DNA of 24,364 nt from positions 1 to 24,364 of the forward strand of contig JAFCBW010000002.1 in the NCBI GenBank assembly GCA_017610525.1, in the 5' to 3' direction. Every line of letters begins with the position of its first letter. Positions within the stretch are counted from its first letter, which is position 1. The translations under genes were made by a program, and so were the position numbers. The notes beneath the pieces are model-generated. The model worked only from the letters and a program-made list of their open reading frames with translations, did no database searches and had not been told where the DNA came from. This document shows positions 1 to 24,364 of this stretch, piece after piece. This stretch comes from Candidatus Nanohalarchaeota archaeon. Its GTDB lineage: Archaea > EX4484-52 > B79-G9.

Positions 1-2
1 CA

Positions 3-1169
3 GAAAAAATCCCGATATGCTATCATCACATCATGAAAACCGACAAAATCACACGCACACTCATAAAAGACCTCAACCTCGAACACAAACTATTCAACAA
101 AAAAGTCAAAATGGGCTTCTACCACCAAAAAAAAATTCACACCCTAAGCGAACCATGGGACCTCCTCCTCTTCACCCCCCTATCACCCAAAAGCCGCTTA
201 AAATTCGCATACTTCGCAGCAAAAATCATGCTAAAAACAAACTGGCAAAAAGAAGACCAGATAAGCGCAGAAAAATGGCTCAAAGAAAAAACAAACACAG
301 AAATCCTCGACAAAATGTTCGCCCCCCTCCTCAAGATCAAATTCGGCAAAGACTCAAAAAAAATCGCAGCAACCTGGGTCGGCACCCGCCTGCAAATGCG
401 CGAATCAAGCGGACCCTTCGGCTACCTTAAAGGCGGCATAGACACCCTGATTCAAAAACTGAAAACCGAAATCGAATCCAACAAAGGCACAATAATAACA
501 AGCGCAAACGTAACCAAACTCACCTACGACAAAAAAACAAACAAAATCACAGGACTCGAATACACCCACAACAGAAAAACAAAAAAAATAAAAACAGGCA
601 TATACCTCTTCACAGCCGCCCCCCCCATCCTCCTGAAACTAACAAAACTCCAAAAAACCTACGAAACCCAGCTCAAAAAAATCCGCTACAAAGCAACCAT
701 CTGCGCATCCATCGGTCTCGACAAATCCTACAACAAATACTACTGGACCAACTTCATCGACGGCAACTTCACCTTCGGCGGCGTACTCGACCACACAAAA
801 CTAAACCCCCACCTCAAAAACGCAACCTCCATGCTATACGTCTTCACCTACCTCGACACAAGCGACAAACTATGGAAACAGACAGACTCACAGATCCTCA
901 AGACATACACATCCGAACTAAAAAAAATATACCCTCACATAGACAGACACATCCTATGGCACAACATAGCCAAAATGAAATACTCAAAACCCGTATACGA
1001 AATCGAATACCAGAACTACTGCCCAAGCTACAAAACCCCAATCAACAACCTCTACCTTACCGGCATATCAACAATCTACCCAAAAATCCGCAACATGGGC
1101 TCAGCCATAGAATCTGGCACAAAAGCAGGTGAATTAATTGACAGTTTGCATAACAAAAGTAGAGCCTGA
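3..1169 (+). CDS. FAD-dependent oxidoreductase (amine oxidase/protoporphyrinogen oxidase-like), 5'-truncated by the window edge
   Basis: The frame is open from position 3 (EKIPICYHHIMKTD). The YHHI..D, MGFY..K, P.DLL.F, FGYLKGG and C-terminal YLTGISTIYPKIRNMGSAIESG segments are typical of this family. The N-terminal GxGxxG would lie upstream of the window. Confidence 0.75.
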   Translation, partial: EKIPICYHHIMKTDKITRTLIKDLNLEHKLFNKKVKMGFYHQKKIHTLSEPWDLLLFTPLSPKSRLKFAYFAAKIMLKTNWQKEDQISAEKWLKEKTNTEILDKMFAPLLKIKFGKDSKKIAATWVGTRLQMRESSGPFGYLKGGIDTLIQKLKTEIESNKGTIITSANVTKLTYDKKTNKITGLEYTHNRKTKKIKTGIYLFTAAPPILLKLTKLQKTYETQLKKIRYKATICASIGLDKSYNKYYWTNFIDGNFTFGGVLDHTKLNPHLKNATSMLYVFTYLDTSDKLWKQTDSQILKTYTSELKKIYPHIDRHILWHNIAKMKYSKPVYEIEYQNYCPSYKTPINNLYLTGISTIYPKIRNMGSAIESGTKAGELIDSLHNKSRA

Positions 1170-2169
1170 AACAAAAAATCAGGACACAAAAAAACAAGTC
1201 TACAAAGCAGTGAAAAAATCAATGACACAAGCCGGATGGAAAAAGCACATCCATAAAGGCGAAGATACACTCCTCAAAGTAAACATGTGCTGGGCAGACT
1301 TCCTCCTGCCAGGCATGTGCACCTCCCCCTGGGTCCTCGGCGCAGTAATAGACACCATCCAAAACCACGTCGGCAAAATCTACATCGGTGAAGGCCTCGC
1401 AGCCGCATTCCAGTCATGGAAAACCGGATGCAAAATAAACGGCTGGGACCGCGTTGCAAAAGAATACAACATAGGCCTCATAGACCTCTCCAAAAAAGAA
1501 TTCACAAATGTAAAAATGAAAAACGTCCCATTCAAAGTCACACTATCCAAATTCGCAAAAGACATCCCAAACCTCATCACCCTGCCCCTCATGAAAACCC
1601 ACTCCGTAACAACCTTCACCGGCTCACTCAAAAACCAGTTCGGCACCACATTCGGAAAACGAATAACCTACCACCTACAATTAGACAACGTAATCGCCGG
1701 CATAAACGCATCAATCAAACCAAACTTCACAGTCATGGACGGGACAATTGCAATGGAAGGAAACGGTCCTGCAAACGGCAAATCAAAAATAATGGACCTC
1801 ATACTCGCATCCTCCGACCTTGTAGGCACAGACTCAACAGCCTGCAGAATAATGAAAATAAACCCGAAAAACATAGGCCACATAAAAGCCGCCGAAAAAC
1901 AAGGCATAGGAAAAATGAACCCCAAAATAATCGGCCCAACCCCAAAAGAACTCAGAACATACTTCGAACCGGCCATGCCGCAGGGCTACTACGAAAAAGG
2001 CATGCTTCCCCTCCTGAAATCCCCCGCAAAAAACATAGTCTACAACTACTTCTGGAACCCCGGCCGCCTCGGCGTAAAACTCCTGCGCAACTACTGGTAC
2101 CTAAAAGAAGGCATACAATACAAAAACGAAATACTAAAAAACTCAAGATACGGCGCACAATGGAAATAA
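1138..2169 (+). CDS. DUF362 domain protein
   Basis: Motifs LLKVN, PLMKTHSVTTFTGSLKNQFG and MDGTIAMEGNGP. The TTG start has GGTGA 6 nt upstream and overlaps the previous gene. Confidence 0.8.
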   Translation: MTVCITKVEPETKNQDTKKQVYKAVKKSMTQAGWKKHIHKGEDTLLKVNMCWADFLLPGMCTSPWVLGAVIDTIQNHVGKIYIGEGLAAAFQSWKTGCKINGWDRVAKEYNIGLIDLSKKEFTNVKMKNVPFKVTLSKFAKDIPNLITLPLMKTHSVTTFTGSLKNQFGTTFGKRITYHLQLDNVIAGINASIKPNFTVMDGTIAMEGNGPANGKSKIMDLILASSDLVGTDSTACRIMKINPKNIGHIKAAEKQGIGKMNPKIIGPTPKELRTYFEPAMPQGYYEKGMLPLLKSPAKNIVYNYFWNPGRLGVKLLRNYWYLKEGIQYKNEILKNSRYGAQWK

Positions 2170-2386
2170 TTTATAGCAAACCACACCAAAATTTACTCAG
2201 CAGGCGATATACCCAATCACATGCTACTAACACACATTGGACCCCGGCATAAATATCAAAACACACCGGACTCACTGCACTCAAGTAGAGTACTGTCAAA
2301 ACCAATAGGAAATAATACGATTTCACACACAAGTAATACAACTAAACCCTAACACTCATTGAGGACCTATTATTAGTATACACATC

Positions 2387-3028
2387 TCACCTCTTAGCAT
2401 ATCCCACAAGCGAAAACCCGAAAGATGCCCATATCCTCCTGACCTTAACACCCCTGCACCCTGCCTTCTCCATAACCTTCTTCAGATAGCCGGACCGATA
2501 AAAAATCTGCCTGTCAAACGGCCACAAATCAATCCTGCCCACAGCAGTCAAAAACATATAAACAAAATGCAGGGGCGACAAAAAAGCAGGCACAAAAATA
2601 ACCAGATACCCATCCTTCTTAGTCACACGCAACATCTCAGAAACCACATCCTCCGGCACATCAAAATGTTCAATAACCCCCTGGTTCCAGACAACATCAA
2701 AAGATCCCTCATTCATAGGCATCTTAAGAATATCTGCTTTCAAAATCGTACCGCGCGCACAATGAACATCAAGGTTTTCAGAAGCAATCTTAAGAGCATT
2801 ACGAGAAATATCAAGTAACGTAACCTCTGCACCTCTCTTCGCCAAACGCGCAGAAAGCACCCCGGATCCGCACGCAGCCTCAAGGAGATGCACTCCCCGC
2901 ACACCTCCAACAATCCTCACCAGGTTCCCCTCAAACACCCTGCTAAAATACCTCTCATTAACATACTCAATAAATCTCGACACAGCACTCTTCTTAGAGT
3001 AATATTCATTCCACACTTCTTTTGACAT
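2387..3028 (-). CDS. Class I SAM-dependent methyltransferase
   Basis: Motif I LLEAACGSG, then LLDIS, ADILKMP, FDVVWNQGVIEHF and RVTKKDG. Start moved to MSKEVW (3028), which has GGTG upstream. Confidence 0.85.
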   Translation of the reverse strand: MSKEVWNEYYSKKSAVSRFIEYVNERYFSRVFEGNLVRIVGGVRGVHLLEAACGSGVLSARLAKRGAEVTLLDISRNALKIASENLDVHCARGTILKADILKMPMNEGSFDVVWNQGVIEHFDVPEDVVSEMLRVTKKDGYLVIFVPAFLSPLHFVYMFLTAVGRIDLWPFDRQIFYRSGYLKKVMEKAGCRGVKVRRIWASFGFSLVGYAKR

Positions 3029-3046
3029 AAGCACCAACAACACATA

Positions 3047-3132
3047 CATACACACACTTAAGCGCAACGAACCAGTACCCTTTCGTGCACTCGAACAAAA
3101 CACCAATAAGATATCAACCTTTTATAAGGTTG
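3047..3132. repeat. REP-like dispersed element, copy 1 (hairpin CAACCTT-N4-AAGGTTG plus a degenerate CGCTTGAGCGAAGCGA-like part)
   Basis: 3113-3132 matches 19257-19276 at 19/20 nt. 3047-3070 matches 19220-19243 at 15/24 nt. Confidence 0.7.
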
Positions 3133-3134
3133 GG

Positions 3135-4514
3135 CTACTTCTTCATCCACCCCATAAAAGTAAAAAGATACTTCGGAAGCCGAACCATCTGCCCAAAAGA
3201 CATCATACTCAACCCCGCCGCAATCGCATGCGGCCGAAAATAAAACTCCCTATACGCCCGCCGCCTCCACTCCTGAATCTCCTTCGCCGAAAAATCAGGA
3301 TACGAAACAACAGCAGTACCCTGCTCAACCTCCCCCCAGTCATCACCCTCAAACCACTTATTCTCACACGCCATATGATAAAACTTACTGCCCGGGAAAG
3401 GCGTCGCAATATAGAATTGCGCAAAATCAATCTTCAGCTCCTTCGCAAAATCAATCGTCTCACGCTCAGTCTTAGGGTTCGACCCCACAAGCCCGATAAT
3501 GAAATGCCCGATAATCCTGATCCCCGCATCCTTCGCCGCCTTAACCGCCTTGCGCGTCTGCTCAAGAGTAATTCCCTTCCCATTCATATCAAGAACCTTC
3601 TGGCTGCCCGACTCAATCCCAAACGATATCATCTCACAGCCCGCCCTCTTCATCTGCTTCGCAAGCTCAAAATCAAACCTGTCAACACGCGTAGTACAGA
3701 ACCACTTAATCTCCTTATCAAGCCCCTCCTTGATAATCAGCTTACACATATCCACCATATGCTTCCTATCCGCCGTAGAGATCTCATCCCACAGCATATA
3801 CAGGCTAATCCCAAGCTCTCTTGAAAGCCACTTAAACTGCCTGACCATATACTCAGCCGAATGATACCGGACACGCCGATTAGACATCATCGGCATAACA
3901 CAATAGATACATCCATAAGGACACCCTCTCCCTGACCGCACAAACATCCACTTCTCGCCAGTAAGCGGGAAACAATAATCAGGAAACAAATCATACGCCG
4001 GAAACGGCAACTTATCAAGATCCGGCTCCTGCCATATCCCTCCATCGAACTTCCTGGTCGCAACACCGGGCGACTCAGGCTTCCCTGAAAGTATCTTCAT
4101 AATCGGCGTCTCAGACTCCCCCAGCACACAGAAATCCAGGTACTTATACTCCTTGAACAGGCTCTTAAACCTCGCAGTCACATGCTCTCCATACACAATA
4201 ATCTTAGAGCCGGTATCCTTCTTAATACACTTAGCAGTCTCCATATCCATACGGATTGTAGGCGTGGCAGTATTAAGCACAGTAAACTTCGGCCCAAACT
4301 CACGAACTGCAGCCATACAATCATCAAAAGAAATCCTCGACCCGACACAATCAATAACCTTAATATCATACTTCTCACGAACAGCCCCGGCAATACTAGC
4401 AAAAGCTGTCGGAGGAAACGTATCAAGCCACGTACCTTCCTCACTCTGGCACCTTCCGTCACGGCTAAACCTGAGCTCACGAACAGGAGGATTCAACACA
4501 AGAACTTTAATCAT
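3135..4514 (-). CDS. Cobalamin-binding radical SAM protein
   Basis: CxxxCxxC in RGCPYGCIYC, an N-terminal B12-binding-like region (LNPP...YGEHVT), and ISFGIESGSQ and FIIGL. Start chosen at MIKVLV by GGTGA spacing, with 4529 as the alternative. Confidence 0.85.
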   Translation of the reverse strand: MIKVLVLNPPVRELRFSRDGRCQSEEGTWLDTFPPTAFASIAGAVREKYDIKVIDCVGSRISFDDCMAAVREFGPKFTVLNTATPTIRMDMETAKCIKKDTGSKIIVYGEHVTARFKSLFKEYKYLDFCVLGESETPIMKILSGKPESPGVATRKFDGGIWQEPDLDKLPFPAYDLFPDYCFPLTGEKWMFVRSGRGCPYGCIYCVMPMMSNRRVRYHSAEYMVRQFKWLSRELGISLYMLWDEISTADRKHMVDMCKLIIKEGLDKEIKWFCTTRVDRFDFELAKQMKRAGCEMISFGIESGSQKVLDMNGKGITLEQTRKAVKAAKDAGIRIIGHFIIGLVGSNPKTERETIDFAKELKIDFAQFYIATPFPGSKFYHMACENKWFEGDDWGEVEQGTAVVSYPDFSAKEIQEWRRRAYREFYFRPHAIAAGLSMMSFGQMVRLPKYLFTFMGWMKK

Positions 4515-4534
4515 TAACATCACCACCATAATCT

Positions 4535-5206
4535 CTAAAATAAATTAACAAACACCCGCCACACATAAATCCCACCCATAATCCAAAGATTAATACCCGA
4601 CTCACCACATTCCCTCGCAAGCTCCATACTAGGAACCTCAACAATCTCATACTTCTTCTTATAGCACTTCATAACCATCTCAGTCTCAATATCAAACCCA
4701 TCTGCCTTCAAACCAAGATCTTTAGCAACCGACCTCCTAATAGCCCTAAACCCATTCTGCGTATCAGCAATGCCCTTGCCAAACCTCCAGTTAATAATCT
4801 GCGCAATACACATACTCATAAACAGCCTGAAAAACTTCGAAAAACTACCATGCAGCTCCTCACTCCCGCCAAGCATCCTCGATGCGATAACCATGTCCAC
4901 AGAACCCTTTTTTATCGGCGCCACAATCTTTGGAATATCCGCTGCAATATGCGAACCATCAGAATCGAAAAACACTAAAATATCACCCTTAGCCTTCCCG
5001 ATAGCAACACGTATTGCATCTCCCTTCCCACGACCATTATCCACAACCACTCTGACACCCATCGACTTTGCAATCTTTTTCGTATCATCACTGGACTTCT
5101 TGGCGCAGACAACAAGCACATCATCACCGTATCGGGCAACACTCTTAATAATCTTCCCGATAGTCTTCTCCTCATTAAAAGCAGGTATCACAATAGTCGT
5201 CTTCAT
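4535..5206 (-). CDS. GT2 glycosyltransferase (dolichol-phosphate mannosyltransferase-like)
   Basis: IVIPAFNEE, GKGDA, DxD motif FFDSDGSH, DTQNGFRAIR and FDIETEM. Confidence 0.9.
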   Translation of the reverse strand: MKTTIVIPAFNEEKTIGKIIKSVARYGDDVLVVCAKKSSDDTKKIAKSMGVRVVVDNGRGKGDAIRVAIGKAKGDILVFFDSDGSHIAADIPKIVAPIKKGSVDMVIASRMLGGSEELHGSFSKFFRLFMSMCIAQIINWRFGKGIADTQNGFRAIRRSVAKDLGLKADGFDIETEMVMKCYKKKYEIVEVPSMELARECGESGINLWIMGGIYVWRVFVNLF

Positions 5207-5322
5207 ACATCATAACCTCAAAATCATCAAGCCATCCACATAAGCACAACACACAGATACAAATATTAAACATGCAAACTTAAAAAATAATTAACAATCA
5301 CAAACTCTATCCCACAAAATAA

Positions 5323-6273
5323 TCAGCCGTCAGTCGACCACACATCAAAAAAACGCATTGAAACCAGACCAAAAATCAAAAAAATCACATAAGACAAAAC
5401 ACGATAAACAATAACCCCTGCAACAATCACATCAATACTCATCCCCGATAAAGACACCAAAAAAACAAGCGCCGCCTCGAAAGATCCCAAACCTCCAGGC
5501 AAAAAAGTAACTGCGCCCACAAGAAAAGAAATCGAAACAAGAACAAAACAAACCAACGGGCTCAAAAACAACCCGACAGACAGCAAAGAAAGATACAGAA
5601 CCAAACCCTCAAAAAACCATATGACCGCAGTCGAAAGCATCAACCACCAAAGAAATCCGCCGGACTTCGTCCGCTCAACCGCCGAACAAAAAAGAGCAGG
5701 ATCTACCTTATACCTAAAAACTCCATTCACCTTCCCGATAACAAAAAACACAAACTTCTTATTCAAAAGAGCAAAAACAACACACAAAACAACAAACATA
5801 ACAAGCACAAACACCTCAAACAAATGCAACTGAGCCATTTCTAACCCGGACATAAACACCAATGACCCCACAAGAGAAACCAGCACCAACAAAACAACAT
5901 CCACAACCCTCTCAATAACCACCAAAGGGACAGTACCGGACATCCTGTCATGAGTCATCCTCTTCAAAAAATAAGCCCTGATTGGCTCACCTACCTTCCC
6001 GGGAGTAAGAGCACTTGCGAACAGACCCAAAAACATAGACACGCAGGAATAAGATACCTTCACCCTATACTTGGAATTCAAAAGAAGCATATGCCACCGG
6101 TACGCTTTCAAGAACAGCACAAAACAACCAAGCAAAAAAGCAGACACAACAAAAAACACATCCGCCCGCCCCACAACCACCAATGCCCCTGAAACATCAA
6201 AAAAGAAAGACAAAAAAACAAGAATCAAAAAACTAACAAAATACGTAAGAACACTAAAAGCACGGCACTTCAT
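5323..6273 (-). CDS. Flippase-like membrane protein (lysylphosphatidylglycerol synthase TM/YbhN family)
   Basis: Many hydrophobic segments with RW..LL, TPGKVGEPIRAY, IERVVD, LPGGLGSFE and YRVLSY. Confidence 0.85.
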   Translation of the reverse strand: MKCRAFSVLTYFVSFLILVFLSFFFDVSGALVVVGRADVFFVVSAFLLGCFVLFLKAYRWHMLLLNSKYRVKVSYSCVSMFLGLFASALTPGKVGEPIRAYFLKRMTHDRMSGTVPLVVIERVVDVVLLVLVSLVGSLVFMSGLEMAQLHLFEVFVLVMFVVLCVVFALLNKKFVFFVIGKVNGVFRYKVDPALFCSAVERTKSGGFLWWLMLSTAVIWFFEGLVLYLSLLSVGLFLSPLVCFVLVSISFLVGAVTFLPGGLGSFEAALVFLVSLSGMSIDVIVAGVIVYRVLSYVIFLIFGLVSMRFFDVWSTDG

Positions 6274-6366
6274 AAAAACACTTAAGAACGGATTAATATA
6301 AAATTAATGCGCAGCCAAAAAAAATAGCACCATGCACAACAGAACATAACAGGCAAAAACCCAAAT

Positions 6367-7992
6367 CTAACCGGCAAAATCCCGCACTCTCTCGACAAAC
6401 AAATCCGAAGGAACAACAATAGTCACAGGATAACTCATAGGATCATTAAAATGAGCAACATTCCCAAATATCCTGATCTTCTGCTCATCATCAGGATTCC
6501 TAAACCGCCCCCCCTCATCTAAAAACGCCTGCGAAAACATAGAAACCACATATTGCGGCTGATTGCGCTCATAATTGCCAATAAGCACAAAACTGATTCC
6601 ACCCCCCTCAAGCAAATCAACAAAACCCTCCGCATCCCTTGGATAACCACGCACAAACCGATTAGCATACCAATAATACTGCGGAATACTGGCACCAACA
6701 ATAGACTCCCCCACAAGTGACTCAGCCTCAACAAAAGAAGACGCCTGAATCAGCGACGGATAACCAATCGCAGTACTGCGCTCAAGCTTCGGAGCAATCA
6801 CGCCGCTATAATTAAAATACACCGAAACCAAAAGAACCAGCGCACAGGCGCCAAGAGACAAATGCTCACTCTTCAAATCACGCTTCAGCCACGGATACAC
6901 AACCTTCATAAGACCCATACCCGAAAGAACAACCATAAACGGAACCCACGAAACCATCATTCTCTCCTCTTTCCATCCAAACTGGCTAAAGTACAGAAAA
7001 TTTACCAGTAAAATGATAAGACAATACACACCAAAATCCTCCCTCTTATAAACAACATACCCCACCCCAAGCACAAACATTAAAAACACGGTGATACCCA
7101 AAACAGAATAGCCCAAATTCAAATAATAATACCATGGAAACGAAGCCACACTATAAGTACTAATACGATTCTGAGCATCAAGAATACCCCCAATCGCATT
7201 TCCGGTTTCTCCCTGCACATAAATCATCCATGGAGCCAAAACAACCAAAAAAAGAATCAAAGACAAATAAACATGCTTCGACTTAAACAGGCAAGATACT
7301 TTTCTCCTGCTCCCAACCCATAAATACGCAAGATACACCGCCGCCATCACAGCAAAAAGTACAGCATTATATCTCGTAAGAAAAGAAAGCCCAAGAAGAG
7401 AACCTGCCACATAAAAATATTTTGTATTTTCATTAACCCCCACAAAAAAAAACATCGCAGACAAAAAAAACAACGCAGAATAAGTTATATCAGTCAGAGT
7501 ATTCAATGCCAGCGTAAAAAATACAGGAGTACTCGCAAGCAAAACCCCGCAAACAAGAGCAGTTTTCTTATCAGCATATTTTCTCACAAAAAAATACACT
7601 GCAAAAATAGAAAGCAACGCAAACATAATCCCTGATATCTTCGTAGTTTCATAAGACACACCAAACAATGCAAAAGCAACCGCAACAGATAAAGGATACA
7701 CAGGCAGCCGACCTGTCTGAGCCGCACCATTCAGCGCATACCCATCACCCCTCAAGACAGACCGCGCAATAGACGCATACTCCGCCTCATCCCACATAAA
7801 CATCTTATACGCGCCAAGATTAGAGAAAAAAAAGCCCCCCAGCAAAACCAACAGAACTATAACTTCCTTATTCTCAAGAATATATTTTTTAATCGCAGAT
7901 AAAACATTACCCCAATCAAAAAGCTTGGAATCATCCAACTCTCCAGAAATCCCACCATGATTCTTGACCCTTCTCAAACAAACACCCAACAA
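6367..7992 (-). CDS. GT-C fold membrane glycosyltransferase (ArnT/PMT-like); start uncertain
   Basis: WDEAEY first-loop acidic motif, RLPVYP, TDITY, LTRYN and PWYYY in a polytopic membrane protein. Confidence 0.8.
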   Translation of the reverse strand: MLGVCLRRVKNHGGISGELDDSKLFDWGNVLSAIKKYILENKEVIVLLVLLGGFFFSNLGAYKMFMWDEAEYASIARSVLRGDGYALNGAAQTGRLPVYPLSVAVAFALFGVSYETTKISGIMFALLSIFAVYFFVRKYADKKTALVCGVLLASTPVFFTLALNTLTDITYSALFFLSAMFFFVGVNENTKYFYVAGSLLGLSFLTRYNAVLFAVMAAVYLAYLWVGSRRKVSCLFKSKHVYLSLILFLVVLAPWMIYVQGETGNAIGGILDAQNRISTYSVASFPWYYYLNLGYSVLGITVFLMFVLGVGYVVYKREDFGVYCLIILLVNFLYFSQFGWKEERMMVSWVPFMVVLSGMGLMKVVYPWLKRDLKSEHLSLGACALVLLVSVYFNYSGVIAPKLERSTAIGYPSLIQASSFVEAESLVGESIVGASIPQYYWYANRFVRGYPRDAEGFVDLLEGGGISFVLIGNYERNQPQYVVSMFSQAFLDEGGRFRNPDDEQKIRIFGNVAHFNDPMSYPVTIVVPSDLFVERVRDFAG

Positions 7993-8019
7993 ACATTAAG
8001 AAAACAACTTTTTTAAACC

Positions 8020-9057
8020 TTACACAACACCCTGCAAAAACAGCGCAAACCCCAAAAGACAGATAACCACTTCCACCGCAATCAAAATAGCCGACACCTG
8101 CCACTCCCTGAACCTTCCCATCCTCATCACCACATGCGTAAGCGAAAGCACCTTCTTGCCTGGCGCCCTAAGCGTCCCATCTTTTTGCAGCACCCCGAAA
8201 CTCTCAGCCCGGAACCCTGACCTCAACTTAAGCGCAAACTCCACAAACCACGGGATAAAACAAAAAAGAGCAAACTTCTCAATATTACCAAGAATAGCCA
8301 CAGTCGCCGCCACAGCACCAATAGTATAAGTCAGGCTATCCCCTGCAAACAACTTGGCAGGATACCAATTAAACAAAAGAAACGCAAACAACGCAGCCAC
8401 AAACATAAACGCAATAGCAACCGCAATCGTACTTCCACCCTGCAAATACGCATACAATCCAAGAGCACCAATCAAAACAGCCCCAAGACCCGCCTCAAGC
8501 CCATTCATCCCCGCAAGCATATTACACGCATTAGAAGCCCCGAACACCGCAAGAGGAATAATAAACAGCGGGTACAAAATCCCAATATCCATCGGCCCTA
8601 AGAACGGGACAGACACAACAGACACCCCCGACTGCACAGCCATCAGCGGAACAGCAGCCGGAAGCGGCAGCAAAAACTTATGACGCTGCTTAAACCCCAC
8701 CCTCTTGACAGACTTATAATCCACAGAACCAGACTGCGAAGAGCCCCGCTTCAAAAGAGCCGTAAGATCATCAAGCATCCCGATAAGCGTAATCAGCGTA
8801 ACAGTCAGCATCGCCGCAAGCAAAGAAATATACGCCTCATTCCTGAAATAAAACGTATTAGTCGCAGTATAAAGAAGCGCACCCGCAAGAAAGCCGATCA
8901 ACACAGGAACCCCGCCCATCTCAGGCACCTCTGGCCTGCCCTTCTTCTGGATATCCTTACCGACAACAGAAATATTCCTCAAAAACACAATACTCTTAGG
9001 GATAACAAGCAGCGTCGTCATAAACGTAACAAGCAAAGACCCCAAAAATATGATCAT
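8020..9057 (-). CDS. UDP-GlcNAc:dolichol-phosphate GlcNAc-1-P transferase (GPT/AglH-like, MraY superfamily)
   Basis: VPEMGG, GMLDD, NACNMLAGMNGLEAG and FNWYPAKLFAGDS. Confidence 0.9.
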   Translation of the reverse strand: MIIFLGSLLVTFMTTLLVIPKSIVFLRNISVVGKDIQKKGRPEVPEMGGVPVLIGFLAGALLYTATNTFYFRNEAYISLLAAMLTVTLITLIGMLDDLTALLKRGSSQSGSVDYKSVKRVGFKQRHKFLLPLPAAVPLMAVQSGVSVVSVPFLGPMDIGILYPLFIIPLAVFGASNACNMLAGMNGLEAGLGAVLIGALGLYAYLQGGSTIAVAIAFMFVAALFAFLLFNWYPAKLFAGDSLTYTIGAVAATVAILGNIEKFALFCFIPWFVEFALKLRSGFRAESFGVLQKDGTLRAPGKKVLSLTHVVMRMGRFREWQVSAILIAVEVVICLLGFALFLQGVV

Positions 9058-9061
9058 AAGA

Positions 9062-11461
9062 TCACTTCTTCACCATAAGATCAAACGCACTATGATCCTT
9101 CCACCACTCATCGAGCTCCTCCTGCGATGACTTGTTCAGATTCACCTTGAATATCTTAACTTCCTGATTATCAAACACCTTCTCCACATAAGGCACTCCC
9201 GCCCCATCCATAAGATACAACTTCGTAAAGACAGACGTACCGATATCCTCAGACGCAAGATACACCAGCTTCGGCGTAATAAACACACAGTTATCTATTA
9301 TCGCCTTATCATTTGGTGGATTAAGAGGCACAAGCCCTCCGGCCCCGCATATAGACTTAACATACGCTTCCTGACCCTGCGACGTAGACAAGACAATATT
9401 ACCCTCAAGCTGGCCCGCTGGATTAACAGGAAGCCACAACGAATATGGTCCTGCCGAATATACGATAATCGACACATTCCCTTTCTCTATCCTGTCCTTA
9501 TACGGCATACCCATATAAGACTCAACCTTCCCGTCATAATTCGCGATCTTCGACATCGCAGCATACTTGCCAATCATAGAATAATCAACAAGGATATAAT
9601 CTGTATTGAACATATTCAAAAAGAACCTCTGTTGAGTCTCATTCATCATCCCTGTAAAAAATTGCGCAGTAGGCCTGTTCCGCGAACCCAGATTATTACC
9701 GCCATCCAAGTTAGTCGGCCGCTCACCCTCAGTCTGGAACCAATATCCGAAATCCCACCACGAAAGAATAATCGACCCCTCAGGCGTCTGCGTCCTCAAA
9801 AACTCCATAGAAGTATCCCAGTTCCCTGAAAACGACGGCCCAAGGTTGCCCGCAAGCACATATCCCGAAGACGCATTCACACCCAGCACAAACACAATAA
9901 GTACCCCCACACCAACCGAATAAATATTTATCTTCTCACCAAGCGACTTCGCATTCCTCATAAGCTTGCCCTTCTGCACAAACCGGATAAAATTAGACAT
10001 AAAATACCCTGCCATCAACGCCATATAAGGTCCAAGTATAAACGCAAACCTGATCTTCGACGCAAACCCAAGCATTGACGAATACATCAAAAACATCAAC
10101 AGCGCACTCAGGTGATCCTTCCTCGCGACAAGCACAACTGTCAACATAAAAGAAAATACAAAATATGCCTGCATAGAAGAATCTGGCACCCTTCCCGGCA
10201 TTTTAGACATCATAAACAGAGAATACGTGATTATGCTAACAAGACCCGAAAAAACACCTAACATGAAAAATTTATCCTTTTCCTTATATACCTTGTGCAT
10301 TATCACAAATATAGCGGCAAATGCAAACACCCATACACTCGCATAAGTAAGCAAAGGCTTCACCTGCGGAAACATTACTCCTGCATAAGGCACACCAAAT
10401 TGATCCACAAAATTGCCCCAGTGAGCATCAACATTTTCAGCAACAGTAGACTCAATAATCTCCTTGCTGTAAAACATGAACTTCTGCGTACTCATAATAA
10501 GCCTCGCAAGCGTCTTTGAAAATATCGCCCCAACAAACACACAGGCACCGCCGACAAAAAACACTAAAGGCCCAAAATACGGAAGACACCTCCTCGAAAC
10601 AAGACCATACTTTTCAACTGCAAACCTCAAGACAAGCACAGTAAGAGCAAGATAATTCATCATCGCAATCGACGAACCAGTACCATAATAAGTAACAGCA
10701 ATCAATACCACAGGAACATACGCCTTCAAAAGCGACCTTGGCTGCTTATTCACAAAACACACGACAAACACATACCCGACAAGGCCAAGCAATATCTGCT
10801 GAACGCCGCCCCAGACAGTCGCCATAATCGCTATAGAAAGGCCCGCGATAATCCCGCTCACAAGCGAATCCTTGCGTATTGCCCTGATAAAAAAATACAA
10901 CCCCATAAGCATCAGAAACCCTGCAATAGACTCCTTCTCAAAAAAACCTGCAGATGTCCGAAATATCACAGAACTTGAAACAGCATAAAAAAACGCAGCA
11001 AAGATCCCCGTAACCTTATTGTGAATCTCCTTCCCGATAAAAAATAAAGGAATAACAATCAACGAACCCATAACTGCAGGAAATATAATCGCAAACGCAT
11101 GAAAATCCATGGGAATGATACTGCTCACCAAAACATAAATCACAGCAGGAATATAAAATATCCCCTTCACCTCATTATGCGGACTCCACCCTGTAGGGGC
11201 ATACCTCAAAGAATCAACCAAAGGCAGATGAAAATTATGCTCCACAACATACTGCGTCATTCGCGACAGGTAATAAGGATCAATACCGATAAAAATCCCG
11301 AACTTAGCAGGCATAAGGCGAATCCACAGTGCAAGAACAAAAACAGCCGCAAGAGGAACAACATACCAGTACTTCCGAACTATACTGCTCCCAAAAATTC
11401 GCCGAAGATCTATCTCTTCAAAAACATCAGAACCCTCATCTGCCTTATTATTAACCATCAC
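9062..11461 (-). CDS. aglB: Oligosaccharyltransferase AglB (STT3 family)
   Basis: GIDPYY, EKE, STVAE (TIxE-like), WWDFG (WWDYG variant), DGGN and the DK-like motif DYSMIGK in a 799-aa polytopic protein. Confidence 0.95.
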   Translation of the reverse strand: MMVNNKADEGSDVFEEIDLRRIFGSSIVRKYWYVVPLAAVFVLALWIRLMPAKFGIFIGIDPYYLSRMTQYVVEHNFHLPLVDSLRYAPTGWSPHNEVKGIFYIPAVIYVLVSSIIPMDFHAFAIIFPAVMGSLIVIPLFFIGKEIHNKVTGIFAAFFYAVSSSVIFRTSAGFFEKESIAGFLMLMGLYFFIRAIRKDSLVSGIIAGLSIAIMATVWGGVQQILLGLVGYVFVVCFVNKQPRSLLKAYVPVVLIAVTYYGTGSSIAMMNYLALTVLVLRFAVEKYGLVSRRCLPYFGPLVFFVGGACVFVGAIFSKTLARLIMSTQKFMFYSKEIIESTVAENVDAHWGNFVDQFGVPYAGVMFPQVKPLLTYASVWVFAFAAIFVIMHKVYKEKDKFFMLGVFSGLVSIITYSLFMMSKMPGRVPDSSMQAYFVFSFMLTVVLVARKDHLSALLMFLMYSSMLGFASKIRFAFILGPYMALMAGYFMSNFIRFVQKGKLMRNAKSLGEKINIYSVGVGVLIVFVLGVNASSGYVLAGNLGPSFSGNWDTSMEFLRTQTPEGSIILSWWDFGYWFQTEGERPTNLDGGNNLGSRNRPTAQFFTGMMNETQQRFFLNMFNTDYILVDYSMIGKYAAMSKIANYDGKVESYMGMPYKDRIEKGNVSIIVYSAGPYSLWLPVNPAGQLEGNIVLSTSQGQEAYVKSICGAGGLVPLNPPNDKAIIDNCVFITPKLVYLASEDIGTSVFTKLYLMDGAGVPYVEKVFDNQEVKIFKVNLNKSSQEELDEWWKDHSAFDLMVKK

Positions 11462-11516
11462 ATGTCACCATAAAACATAAAACCATCGTGCTTTAATGTA
11501 CCACAAATCTTTTTAA

Positions 11517-11628
11517 ATATAGTTGATGTCGTTACTCACTGGACAAATATAGCCTATGAACCGATAGACATCAATCTATATGGAAAAGACATTGTCCAAA
11601 AAGTTATGTCTTTTACTATACTTTTCCA
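11517..11628. other. Intergenic element rich in inverted repeats (candidate structured RNA or MITE)
   Basis: 14-bp stem 11517-11530/11567-11581 with one bulge, 9-bp stem 11584-11592/11606-11614, and complementary loop segments 11540-11545/11593-11598. Confidence 0.45.
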
Positions 11629-11656
11629 TCCAAAGCACCGCACACAACACAAATTG

Positions 11657-12403
11657 CTACATCCCGGCAACCAGATACAAAATCAGCCAGATAACAGCCA
11701 CAACACCTATAGGCACCGCAACAGCAATCCCTACACTCTTCTTACCCACTTTATGCACCAAAGAAAGATTAAAAACCGCAAGAACAAACCCATAAATCGC
11801 AGGCAGCACCCAAAGGTACGACAGCGGCGCAAAAACAATAACCGACCATGAATACGCAAGCACCTGCACAGTATCAACAAAAGAACCCTTCCCATTCAGC
11901 GCCCGGATTATCATGTGAACCACACATCCAAAGACAACAAACGAAACCGAACACAACAAAACAAAATACAAAACATTGACCGCAAAATACAAAAACGAAC
12001 CACCAAAAACATAATCCACCGCAGACCTGAAAAAAGAAAAAACACATATATTCAAAAAGACATAGACTATCGCTTTCGAAAAATTCACCCCCTCCAAGCC
12101 TCTCAATTCATCAACAAAATTCACAGGATGCGCCAGCACATACTCAAACTTCTGAAAATGCACCTTGATGTCCCACTTCCCAAACTCAGCCCTGACCCCC
12201 TTAACCATATCCACCAACCGAAAGCCCTGATCCTTCGCACGAGCATCATACTCAAGAATGACACTTTCAATCAGCTCATCCACAACATCTACATTATACC
12301 CAAACTCAGCCAAAATCCCCCTCATCTTATCAACACTATACCCATCCCGGTAGCGGGAAACAATCCACTCCCTAAGTAGCCTGTCACTCAAAACATCATC
12401 CAT
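11657..12403 (-). CDS. Yip1-domain membrane protein with a small helical N-terminal domain
   Basis: HP..F.DEL followed by about five TM segments, with G.F..T..V.AYSW typical of Yip1. Start moved to MDDVL, 1 nt after the CYTH stop. Confidence 0.7.
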   Translation of the reverse strand: MDDVLSDRLLREWIVSRYRDGYSVDKMRGILAEFGYNVDVVDELIESVILEYDARAKDQGFRLVDMVKGVRAEFGKWDIKVHFQKFEYVLAHPVNFVDELRGLEGVNFSKAIVYVFLNICVFSFFRSAVDYVFGGSFLYFAVNVLYFVLLCSVSFVVFGCVVHMIIRALNGKGSFVDTVQVLAYSWSVIVFAPLSYLWVLPAIYGFVLAVFNLSLVHKVGKKSVGIAVAVPIGVVAVIWLILYLVAGM

Positions 12404-12404
12404 G

Positions 12405-12971
12405 TCACACACCGCTCCCCTGACAATCAAAAAGAATATCCCCACGAACCCCTGCCTTCCTCGCAAGATCAAAATAATTTGAAGTGATGAACTGCGCCCG
12501 GGCAAACCCCATCATCTCCGCAGTACTAAACACGTCCCCCTCATCACCCTCAATCTCCACATACAACCCAAACGGAAGCGTATCAAGGCACACCTCAGTC
12601 TTCCCTACAACCCACATCTCCCGTACCTTCTCATACACCAGCGCCTTCTCAAAACCGATTGCACACAACAACTCATGCGCCCTCTTAAAGCAAGCCGCAC
12701 ACACCTCAAACTCACCCCTCCTCTTCATAACACCTTTCATCCTCGGACCCTTAACAGTCAAAGTCACCCTCTTAAAAGACCCGTCATCTACACCGCACTC
12801 ATCCCTTAACCGAAGCCCCATATCTTCCCCCCTCAACTCCCCCGCACCAGTATCATAAAGAATATTCTTTTCACGAACAGTCAAAACATGCTTCGCCTTA
12901 ATCTTCACAAGCCTCTCCTTAACCGAAACAAACGAATCCACACAGACCTTCACCTCATTCTCAACAGGCAC
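12405..12971 (-). CDS. cyaB: CYTH-domain triphosphate tunnel enzyme (class IV adenylate cyclase-like)
   Basis: ExExK motif ENEVK, plus LRLR, TVKGP, YEKVRE and CLD...G.YVEIEG. Confidence 0.85.
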   Translation of the reverse strand: MPVENEVKVCVDSFVSVKERLVKIKAKHVLTVREKNILYDTGAGELRGEDMGLRLRDECGVDDGSFKRVTLTVKGPRMKGVMKRRGEFEVCAACFKRAHELLCAIGFEKALVYEKVREMWVVGKTEVCLDTLPFGLYVEIEGDEGDVFSTAEMMGFARAQFITSNYFDLARKAGVRGDILFDCQGSGV

Positions 12972-13904
12972 TTAAGTCCCCTCCTTCCTGCCACGCGAAA
13001 CAAGAACCCCGACAAGAGTCTCAGGCGAAAATACCCCAATCTCCGTAACAATCTCATAAATATACTCTTTCGGAGTCACATCAAAAGCAGGATTAACCAC
13101 CTTGGCACCAGTTAGCTCCCGCACACCTGCAACCTCCCTGCGCGCCCTCTCCTCAATCGGCTCAGGAAACCCAAGCGCAGTCATAGGATCATACTTATGC
13201 GTCCCGCACGCCACAATAAAAGGCACCTTATACTCAGAGGCCTCAATCGCAATCTGGTAAGTGCCAATCTTATTCACCACATCCCCCCCTGCAGTAACAG
13301 CATCCGCCCCCACAAGCACCTTCGTAGCATCCTTCATAAGGCTCGCCGACGCAGAATCAACACAATACACAACAGGTATCTTCTCAGCCAACAGTTCACG
13401 AGCAGTAATCTTCCCCTGGAAAAGCGGCCGCGTCTCCGTAACAATAACACTAAAATCCTTGCCCTGCCTCTTCGCAAAGCGCAAAATCTCAACCGCGCAA
13501 TGGCTGTGGCAATGCGTCATAACAACATCCCCATCTGAAATAAGACGCGCCCCATACTGCGCAATCTTATCAAGCATCTTCTTAGTCTCAGAAATATAAT
13601 TCCTGCAGACCGAAACAGCATACTTCCTCAACTCACCAACAGGCATCCCCTTGCGCGAAGCCACCCTGGAAACAATCAACTCCTGCCCGAACCGAAGCGC
13701 AGGCTCAGTAGGCCGAAGCCCAACAACCTCACGCGACACATTCCGCAGCTCAGAAACAAACGCACCTGAACTCCCCGCCCGCGACCCCTGCGCAACAAGC
13801 ACCAAAATCCGCGCACCAGCCACCGCCACCTTCCTCGCGCCCTGTATCTTAATGGATTTGATATCGCGCATAATCTTTTTGACCCTATCATCATTCGCAC
13901 TCAT
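12972..13904 (-). CDS. Ribose-1,5-bisphosphate isomerase (eIF2B-alpha-like family)
   Basis: IQGA, RPTEPAL, THCHS, ETRP..QG, VGADAV, NKIGT and PAFDVTP. TATA TTATAAAT at 13929-13936 favours a near-leaderless start at 13904. Confidence 0.85.
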   Translation of the reverse strand: MSANDDRVKKIMRDIKSIKIQGARKVAVAGARILVLVAQGSRAGSSGAFVSELRNVSREVVGLRPTEPALRFGQELIVSRVASRKGMPVGELRKYAVSVCRNYISETKKMLDKIAQYGARLISDGDVVMTHCHSHCAVEILRFAKRQGKDFSVIVTETRPLFQGKITARELLAEKIPVVYCVDSASASLMKDATKVLVGADAVTAGGDVVNKIGTYQIAIEASEYKVPFIVACGTHKYDPMTALGFPEPIEERARREVAGVRELTGAKVVNPAFDVTPKEYIYEIVTEIGVFSPETLVGVLVSRGRKEGT

Positions 13905-14047
13905 AACCATCCTTTTGTCCTGCAACATATTTATAACTTACAAAAACCCGCAATCAAAAAAAACCAAAAAAACAGCAGGAACTCCACACCACCCAAATAA
14001 CAACAGACCCATACTCAAAGCAAGTAACGACCCATGACCAGATAACT

Positions 14048-14096
14048 GGGAGGGTGGGGGTTAGAGGATGGACATCAACAAAGAACCAAGGGGGAA
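14048..14096 (+). repeat. Conserved intergenic G-tract motif, copy A
   Basis: 38/49 identical to 19105-19152, with all four G-tracts conserved. Confidence 0.7.
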
Positions 14097-14161
14097 ACCT
14101 AATATCAACAGCAAACACTAACAAGCAAACATTAGCAGCCAAAGAACTGCGCAAAAAACAG

Positions 14162-14737
14162 TCACCCCAACATCTTATAAATACTCCAGAACCTCTGCAA
14201 AAACGTAACAAAAGAAAGCGCAAGAATCAGATAAACAGAATAAAGAAGCGCACCGCTAAAAACACACATCCCGACCGCCCCGAAAAACAGCACCACATGC
14301 CGATCAGACCTCCCCGCAATCCCGCCATAAAACCTTTCCTTAGTAAGCGCCTGCGCCTGCGTCCCAAGATAAGACACAAGAATCAGGCAAACAAGCGTCA
14401 AAAAAACCACATCGCGCGGCATCAAAGGATTATAAGCGATCCCTACAAAAATGAAAACATCCGAAACCCGATCAAAAGTATGATCAATAAAATCCCCCCT
14501 CTTCGTCGGCTTCCACTTACCGTTCTTCGCAATCTCCCCGTCAACAATATCCAAAAAGCCATTAAGAAACAAAAAAAACGCAGCCAACAAAAACATTCCC
14601 GAAAAGAAAAAATACCCTGAAACCACAGCACATAAAAGCGCAACCGTACTCACAATATTCGGATTGACATTAACAATAAACGGCGCAACAATGCGCTTCC
14701 TCAAGCCAGGATATTTCTTCACCAACTGCACAAGCAT
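14162..14737 (-). CDS. CDP-alcohol phosphatidyltransferase (archaetidylinositol-phosphate synthase-like)
   Basis: NPN..S and the signature DIVDGEIAK...GDFIDHTFDRVSD. Confidence 0.9.
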   Translation of the reverse strand: MLVQLVKKYPGLRKRIVAPFIVNVNPNIVSTVALLCAVVSGYFFFSGMFLLAAFFLFLNGFLDIVDGEIAKNGKWKPTKRGDFIDHTFDRVSDVFIFVGIAYNPLMPRDVVFLTLVCLILVSYLGTQAQALTKERFYGGIAGRSDRHVVLFFGAVGMCVFSGALLYSVYLILALSFVTFLQRFWSIYKMLG

Positions 14738-14756
14738 AACACAACCACCCTAAAAC

Positions 14757-14996
14757 TCAAAAAATCATGAAAATTTTGGGTTAATATGAGTATTTTCAAG
14801 CTTTTTGATTGTCGATTCGTACTTCATATACAATCAAAAAATCATGAAAATTTTGGGCTAATATAAGCATTTTCAAGCTTTTTGATTGTCGATTCGTACT
14901 TCATATACAATCAAAAAATCATGAAAATTTTGGGCTAATATAAGCATTTTCATGCTTTTTGATTGTCGATTCGTACTTCATATACAATCAAAAAAT
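14757..14996. repeat. 77-bp tandem repeat, 3 units plus 9 bp, each unit made of two inverted repeats
   Basis: GTCGATTCGT recurs at 14811, 14888 and 14965 (period 77). The units differ at only a few positions. Confidence 0.95.
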
Positions 14997-15079
14997 ACCA
15001 AATAATTCTGGCAACCATTCACTCACAAACAAATATTAAAACATGAATCTTAATAAAACAAATCCAAAACACATAAAAT

Positions 15080-16105
15080 CTAACCCCATCTCCCAAGCGT
15101 AGTCTGCTTCTTCTGCTCACAGATATCATCAAGCTTGCGAAACATACTATCAACCCTCTCAGAAGAAAACCCATGCCGCACACACATAATCTCCCGGATC
15201 TTCCCTCTGTCCGCCTCCCCTTGGGTAACATCACAATCAGAAACAACCGGCGGCTTCATAAAAAACTCATGAATCTCCCGCATAGAGACATCAAACCCCC
15301 ACTCAACATTCCGCTCAAGCTCAGAAAGATTCTTGTGCTTCAAGACAAGCTTAAGCGCATTCTTAGGCCCAACCCCCTTAATCCCCCCCGGATTATAATC
15401 TGTACCGATAAGAATCCCAAGATTAACCAGCTGCTCACGAGTCAACTTCAACTCAGCAAGAACCACTGAAAGCTCAATCATCTCCGGCTTAACCTCCCTG
15501 TAGACACTCGCACCCGCAACCTTCCTCTTCCCCGAAACATTCAGGTTCCGCACAAGCCTAGGCGCCCCAAACAAAAGCGTATCATAATCACTCGAAGCAA
15601 CAGCATAGGCCATCCCCTTGCGCGCCATATAAGCTGCCTGCGCCTCACCCTCTGAGGGCGCCTCAACCACAGGAATCCCAAGCGCGCACAAAAGCTCCTT
15701 AGACTCAAGCAACATCCCATCCGTAATCTCAACCGACGCCTGTGCATACTTCTTCGCATCAGAAACCCGCCCCTCATCACGCGCCTCCTCCCACTTCCTC
15801 TTGGCATCCGCCCGCGCCTTGCGCCTCACTGAATTCGTACTCGCCTTAAACTCCGGCGGCTTGCCATCAAACACATAAACAAGACCCACACCTGCCTGCA
15901 TAAGATTAAGAGACCTGTAAAAAATCCCCGAAAGGTGGCTCGTAACATCCCCATTCTCATCCTTAAGCGGCGTCCCGTCATACTGGCGGATAATCGAAAG
16001 AAACTGGTAAAGCGTATTCAGCGCATCCACAGCAAGCGTCTTGCCACGGAAATCCTCTGCAGAAACCTCCCTTCTCGAAACAATATCAGCAATCTTCACA
16101 CCCAT
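15080..16105 (-). CDS. fen: Flap endonuclease 1
   Basis: MGV start, DALNTLYQF, VFDGKPP, APSEGEAQAAY, SSDYD.LLFG, GTDYNPGG and a C-terminal PIP box QTTLGRW. Confidence 0.97.
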   Translation of the reverse strand: MGVKIADIVSRREVSAEDFRGKTLAVDALNTLYQFLSIIRQYDGTPLKDENGDVTSHLSGIFYRSLNLMQAGVGLVYVFDGKPPEFKASTNSVRRKARADAKRKWEEARDEGRVSDAKKYAQASVEITDGMLLESKELLCALGIPVVEAPSEGEAQAAYMARKGMAYAVASSDYDTLLFGAPRLVRNLNVSGKRKVAGASVYREVKPEMIELSVVLAELKLTREQLVNLGILIGTDYNPGGIKGVGPKNALKLVLKHKNLSELERNVEWGFDVSMREIHEFFMKPPVVSDCDVTQGEADRGKIREIMCVRHGFSSERVDSMFRKLDDICEQKKQTTLGRWG

Positions 16106-16229
16106 AAGACACACCACACCAACAGACAACCTGCCAACAGATAACTATACCTAATAATACCCAAAAAAAAATATAAACATAATGCCTGCAAAAGAACAGC
16201 ACAAAAAAACAAATATTAGAAATACTTAC

Positions 16230-16493
16230 TCAAATCAAAGTAACACCGGTATTCTCCGCATCCTGTACTCCCTCAACATCGCGAAGCTTACCCTCAATCT
16301 TCTCCAGAAGTCCGCCCTCATCAGCCATAAGAACAAGCACAATCAACTGCTTCAATCCAAAAGCAATATCCTCCTGCTTCATCTCCTTAATATCACCAAT
16401 ATCAAGCTCCCTGATACGGGACTCAACAGCATTCAGATCAACCTCAACCGACTCAGGCATAACCCTGAAAGTCGCAAGCACATTACTACCCAT
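16230..16493 (-). CDS. ef1b: Archaeal elongation factor 1-beta
   Basis: VMPES.EVDL and IAFGLKQL motifs, GGTGA RBS, and adjacency to the Zn-finger gene. Confidence 0.93.
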   Translation of the reverse strand: MGSNVLATFRVMPESVEVDLNAVESRIRELDIGDIKEMKQEDIAFGLKQLIVLVLMADEGGLLEKIEGKLRDVEGVQDAENTGVTLI

Positions 16494-16507
16494 AAAACAT
16501 CACCACA

Positions 16508-16672
16508 TCAGGGTCCGACAAACCCGCACTTTTTACACGTATAATTATTCGAAGTAATCTTACACTTACTGCACCTGACAATCATCTCACCACATGCAGG
16601 GCACTTAAACTTAACCGAATGCTCACCGGGCGTAATACTGGCACCGCAACCATTACACGACATATCATCCAT
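16508..16672 (-). CDS. Small zinc-finger protein (HVO_2753/DUF1610-like)
   Basis: Four CxxC pairs ending in CGFVGP, directly upstream of ef1b as in other archaea. Start chosen by GGTGA spacing, with 16684 or 16708 as alternatives. Confidence 0.85.
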   Translation of the reverse strand: MDDMSCNGCGASITPGEHSVKFKCPACGEMIVRCSKCKITSNNYTCKKCGFVGP

Positions 16673-16740
16673 ATCTTTCACCATTAAATCAATAAAAATC
16701 ACGAACAAATCATGAATTTACTTAATATACCCCCTAAACC

Positions 16741-16748
16741 TTTATAAA
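16741..16748 (+). promoter_or_regulatory. TATA box of tRNA-Arg
   Basis: TTTATAAA about 30 nt upstream of tRNA position 1. Confidence 0.7.
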
Positions 16749-16777
16749 CTTTGCCAATACACATCCATCCATAGTGT

Positions 16778-16892
16778 GCCCTCATAGTCCAGTGGATAAG
16801 ATGCAGCCTTGCGGAGGCTGTGGCCCGGGTTCGAGACGCGAAAAAAGCAGATAAACCCTGCAAAACGCGTGAAAATCCCGGTGAGGGCACCA
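16778..16892 (+). tRNA. tRNA-Arg(GCG) with a 40-nt intron at 59/60 (16836-16875); CCA encoded
   Basis: Acceptor stem GCCCTCA/TGAGGGC, anticodon arm CAGCC-TTGCGGA-GGCTG, T stem CCGGG/CCCGG. BHB: helix TTCG/TGAA with bulges AGA and AAT. The spliced T-loop is TTCGAGT. Confidence 0.93.
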
Positions 16893-16938
16893 CACCCCTT
16901 CTATAACTTATATAAACATTAGCCCCCAATAATTAAAA

Positions 16939-17457
16939 ATGCCATCAGAGAAACTAACAGAAAGCGACATAAACCGTCTGAAAGGCGTAGTCGGACTAGG
17001 CACAAGCAACCCCGCACCACAGGAAAACCAGACAGGCAAAATCATGCCGACACCTGTAAACGCGCCAAACAGAACACATGTAAACAACCTGATAGAACCA
17101 ACTAAAACACTTAACACAAAATCTAAAACACAGGTAGAAACCGAACTATTCGTAAAAATCGACGAACACACAGAAGTCGCAAGACAACTCTTGGATGCAA
17201 AAAAAGACATAAAATACATAGCAGACACTATTTCTTTAGTGGGAAAAGCAGAAAAACTAAAATCAGAAGCAATCGAAAGGCTCGAATCCCACCTGAACAC
17301 CCTTGACGAAAAACTCGCAGACGTGGAAGGAAAACTAACTGTCCCGGATGGCCTCGAAATACCCAACGAGGGCGTAGACCTCCAGATGTCAAGCGACGTC
17401 TCAAACCTCCACAGGACACTTGAAAACCTGAAAGACGAACTAAGCCACCTTGACTGA
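16939..17457 (+). CDS. Hypothetical protein with a low-complexity N-terminus and coiled-coil C-terminus
   Basis: 172-aa ORF with TTATATAA at 16908-16915, an LFVKIDEH motif and heptad-like helices. Confidence 0.7.
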   Translation: MPSEKLTESDINRLKGVVGLGTSNPAPQENQTGKIMPTPVNAPNRTHVNNLIEPTKTLNTKSKTQVETELFVKIDEHTEVARQLLDAKKDIKYIADTISLVGKAEKLKSEAIERLESHLNTLDEKLADVEGKLTVPDGLEIPNEGVDLQMSSDVSNLHRTLENLKDELSHLD

Positions 17458-17496
17458 TAAAATCACATTTAAAAAAGCCTGTGTATAAGAAATATC

Positions 17497-17823
17497 ATGG
17501 CGCTTTTGTTTGGTGTTACTGTCGGTATTCTTGCCATTGTCGCAATTCTCATAATTTCTGCGCTGCCGCTTTATTTTGCAGTAAAGTTTTTAGGCGGCAA
17601 AGCAACGATTTTTAAAGTGCTCATGGTCAATCTTATTGTCGGCGTCATTGGCGCAGCATTGGATATGCCGATTATCGGATTCGTTCTGCTCTTGTTTGTA
17701 TACAAAGAAGTATTCAAGATGTCATGGCTTTCCGCATTTCTGGCATGGATCTTGCAGTTCATAGTTGCAGGAGCACTTTTATTCCTTGCATCTTTCTTAA
17801 GTCTGGGAGTTGCTATTCTCTGA
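17497..17823 (+). CDS. Small multi-pass membrane protein
   Basis: 108 aa, almost entirely hydrophobic, with TTTAAAAA at 17468-17475. Confidence 0.75.
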   Translation: MALLFGVTVGILAIVAILIISALPLYFAVKFLGGKATIFKVLMVNLIVGVIGAALDMPIIGFVLLLFVYKEVFKMSWLSAFLAWILQFIVAGALLFLASFLSLGVAIL

Positions 17824-17831
17824 GACAACAC

Positions 17832-18275
17832 TCACTTTTCAACCAGCCCGCAAACAACATCAACTGCCCGCAAAACCCCCTTCCTACACGCATCACTCAA
17901 CTCACACCCAAATCCCACAGACTCAGGCTGCACCCCCACAAAAACAACCTCACAATCCGCACTTCGCTCCAGGTACCCAATAAAAAGCGACAACGGCAAC
18001 TGATGCGTAGAATGCAGAAATCCCTTTATCCGGGAAACATCAACAACCTCAACCGCCCCAGGTTCCGCCCCCAGCTCAACAGCATCAACAACAATCACAC
18101 GACACGCCCCAAACCCAACAACCTTATCCAGAAAATTCTCAGGCGCACTCCCGCAATCAACAAAAAGCAACTCCTCACGATCACCAAACTTCTCCCGCAA
18201 CCTGTCAACAACAACAGGACCAACCGCATCATCACCGCGCAGCCTGTTCCCAACCCCGCAAACAACACATTTCAT
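17832..18275 (-). CDS. Hydrogenase maturation endopeptidase (HycI-like)
   Basis: GVGNRLRGDDAVG, DCGSAPEN, IVVDAV, STHQLPL and VGVQP. Start moved to MKCVVCG. Confidence 0.9.
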   Translation of the reverse strand: MKCVVCGVGNRLRGDDAVGPVVVDRLREKFGDREELLFVDCGSAPENFLDKVVGFGACRVIVVDAVELGAEPGAVEVVDVSRIKGFLHSTHQLPLSLFIGYLERSADCEVVFVGVQPESVGFGCELSDACRKGVLRAVDVVCGLVEK

Positions 18276-18294
18276 AAAAAACAAACATCCTGAC

Positions 18295-18678
18295 CTAACA
18301 CAACTTCTTCCCGACCCTTCGCACCGAACAATCAATACCAAGAACCCCTGCAAAAACCATCATCAAAGCCCCGGCAAAAAAACCGACACCAAAAACCAGC
18401 CCAAAAAGCCCAAGAACCGCAAGCATCCTACCCCCGGTCCTCCTGTCCTCATACTCAAACACATACAGCCCGTAAAACGCAAGCACCCCGAAAAGCACCC
18501 ACACAAGCCCAACCACACGAATATACCCAACCACACTCAAAGGCATTAACAAAACATACAAAACAATCCCCGAAACAATAGAAACAACCCCCGCAACACT
18601 GCCAAAAACATGAACATCATCCCCCCTCCGATGAACATGCGCAGTCTCTGCCAAAAAAAACCTCTCCAAAAATCCCAT
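18295..18678 (-). CDS. Hypothetical membrane protein (about 4 TM) with a His-containing N-terminus
   Basis: Hydrophobic segments after AHVHRRGDDVH. It sits 19 nt upstream of the HycI-like gene and follows minus-strand codon bias. Confidence 0.6.
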   Translation of the reverse strand: MGFLERFFLAETAHVHRRGDDVHVFGSVAGVVSIVSGIVLYVLLMPLSVVGYIRVVGLVWVLFGVLAFYGLYVFEYEDRRTGGRMLAVLGLFGLVFGVGFFAGALMMVFAGVLGIDCSVRRVGKKLC

Positions 18679-18701
18679 AACAATAACTTCGCACACACTA
18701 A

Positions 18702-18711
18702 TATATATAAA
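18702..18711. promoter_or_regulatory. Probable bidirectional TATA element
   Basis: TATATATAAA lies 21-23 nt from both divergent starts (18678 and 18733). Confidence 0.55.
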
Positions 18712-18732
18712 TTCTCAAACCAAAAAAACAAT

Positions 18733-19050
18733 ATGCACGAACAATCCGCAGTCCAGACAATAATAGAAACCCTAAAAACAACAAACCCAAAAAAAGCAAA
18801 AATAAAACTAGGCATGATGCGCGGCGAAAAATCAAGAATTCTCGACATATTCAAAAACCAGGTACAAGACACCCCCTTAGAACAAATCAAACTGGAAATA
18901 GAACAAACACCCGTAACCTCAAGATGCCAATGCGGCTTCGAAGGGACAGTAGACATCCCCGGCCACGTCCACTTCATAAGATGCCCTAAATGCAGCAAAA
19001 TAATCGACCCCCTCACAGGAAACGAACTGGAAATAACCACAGAAGAATAA
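18733..19050 (+). CDS. hypA: Hydrogenase nickel incorporation protein HypA
   Basis: N-terminal MHE motif, Zn ligands RCQCG and RCPKC, and C-terminal TGNELEI. Start moved to MHE. Confidence 0.9.
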   Translation: MHEQSAVQTIIETLKTTNPKKAKIKLGMMRGEKSRILDIFKNQVQDTPLEQIKLEIEQTPVTSRCQCGFEGTVDIPGHVHFIRCPKCSKIIDPLTGNELEITTEE

Positions 19051-19104
19051 CCAACCGCCCAGTACTTGTGTCACATGACCACAAATAATTCATACTCTAA
19101 AATC

Positions 19105-19152
19105 GGGTGGGCGGGGGCTCGAGGACGGACTCCACCAAACACAAAGGGGGAA
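19105..19152 (+). repeat. Conserved intergenic G-tract motif, copy B
   Basis: 38/49 identical to 14048-14096. Confidence 0.7.
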
Positions 19153-19219
19153 TAAACAGCACTTTACATTCAACCCAAATAAAACACGAAAAGTAACCTA
19201 AAACAGTAGCAAGACAACT

Positions 19220-19278
19220 CATGTGTGCGCTTGAGCGAAGCGAAACGCACCTAATGATCAACCTTTTACAAGGTTGAT
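19220..19278. repeat. REP-like dispersed element, copy 2, abutting the tRNA-Leu 3' end
   Basis: 9-bp hairpin 19257-19265/19270-19278 (GUAA loop on the minus strand), and a GTGCG/CGCAC stem enclosing GCGAAGC. Confidence 0.7.
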
Positions 19279-19463
19279 GCAGGGGAAGGGATTCGAACCC
19301 TCGAACTCCTACGAGACTGGATTTCTTAAAATCATCGCATACGCGCACGCATGCTCAGCACTCAAAAACTTATTGAATGTATTCTTGAGTCCAGCGCCTC
19401 TAACCCGCAAAAAAACAGGCAAAAAGCCTGCTAAAATACTTTGGCCAGCTGGGCGACCCCTGC
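19278..19463 (-). tRNA. tRNA-Leu(CAA) with two introns: 41 nt at 21/22 (19440-19400) and 61 nt at 37/38 (19383-19323); CCA not encoded
   Basis: Spliced sequence GCAGGGGTCGCCCAGCTGGCCAAAGGCGCTGGACTCAAGATCCAGTCTCGTAGGAGTTCGAGGGTTCGAATCCCTTCCCCTGCA folds as a class II cloverleaf. There is a TATA-like TTTTTAAG at 19492-19499. Confidence 0.92.
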
Positions 19464-19732
19464 AAGTGATAAACTATAATAGACCCAAAACCTTAAAAAT
19501 CATTTGGCTTGTGTGAGGGATATGCATACTATACTCAAGGCATGAAATAATTAGGAGCAAACATCACCCAAAACCAAATTGCCTCAATCTATCCGGGCAA
19601 ACCTTCAGTTTGATGGATCCTAAAATTGCAGAGCAATTTTAAGGATATGGGAATGCACTCTACTCAATTTATTAGTGCATTCACCATACCTCTCACAAAA
19701 ACACCAAAAAAATACCCTGAAGCATCCGCACC

Positions 19733-20107
19733 TTATCTACTGCCAATACCCTTTCGAATAAAGCACAATTCATCCGAACCCAAAACATCTTCCACAAACT
19801 GCTGCGCAGAACCATACCCCCGCAACACTCCTGGAGCTTCAGTGATTAACGCATAAGCAGCCTTCCGCGACAACTCATGATATTCAGTATCAGACAAAAC
19901 CTTTTCAGCGACCCTACGTACTGAAGAATTAATAGTAAGTACTGAAGGCATTTCATTAACTCCAATATAAACAGCAGCACGCAGGACGTCATCAGTATAT
20001 GCCTCTCCATCCCTCCGAAAGACTTCACACCATGACATACCAGGAAGCAAACCCTCCCCTCCAAGAACACAATCACTCAACTCAACTTCAGACACATATC
20101 TACTCAT
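19733..20107 (-). CDS. Hypothetical protein
   Basis: 124-aa ORF with a GAGTGA RBS-like sequence upstream and no recognised motif. Confidence 0.55.
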   Translation of the reverse strand: MSRYVSEVELSDCVLGGEGLLPGMSWCEVFRRDGEAYTDDVLRAAVYIGVNEMPSVLTINSSVRRVAEKVLSDTEYHELSRKAAYALITEAPGVLRGYGSAQQFVEDVLGSDELCFIRKGIGSR

Positions 20108-20181
20108 AACATATCACTCATAACATTTCAAGAGCATTCACAATAACCTGCAAACTCCATGAACCAAACAAGAAGCAACCT

Positions 20182-21006
20182 TTATATTTCTTTGTTTTTT
20201 ACCACCGAACAATGGTATCCTCCCAACTCATCAACCATCGCATACGCATTATGCGCATGAATCGACTCAAAATTCTCACACTCAACCTTAAACCCCGAAA
20301 CCCCCTTCACCTTGCGCAGCTTCAAAACAACCTCACGCACAACATCCTCAACAAACATCGGCTGCGCATACATCTTCTCACACACCGCCTTCTCATCCTC
20401 ACGCTTAAGCAAAGAAAAAACCTCCGAACTGCAAGACCCCTCAACAACCTTGATGACATCCTCAATCCACACAAACCCGCCGCACCGGACACGCACAGTA
20501 ACAACCCCCCTCTGGTTATGCGCCCCATTCCCATTCCCGCAAATCTCCTTAGAACAAGGGCAAAGCGTAGCAACCGGCACCTTAACCTCAATCATAAACA
20601 AAAAATCCCGACAAAAATCACCAAAAAAAGCGCAGTCATACTTCATAACACTCTTCTTGCCCGAAACCGGCGCCACCTTCTCAACAAAATAAGGAAAACC
20701 AACAACAACGTGCGAAGAATCAGCACAAAGCCTCTTGCGCAGCTCAACAAGCATCCTGCGAACAACATCCCCACCAAAAACCTTTCCCTGATACTCATTC
20801 AAAACCTCGATAAACCGAGACATATGCGCACCGCGAAACTCATGCGGCAAATCAACAAAACAATCAACAGACGCAGAAACATGCTGAAACCTATTCACCT
20901 TATCCTTAATCTTAAGCGGCAAAGAAACCCCCCTGACACCGACCTTATCAATACCAACCTCCCTCTTATCACCATACCCTTGCACATCAGCCAGCTTATC
21001 AACCAT
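20182..21006 (-). CDS. folE2: GTP cyclohydrolase IB (FolE2/MptA family)
   Basis: IDKVGV, GAHMSRF, TLCPCSKEI, HNQRG, LLKREDE, FVEDVVR and ESIHAHNA. Start moved to MVDKLADVQ, which has a GAGGTG RBS. Confidence 0.93.
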   Translation of the reverse strand: MVDKLADVQGYGDKREVGIDKVGVRGVSLPLKIKDKVNRFQHVSASVDCFVDLPHEFRGAHMSRFIEVLNEYQGKVFGGDVVRRMLVELRKRLCADSSHVVVGFPYFVEKVAPVSGKKSVMKYDCAFFGDFCRDFLFMIEVKVPVATLCPCSKEICGNGNGAHNQRGVVTVRVRCGGFVWIEDVIKVVEGSCSSEVFSLLKREDEKAVCEKMYAQPMFVEDVVREVVLKLRKVKGVSGFKVECENFESIHAHNAYAMVDELGGYHCSVVKNKEI

Positions 21007-21016
21007 AAAAAACACC

Positions 21017-21559
21017 TCACTTACAATACTCCACCGGATCAGAAACCCCGGCCTCAGCAAAACCTTTAAGCCGAAGCTGGCACGAATCACACCACCCACA
21101 CGCCTTACCGCCAACAGGAGAATAACAGCTATGCGTCAACTCAATCGGCGCCCCCTCCTTAACAGCCCGAAGAACAATCTCCTTCTTAGACATCTTCAAA
21201 AGCGGCGCAGCAATCCTAAACCCACCGCACTTAGTCCCAAGATTCATAACCTTCTCAAAAGCAGAAAGAAACTCACCACGGCAATCCGGATACCCCGAAT
21301 AATCAACAGCATTAACCCCGACAAAAACATCATGCGCACCAACAACCTCAGCCCAGGCAGTAGCAAATCCCAAAAGTATAGCATTCCTAAACGGCACATA
21401 AGTGACAGGAACCCCATCATCAATCTCCCTGTCCTTCGGAACATCAATATCATCAGTAAGCGCAGAACCCCCTATCTGCCGCAAATCAATCTCAACAACC
21501 TTATGGCACATCACCTTAAGCCTTTCAGCAACAGCCAAAAGCACAACACATTTTTTCAT
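21017..21559 (-). CDS. queC: 7-cyano-7-deazaguanine synthase QueC with an internal in-frame deletion of the PP-loop region (possibly inactive)
   Basis: Retains [22 protein letters not shown] and the Zn motif SCY...[15 protein letters not shown] runs straight into AVAERL, with no SGGxDS or FxYGQ. Confidence 0.85.
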
Positions 21560-21561
21560 AA

Positions 21562-22236
21562 CTACACACCTCTTTTATTACCCCAGATGACCTTATGCAA
21601 CTGCAAAAGCACCCGCACATCACAATCAACAAGCACCTCGCACCCCATAACCTTACCGCAAAGCCATCCAAGCCTCTTTTGATACTCAGGCATAGAACAC
21701 ATCCCGTCCGGCTGCAAAACAACCTTACCTCTCACAAAAGCCTTATACTTTTCAACAACAGACACCACTTCCAAAAAATCATCATCATCACACACAACAA
21801 ACTTCACCTGCACATTATCTAAATTTAGATAACTCTCAAGCACCCCCTCATCATACCCCTCGCCGCTCGAAGAAAGCTTCGGCGACACAGAATACAAAAA
21901 AACAAACTCATCAAGCCTTTCATCACGCACAGTACAATTAGTCTCAACCGTAACCTTCTTACCGCGCAAAAAAAGCCCCCGGCACAAATCATAGACATCC
22001 TGCAAAAGCGGCTCACCGCCGGTAACGCACACATACCCGCAATTTACCTTAGAAACAACCTCATCCACACTCGTCTCAACACCGGGCGCATCAAGCGCAA
22101 ACTTAGTATCACACCACCGGCACTTCAAATTACACCCCGCAAGCCGGACAAACGTATGAGGCAAGCCCATAAGCTCACCCTCGCCCTGGACAGAATCAAA
22201 AACCTCAACAACCCTAAGCTTACCCTTTGCCATCAT
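21562..22236 (-). CDS. queE: 7-carboxy-7-deazaguanine synthase QueE (radical SAM)
   Basis: [28 protein letters not shown] and QLHK. The start overlaps the queD 3' end. Confidence 0.93.
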
Positions 22237-22567
22237 ACTCCACCCACGAATGCACACCCTCCCACAGCCGGACACAACAAAGCGCCGGCAACTCCTTCTT
22301 AACCTCATCAAAAATCCACACAACCATATTCTCAGCCGTGGGATTAGAAAAAACATCATTCAGATTGGCATGATCCAGCTTATCAACAACAACCCTATTA
22401 ACAACTTTCTTGACATGCGAAAAATCAACAACCATACCGCTCTTGCCAACCTTTCCGGAAACAACAACCTCAAGCTTGTAAGTATGCCCATGCAGGTTGG
22501 CGCACTTGCCATCATACCCCGACAGAAAATGCGCAGCATCAAAATAAAACTCACGACAAATCCTCAT
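22220..22567 (-). CDS. queD: 6-carboxy-5,6,7,8-tetrahydropterin synthase QueD
   Basis: FDAAH, CANLHGHTY, LDH..LN, PTAEN and LWE. Confidence 0.95.
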   Translation of the reverse strand: MRICREFYFDAAHFLSGYDGKCANLHGHTYKLEVVVSGKVGKSGMVVDFSHVKKVVNRVVVDKLDHANLNDVFSNPTAENMVVWIFDEVKKELPALCCVRLWEGVHSWVEYDGKG

Positions 22568-23037
22568 GCTTCACCACCCCGCGAAAACTCACAAGCCTCA
22601 TAAGGCATGACAATCCACTCACGCCCAACCTCAGACGCGCAAAAATCAACATCAATCGCGCACCCTTCCTTCCTGAAAACCGCAGCAGTCAAGACATTCA
22701 GCCCCAACTCATCCTCAAAAAAACTCTTAACAGCCATAAACGTACCGCCATGATCAGCAATATCATCCACAATCAAGACCTTCCGACCGACATCACCGAC
22801 AATCGATACCCTCTCATCCACAACAACCTTGCCCCCACTATTCACCTTCCCGACATCATAAGACCTCGCACTGATAACACCCAAAGGCAGCCCTAAAGCA
22901 TCAGAAAGCATCCTTCCGACAACAAGCCCGCCCCTGTTGATACACACAACAGAATCAAAATCCTTATCCTTCAGCTTACCAGAAAGCGCATGCGTAAGCT
23001 CAAAAAACTCATCCCACGAAACCTTAATCATATTCAT
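22564..23037 (-). CDS. Type I purine phosphoribosyltransferase (Gpt/HGPRT-like)
   Basis: INRGG, PRPP loop VLIVDDIADHGGT and C-terminal WIVMPYE. ATGA overlaps with both neighbours. Confidence 0.88.
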   Translation of the reverse strand: MNMIKVSWDEFFELTHALSGKLKDKDFDSVVCINRGGLVVGRMLSDALGLPLGVISARSYDVGKVNSGGKVVVDERVSIVGDVGRKVLIVDDIADHGGTFMAVKSFFEDELGLNVLTAAVFRKEGCAIDVDFCASEVGREWIVMPYEACEFSRGGEA

Positions 23038-23207
23038 CCACCTTCAATTCTCCCATGCCGCCTGTCAACCTCATCAAACTGGTCAAGCATCTTACGAAGC
23101 GCAGTCCTCACGGCATCCGAAAAATTAACAAATTTTTTGTCATCCCCCACATGCGCACGCACATCATCCACAATCTCCTGCGGAATCTCAACACAAACCT
23201 TCGCCAT
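23034..23207 (-). CDS. Ribbon-helix-helix (CopG/MetJ/Arc-like) transcriptional regulator
   Basis: Beta strand KVCVEIP, then a helix, then NFSDAVRTALR. GGGTGA RBS favours 23207, with 23222 as the alternative. Confidence 0.8.
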   Translation of the reverse strand: MAKVCVEIPQEIVDDVRAHVGDDKKFVNFSDAVRTALRKMLDQFDEVDRRHGRIEGG

Positions 23208-23295
23208 CACATCACCCTGCATACATCAAAATTAACAATTAACCATTACATCCAAAAACGAAATATTCTCCCAGCCATACTACAAGAATACCCCG

Positions 23296-23320
23296 ATAAT
23301 ATTATAAACTTTTCGAAAAG
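23296..23320 (-). promoter_or_regulatory. BRE/TATA promoter of the RHH-que operon, overlapped by two palindromes
   Basis: The minus strand reads GAAAAG-TTTATAAT. Perfect palindromes CTTTTCGAAAAG (23309-23320) and ATAATATTAT (23296-23305). Confidence 0.6.
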
Positions 23321-23363
23321 AAGAAATCCCATTCCCTATCTGGAATCACAGATATCCCGCTCA

Positions 23364-24284
23364 TCACATACACTTCTTCTTAGCAGTATAACCCAAAACA
23401 CAAGACGCCGCAATAAACCCCTGGTACATAGCAGGCATAATAAGCTTCTGCCTCTCCCTCGTAACATCCCCTGCAACAAAAACCCCACCAACCGTAGTCT
23501 CAAGCGTCCCTTCATCATAATCAATATTCAAATCACTCCCCACCTTAAGACCGATATCCCGAAGAAACTTCGTATCCCTGACAGTACCCGCAAGCACAAA
23601 AACATCATCAACCGCAATCTCATCCAAAGAACCATCTGCACCCTTCAAAACAGCTTTCTTACCCTTGAACTCAACCACATTACTCGAAAACCTGACCTCA
23701 ACAGAACTCTGCTCAAGCTGCTCCAGGTTAAGCTCCTTCACCCGGAAAAACTCACTCTTCCTATACGACAACACAACCTTAGCCCCAAAAGAAGAAAGAC
23801 TAACCGCAGCCTCAATCGCCACATCCCCTCCTCCGACAACCAAAACCCTCTGACGCGCATACTTCTTCAAACCATTAAGCGCATAATGAACATTCTTCCC
23901 ATCCTCACCCGGCACCCCAAGCTTGCGCGCAACACCCTGTATGCCGACCGCAACCAAGACCGCCAACGACCTAAAAACTCCCTTTTCAGTACCAACCTCT
24001 AAATATTTGCCCACCCTCTTCACAGAAACAACCCTCTCACCCTCTCGCACATCAACCTGCGACCTCACAAGATCCCTCCTGTAAAACTCAACCAGCTCAT
24101 CAGGCGATCCCTGGAAAAACCCGGCAACCCCAAACATCTTCTTCCCTTCATGATAATCAGCAATCGTATTCGCAACAACTCCCTGCTCAAGAACAAGCGC
24201 ATGCAGGCGAAGCTCCCTGCACCGGACCGCACACGAAACACCCGCAGGTCCCGCGCCGATGACAATCACATCAAATACCTTCAT
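23364..24284 (-). CDS. Thioredoxin-reductase-fold FAD/NAD(P) oxidoreductase lacking the CxxC (YpdA/FNR-like)
   Basis: VIGAGPAG, second dinucleotide site VVGGGDVAIE, YRK and FVAGD. HYAL occupies the usual CxxC position. Confidence 0.8.
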   Translation of the reverse strand: MKVFDVIVIGAGPAGVSCAVRCRELRLHALVLEQGVVANTIADYHEGKKMFGVAGFFQGSPDELVEFYRRDLVRSQVDVREGERVVSVKRVGKYLEVGTEKGVFRSLAVLVAVGIQGVARKLGVPGEDGKNVHYALNGLKKYARQRVLVVGGGDVAIEAAVSLSSFGAKVVLSYRKSEFFRVKELNLEQLEQSSVEVRFSSNVVEFKGKKAVLKGADGSLDEIAVDDVFVLAGTVRDTKFLRDIGLKVGSDLNIDYDEGTLETTVGGVFVAGDVTRERQKLIMPAMYQGFIAASCVLGYTAKKKCM

Positions 24285-24364
24285 AATCCTCTTTATTCCA
24301 CAGCATAGCTTATTAAACTAACGCCCAAACCGCACCCAACATCGACATTCGTACGACTCAACCA

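Follow-up and report, generated by a model that had tools for sequence, protein, structure and literature searches.

Small repeats that lie in frame within housekeeping genes are classically an oddity of Rickettsia, and a role as mRNA barrier is the known model for the REP sequences of Proteobacteria. Elements of the IS200/IS605 type, for their part, do not make target duplications. The Rickettsia palindromic elements (RPEs) are, in the accessible part of the published account, short, non-autonomous and lineage-restricted repeats, which occupy spacers and, with unusual frequency, lie in frame within housekeeping genes that are unrelated to each other, the products of which gain a peptide segment (PMC10969869).

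The G-tract repeat described here (G-element) resembles RPEs in its repeated in-frame insertion into unrelated genes, which applies to six of its 26 copies. RPEs are, however, about 150 bp long, palindromic and bacterial, whereas the G-element measures 55-110 nt, occurs in a DPANN archaeon and contains no palindrome; it also differs from them in being defined by G-tracts, by a lock to one strand and by conserved Gs at orthologous spacers. As with the REP/BIME of Proteobacteria, intercistronic repeats form mosaics of modules, copy B lying beside the modules P, H1 and H2, and the same spacers carry different modules in different species. In contrast to REPs, which are hairpins, linked to RAYT and present in both orientations, the G-element has no hairpin, no linked Y1 gene and a single orientation, and no repeat module lies within 1.5 kb of a Y1 (RAYT) gene in the genus. 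With MITEs it has in common that it is small, multicopy and non-coding, with direct repeats flanking its clean junctions, but terminal inverted repeats are missing, the duplications at the clean junctions vary in length from 9 to 17 nt and no parent IS with matching ends was found. It is no better accommodated among IS200/IS605-derived elements (PATEs), as subterminal hairpins are missing and the clean junctions carry duplications. Polar chromosome motifs of the KOPS or Chi type are short, frequent along the whole chromosome and skewed with replication; the G-element is skewed as well, yet its 55-110-nt unit is represented by just 26 copies, several of them on the same contigs, and its presence differs between species. 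In its behaviour the element is closest to RPEs and its spacer mosaics resemble REP/BIME; the structural definitions of MITEs, RPEs, REPs and IS200/IS605 derivatives do not apply, because it has neither a palindrome nor inverted ends. The best explanation appears to be a genus-specific, small, non-autonomous insertion cassette of RPE-like behaviour with a G-tract core under selection, to which we assign a probability of roughly 0.6.

Results

Two copies of a G-tract motif and their surroundings

The window, i.e., the whole stretch of 24,364 nt that was analysed, is contig C29 of a 1.28-Mb archaeal MAG, which consists of 206 contigs and is 81% complete (G000). The congeneric genomes used for comparison are labelled G001-G003, G005 and G006, with G001 being the closest relative of G000. 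The following features of the window are referred to:

12972 to 13928, minus strand: IF-2B-family gene (PF01008, E 1.2e-72); its start (13928) lies 120 nt from copy A, which is upstream of it
14035 to 14113, plus strand: copy A, extent given by the family profile (E 2.5e-14); the orthologous spacer is filled in G001, G003 and G005 and empty in G002 and G006
14048 to 14096, plus strand: copy A, core as originally flagged (GGG-A-GGG-T-GGGGG, a 29-nt spacer, GGGGG-AA)
14162 to 14737, minus strand: CDP-alcohol phosphatidyltransferase gene (PF01066); stop 66 nt from copy A
18610 to 19050, plus strand: hypA (PF01155), encoded on the motif-bearing strand; 55 nt separate its stop from copy B, which follows downstream
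19086 to 19166, plus strand: copy B, extent given by the family profile (E 1.8e-18)
19105 to 19152, plus strand: copy B, core as originally flagged
19191 to 19276, plus strand: second repeat family beside copy B, with module P (19191-19204), hairpin H1 (19225-19250) and hairpin H2 (19251-19276)
19279 to 19464, minus strand: tRNA-Leu(CAA) with two introns, read by eye; 3' end 2 nt from hairpin H2

The original prediction had placed two copies of a four-G-tract motif at 14048-14096 and 19105-19152, where both sequences read as quoted. Globally aligned over 49 columns, with a single 1-nt gap, the two sequences showed the claimed 38 identities; their G-tracts are all preserved, in contrast to the 1-nt linkers. 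Two occurrences of the 13-mer GGGNGGGNGGGGG, each on the plus strand, were found in the window against a chance expectation of 0.04, and none of 100 dinucleotide-preserving shuffles contained it two or more times. The G depletion ascribed to this strand is found in every 1-kb bin of the window (GC skew -0.20 to -0.57); AT skew ranges from +0.16 to +0.49 across all these bins, and the skew is independent of gene strand, Pfam-supported genes being present on both strands. The placement past the 3' ends of minus-strand genes was also correct, copy A lying 66 nt past a stop and copy B 126 nt past the 3' end of tRNA-Leu(CAA). On its other side copy B follows hypA, a plus-strand gene whose stop is 55 nt away. 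The orthologue of copy B in G001 (L034) differs at 3 of 52 bases, two of which are linkers. Stops interrupt the motif in two of three frames in copy A and in all three in copy B, so that both loci are non-coding.

The tRNA-Leu(CAA) gene next to copy B (19279-19464), whose two introns interrupt the D-loop and the canonical position 37/38, escaped both ARAGORN in its default setting, which without intron mode reported no tRNA in the window, and Rfam at the gathering score. The intron mode of ARAGORN returned 16 tRNAs for the whole assembly, so that many tRNAs are probably multi-intron in this organism.

A 77-nt unit is repeated 3.1 times at 14757-14996 with 97% identity. Public contigs of three runs contain a form shorter by 233 nt (joint 14754 to 14988), and the copy number of this unit therefore varies in nature. 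Variation of the 77-nt tandem array and of the P/H1 modules is suggested by short-sided joints in public contigs. No clean empty-site joint for copy A or copy B was found in the public contigs of 4 DNA runs (13500-19600).

A repeat family confined to one genus

When the genome was scanned with a profile and its relatives with the strict motif, further copies and conservation were found, and the pair proved to be members of a family of 26 loci. A first nhmmer profile gave 25 matches at E<0.1 in G000, and 32 came from a refined profile, for which 38 copies had been used; these 32 correspond to the 26 loci and one solitary 3' part. With about 55-110 nt the unit exceeds the 49 nt originally flagged. 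It is made up of an optional A/C-rich 5' block, GGGNGGGNGGGGG-CTCGAGGAYGGAC, approximately 15 nt, AAGGGGGA and a short A/T-rich tail; the 5' block (about AAAACATAACCACAAATC) and the tail (about TATACTTATATCACAACAA) are present in many copies. Under the best explanation, copies A and B are ordinary intergenic members of this insertion family.

When up to 2 mismatches are allowed, G000 contains 19 instances of the strict motif, and six of its seven congeners contain 6-11 each. At the same setting it is absent from the seventh (G002) and from 33 genomes of 12 other genera of the same family or order, and a reversed-pattern control had zero occurrences in every genome scanned (the genus and the 33 others). 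Among 185,579 species genomes (one per species) 31 exact matches were obtained, 21 of them in 6 archaeal MAGs with multiple copies each. Each of the remaining 10 is the single match of a bacterial MAG with 65-77% GC, and these have the pattern alone in common. Plasmid and phage collections gave no match to the element, and viral contigs gave a single one, GC-rich and judged to be chance. The literature on strand skew in Pacearchaeota/DPANN yielded no description of the element. The statement that no named element is like it agrees with the absence of an Rfam family and of plasmid or phage matches.

A small non-coding RNA gene on either strand would account for a conserved intergenic block of about 80 nt, and the minus strand does have an A/T-rich box upstream and T-runs downstream. 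Yet Rfam gave no match to the element in the window (gathering score), in 13700-19700 (E up to 10) or in 11 contigs comprising 128 kb (gathering score), the rows returned being chance-level miRNA or snoRNA and one tRNA and nothing else. Consensus folding of the element family (RNAalifold) found 0 pairs, DNA folding of both strands was no better than that of shuffles (z -0.17 to -1.22), and neither terminal inverted repeats nor a hairpin or palindrome were seen in the family alignment and by folding. As some copies are moreover translated inside genes, and as the nested inserts described below would put T6 terminators within a minus-strand RNA, such a gene is very improbable. A reading of the motif as tRNA or split tRNA was dismissed on inspection.

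Filled and empty sites

Comparison of orthologous sites shows the element to be present in some species and missing in others. The PPDK gene of G000 and G003 carries 72 extra nt (24 codons) within the PEP-utilizers_C domain, which G005 and G002 do not have; the insert begins at the first G and is bounded on both sides by CAAAAGACT. In the YjeF_N gene of G000 and G005 there is a 78-nt insert bounded by CATCACAAsAAyAA, and the site is uninterrupted in the closer relative G001 and in four other genomes. To explain why G000 and G005 are filled and the closer G001 is empty, one has to assume that a copy was precisely lost or that the same site was hit twice. A GT4 glycosyltransferase gene contains a 108-nt insert in G001 and G003, the same 108 nt plus a nested 75-nt H1-H2 unit in G000, and an empty site in G005, G002 and G006. 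In a Mbh/Nuo-type operon (90-95% identity), G001 is without both copies of G000, namely a 69-nt insert inside the NuoA-like gene and a 90-nt insert directly after the ATG of the NuoB-like gene. A sixth in-gene copy, located in a loop of a PMT_2-type transferase, was recognised by translation.

Spacers behave in the same way. The spacer of copy A is filled in G000, G001, G003 and G005, and those of G006 and G002 measure 63-84 nt and are element-free. The junction of the large and small acetolactate-synthase subunit genes contains the G-element in G000, hairpin modules in G001 and G003, and nothing in G002.

Altogether, six of the 26 copies are in frame inside genes (PPDK, YjeF_N, GT4, PMT_2-type transferase, NuoA-like and NuoB-like), and Pfam domains run across the insertions in PPDK, YjeF_N and GT4. 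All five measured in-gene inserts (72, 78, 108, 69 and 90 nt) are multiples of three, at a chance of (1/3)^5, so these inserts are read through and not spliced. The antiporter-like (Proton_antipo_M) gene that precedes the Nuo-like inserts in G000 (C181, about 6610-6690; L020) contains an older, decayed G-element copy, which is seen in degraded form across all genus genomes compared. Old insertions may be hidden in many proteins as Gly-rich loops.

The in-gene copies use three different reading frames and encode Gly-rich peptides, for example WEGGGSG and WVGGGSG. In the GT4 copy of G001 a different frame is used between two compensating 1-nt indels, and the G-tracts are intact. Three frames, together with this change of frame under retention of the tracts, indicate conservation at the nucleotide level. 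The earlier argument that a 1-nt indel excludes conservation as protein is thus valid for copies A and B and does not extend to the family, other copies being translated in three frames. In-frame insertion and Gly-rich products are what a conserved peptide-coding module, be it a mini-ORF or a domain insert, would lead one to expect. However, the use of three frames, the frame shift with preserved tracts in the GT4 copy of G001, a stop inside the motif in one frame of copy A, and linker 2 being a synonymous third position in just one of three frames make such a module hardly credible.

Direct repeats of 9, about 11, 14 and 17 nt, all A-rich, flank the clean junctions (CAAAAGACT, CATCACAAsAAyAA, about CGCACAAAAGA and a 17-mer in L100). 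Target duplication is supported by this handful of clean junctions and does barely better than mismatched flank pairs across the family (mean flanking repeat 7.58 vs 7.15, p=0.047). Both the repeat length and the 5' extent are variable, which does not agree with a standard DDE or IS200/IS605 mechanism.

Conservation of the G-tracts

Constraint was assessed for 10 orthologous pairs from six loci, the pairs being non-independent and the loci few. Between these pairs tract Gs differ at 7 of 157 positions, linkers at 7 of 20 and other element positions at 62 of 345; for tract Gs versus the other positions of these 10 non-independent pairs, the Fisher odds ratio is 0.21 (p=2e-5). At three intergenic loci (7 pairs, first three tracts scored) none of 77 tract Gs changed, compared to 4 of 14 linkers, 4 of 72 other element Gs and 25 of 186 element positions other than G. 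In the flanks of these loci, the alignments of which are gappy (104 gap columns), 46 of 84 Gs and 209 of 841 other positions changed. In the three intergenic ortholog sets G thus changes faster than any other base in the flanks, and more slowly than any other within the element. Loss of tract Gs is more frequent in in-gene copies (5/45), and a G-tract is broken in 8 of the 26 G000 copies. Also among paralogues tracts are conserved and linkers variable. The ortholog contrast, which is the best evidence in this respect, argues at the sequence level that the G-runs matter where they sit.

What the runs could form is suggested by their spacing. The pattern G3-N-G3-N-G5, 27-31 nt, G3-5 provides four runs of at least three Gs on one strand. 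Short first and second loops with a third loop of up to 40 nt fit 14 copies, and 4 copies fit canonical loops of 1-7 nt in a 1-1-3 version (...CTC-GGGG). In the seven copies with a 75-190-nt nested insert, this insert would form a very long loop of a candidate G-quadruplex. According to the part of a review that was accessible, two very short loops make a long third loop tolerable, and stability that is lost through a long loop can be regained by hairpins within it (PMC12650012). The G-element resembles these structures in having two 1-nt loops and one long loop, but inserts of 75-190 nt exceed the loop lengths discussed in that part of the work (PMC12650012). A G-quadruplex candidate or a protein-binding site is plausible from the sequence.

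In a few copies of related genomes (L096, L105/L108, L110) the distal G-run (AAGGAGGAA, GGGGAA, GAGGT) is located 7-13 nt upstream of an ATG, a position from which it could double as a Shine-Dalgarno sequence.

Strand orientation

The G-poor, A-rich strand carries 25 of the 26 copies (31 of 32 profile matches); the sole exception sits at a contig end (C156) beside a gene for a Xer-type integrase. This strand has the composition A.343, C.269, G.161 and T.227 (181 of 206 contigs). Although just 4,350 of 22,149 runs of at least three Gs are found on this strand, 18 of 22 GGG[ACT]GGG[ACT]GGG triads lie on it. By our own tally 22 of the 26 copies are co-directional with the downstream gene or the host CDS, the long ORFs being divided 278:273 between the strands. 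Both biases, the one relative to skew and the one relative to gene direction, are real. In no copy other than copy A do both neighbours lie on the opposite strand.

A-rich 10-mers number 17,861 on the G-poor strand versus 1,082 on the other and are thus 16.5 times commoner there. Since the clean junctions are A-rich too, a need for an A-rich target could explain the strand lock; if this target had to be on the strand of the element itself, no further factor would be required for the orientation to follow the skew. The gene-direction bias would arise if antisense insertions in transcription units were purged, which is probable. A replication-coupled single-strand mechanism is possible. The sign of the skew changes at about 5500 of C201 (L143), in a 700-nt spacer between diverging genes that are both on the G-rich strand, and also on C89 (L144). 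None of the contigs of G000 has G-elements on both sides of a skew switch. On C24 (L145), at about 750-1400, a long AT-rich spacer containing ORB-like repeats lies ahead of the orc1/cdc6 gene, and the GC skew does not change sign there.

The extreme skew, being independent of gene strand, also reshapes proteins, with K/N/T-rich genes on one strand and V/G/F-rich genes on the other.

A fixed, non-mobile regulatory site of the host, either a G-quadruplex or a protein-binding site with a function in termination, replication or segregation, would agree with tracts that are conserved while linkers vary, with an orientation strictly tied to strand skew, and with the position of many copies 27-72 nt past a stop codon. 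Nonetheless, orthologous sites differ in presence and absence among close species, six copies lie within coding sequences, and sister genera with the same kind of genome do not have the element. The copies also number only 26 and are clustered on few contigs, and so cannot act as a chromosome-wide polarity signal. We consider a fixed site of this kind unlikely. The role in termination, replication or segregation that had been proposed for the motif is thereby left without support, since presence and absence at orthologous sites and in-frame copies in at least six genes argue against it.

Nested hairpin modules and the search for a partner

Seven loci of the G-element are split at one fixed point, between CTCGAG and GGAC, by an insert of 75-190 nt that consists of an A-rich leader and the hairpin modules H1 and H2, the same modules that adjoin copy B. 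The second family to which these modules (P/H3, H1 and H2) belong comprises about 53 H2, 17 H1 and 23 P sites genome-wide and is strand-locked as the G-element is. Compensatory changes mark both hairpins into which its H3-H2 unit folds: among 21 distinct copies pair 11-19 is CG in 13, GC in 5 and AU in 2, and pair 42-55 is AU in 10 and GC in 11. Inside genes the H-module nest leaves the frame intact. Readings of the H modules as K-turn, C/D-box or hammerhead, considered by eye, were rejected, as the motifs are misaligned and Rfam is silent. A reading of the nested insert as BHB intron was rejected likewise; there is no helix, and the inserts remain in frame.

A search of G000 (81% complete) found no Y1, RT or rve match. 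The single TnpB gene (contig C120) and the single DDE gene (DDE_Tnp_1 search; contig C61) of this genome share no repeat with the element. Contig C61 (L094), which carries the only DDE transposase gene of G000, measures 2.3 kb and has, unlike the rest of the bin, no strand skew (-0.01); it is probably a foreign contig introduced by binning. Y1 genes are present in three of eight genus genomes, including the motif-free G002, and RT in one of eight, and no repeat module lies within 1.5 kb of any Y1 gene of the genus. A convincing autonomous partner is accordingly lacking among the TnpB, Y1, RT, DDE_Tnp_1 and rve genes recognised by sequence.

These results bear on the idea that the G-element is the relic of a single-strand DNA transposon of the IS200/IS605 or REP/RAYT type, the orientation of which was set by insertion into the lagging-strand template. 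Such an origin would be in line with the strand lock relative to skew, with the neighbouring H modules being true hairpins with compensatory changes and with the Y1 transposase genes in three of eight genus genomes. The G-element itself, however, has no hairpin, and its clean junctions carry 9-17-nt duplications. Y1 is absent from G000 and from four other carriers, no module lies beside any Y1 gene, and the co-orientation of 22 of 26 copies with genes would not be predicted. Taken together this origin appears doubtful, with only a small chance of being correct.

Discussion

The insertion cassette favoured here would be mobilised in trans. Its copies lie directly behind stop codons within operon spacers as well as in frame within genes, in which the element is read as a Gly-rich loop in any of three frames. 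Formation of a structure, or the binding of a factor, may be the reason why its G-tract core is kept. Of the possible structures a G-quadruplex would be the likeliest, having two loops of 1 nt and a single long one, and it would form either in single-stranded DNA or in the sense transcript. As for the role of the intergenic copies, an intercistronic RNA barrier or stabiliser comparable to the REP hairpins is preferred by analogy, albeit with low confidence.

A more far-reaching version of this explanation is that the element represents a new prokaryotic cassette, in which the quadruplex, as the only conserved feature, is what the mobilising machinery recognises, and which was later selected as a G-quadruplex counterpart of REP. 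The long loop would then tolerate the nested hairpin modules, and in A-rich, G-starved transcripts the structure would act as a barrier at, or stabiliser of, RNA 3' ends. We regard this version as tentative and rather improbable at present, though worth stating.

For the cassette as such, RPE-like behaviour in a DPANN archaeon, by an element with neither hairpin nor inverted ends, broadens the range of sequences known to act in this way. In skewed DPANN genomes it also serves as a warning for annotation, as Gly-rich "loops" in enzymes may be repeat insertions. The contrast between orthologs amounts to a natural experiment, according to which the G-runs would do something in a place where mutation pressure erases G on that strand. 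The archaeal biology of G-quadruplexes thereby gains a concrete and cheaply testable 49-mer, and the family would be of still greater interest if the quadruplex were real and were itself the feature that is recognised or selected.

Follow-up and report, generated by a model that had tools for sequence, protein, structure and literature searches.

The closest analogues of the repeat described here are the REP/REPIN sequences and the hairpin elements derived from IS200/IS605 (PATEs). Short, modular, hairpin-forming intergenic repeats are also known as the pneumococcal BOX and the Neisseria Correia elements, some of which have tandem subunits and which can supply neighboring genes with promoters or terminators. 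Terminal inverted repeats and a duplicated TA mark the Correia elements, and we know of no target rule described for BOX modules. Neither is known to be related in sequence to the element reported here. IS200/IS605 elements transpose as single strands ('peel and paste'), with hairpin ends in place of inverted repeats. IS608 uses a guide next to the hairpin foot that pairs with the cleavage site (PMC3201880), and it prefers the lagging-strand template (PMC5027513). PATEs are short non-autonomous IS200/IS605 derivatives in archaea (PMC3119063), and a mobilisation of folded single-stranded DNA has been proposed for the REP/RAYT system (PMC2817692, PMC3116915, PMC3333891).

We analyzed a 24,364-nt stretch of archaeal DNA (the window), which is contig C29 of a 1.28-Mb, 206-contig metagenome-assembled genome (MAG) that is 81% complete (G000). 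Related DNA is found in marine-sediment and cold-seep metagenomes, and the relatives carry the NCBI labels 'archaeon' or 'Candidatus Nanohalarchaeota archaeon'. The GTDB phylum, class and order each contain the same 42 species genomes. For comparison we used the genomes of seven other species of the genus (congeners, e.g. G001-G006) and of more distant relatives; the genomes compared are 59-91% complete. We find that the tandem repeat at 14757-14996 of the window is not a locus-specific regulatory sequence but several adjoining copies of a two-hairpin element that is spread through the lineage and polymorphic in its insertion sites. The best explanation of the whole, which we consider likely, is that the array consists of three head-to-tail copies of a non-autonomous mobile element of ~75-77 nt that moves through single-stranded DNA.

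TRF identifies 14757-14996 as one tandem array (period 77, 3.1 copies, 97% matches, score 452). No other repeat of the window comes close to it in strength, and repeat finding likewise returns three copies spaced 77 nt. Together with the inverted-repeat search, this bears out the original prediction of a 77-bp array with two inverted repeats per unit, including its unit arithmetic (35+1+39+2). The first inverted repeat has arms of 9-15 nt (CATGAAAAT/ATTTTCA(A/T)G in each unit), the second has perfect 11-nt arms, and in both the arms are 17 nt apart (Table 1). Units 1 and 2 differ at three bases (T/C, G/A, T/C), among them the predicted inner change from GTT/AGT to GCT/AGC, while units 2 and 3 differ at one, an A>T that gives CATG/CATG. 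T makes up 38% of the array and C 13%, whereas the flanking DNA has 20% T and 32% C, and the window's + strand is A/C-rich, so that its description as T-rich against the skew was accurate. It ends, as predicted, close to the start of a lipid synthase gene, 19-20 nt from the start codon at 14737 (minus strand).

Table 1. Positions of the array, its parts, a second copy and the adjoining genes in the window.
Feature	Position	Strand	Remarks
Second copy of the element	7878..7972	-	solo, diverged; nhmmer E 2.1e-7; CM 52 bits, E 8e-7
CDP-alcohol phosphatidyltransferase	14162..14737	-	PF01066, E 2.7e-10; array inserted in its leader/upstream region
Target-derived TCAAAAAA	14757..14764	+	adjoins first unit on its 5' side; sole copy of the 8-mer kept at the relatives' empty orthologous site
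Unit 1	14765..14841	+	CM 85.8 bits; hairpin-1 loop nearest the family consensus; order 5' to 3': TCATG, hairpin 1, CAAGC, TTTTTGAT, hairpin-2 loop, CAATCAAAAAA
Hairpin 1, unit 1	14766..14800	+	arms CATGAAAAT / ATTTTCAAG, 17-nt loop; recurs at +77 and +154
Hairpin 2, unit 1	14802..14840	+	arms TTTTTGATTGT / ACAATCAAAAA, 17-nt TATA-like loop; recurs at +77 and +154
Unit 2	14842..14918	+	CM 82.5 bits; three derived substitutions common to unit 3
Unit 3	14919..14995	+	CM 79.8 bits; a single A>T makes the hairpin-1 base fully palindromic
FEN1/XPG-type flap endonuclease	15080..16129	-	PF00867 and PF00752; 3' end faces the array

The number of three units is that of the assembly; no single read or other contig confirms it, and none of the contig pieces compared at this place spans the array. 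One near-identical metagenome contig (X2) has a one-unit form, possibly through k-mer collapse over a 43-nt ambiguous join. A single unit in the reads had been named as the mark of an assembly artefact; the point differences between the units argue against a pure artefact.

Copies of the unit are dispersed through the genome. When the MAG was searched by BLAST with one unit, 11 diverged copies came up elsewhere than on C29; iterated nhmmer raised the number to 56, and a covariance model (CM) built from 21 full copies gave 62 hits at E values up to 0.01. We thus place about 55-60 copies at 44 loci in G000, 10 of which (about a quarter) are tandem, with periods of 66-77 nt and two of ~130 nt; tandem arrays with 66-77-nt periods recur at other loci and in other species. 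The two-hairpin CM finds 20-44 copies per genome in all eight genomes of the genus, 3-25 in the sister genus (4/4 genomes) and 0-2 in a third genus, with sporadic single copies or none in the other families of the 42-genome phylum. A strict hairpin-1 pattern matches G000 at 30 places and each of the seven congeners at 13-33; it is present in all 15 family genomes scanned, with no hit to the reversed control in any genome. (A permissive hairpin-1 regular expression was swamped by false positives and was dropped.) The family fills roughly 0.3-0.4% of a genome of ~1.3-1.6 Mb.

The copies are almost all intergenic, lying between tandem (24), divergent (8) or convergent (4) genes with no excess between convergent genes. 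Their orientation shows no preference relative to the neighboring genes (downstream gene in the same orientation at ~24, opposite at 25), which argues against a general promoter role. None of the 17 tRNAs called by ARAGORN lies within 400 nt of any copy. These 17 calls were made without intron-aware settings, and one of them, a 98-nt 'tRNA-Pyl (CTA)' at G000:C20:7409-7506 (minus), has a length that suggests an intron-containing tRNA or a false call. Twelve of the 44 loci are less than 400 nt from a contig end, a zone that holds 12.8% of the genome, and this over-representation indicates that the repeats break the assembly.

At Rfam 15 gathering thresholds there was no match anywhere in the window, and at E values up to 1 only sub-threshold, miRNA-like chance hairpins appeared. 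No K-turn, C/D-box or hammerhead motif fits either strand when inspected by eye. A pattern scan of genome contigs gave mostly single chance matches across bacteria, with several per genome only in a few archaeal MAGs. The scan of viral contigs gave 105 matches, mostly to one conserved phage coding sequence. None of these matches the family HMM, and those inspected are without complementary arms, so none counts as a member of the family. We found no described family for these units. The original prediction had allowed that the arms might prove to match the ends of a known MITE or IS; this holds in spirit, in that the unit is a genome-wide, insertion-polymorphic repeat, though one for which no described family was found.

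In the alignment of the 21 full copies, the invariant parts are an A-run, a T-run, positions in both loops and the base of hairpin 1, which consists of ATCAT and AAGCT. In this base a C-G pair is enclosed by two mismatches, likewise conserved. Across genera the T5/A5 tracts and the TATA-like loop of hairpin 2 are constant, and copies from three genera and a second family retain AAAAATCAT, AAGCTTTTTNAT and the hairpin-2 loop motif CTTTATA(T/C)AC(A/G)AT, which resembles the genome's own TATA-like upstream motifs, peaking at -40 to -21 from start codons. Of the two TATA-like stretches predicted, the one in the hairpin-2 loop is therefore family-wide, and the one in the hairpin-1 loop is limited to the subfamily of this copy. 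The ends of the element (TCATG... and ...AAAAAA) are not inverted repeats. The GTAG/CGTC tag is absent, the conserved flanks being AAAAATCAT and AAGCTTTTT.

The stems have changed in sequence and have stayed paired (96.3% of cells in the 21-copy alignment), with arms such as GAAAAT/ATTTTC, GGAAAT/ATTTCC and AGGAT/ATCCT among the variants. Covariation is 0.354, against 0.145 in shuffled alignments (0/500) and at most 0.148 with partners slid, and double-sided changes occur at 6 of the 17 pairs (53 cells). At four positions of hairpin 1, G-C and A-T pairs are exchanged in 8-9 of the 21 copies, and one hairpin-2 pair occurs as all four Watson-Crick types (CG, UA, AU, GC). G.T and A.C mispairs number about five each in a by-eye count on the strict-pattern list, a weak measure that singles out neither strand. 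The stems thus conserve structure, the core and loops sequence, which points to a folded single strand, DNA or RNA, that is read specifically, and excludes a dimeric operator. A second fold is available to this strand: the 5' arm of hairpin 2, TTTTTGATTGT, can pair leftward with the preceding ATCAAAAA to form an extended hairpin 1, which is the predicted MFE fold inside the array on both strands (z = -3.9, -5.0).

Orthologous sites differ between species in the presence of copies. The spacer between the FEN1 and transferase genes is ~105 nt long in G001, G005 and G006 and has no array. The G006 spacer is too diverged for a base-by-base comparison; in G001 and G005, ...CTCAAAAAA runs straight into the right flank with a single TCAAAAAA. 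In a cold-seep metagenome contig (X6; 1526 nt, ~90% identical), one base separates the equivalents of 14754 and 14988, and TCAAAAAA is again single. The insertion in front of the lipid-synthesis gene is recent. Five further copies of G000 are missing from congeners at sites whose flanks are 72-95% identical: the C170 copy from five congeners, the C159 copy from G001, the C142 copy from G002 and G005, the C53:3503 copy from G001 and G003 (decayed in G005), and the C136 copy, which lies within a 213-nt hairpin chain, from G001, G003 and G002 (flanks up to 95% identical). The reverse case is a copy common to G003 and G004 that is missing at G000:C203, where the empty site reads CA-TTTTTTAA-CC; a reverse search for further empty sites in G000 from the relatives' loci returned orthologous filled sites only. 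Filled sites are conserved at C24, C94 and C31, with two units in G001 against one in G000 at C24. Copies of one sub-lineage are 91-93% identical between species in which flanks are 77-88% identical, yet these copies occupy different loci.

Other repeats were noted in G000. The C136 chain (G000:C136:~12180-12392; locus L182, 702-914) is a 213-nt AATAA-flanked composite of four hairpins joined by A5/T5 tracts, of which one module is the two-hairpin element. Other modules follow hairpin 1 at C78, C110, C178, C184 and C191, for example CTTCCTTTGCAACAATAGCATAGAAAAAGG and then GGAAATAC...ATTTCCGCAGAT. Copies of hairpin 1 also occur in a longer repeat (C19:~5030-5250, C162:~2960-3130, C182:~7780-7950 and ~15990-16240) that has inverted GTCAACAAC ... 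GTTGTTGAC ends and a GCCGGTCTATTGACCGGC hairpin and may be a larger, MITE-like carrier. At G000:C94:10544-10704 (locus L180, ~645-805) there is an unrelated repeat of ~160 nt, with many copies of 79-96% identity in all five genus genomes searched; it is missing at the orthologous G001 site and is thus another mobile element.

In + orientation the element starts with TCATG and ends with CAATNAAAAA(A), and its interior runs from TCATG through hairpin 1, CAAGC, TTTTTNAT and the TATA-like loop to ATNAAAAAA. Immediately upstream of TCATG, the host DNA is similar to the 3' end of the element (TCAAAAAA in the window, AATAAAAAA at C53), with a left-flank consensus of ATNAAAAA in 16-19 of the 21 copies. 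Two sequences are complementary to the internal TTTTTNAT: the 3' end of the element itself (95% paired) and the left flank, where the variable N of TTTTTNAT, which differs between sublineages, is matched in 16 of 21 copies. Pairing to the right would thus form hairpin 2, and pairing to the left a longer hairpin 1. The left flank of solo copies fits their own 3' arm better than the arms of other copies (permutation p about 1e-4).

No target duplication was found at the two sites where the register is readable. Of the two repeat copies that flank the C203-site insertion, the left one, TTTTTTAT (printed strand), pairs with the interior of the element, and the right one, TTTTTTAA, is identical to the empty site, so that both junctions can be explained without duplication. 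The C159 junction has no direct repeat, and the insertion follows a poor match to the target rule. At the window, C53, C142 and C136 sites there are direct repeats of 5-9 nt, for which similarity to the target and duplication are alike possible. Direct repeats at most sites blur the exact cut points, and loss by recombination between 8-9-nt repeats looks the same as excision.

At 30 loci the + orientation coincides with the G/T-rich strand, compared with 13 where it coincides with the A/C-rich strand, a modest bias among copies that are not independent. Replication direction is here read from skew only, and the direction of the bias is that expected from insertion into the exposed lagging-strand template, as for IS608 (PMC5027513). 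The strand skew of G000 is itself extreme, with (A+C-G-T)/N per contig typically +/-0.13 to 0.31 (mean absolute 0.20) and a sign that varies from contig to contig.

These features suggest how the element might move and how the array arose. The element would be cut out and rejoined in the form of folded single-stranded DNA, much as IS200/IS605 and REP sequences are. TTTTTNAT, which adjoins the hairpin-1 foot, would serve as a guide for both partners, pairing with the 3' end of the element itself, as hairpin 2, and with the target, as extended hairpin 1. The resemblance of the target to the element's own 3' end would explain the head-to-tail arrays: newcomers would find their best target in the 3' end of a resident copy and insert behind it, and slippage between units could also build arrays or alter their unit number. 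At this locus, the element would first have entered TCAAAAAA, ~20 nt upstream of the lipid-synthase start, and then have grown in place. Growth in place is indicated by three changes common to units 2 and 3 and not found in unit 1, the one nearer the subfamily consensus. Among the original inferences, a recombination-site array or hairpin-forming locus came closest, the units being copies of a mobile hairpin element and not a one-off operator.

A search for the enzyme found no match to the Y1 (HUH) transposase family PF01797 in G000 (81% complete); of 16 family genomes, all incomplete, 3 have a match. The family HMM matches neither these Y1 loci nor the one TnpB locus. One of the Y1 loci, G005:C145:12799-13161 (locus L235), encodes an intact IS200-type Y1 transposase (179-aa frame) flanked by near-identical hairpins CCCAGT..GCGACCGAAGGGAGCGG..ACTGGG; this is a typical insertion sequence of the IS200/IS605 family and has no relation to the two-hairpin element. 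A XerA-like tyrosine recombinase is present, and we found no link between it and the element. Its gene (276 aa, C156, 3070-3540 minus) has beside it an almost perfect 11-nt inverted repeat, ATCTTATATGC ... GCATATAAGAT (G000:C156:3852-3900), which may be a dif/att-type site or a promoter. A bolder proposal, which we regard as tentative and somewhat unlikely, is that the family is a new enzyme-orphan, single-strand hairpin transposon, whose 8-nt guide TTTTTNAT would program the target and, by pairing with the element's own end, build arrays, with an undescribed nuclease/ligase or a recruited host enzyme of this little-known DPANN-type phylum as its machinery, given that most of these genomes show no Y1 transposase.

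The element shares with IS200/IS605 hairpins of conserved structure in place of terminal inverted repeats. It may further share the lack of target duplication (as at the two readable sites), insertion 3' of a short sequence, a guide by the hairpin foot that is complementary to the target, and an orientation bias relative to replication, here judged from skew. The geometry differs from that of IS608, whose guides lie 5' of the hairpin foot, whereas the putative guide lies 3' of hairpin 1 on the target-bearing + strand. Further differences are that no cognate Y1 transposase was found here and the Y1 IS of the congeners has unrelated hairpins; that one putative guide would serve both ends; that the target resembles the element's own 3' end over 8 nt, compared with 4-5; and that head-to-tail tandem arrays are common. 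With REP, BIME and REPIN sequences the element shares dozens of short intergenic palindromes per genome, compensatory stem changes, clustered and composite arrangements and lineage-specific sequence classes. REPs are 20-40 nt long with a 5' GTAG/CGTC tag and form inverted pairs (BIME/REPIN), whereas the present element has ~77 nt and two different hairpins arranged head to tail. In contrast to bacterial REPs, its host is an archaeon, and no RAYT was found (PF01797 negative in G000). Overall, the element appears to work most like REP sequences and PATEs, though without their transposase.

Four described classes were rejected. The array resembles a CRISPR array in its regular ~70-nt periodicity and palindromic repeat, but the inter-repeat segments are the same in all units (1-4 point differences per unit) and conserved across loci, and copies are dispersed singly; the original prediction was right on both counts, that the spacers are shared and that this is not a CRISPR array. 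A DDE-type MITE is contradicted by ends without TIRs and by flanking repeats that vary (0, 5, 7-8 or 9 nt), a tagged REP by conserved flanks without GTAG/CGTC, and membership of an Rfam family by the lack of any match at the gathering threshold.

Other explanations of the repeat were weighed against a mobile hairpin element. Each unit could be a mini-gene for a hairpin RNA of ~45 nt on the window's minus strand, the array being a three-gene cluster of a multi-copy small-RNA family, which might be mobile as well. The hairpin-2 loop would then be the TATA box (TATATAAA-like), with the start ~22 nt on at GCUUG, hairpin 1 as the RNA and T5-6 as terminator. Such a layout would account for the near invariance of the loop sequence CTTTATA(T/C)AC across genera and families and its likeness to the genome's TATA-like motifs, the fixed spacing of ~21-22 nt from this loop to the hairpin-1 base, the T5-6 that always follows hairpin 1, the conserved hairpin-1 loop positions (TTGG...) and the conserved mismatches, which on the minus strand are G.A and U.U and are tolerated in RNA. 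We nevertheless consider it unlikely, as no listed run that holds the array stretch is on record as RNA, Rfam has no match, the by-eye G.U and A.C counts favor neither strand, no good BRE lies on either side of the TATA-like box to define a direction, and hairpin-2 subtype modules without a TATA exist (C31, C160); copies that come and go between sister species would also be unusual for a functional RNA gene. Host-selected punctuation would explain the A-tract/stem/T-tract shape, the TATA-like loops, the intergenic position of nearly all copies and the placement of some directly upstream of Shine-Dalgarno-led starts (C54, C87, C170): hairpin 1 (A5-stem-T5) would be a bidirectional terminator and hairpin 2 a promoter cassette, reinforced by repetition between FEN1 and the lipid synthase. 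The copies, though, prefer neither a gene orientation nor convergent genes, sister species have no array in the same spacer, and termination needs no sequence common to ~55 sites, which makes this reading very unlikely.

Spread might instead be passive, by template switching or recombination at the A-rich direct repeats ATNAAAAA and stalling at hairpins, with slippage resizing the arrays and no dedicated enzyme. The 5-9-nt direct repeats at filled sites, of which the empty site keeps one, would fit such a process, as would the match of the left flank to the copy's own 3' end, the change in unit number at a conserved site (two in G001, one in G000) and the failure to find a cognate transposase. 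Passive spread leaves unexplained why core, loops and the TATA-like loop stay near-invariant across genera and families while the stems drift and covary; the C159 insertion has no repeat, and template switches over long distances would repeatedly have to rely on homology as short as 8 nt. We therefore judge it distinctly unlikely. The multimeric operator of the original prediction, here taken as the site of a dimeric regulator of the lipid-synthase gene, drew on the two inverted repeats per unit, their constant 17-bp spacing and the nearby gene start. It is contradicted by the recurrence of this architecture at 44 loci, where the adjoining genes are unrelated and both orientations occur, by arms that covary in sequence and remain complementary, and by an invariant core, ATCAT/AAGCT, that is asymmetric and without self-complementary (dyad) symmetry; the site is moreover missing in congeners, and we hold an operator to be exceedingly improbable.

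All genes around the array lie on the minus strand; besides the FEN1 nuclease and the transferase they are aIF-2B, CYTH, Yip1, AglB/STT3 and HycI. The insertion point is ~20 nt upstream of the transferase ATG, between a Shine-Dalgarno-like GGGTGG and the ancestral spacer, and 231 bp (three 77-bp units) now part the gene from its old upstream region. On the coding strand every unit closes with a hairpin followed by T6, likely a stop for archaeal RNA polymerase. In the proximal unit, the minus strand of the hairpin-1 loop has the sequence CTCATATTAA, which is preceded by GAAAAT and occupies -53 to -44 relative to the start codon at 14737. Its geometry makes it a candidate TATA box for the transferase gene, with a predicted transcription start ~20 nt before the ATG, and this box within the proximal unit probably drives the gene now. 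As the TATA-like hairpin-1 loop is peculiar to this subfamily, it may be kept for restoring expression.

Repeats of the REP, REPIN and PATE type are well studied in bacteria, whereas few descriptions exist for uncultivated archaea of the DPANN type with their tiny genomes. Should guide pairing underlie the target rule, the element would be a simple natural case of sequence-programmed single-strand integration, pointing to an as yet unfound enzyme; if the units are transcribed, it would be a mobile small-RNA gene. The family accounts for contig breaks in these MAGs, and its presence/absence sites are a sharp marker of strains and species.

Follow-up and report, generated by a model that had tools for sequence, protein, structure and literature searches.

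A probable half-mer box C/D guide for wobble 2'-O-methylation in the tRNA-Leu(CAA) anticodon intron of DPANN archaea

The anticodon intron of a tRNA-Leu(CAA) gene from a Candidatus Nanohalarchaeota archaeon carries a compact element in which a segment antisense to the tRNA's own anticodon loop is followed, one base downstream, by a predicted kink-turn. We are nearly certain that this element is real, conserved, and under structural selection. Judging from comparative sequence evidence, the anticodon intron probably works as a natural half-mer box C/D guide that directs 2'-O-methylation to the wobble nucleotide C34, either in its own precursor or in sister molecules. What is new here is the Leu host, together with a single kink-turn where the established guide intron of tRNA-Trp is bipartite. 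The gene lies in a stretch of 24,364 nucleotides (contig JAFCBW010000002.1), referred to below as the window. It belongs to a small, fragmented DPANN assembly that is 81% complete and is associated with samples of the marine sediment and cold-seep type.

The tRNA-Leu(CAA) gene occupies positions 19278-19463 of the minus strand and is divided by two introns into exons at 19463-19439, 19398-19384, and 19322-19278; the terminal CCA is not encoded. When both introns are removed, ARAGORN recognizes a canonical 85-nt tRNA-Leu(caa), and orthologues of the gene in genus mates show 79-97% identity. ARAGORN and Rfam at default settings gave no match anywhere in the window; they missed the unspliced gene because its second intron, of about 40 nt, sits in the D-loop, and a permissive Rfam scan of the locus returned chance-level matches only. 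This non-canonical D-loop intron (19399-19438, minus strand, with boundaries placed to within a few bases) must be removed for the cloverleaf to form and was absent from the preliminary description of this DNA. It contains a GCAGGC/GCCUGU hairpin, which is present in the minimum free energy (MFE) fold, followed by a run of U. A third intron, located in the T-loop of the tRNA-Leu gene, is found in two genus mates (L004 in G004 and L006 in G006), so that these two genes contain three introns each, and the same probably applies to L005 (G002).

The anticodon intron comprises 61 nt (19323-19383, minus strand, as are all features of the gene), interrupts the tRNA at the canonical 37/38 site, and scores 79.9 bits against covariance model R1. 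The target strand, A31-G37 of the anticodon arm (19384-19390, with C34 at 19387), is paired in the MFE fold to the guide GUUUUUGAGU (19360-19369), which pairs with A31-G37 and with intron bases 1-3 to give a duplex of 10 bp, three of them G-U, spanning the exon-intron junction. The guide is followed by an unpaired G at spacer position 1 (19359; G, U, or A in relatives), the box D'-like CUGA (19355-19358), a 7-bp hairpin GCAUGCG/CGUAUGC with one G-U pair and the loop UGCG (19337-19354), and GAUGA (19332-19336), from which the segment UUUUAAGAA extends to the 3' splice site. The MFE fold of the precursor holds both the guide helix and the hairpin. The antisense has the register of a box C/D guide: position 1 is unpaired, the duplex begins at position 2, and the target nucleotide lies opposite position 5, with G19363, the fifth base upstream of CUGA, pairing with C34. 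A renewed reading of the coordinates, combined with ARAGORN on the spliced gene, bears out every sequence statement of the preliminary description, namely the intron, CUGA, the hairpin, GAUGA, the 10-bp guide, and the +5 base opposite C34.

The boxes and the hairpin can be read together as a kink-turn, with the hairpin as canonical (C) stem, the GA of CUGA on the non-bulged strand, and GAUGA within the bulged strand (19328-19336). Read in this manner, GAU (19336-19334) corresponds to L1-L3, GA (19333-19332) supplies the sheared pairs, and the first base of the U run after GA faces the U of CUGA. All the sequence-level hallmarks of the motif are present, including CUGA, a covarying stem, the bulge GAU, GA, and the following U. 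An initial concern that the hairpin leaves no 3-nt kink bulge is thereby removed, since GAU serves as the bulge once the hairpin is taken as the canonical stem. The position of the C-like box at GAUGA was identified correctly at the outset, but its alignment as GCGAUGA with RUGAUGA was not retained: only the stem/bulge/GA register fits all instances. Many relatives carry AAUGA or UAUGA with a single GA, and therefore the sheared pairs must use that GA. The better match is AUGAU, the first five of the seven bases of box C, with the last two (GA) replaced by U.

A census of 100 unique instances, in which AU-GA was imposed by the search, describes the variable positions of the predicted kink-turn. 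Bulge position L1 is G in 69, A in 27, and U in 4; the base after GA, which faces the U of NUGA, is U in 72%; and the hairpin pair closing next to the box is of a standard type in 92. Alignment A1 shows NUGA without exception; elsewhere AUGA, UUGA, GUGA, AAGA, and CAGA occur, the D' side in relatives often being AUGA, AAGA, or CAGA. From these features we infer that the intron would kink and bind L7Ae; the kink would be absent if the hairpin were stacked coaxially on the GA pairs.

The element thus appears to be a simple kink-turn with a loop capping its stem, a predicted topology that matches either a C'/D' motif or a terminal C/D motif open at its opposite side. The bipartite architecture of C/D plus C'/D' with two spacers was not found in this gene: the exons, the D-loop intron, and the 5' portion of the anticodon intron were all searched, and no further box pair was detected. 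The early observation that only one clear C/D pair is present is therefore accurate, and the RNA is a single kink-turn, or half-mer, rather than a full C/D plus C'/D' RNA. A guide for position 39 was also sought: downstream of GAUGA there is neither a box D nor antisense to the 3' exon, and this segment instead forms the 3' half of the splicing motif (19323-19328). There, UAAG (19328-19325) lies opposite C32-A35 with a C34-A mismatch, and AA (19324-19323) together with A38 (19322) constitutes the 3' bulge. A strict regular expression for bipartite C/D sRNAs, applied to this genome, produced one match, which is probably due to chance.

Comparison across the phylum supports a guide function. The covariance model was built from 11 hand-picked anticodon arms, with no Trp sequence included, and the searches at phylum, class, and order level all cover the same 42 species genomes. 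The model identified 39 instances in 30 of these genomes, distributed among tRNA-Leu(CAA) (17), tRNA-Leu(UAA) (1), and tRNA-Met(CAU) (21). In the class- and phylum-level search, the only additions were four weak matches, all of them tRNA-Trp(CCA) introns built on the same plan (L177 in G035, L178 in G007, L179 in G006, and L180 in G027), each with a single kink-turn and not of the bipartite euryarchaeal type. The Trp introns of genus mates measure about 100 nt, and the half-mer design does not account for their 3' parts.

Pairing in the guide helix reaches 97% in the hand-made alignment, where four of its seven pairs (positions 34, 36, 37, and i1) show compensatory changes and all five modelled hairpin pairs have changes on both sides. 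The structural support of this alignment was reached by none of 500 shuffles, and controls in which the register was slid were 17-43% paired, compared with 98%. The 39-row alignment gives 98.8% of cells paired, a figure biased toward structure since that alignment was fitted to the model. The pair at position 34 is always Watson-Crick, either C-G or, in Leu(UAA), U-A; G-U pairs occur in the 39-row alignment only from position 36 outward; and in the Trp introns position 31 carries G-C in place of A-U. The one-base spacing between guide and box is present in 39 of 39 instances in the phylum. Covariation of boxes and guide in orthologous introns had been named at the outset as a way of checking the element, and the outcome is positive: the guide tracks the anticodon in Leu(CAA), Leu(UAA), Met(CAU), and Trp(CCA), the hairpin covaries, and the spacing is invariant, so that the +5 base always faces N34. 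The comparative data accordingly favor the original reading of a box C/D-type guide for the intron's own C34, with a revised C box register and without the architecture of a full C/D RNA.

A second copy of the design is present in the same genome. Contig 49 (2248-2380, plus strand; L038:449-581) encodes an elongator-type tRNA-Met(CAU) with a 59-nt intron at the 37/38 site, in which the antisense is followed by a single base, CUGA, a hairpin of 5 bp, GAUGA, and a tail that ends with AAGAA. Its guide is complementary to the Met anticodon loop and departs from the Leu guide precisely at the positions that distinguish the two anticodons, with the +5 base facing C34. The gene was assigned to elongator Met, and not to Ile2, because the genome also contains a tRNA-Ile(UAU) and a separate initiator-like tRNA. 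The initiator-like tRNA-Met on contig 136 (3111-3217, minus strand) has an intron that starts with the box C-like UGAUGG right after the anticodon loop, in which neither a box D nor a kink-turn hairpin was recognized. The tRNA-Leu(UAA) gene of this genome (contig 124, 2673-2782, plus strand) contains a 24-nt anticodon intron without a kink-turn. The Leu(UAA) intron of G016 carries the guide, with A opposite U34.

Several variants, natural losses among them, were observed among relatives. The Met introns L077 (G029) and L078 (G024) are longer, with a 93-nt arm, and contain two extra box-like strings (GAUGA, UAUGA, GAUGA) that may form a second kink-turn. The Leu(CAA) intron of G022 (L070) has a decayed box pair, and the family-mate G014 (L030) has an unrelated intron at 37/38. 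In family f4 (L008, L009, L014, L016, L017, and L023), tRNA-Leu(CAA) lacks an anticodon intron and the Met guide is kept; a search of this family for a free-standing Leu(CAA) guide gave matches at about chance level and no convincing sRNA.

The distribution beyond the phylum was surveyed in 185,579 species genomes, with a scan that required the Leu(CAA) anticodon arm, an antisense hexamer, NUGA, and RAUGA at a fixed helix-box spacing. The scan produced 98 stretches, of which 80 were listed; among those listed, approximately 70 are DPANN tRNA-Leu(CAA) anticodon introns, 63 have a T-loop motif nearby, and the remainder are bacterial chance matches without tRNA context. The metagenome-assembled genomes (MAGs) that contain these introns are labeled Woesearchaeota, Nanoarchaeota, Aenigmatarchaeota, Undinarchaeota, Nanohalarchaeota, and Nanobdellati. 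A Nanosalina genome, absent from the 42 phylum genomes, was also matched. Hairpin sequences are highly diverse among the listed introns, yet the stem always forms. Contigs labeled "uncultured Methanosarcinales archaeon" from binchicken MAGs (e.g., L081, L091, L097, and L110) carry the DPANN-type Leu intron, and the L081 intron is identical to that of the Woesearchaeota contig L152; the taxon labels of these contigs look unreliable.

A ruler test was conducted without imposing the spacing, using 401 genomes of the DPANN phylum that holds one of the Woesearchaeota matches, and its results were read by eye. It recovered 35 Leu(CAA) introns with an antisense hexamer, 31 of which contain an NNGA-hairpin-NAUGA kink-turn motif. 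In all 31 the motif begins exactly one base after the hexamer, and no other distance was seen; the remaining 4 of the 35 have no kink-turn. In many relatives, the guide helix has only 6-7 bp, short of the 9-10 bp that performs best in vitro, and is closed by a loop of 3-4 nt.

Chance expectation was also evaluated within this genome. In 300,000 shuffles of the intron, a kink-turn-like motif arose in 429 and an in-register antisense of at least 7 bp in 172, and the two together never occurred. The strict motif NUGA-hairpin-RAUGAU is found three times in the 1.28-Mb assembly versus zero in the reversed control, and two of these occurrences lie in the anticodon introns of tRNA-Leu(CAA) and tRNA-Met(CAU). 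The third (NUGA-hairpin-GAUGAU) is located on the minus strand of contig 188, at about 2075-2110 in plus-strand coordinates, within coding-like sequence. No meaningful target was found for the bases upstream of it, and it is probably a chance occurrence.

Introns acting as box C/D guides have precedents. The euryarchaeal pre-tRNA-Trp intron (Pyrococcus sR50 and Haloferax volcanii; Clouet-d'Orval 2001, Singh 2004) is a box C/D guide (PMC7994747), with which the Leu intron shares the 37/38 site, a duplex across the exon-intron junction, C34 at +5 from box D', and, by prediction, competition with a bulge-helix-bulge. The Trp intron, however, is fully bipartite (C, D', C', D) and has two guides, for Cm34 and Um39, whereas the Leu intron has one kink-turn and one guide, with none for position 39. 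In Pyrococcus, four C/D sRNAs target position 34 of Leu(CAA), Leu(UAA), Met, and Trp, and only the Trp one is an intron (PMC7994747). The tRNAs that host the element in the phylum studied here are the same four. The predicted target nucleotide, the tRNAs, and the +5 rule are shared with the Pyrococcus sRNAs, but these are bipartite and, in their free-standing form, act in trans, whereas here the guide lies inside the intron of its own target and has a single box pair.

A parallel in layout comes from Nanoarchaeum equitans, for which Randau (2012) describes a 66-nt intron of elongator tRNA-Met from which a stable C/D-box-like RNA accumulates (PMC3491384). According to that paper, only Trp introns had been known as such guides before that work. 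As described there, the N. equitans intron resembles the Leu intron in being an anticodon intron of a DPANN archaeon with one box D, a GC-rich hairpin, and one mismatched box C, and the Met intron on contig 49, compared by description, has the same layout. The host in N. equitans is Met and here it is Leu, and the passages on N. equitans in that paper include no analysis of target or register.

The single box pair also has a counterpart in vitro. Half-mer C/D RNAs (delta-CD and delta-C'D') with an open-ended spacer direct site-specific methylation with Sulfolobus solfataricus proteins in vitro (Yang et al. 2020, PMC7229835). In these RNAs, the first spacer position stays unpaired and duplexes reach at most about 10 bp, with 9-10 bp working best in vitro; whether half-mers function in cells was posed as a question by the same authors (PMC7229835). 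The Leu intron, with one box pair, an open-ended spacer, an unpaired position 1, and 10 bp from position 2, closely resembles these constructs and their duplexes of about 9-10 bp. It differs in that those half-mers are laboratory constructs, whereas here a hairpin closes the stem and the substrate is part of the same molecule, in cis. Our literature search, in which coverage of most subscription journals was lacking, found no published Leu intron guide. The suggestion that Leu would be a new host tRNA for such a guide consequently holds against the searchable papers, which describe the Trp intron and the suggested N. equitans Met intron.

Bacterial TrmL is a stand-alone Nm34 methyltransferase. 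The yeast Trm7-Trm734 complex is another (PMC6847430). Both enzymes make the modification proposed here, at the wobble position of Leu, Trp, and Phe tRNAs, but they are protein-only systems that use no guide RNA.

The preliminary description had pointed to L7Ae, Nop5, and fibrillarin genes as a check on the guide reading, and the result is mixed. A gene of the L7Ae family is present in this genome (G000; 104 bits). Neither fibrillarin nor Nop5 was detected in this 81%-complete genome or in the relative closest to it, which is 68% complete, but both occur in genus mates, with fibrillarin above the curated cut-off in five of seven and Nop5 in four of seven. Over the genomes searched, this one included, fibrillarin was detected in 36 of 41 and Nop5 in 35 of 41, mostly in adjacent genes. 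Matches in sequencing runs consisted only of contigs of DNA and of conserved exon fragments from other organisms; they included neither a spliced nor a circular form, and a candidate splice joint among them turned out to belong to another Leu tRNA gene.

Sequence and comparison show that the intron antisense of the unspliced pre-tRNA pairs with its own anticodon loop across the 5' splice junction, and that the kink-turn sits one base downstream; the mechanism that we propose builds on this arrangement. L7Ae would bind the kink-turn, Nop5-fibrillarin would dock on the L7Ae-bound form, and the enzyme would then 2'-O-methylate C34, which pairs with the fifth guide base counted upstream from the D'-like box. 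From the guide fold, the RNA would refold to the weaker bulge-helix-bulge, from which the endonuclease would remove the intron; since refolding is needed before splicing, methylation would precede splicing. It is equally possible that the guide would act between molecules or, once excised, on mature tRNA, because the first intron base (A) mimics A38, which would leave a duplex of 8 bp.

The two folds were compared by forcing the bulge-helix-bulge, which gave -15.5 kcal/mol versus -20.5 kcal/mol for the guide fold in Leu and -8.5 versus -16.1 kcal/mol in Met, so that the guide fold is 5-8 kcal/mol more stable than the splicing-competent one. The bulge-helix-bulge itself has three of four pairs in its central helix, owing to the C34-A mismatch, and a weak outer helix. 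Its C32-G and U33-A pairs are invariant among relatives. Position 34 is mismatched (C-A) in most C34 tRNAs, whereas a G in the intron or a U34 in the tRNA allows true pairing. The guide fold places the 5' splice site within a helix. Because this more stable fold buries the 5' splice site, a remodeling step must be assumed. This requirement counts against the guide reading, as do the single kink-turn, a box C side that is missing the terminal GA of RUGAUGA, the frequent D' variants and short guide helices of relatives, and the failure to detect fibrillarin and Nop5 in this genome and its closest relative.

The greater stability of the guide fold and its concealment of the 5' splice site also speak for the main rival explanation, a structural or timing device that binds L7Ae without methylation and hides the anticodon loop and the 5' splice site, controls or proofreads folding and splicing, or stabilizes the excised intron. 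The short helices of 6-7 bp in many relatives and the failure to detect fibrillarin and Nop5 in this assembly point in the same direction. Such a device, however, leaves unexplained the fixed helix-to-box distance that places the +5 base opposite N34 in every case, the coincidence of the hosts with the four position-34 targets of C/D sRNAs in Pyrococcus, and the strict Watson-Crick pairing at N34, with G-U tolerated only from position 36 outward. We consider it unlikely.

A different chemistry or target, such as C/D-type guided acetylation of C34 or an rRNA target in trans to which the anticodon fit would be secondary, appears considerably less plausible. In eukaryotes, C/D snoRNAs are reported to guide acetylation, and ac4C34 exists in archaeal tRNAs (PMC7668247). 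The guide nevertheless tracks its own anticodon in four tRNA species, including Leu(UAA), whose U34 is not acetylatable as cytidine, and no second guide or box pair is present. Finally, chance resemblance, or a decaying and non-functional relic of a former full C/D sRNA, is highly improbable, for although decayed versions exist in some relatives (the G022 Leu intron and the 4 of 35 in the ruler test) and the family-mate L030 has an unrelated intron, the shuffles never reproduced the element, which is conserved with compensatory changes across this phylum and other DPANN phyla.

A broader proposal, to which we assign roughly even odds, goes further. DPANN archaea would have placed the whole set of wobble-methylation guides, for Leu(CAA), Leu(UAA), elongator Met, and Trp, in the introns of the target tRNAs as cis half-mers; half-mer C/D RNPs would exist in cells; and the intron would serve as a methylate-then-splice checkpoint, in that the 5' splice site would stay hidden in the stable guide fold up to the point at which the RNP acts. 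This arrangement, if true, would explain the retention of introns in extremely reduced genomes and would give a function to anticodon introns that are conserved in very small archaeal genomes. It would also make half-mer box C/D guides natural and widespread, and it predicts an order of maturation, with methylation followed by splicing. A link between cis intron guides and the free-standing sRNAs aimed at the same four tRNAs in Pyrococcus would likewise bear on the co-evolution of guide RNAs and tRNA introns. In practical terms, both the gene and the element escape tRNA finders and Rfam.

The whole window, like all larger contigs of this genome, exhibits an extreme strand-specific composition bias. 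Pfam-validated genes on the minus strand have G or T at 86% of third codon positions, and plus-strand genes (33-1169 and 1138-2169) have A or C at 86-90% of theirs, so that codon usage depends on gene orientation. Long spurious ORFs overlap real genes both in the window and in the larger contigs.

Follow-up and report, generated by a model that had tools for sequence, protein, structure and literature searches.

Enzymes of 7-deazaguanine synthesis occur together with a phosphoribosyltransferase (PRTase) in the Streptomyces clusters that encode TubE and ToyH, where a PF00156 PRTase is accompanied by homologues of GTP cyclohydrolase, QueD and QueE. TubE, which belongs to the tubercidin cluster, is a proven PRPP transferase specific for CDG, and its authors aligned it with the S. 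solfataricus enzyme 4Z1O. Further genes of the tub/toy clusters encode a GMP-reductase-like enzyme, either a UbiD decarboxylase or PurA/B-like enzymes, a transporter, a LuxR regulator and either a phosphatase or a Nudix hydrolase. Another kind of cluster, with FolE, QueD, QueE and QueC, accompanies DpdA in phages, and three phage groups (the Campylobacter CP220-like phages, the Cellulophaga phiST-like phages and Flavobacterium immuto) are reported to replace all dG by a 7-deazaguanine. In the literature that we searched, we were not able to find any paper in which a phosphoribosyltransferase is linked to DpdA or to phage 7-deazaguanine; a genome-mining preprint from 2026 covers bacteria only.

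The closest solved structures to the PRTase described here are those of S. solfataricus HGXPRT (4Z1O, 4ZFN, 5BQO), the P. horikoshii purine PRTase PH0095 (1VDM) and E. coli XGPRT. In 6-oxopurine PRTases, the third Asp of the PRPP motif is the acid/base at N7, as is established for HGPRT and XGPRT. To our knowledge, the genes of S. solfataricus HGXPRT and of PH0095 have not been described in que operons.

For the window, that is, the whole stretch of 24,364 nucleotides that was analysed, the original prediction was an operon in the order RHH-PRTase-queD-queE-queC-folE2, with ATGA overlaps or short gaps between the genes. Gene calls and junctions confirm this. The six genes run on the minus strand from 23207 to 20182, and the RHH start (23207) and the FolE2 stop (20182) are the exact limits of the interval 20182-23207. 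The features are:

23255 to 23314, minus strand: putative promoter and operator, 5' of the RHH gene, conserved in relatives
23034 to 23207, minus strand: RHH (ribbon-helix-helix, CopG/CdrS-like), 57 aa, first gene of the operon
RHH/PRTase junction: ATGA overlap
22564 to 23037, minus strand: PRTase, type I purine PRTase of the archaeal HGXPRT/Gpt family, 157 aa (PF00156, 1.7e-16)
PRTase/QueD junction: ATGA overlap
22220 to 22567, minus strand: QueD, 6-carboxytetrahydropterin synthase, 115 aa (PF01242, 2.2e-37; TIGR03367)
QueD/QueE junction: 14-nt overlap
21562 to 22233, minus strand: QueE, 7-carboxy-7-deazaguanine synthase (radical SAM), 223 aa (Radical_SAM, 8.6e-9)
QueE/QueC junction: 2-nt gap
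21017 to 21559, minus strand: QueC, 180 aa, PP-loop deleted (PF06508, 1e-53)
QueC/FolE2 junction: 10-nt gap
20182 to 21006, minus strand: FolE2, GTP cyclohydrolase, 274 aa (PF02649, 9e-86; NF010200)

Read from the sequence, the junctions are overlaps or gaps of at most 10 nt, except for the 14-nt overlap of QueD and QueE, and the six genes are probably co-transcribed as one regulated operon. Within 23255-23314, upstream of the RHH gene, lies a BRE/TATA-like element, AAAAGTTTATAAT, whose TATA falls at about 23308-23301. The same region has an inverted repeat, AATATT(A/C)TC, its two arms occupying 23295-23303 and 23262-23270. Although the flanks have diverged, four orthologous loci retain both GTTTATAATATTATCGGGGTATTCTT and, downstream of it, GAGAATAT, and, judging from these motifs, the region may act as promoter and operator. 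The RHH protein, which probably has a regulatory role, is presumed to be the autoregulator of the operon. It has no Pfam match, and its NCBIfam match to CdrS is a weak one that falls short of the cutoff (3.6e-7, 30 bits). The counterparts in two genomes of the same genus, G003 and G002, are 98% and 87% identical to it, and its dN/dS of 0.05-0.08 is the lowest among the operon genes. An Rfam search of the window gave nothing at the gathering threshold, that is, no riboswitch or other known RNA. An extreme G/T versus A/C strand bias could not be tied to the operon, since que-less members of the genus are biased too.

QueD and FolE2 score above the cutoffs of their models (111.7 bits against 89.25 for TIGR03367, and 255.7 bits against 215 for NF010200). 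The best NCBIfam matches of QueE are four QueE models (73-120 bits, all below the equivalog cutoffs), and its translation shows the CxxxCxxC motif. As originally stated, the window holds no tgtA, arcS or dpdA. We did find TgtA on contig C183 (485 bits, above the cutoff), the only TGT-family gene detected in the genome, whereas neither DpdA nor a toyE-like gene was found there. In this MAG, which is 81% complete, the search for ArcS gave only cross-matches to TgtA, and that for the QueF family gave no member. Because TgtA takes the free base, the known preQ0/archaeosine pathway requires no PRTase, and the original prediction was right on this point.

Like the tub/toy clusters, the archaeal operon combines a PF00156 PRTase with GTP cyclohydrolase, QueD and QueE homologues. 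A precedent for a PRPP transferase beside the same pathway enzymes, which had been invoked earlier with ToyH, exists in TubE, from the same fold family; the likeness to our PRTase is that of the authors' TubE/4Z1O alignment only, and ToyH is compared by its cluster description. On the other hand, the operon has no GMP-reductase-like enzyme, UbiD decarboxylase or PurA/B-like enzyme, and no phosphatase, Nudix hydrolase, LuxR regulator or transporter. None of the tailoring partners that we looked for (ToyE/TubD-like, ToyG/F- or TubF-like, kinase, HAD or Nudix) is present in the 24-kb window. Unlike in the tub/toy clusters, there is also an obvious tRNA destination for preQ0, since the archaeal host has TgtA. 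With the phage DpdA clusters the operon shares a Gpt-family PRTase among the preQ0 genes. However, the phage PRTases form clades separate from the archaeal one and mostly lack loop II, and the phage clusters have DpdA and sometimes an NTP pyrophosphohydrolase or kinase, while the archaeal operon has none of these and would serve tRNA.

Conservation of the que linkage had been proposed as a check, and the linkage is indeed kept in the lineage. The complete order from RHH to folE2 is also found in G003, G002 and contig L018, and the metagenomic contigs L020 and L021 show the same gene order as far as the contig end. In all five related loci with enough contig, the PRTase gene is adjacent to queD, at PRTase identities from 91% down to 52%, and the RHH and PRTase genes co-occur in every linked locus. 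The operon enzymes are under purifying selection (dN/dS 0.2-0.3), and the linked loci all share flanking synteny. The PRTase gene has been gained or lost as a unit with the que genes; within the phylum it is present only alongside them. This que-linked clade is narrow, with only two 50%-identity clusters above 230 bits among 1.8 billion representatives, and the nearest homologues outside it (P0017, P0018 and, from Thermofilaceae, P0015) have no que linkage. A phylum-wide search for further QueE carriers yielded none beyond the same 42 genomes. We also considered a general linkage of gpt and que genes and rejected it: in a survey of 80 cellular gpt-type loci, nearly all of them bacterial, none of the 79 outside this genus has que neighbours.

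By its family and catalytic hallmarks, the PRTase appears to be of the 6-oxopurine type, its substrate specificity being predicted from sequence and a structure model. Its best NCBIfam model is Gpt (NF006613), with 58.1 bits against a cutoff of 138, followed by scores of 33.3 against 150 for Hpt (TIGR01203) and 30.9 against 200 for HPT_Archaea (NF040646). Since the scores are below every curated cutoff, we regard the protein as divergent within the superfamily branch and as an equivalog to none of the curated models. Its homologues begin at the second Met (23031). A PDB profile search returned 4trb (2.5e-31), 4z1o (2.5e-27) and 1vdm (8e-25). The structure model has a pLDDT of 87, and the one part modelled with low confidence, residues 62-66, is where a mobile loop would lead one to expect it. 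By TM score, the model matches S. solfataricus HGXPRT (5bqo) at 0.82, 1vdm at 0.79-0.84 and E. coli XGPRT at about 0.7.

The PRPP motif is VLIVDDIADHGGT; throughout the clade, its residues D91, D92, G97 and T99 vary little or not at all. The third, N7-directed Asp (D95, in DDIAD) is present in all 11 clade members, while the same position is Ala in the genome's own Apt (DDLLATGGT) and Ser in its PyrE (EDLISTGGS). The O6-binding Lys (K123), the stacking Trp (W141) and E147 are likewise invariant in the clade (11 members); in the alignment they fall opposite FAK and TWIEQPWD in E. coli Gpt, and opposite YLK and KWIIFPWD in 4Z1O. In E. coli Gpt, the counterparts of D95, K123, W141 and E147 are D92, K115, W134 and D140. 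A full-length catalytic loop II with Ser-Tyr (SARSYDVGKVNSGGKVVVDERVSIVGD; Y60 invariant) is kept in 11 of 11 members. S. solfataricus HGXPRT and PH0095 are in the same size class as the PRTase (26-30% identity) and share with it the PRPP motif with the third Asp, the Lys after beta-strand 5, the base-binding end W-I-x-x-P-[YW]-[ED] and a mobile loop with Tyr. The Gpt of E. coli and Yersinia (1A95-98, 1NUL, 5XTK; NF006613) is a structural match and 20-22% identical. What sets the clade apart from the HGXPRT family is C126, V130 in place of Pro, M144 in place of Phe and a loop II sequence of its own; C126, V130 and M144, beside the base pocket, and D74, G81 and D82, in the catalytic loop, are clade-specific invariant substitutions.

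Phylogeny and neighbourhood, which had also been suggested for comparison, place the PRTase among cellular archaeal HGXPRT/Gpt-family enzymes, and the bacterial gpt loci surveyed have no que neighbours. In our quick tree, the support of which is moderate, the que-linked archaeal clade is nested in a cellular clade of 56 rows (SH-aLRT 98). The sampled clusters of cellular archaeal relatives come from MAGs of Thermoproteota, Heimdallarchaeota and Korarchaeota, and one of them is labelled hypoxanthine PRTase by a source. A cluster look-up of ten family members of 190-200 aa gave archaeal proteins only.

Turning to purine metabolism, the operon's PRTase is the only one of the 6-oxopurine type found in the genome (G000), where the other PRT-fold proteins are Apt, PyrE, PRPP synthase and a ComF-like protein. 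We found no genuine IMP dehydrogenase (IMPDH) in six genomes of the genus, and no match to PF00478 in this one. GuaA is present in four of the five genus genomes searched. The single PF00709 match in G000 is a full-length PurA of the housekeeping type on another contig, while PurF was confirmed in G003 and PurF-sized ORFs with a PRT domain occur in five further genus genomes. The que-linked PRTase occurs without Hpt in G000, G002 and G003. In G004, G006 and G007 it is absent, as is the operon, and a classic Hpt (TIGR01203, 175-186 bits) is present instead; this complementary pattern is drawn from six related genomes that are 68-91% complete. In the phylum as a whole, 33 of 42 genomes have no detectable 6-oxopurine PRTase and 33 of 42 have TgtA.

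We lean towards the explanation that the PRTase is a canonical guanine/xanthine salvage enzyme coupled to preQ0 synthesis, close to the guanine salvage that the original prediction had itself named as the mundane alternative. The six-gene operon would make preQ0 for TgtA, the archaeosine-type tRNA transglycosylase encoded elsewhere. From free guanine or xanthine and PRPP, the PRTase would form GMP or XMP (within a 6-oxopurine range of xanthine, guanine and hypoxanthine), which GuaA and nucleotide kinases would raise to GTP, the substrate of FolE2. Each preQ0 costs one GTP in synthesis and expels one guanine on insertion by TgtA, the presence of which implies that guanine is released. With one guanine out and one GTP in, a salvage enzyme in the operon would close a purine-neutral loop, leading from guanine through GMP, GTP and preQ0 to tRNA and guanine again. 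We infer this loop, and it would matter because the organism cannot make GMP from IMP. The retained D95, K123, W141 and full loop point in this direction, as do the position of the enzyme as sole 6-oxopurine PRTase in genomes with GuaA and without IMPDH, the Hpt of sister species that have no operon, and the lack of a ToyE/F/G-like, kinase, Nudix or HAD gene alongside. If so, a genome-reduced archaeon unable to make GMP from IMP would possess a self-contained, purine-neutral modification module, and there would be a simple reason for Gpt-like genes next to phage 7-deazaguanine genes, namely the recycling of expelled guanine.

Several observations count against canonical salvage. tRNA modification draws little GTP, which makes supply of the pathway a poor argument for transcribing the genes together, and joint gain and loss with the que genes is what one would expect of a pathway-specific enzyme. 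The clade-specific substitutions in pocket and loop, the low Gpt score and the CDG-specific TubE in the same fold family speak in the same sense. Moreover, given the phylum-wide counts for such PRTases and for TgtA, neither guanine recapture nor a PRTase of this type is generally required there.

The original prediction had the PRTase convert preQ0 or CDG to a nucleotide. In this form, the protein would be a ToyH/TubE-like 7-deazaguanine PRTase that joins preQ0, CDG or ADG to PRPP, and the free 7-deazaguanine ribonucleotide could act as a metabolite, be retained as a storage form or be used as a precursor that enters nucleic acids. We regard this as a tentative and rather less probable explanation, although part of its basis has stood up: the PRTase is a real, coupled member of the operon, its linkage is conserved, and TubE, aligned with 4Z1O from the fold family nearest to the PRTase, offers a precedent. 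The archaeosine route needs no PRTase, yet the gene is translationally coupled to queD and, in this phylum, found only together with que genes, and there are the clade-specific changes by the base pocket. The catalytic hallmarks and the genome context, in contrast, favour salvage. Asp95 is invariant, though the 7-cyano or 7-carboxy group would sit against it; the operon has no GMP-reductase-like, PurA/B-like, kinase, Nudix or HAD partner, and neither PF00478 nor DpdA was found in the genome; and a PRTase given over to deazapurines would be the only route to XMP or GMP that we found there. The deazapurine-nucleotide idea is neither shown nor refuted. If true, an archaeon would have a pool of free 7-deazaguanine nucleotides in addition to its tRNA route; with preQ0 or CDG as substrate, this would be the first archaeal route to such nucleotides.

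The phages bear on the same question. Of 73 viral contigs with relatives of the PRTase, 27 have que genes no more than 6 kb away, compared to none of the 79 cellular gpt loci outside the genus. In a set of 50,697 phage records, homologues in named phages were confined to the CP220-like, phiST-like and immuto phages, just the three groups for which total dG replacement is reported. In immuto, the PRTase gene lies between queE and folE, near genes for an NTP pyrophosphohydrolase, dpdA and a thymidylate kinase. Other viral arrangements are FolE2-PRT-QueC (L141 and L146) and QueC-PRT-QueD-QueE (L189). On the tree (again the quick one, with moderate support), we reject a shared ancestry of the que-linked PRTases from archaea and phages. 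Such independent recurrence in separate clades, with the immuto arrangement, agrees with a deazaguanine substrate, but recycling of guanine expelled from DNA explains the phage pattern equally well. Nor is there a deazapurine signature common to both sets, as in the phage PRTases C126, V130 and M144 have frequencies of 0-5%. Potentially, a PRTase of the Gpt/HGXPRT family could accompany 7-deazaguanine pathways time and again, as an accessory not described so far (in this archaeal lineage, in several phage clades, among them all three groups with total guanine replacement, and in Streptomyces with TubE), and turn the 7-deazaguanine base (preQ0, CDG or ADG) into its ribonucleotide, but we would put this forward with considerable reserve. 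Activity on preQ0 or CDG would support a nucleotide-level step in guanine-replacing phages, which the literature searched does not mention. The question of the substrate touches archaea, phages and antibiotic producers alike.

It is improbable, in our view, that the linkage is a historical accident in which a housekeeping PRTase was inserted before queD in an ancestor of the lineage and has no tie to preQ0. The que-linked clade is narrow, its next relatives are not linked, and the shared flanking synteny makes the linked loci count as one evolutionary event. However, the PRTase gene remains translationally coupled even where identity has fallen to 52%, it comes and goes with the que genes, and a similar pairing has independent origins in several phage clades and the Streptomyces tub/toy clusters.

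PRT-fold regulators are known (PurR, PyrR and GfcR), but we find it quite unlikely that the PRTase is mainly a sensor that forms with RHH a two-part regulator reading PRPP or a guanine-type ligand: the ATGA-overlapping, always paired genes, the conserved upstream inverted repeat, weak NCBIfam matches to PRT-fold regulators (purR_Bsub for the PRTase, GfcR for the genome's Apt) and a structural neighbour with bound ppGpp (the Gpt-like 5vog) are set against intact catalytic residues and mobile loop, no sign of a nucleic-acid-binding surface, an RHH protein that suffices for DNA binding alone, and a genome that would be left without any 6-oxopurine PRTase.

A last observation concerns queC, which is shortened in this genome. 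The Pfam QueC profile covers positions 46-209 only, so that 1-45, including the SGGxDS ATP-binding PP-loop, are missing. In a DNA alignment with the same-genus G003 and G002, this appears as a clean in-frame deletion of 117 nt (a 117-column gap), with the junction at about 21537/21536. QueC is full-length in G003 and G002 (with SGGLDS) and intact in L018 and L021 too. The dN/dS of the shortened gene against G003 is 0.25, no higher than that of its neighbours, a value that carries no information on inactivation. The shortened protein retains the C-terminal Cys cluster.

We found the six genes of the proposed operon, all on the minus strand, at exactly the coordinates of the original prediction (20182-23207), in the following order:

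23207-23034, minus strand: RHH protein, operon gene 1
23037-22564, minus strand: phosphoribosyltransferase (PRTase), operon gene 2
22567-22220, minus strand: QueD, operon gene 3
22233-21562, minus strand: QueE, operon gene 4
21559-21017, minus strand: QueC, operon gene 5
21006-20182, minus strand: FolE2, operon gene 6

The junctions consist of two ATGA overlaps, one 14-nt overlap and gaps of 2 nt and 10 nt. The window is contig C29 of a MAG of 1.28 Mb (206 contigs, 81% complete). Since it also encodes AglB, FEN1, an IF-2B-like protein and HycI, it is a piece of an archaeal chromosome; no Rfam family matched in it.

Conservation of the linkage between the PRTase and the que genes, which the original prediction had left to be checked, holds within a narrow lineage. 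Two genomes of the same genus (G002 and G003) and three metagenomic contigs share the gene order, and the identity of the PRTase across the linked loci goes from 91% down to 52%. In G005, of the same genus, QueE lies at the end of a contig and the PRTase side is cut off. When 1.8 billion representatives were searched exhaustively with a profile, only two clusters (at 50% identity) scored above 230 bits; the next matches reached at most 170 bits and had no que linkage. The operon enzymes are all under purifying selection (dN/dS 0.2-0.3).

What kind of enzyme is the PRTase? The top curated model is Gpt, with a score far below its cutoff, and the neighbours in profile and fold searches are the S. 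solfataricus HGXPRT (TM 0.82), a P. horikoshii purine PRTase, the S. solfataricus APRT and the E. coli XGPRT. A tree built from 135 members of the family places the que-linked archaeal clade (SH-aLRT 97) within cellular archaeal PRTases, and the clusters sampled from the latter belong to Thermoproteota, Heimdallarchaeota and Korarchaeota MAGs. Every clade member keeps the DD-x-x-D motif, K123, W141, E147 and a full mobile loop with its Tyr. The motif, the Lys, Trp and Glu and the full loop are the defining features of 6-oxopurine PRTases, with roles known from work on HGPRT and XGPRT. Invariant changes specific to the clade (C126, V130 and M144 beside the base pocket, D74 and G81-D82 in the loop) may, judging from their positions, allow an altered specificity. 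Elsewhere in the family, a close relative outside the que-linked clade, P0018, overlaps the start of a gene for DHBP synthase (RibB; L138 476-1529, L139 41-1094), that is, of riboflavin synthesis, another GTP-related pathway. There are also fusions to a ThiS/Urm1-like domain (P0092, P0094), a 975-aa protein in which a family member is joined to a double ABC ATPase and a second PRT domain (P0029), and tandem PRT domains (P0021).

We favour, with some reserve, a canonical guanine/xanthine/hypoxanthine PRTase that closes a loop: free guanine would be turned into GTP, GTP into preQ0, and preQ0 would pass to tRNA with guanine being released again. The remaining PRT-fold genes of the genome encode Apt, PyrE, PRPP synthase and a ComF-like protein. 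As to purine synthesis, G003 has a confirmed PurF (PurF-sized ORFs occur in five further genomes of the genus) and PurA is present in G000, the genome containing the window, so that IMP can probably be made in the genus. GuaA (GMP synthase, about 510 aa) was found in four of the five genus genomes searched, but searches of six (G000 and G002 to G006) yielded neither a genuine IMP dehydrogenase nor GMP reductase, which implies that base salvage is the sole source of XMP and GMP. The best argument for an ordinary 6-oxopurine role of the que-linked enzyme is a complementary pattern among genomes that are related to each other and incomplete: G000, G002 and G003 have the que-linked PRTase and no Hpt, and in G004, G006 and G007 a classic Hpt is present and the que operon is missing. 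On the other hand, 33 of the 42 genomes of the phylum have neither, which counts against this argument.

A deazapurine PRTase like TubE or ToyH is possible, if rather unlikely. For TubE, encoded in the tubercidin cluster, PRPP transfer specific to CDG is proven, and the authors of that work aligned the enzyme with the S. solfataricus HGXPRT structure 4Z1O, of the same fold family as the archaeal PRTase. Furthermore, QueC, QueD, QueE or FolE2 is encoded within 6 kb in 27 of 73 viral contigs with PRTase relatives, as against zero in 79 cellular gpt loci from other genera. A survey of 50,697 phage records showed homologues in just three groups of cultured phages, namely Campylobacter CP220-like, Cellulophaga phiST-like and Flavobacterium immuto phages (MW353175.1 31931-32326; KC821604.1 50280-50708; MT932329.1 142119-142532), and otherwise in two unannotated human faecal metagenome records. 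It is for these three groups that replacement of all dG has been reported; the 2023 paper on the phages makes no mention of a PRTase. The immuto gene order is queE-PRT-folE-NTP pyrophosphohydrolase-dpdA, with a thymidylate kinase gene close by. These data fit a nucleotide-level route as well as the recycling of guanine expelled by DpdA, which is a stoichiometric match to the GTP need of the pathway. Against the deazapurine assignment, tailoring partners of the toy/tub type, some of which the original prediction proposed to search for, do not accompany the operon.

The phage PRTases fall into clades distinct from that of the archaeal enzymes, and the loop that the archaeal clade keeps is missing from most of them; the pairing of que genes and PRTase therefore arose more than once. 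That the archaeal PRTase stands beside the preQ0 genes by accident we consider improbable.

The RHH protein is under stronger purifying selection (dN/dS 0.05) than the operon enzymes. Upstream of its gene, at 23255-23314, a BRE/TATA-like box and an inverted repeat are kept in four orthologous loci despite diverged flanks, and we infer a putative operon promoter with an RHH operator. That the PRT-fold protein is mainly a regulatory partner of the RHH protein seems the least probable explanation of all. Further upstream (23364-24284) lies a gene for a YpdA/TrxR-like flavoprotein disulfide reductase, in the same position in G002 and the compared loci L018 and L020 and absent there in G003; the gene is apparently transcribed as a unit of its own.

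The original prediction had seen no tgt, arcS or dpdA in the window. The genome does encode TgtA, on contig C183 and above the equivalog cutoff, but ArcS, the QueF family, YhhQ and a second TGT/DpdA-family gene were not found in this 81% complete MAG. In the phylum sample, which is a single order, TgtA occurs in 33 of the 42 genomes but QueE in only four, all of this genus. Therefore most relatives presumably depend on scavenged preQ0, the QueE-bearing subgroup making its own.

QueC (21017-21559) carries a clean in-frame deletion of 117 nt (39 codons, junction at about 21537/21536), which takes out SGGLDS...YGQRH, the ATP-binding PP-loop. The strain as assembled should thus halt at CDG, going by the predicted protein, provided that the deletion is neither an assembly error nor a minority variant. 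Because QueC is full-length in G003 and G002, the deletion lies outside the conserved design. Divergence is higher in the 38 nt that follow the junction than elsewhere, and the remaining gene has a dN/dS of 0.25 against G003, not above its neighbours.

The window has an extreme strand bias (plus-strand GC skew -0.2 to -0.57, AT skew +0.16 to +0.49), which is unrelated to gene direction and extends over the MAG (mean absolute GC skew 0.24). The comparison took in loci L013, L014, L109, L111, L113 and L114. Loci from other genera in the phylum did not show the bias. Within the genus it is found in members with and without que genes alike, so that a tie to the operon is ruled out.
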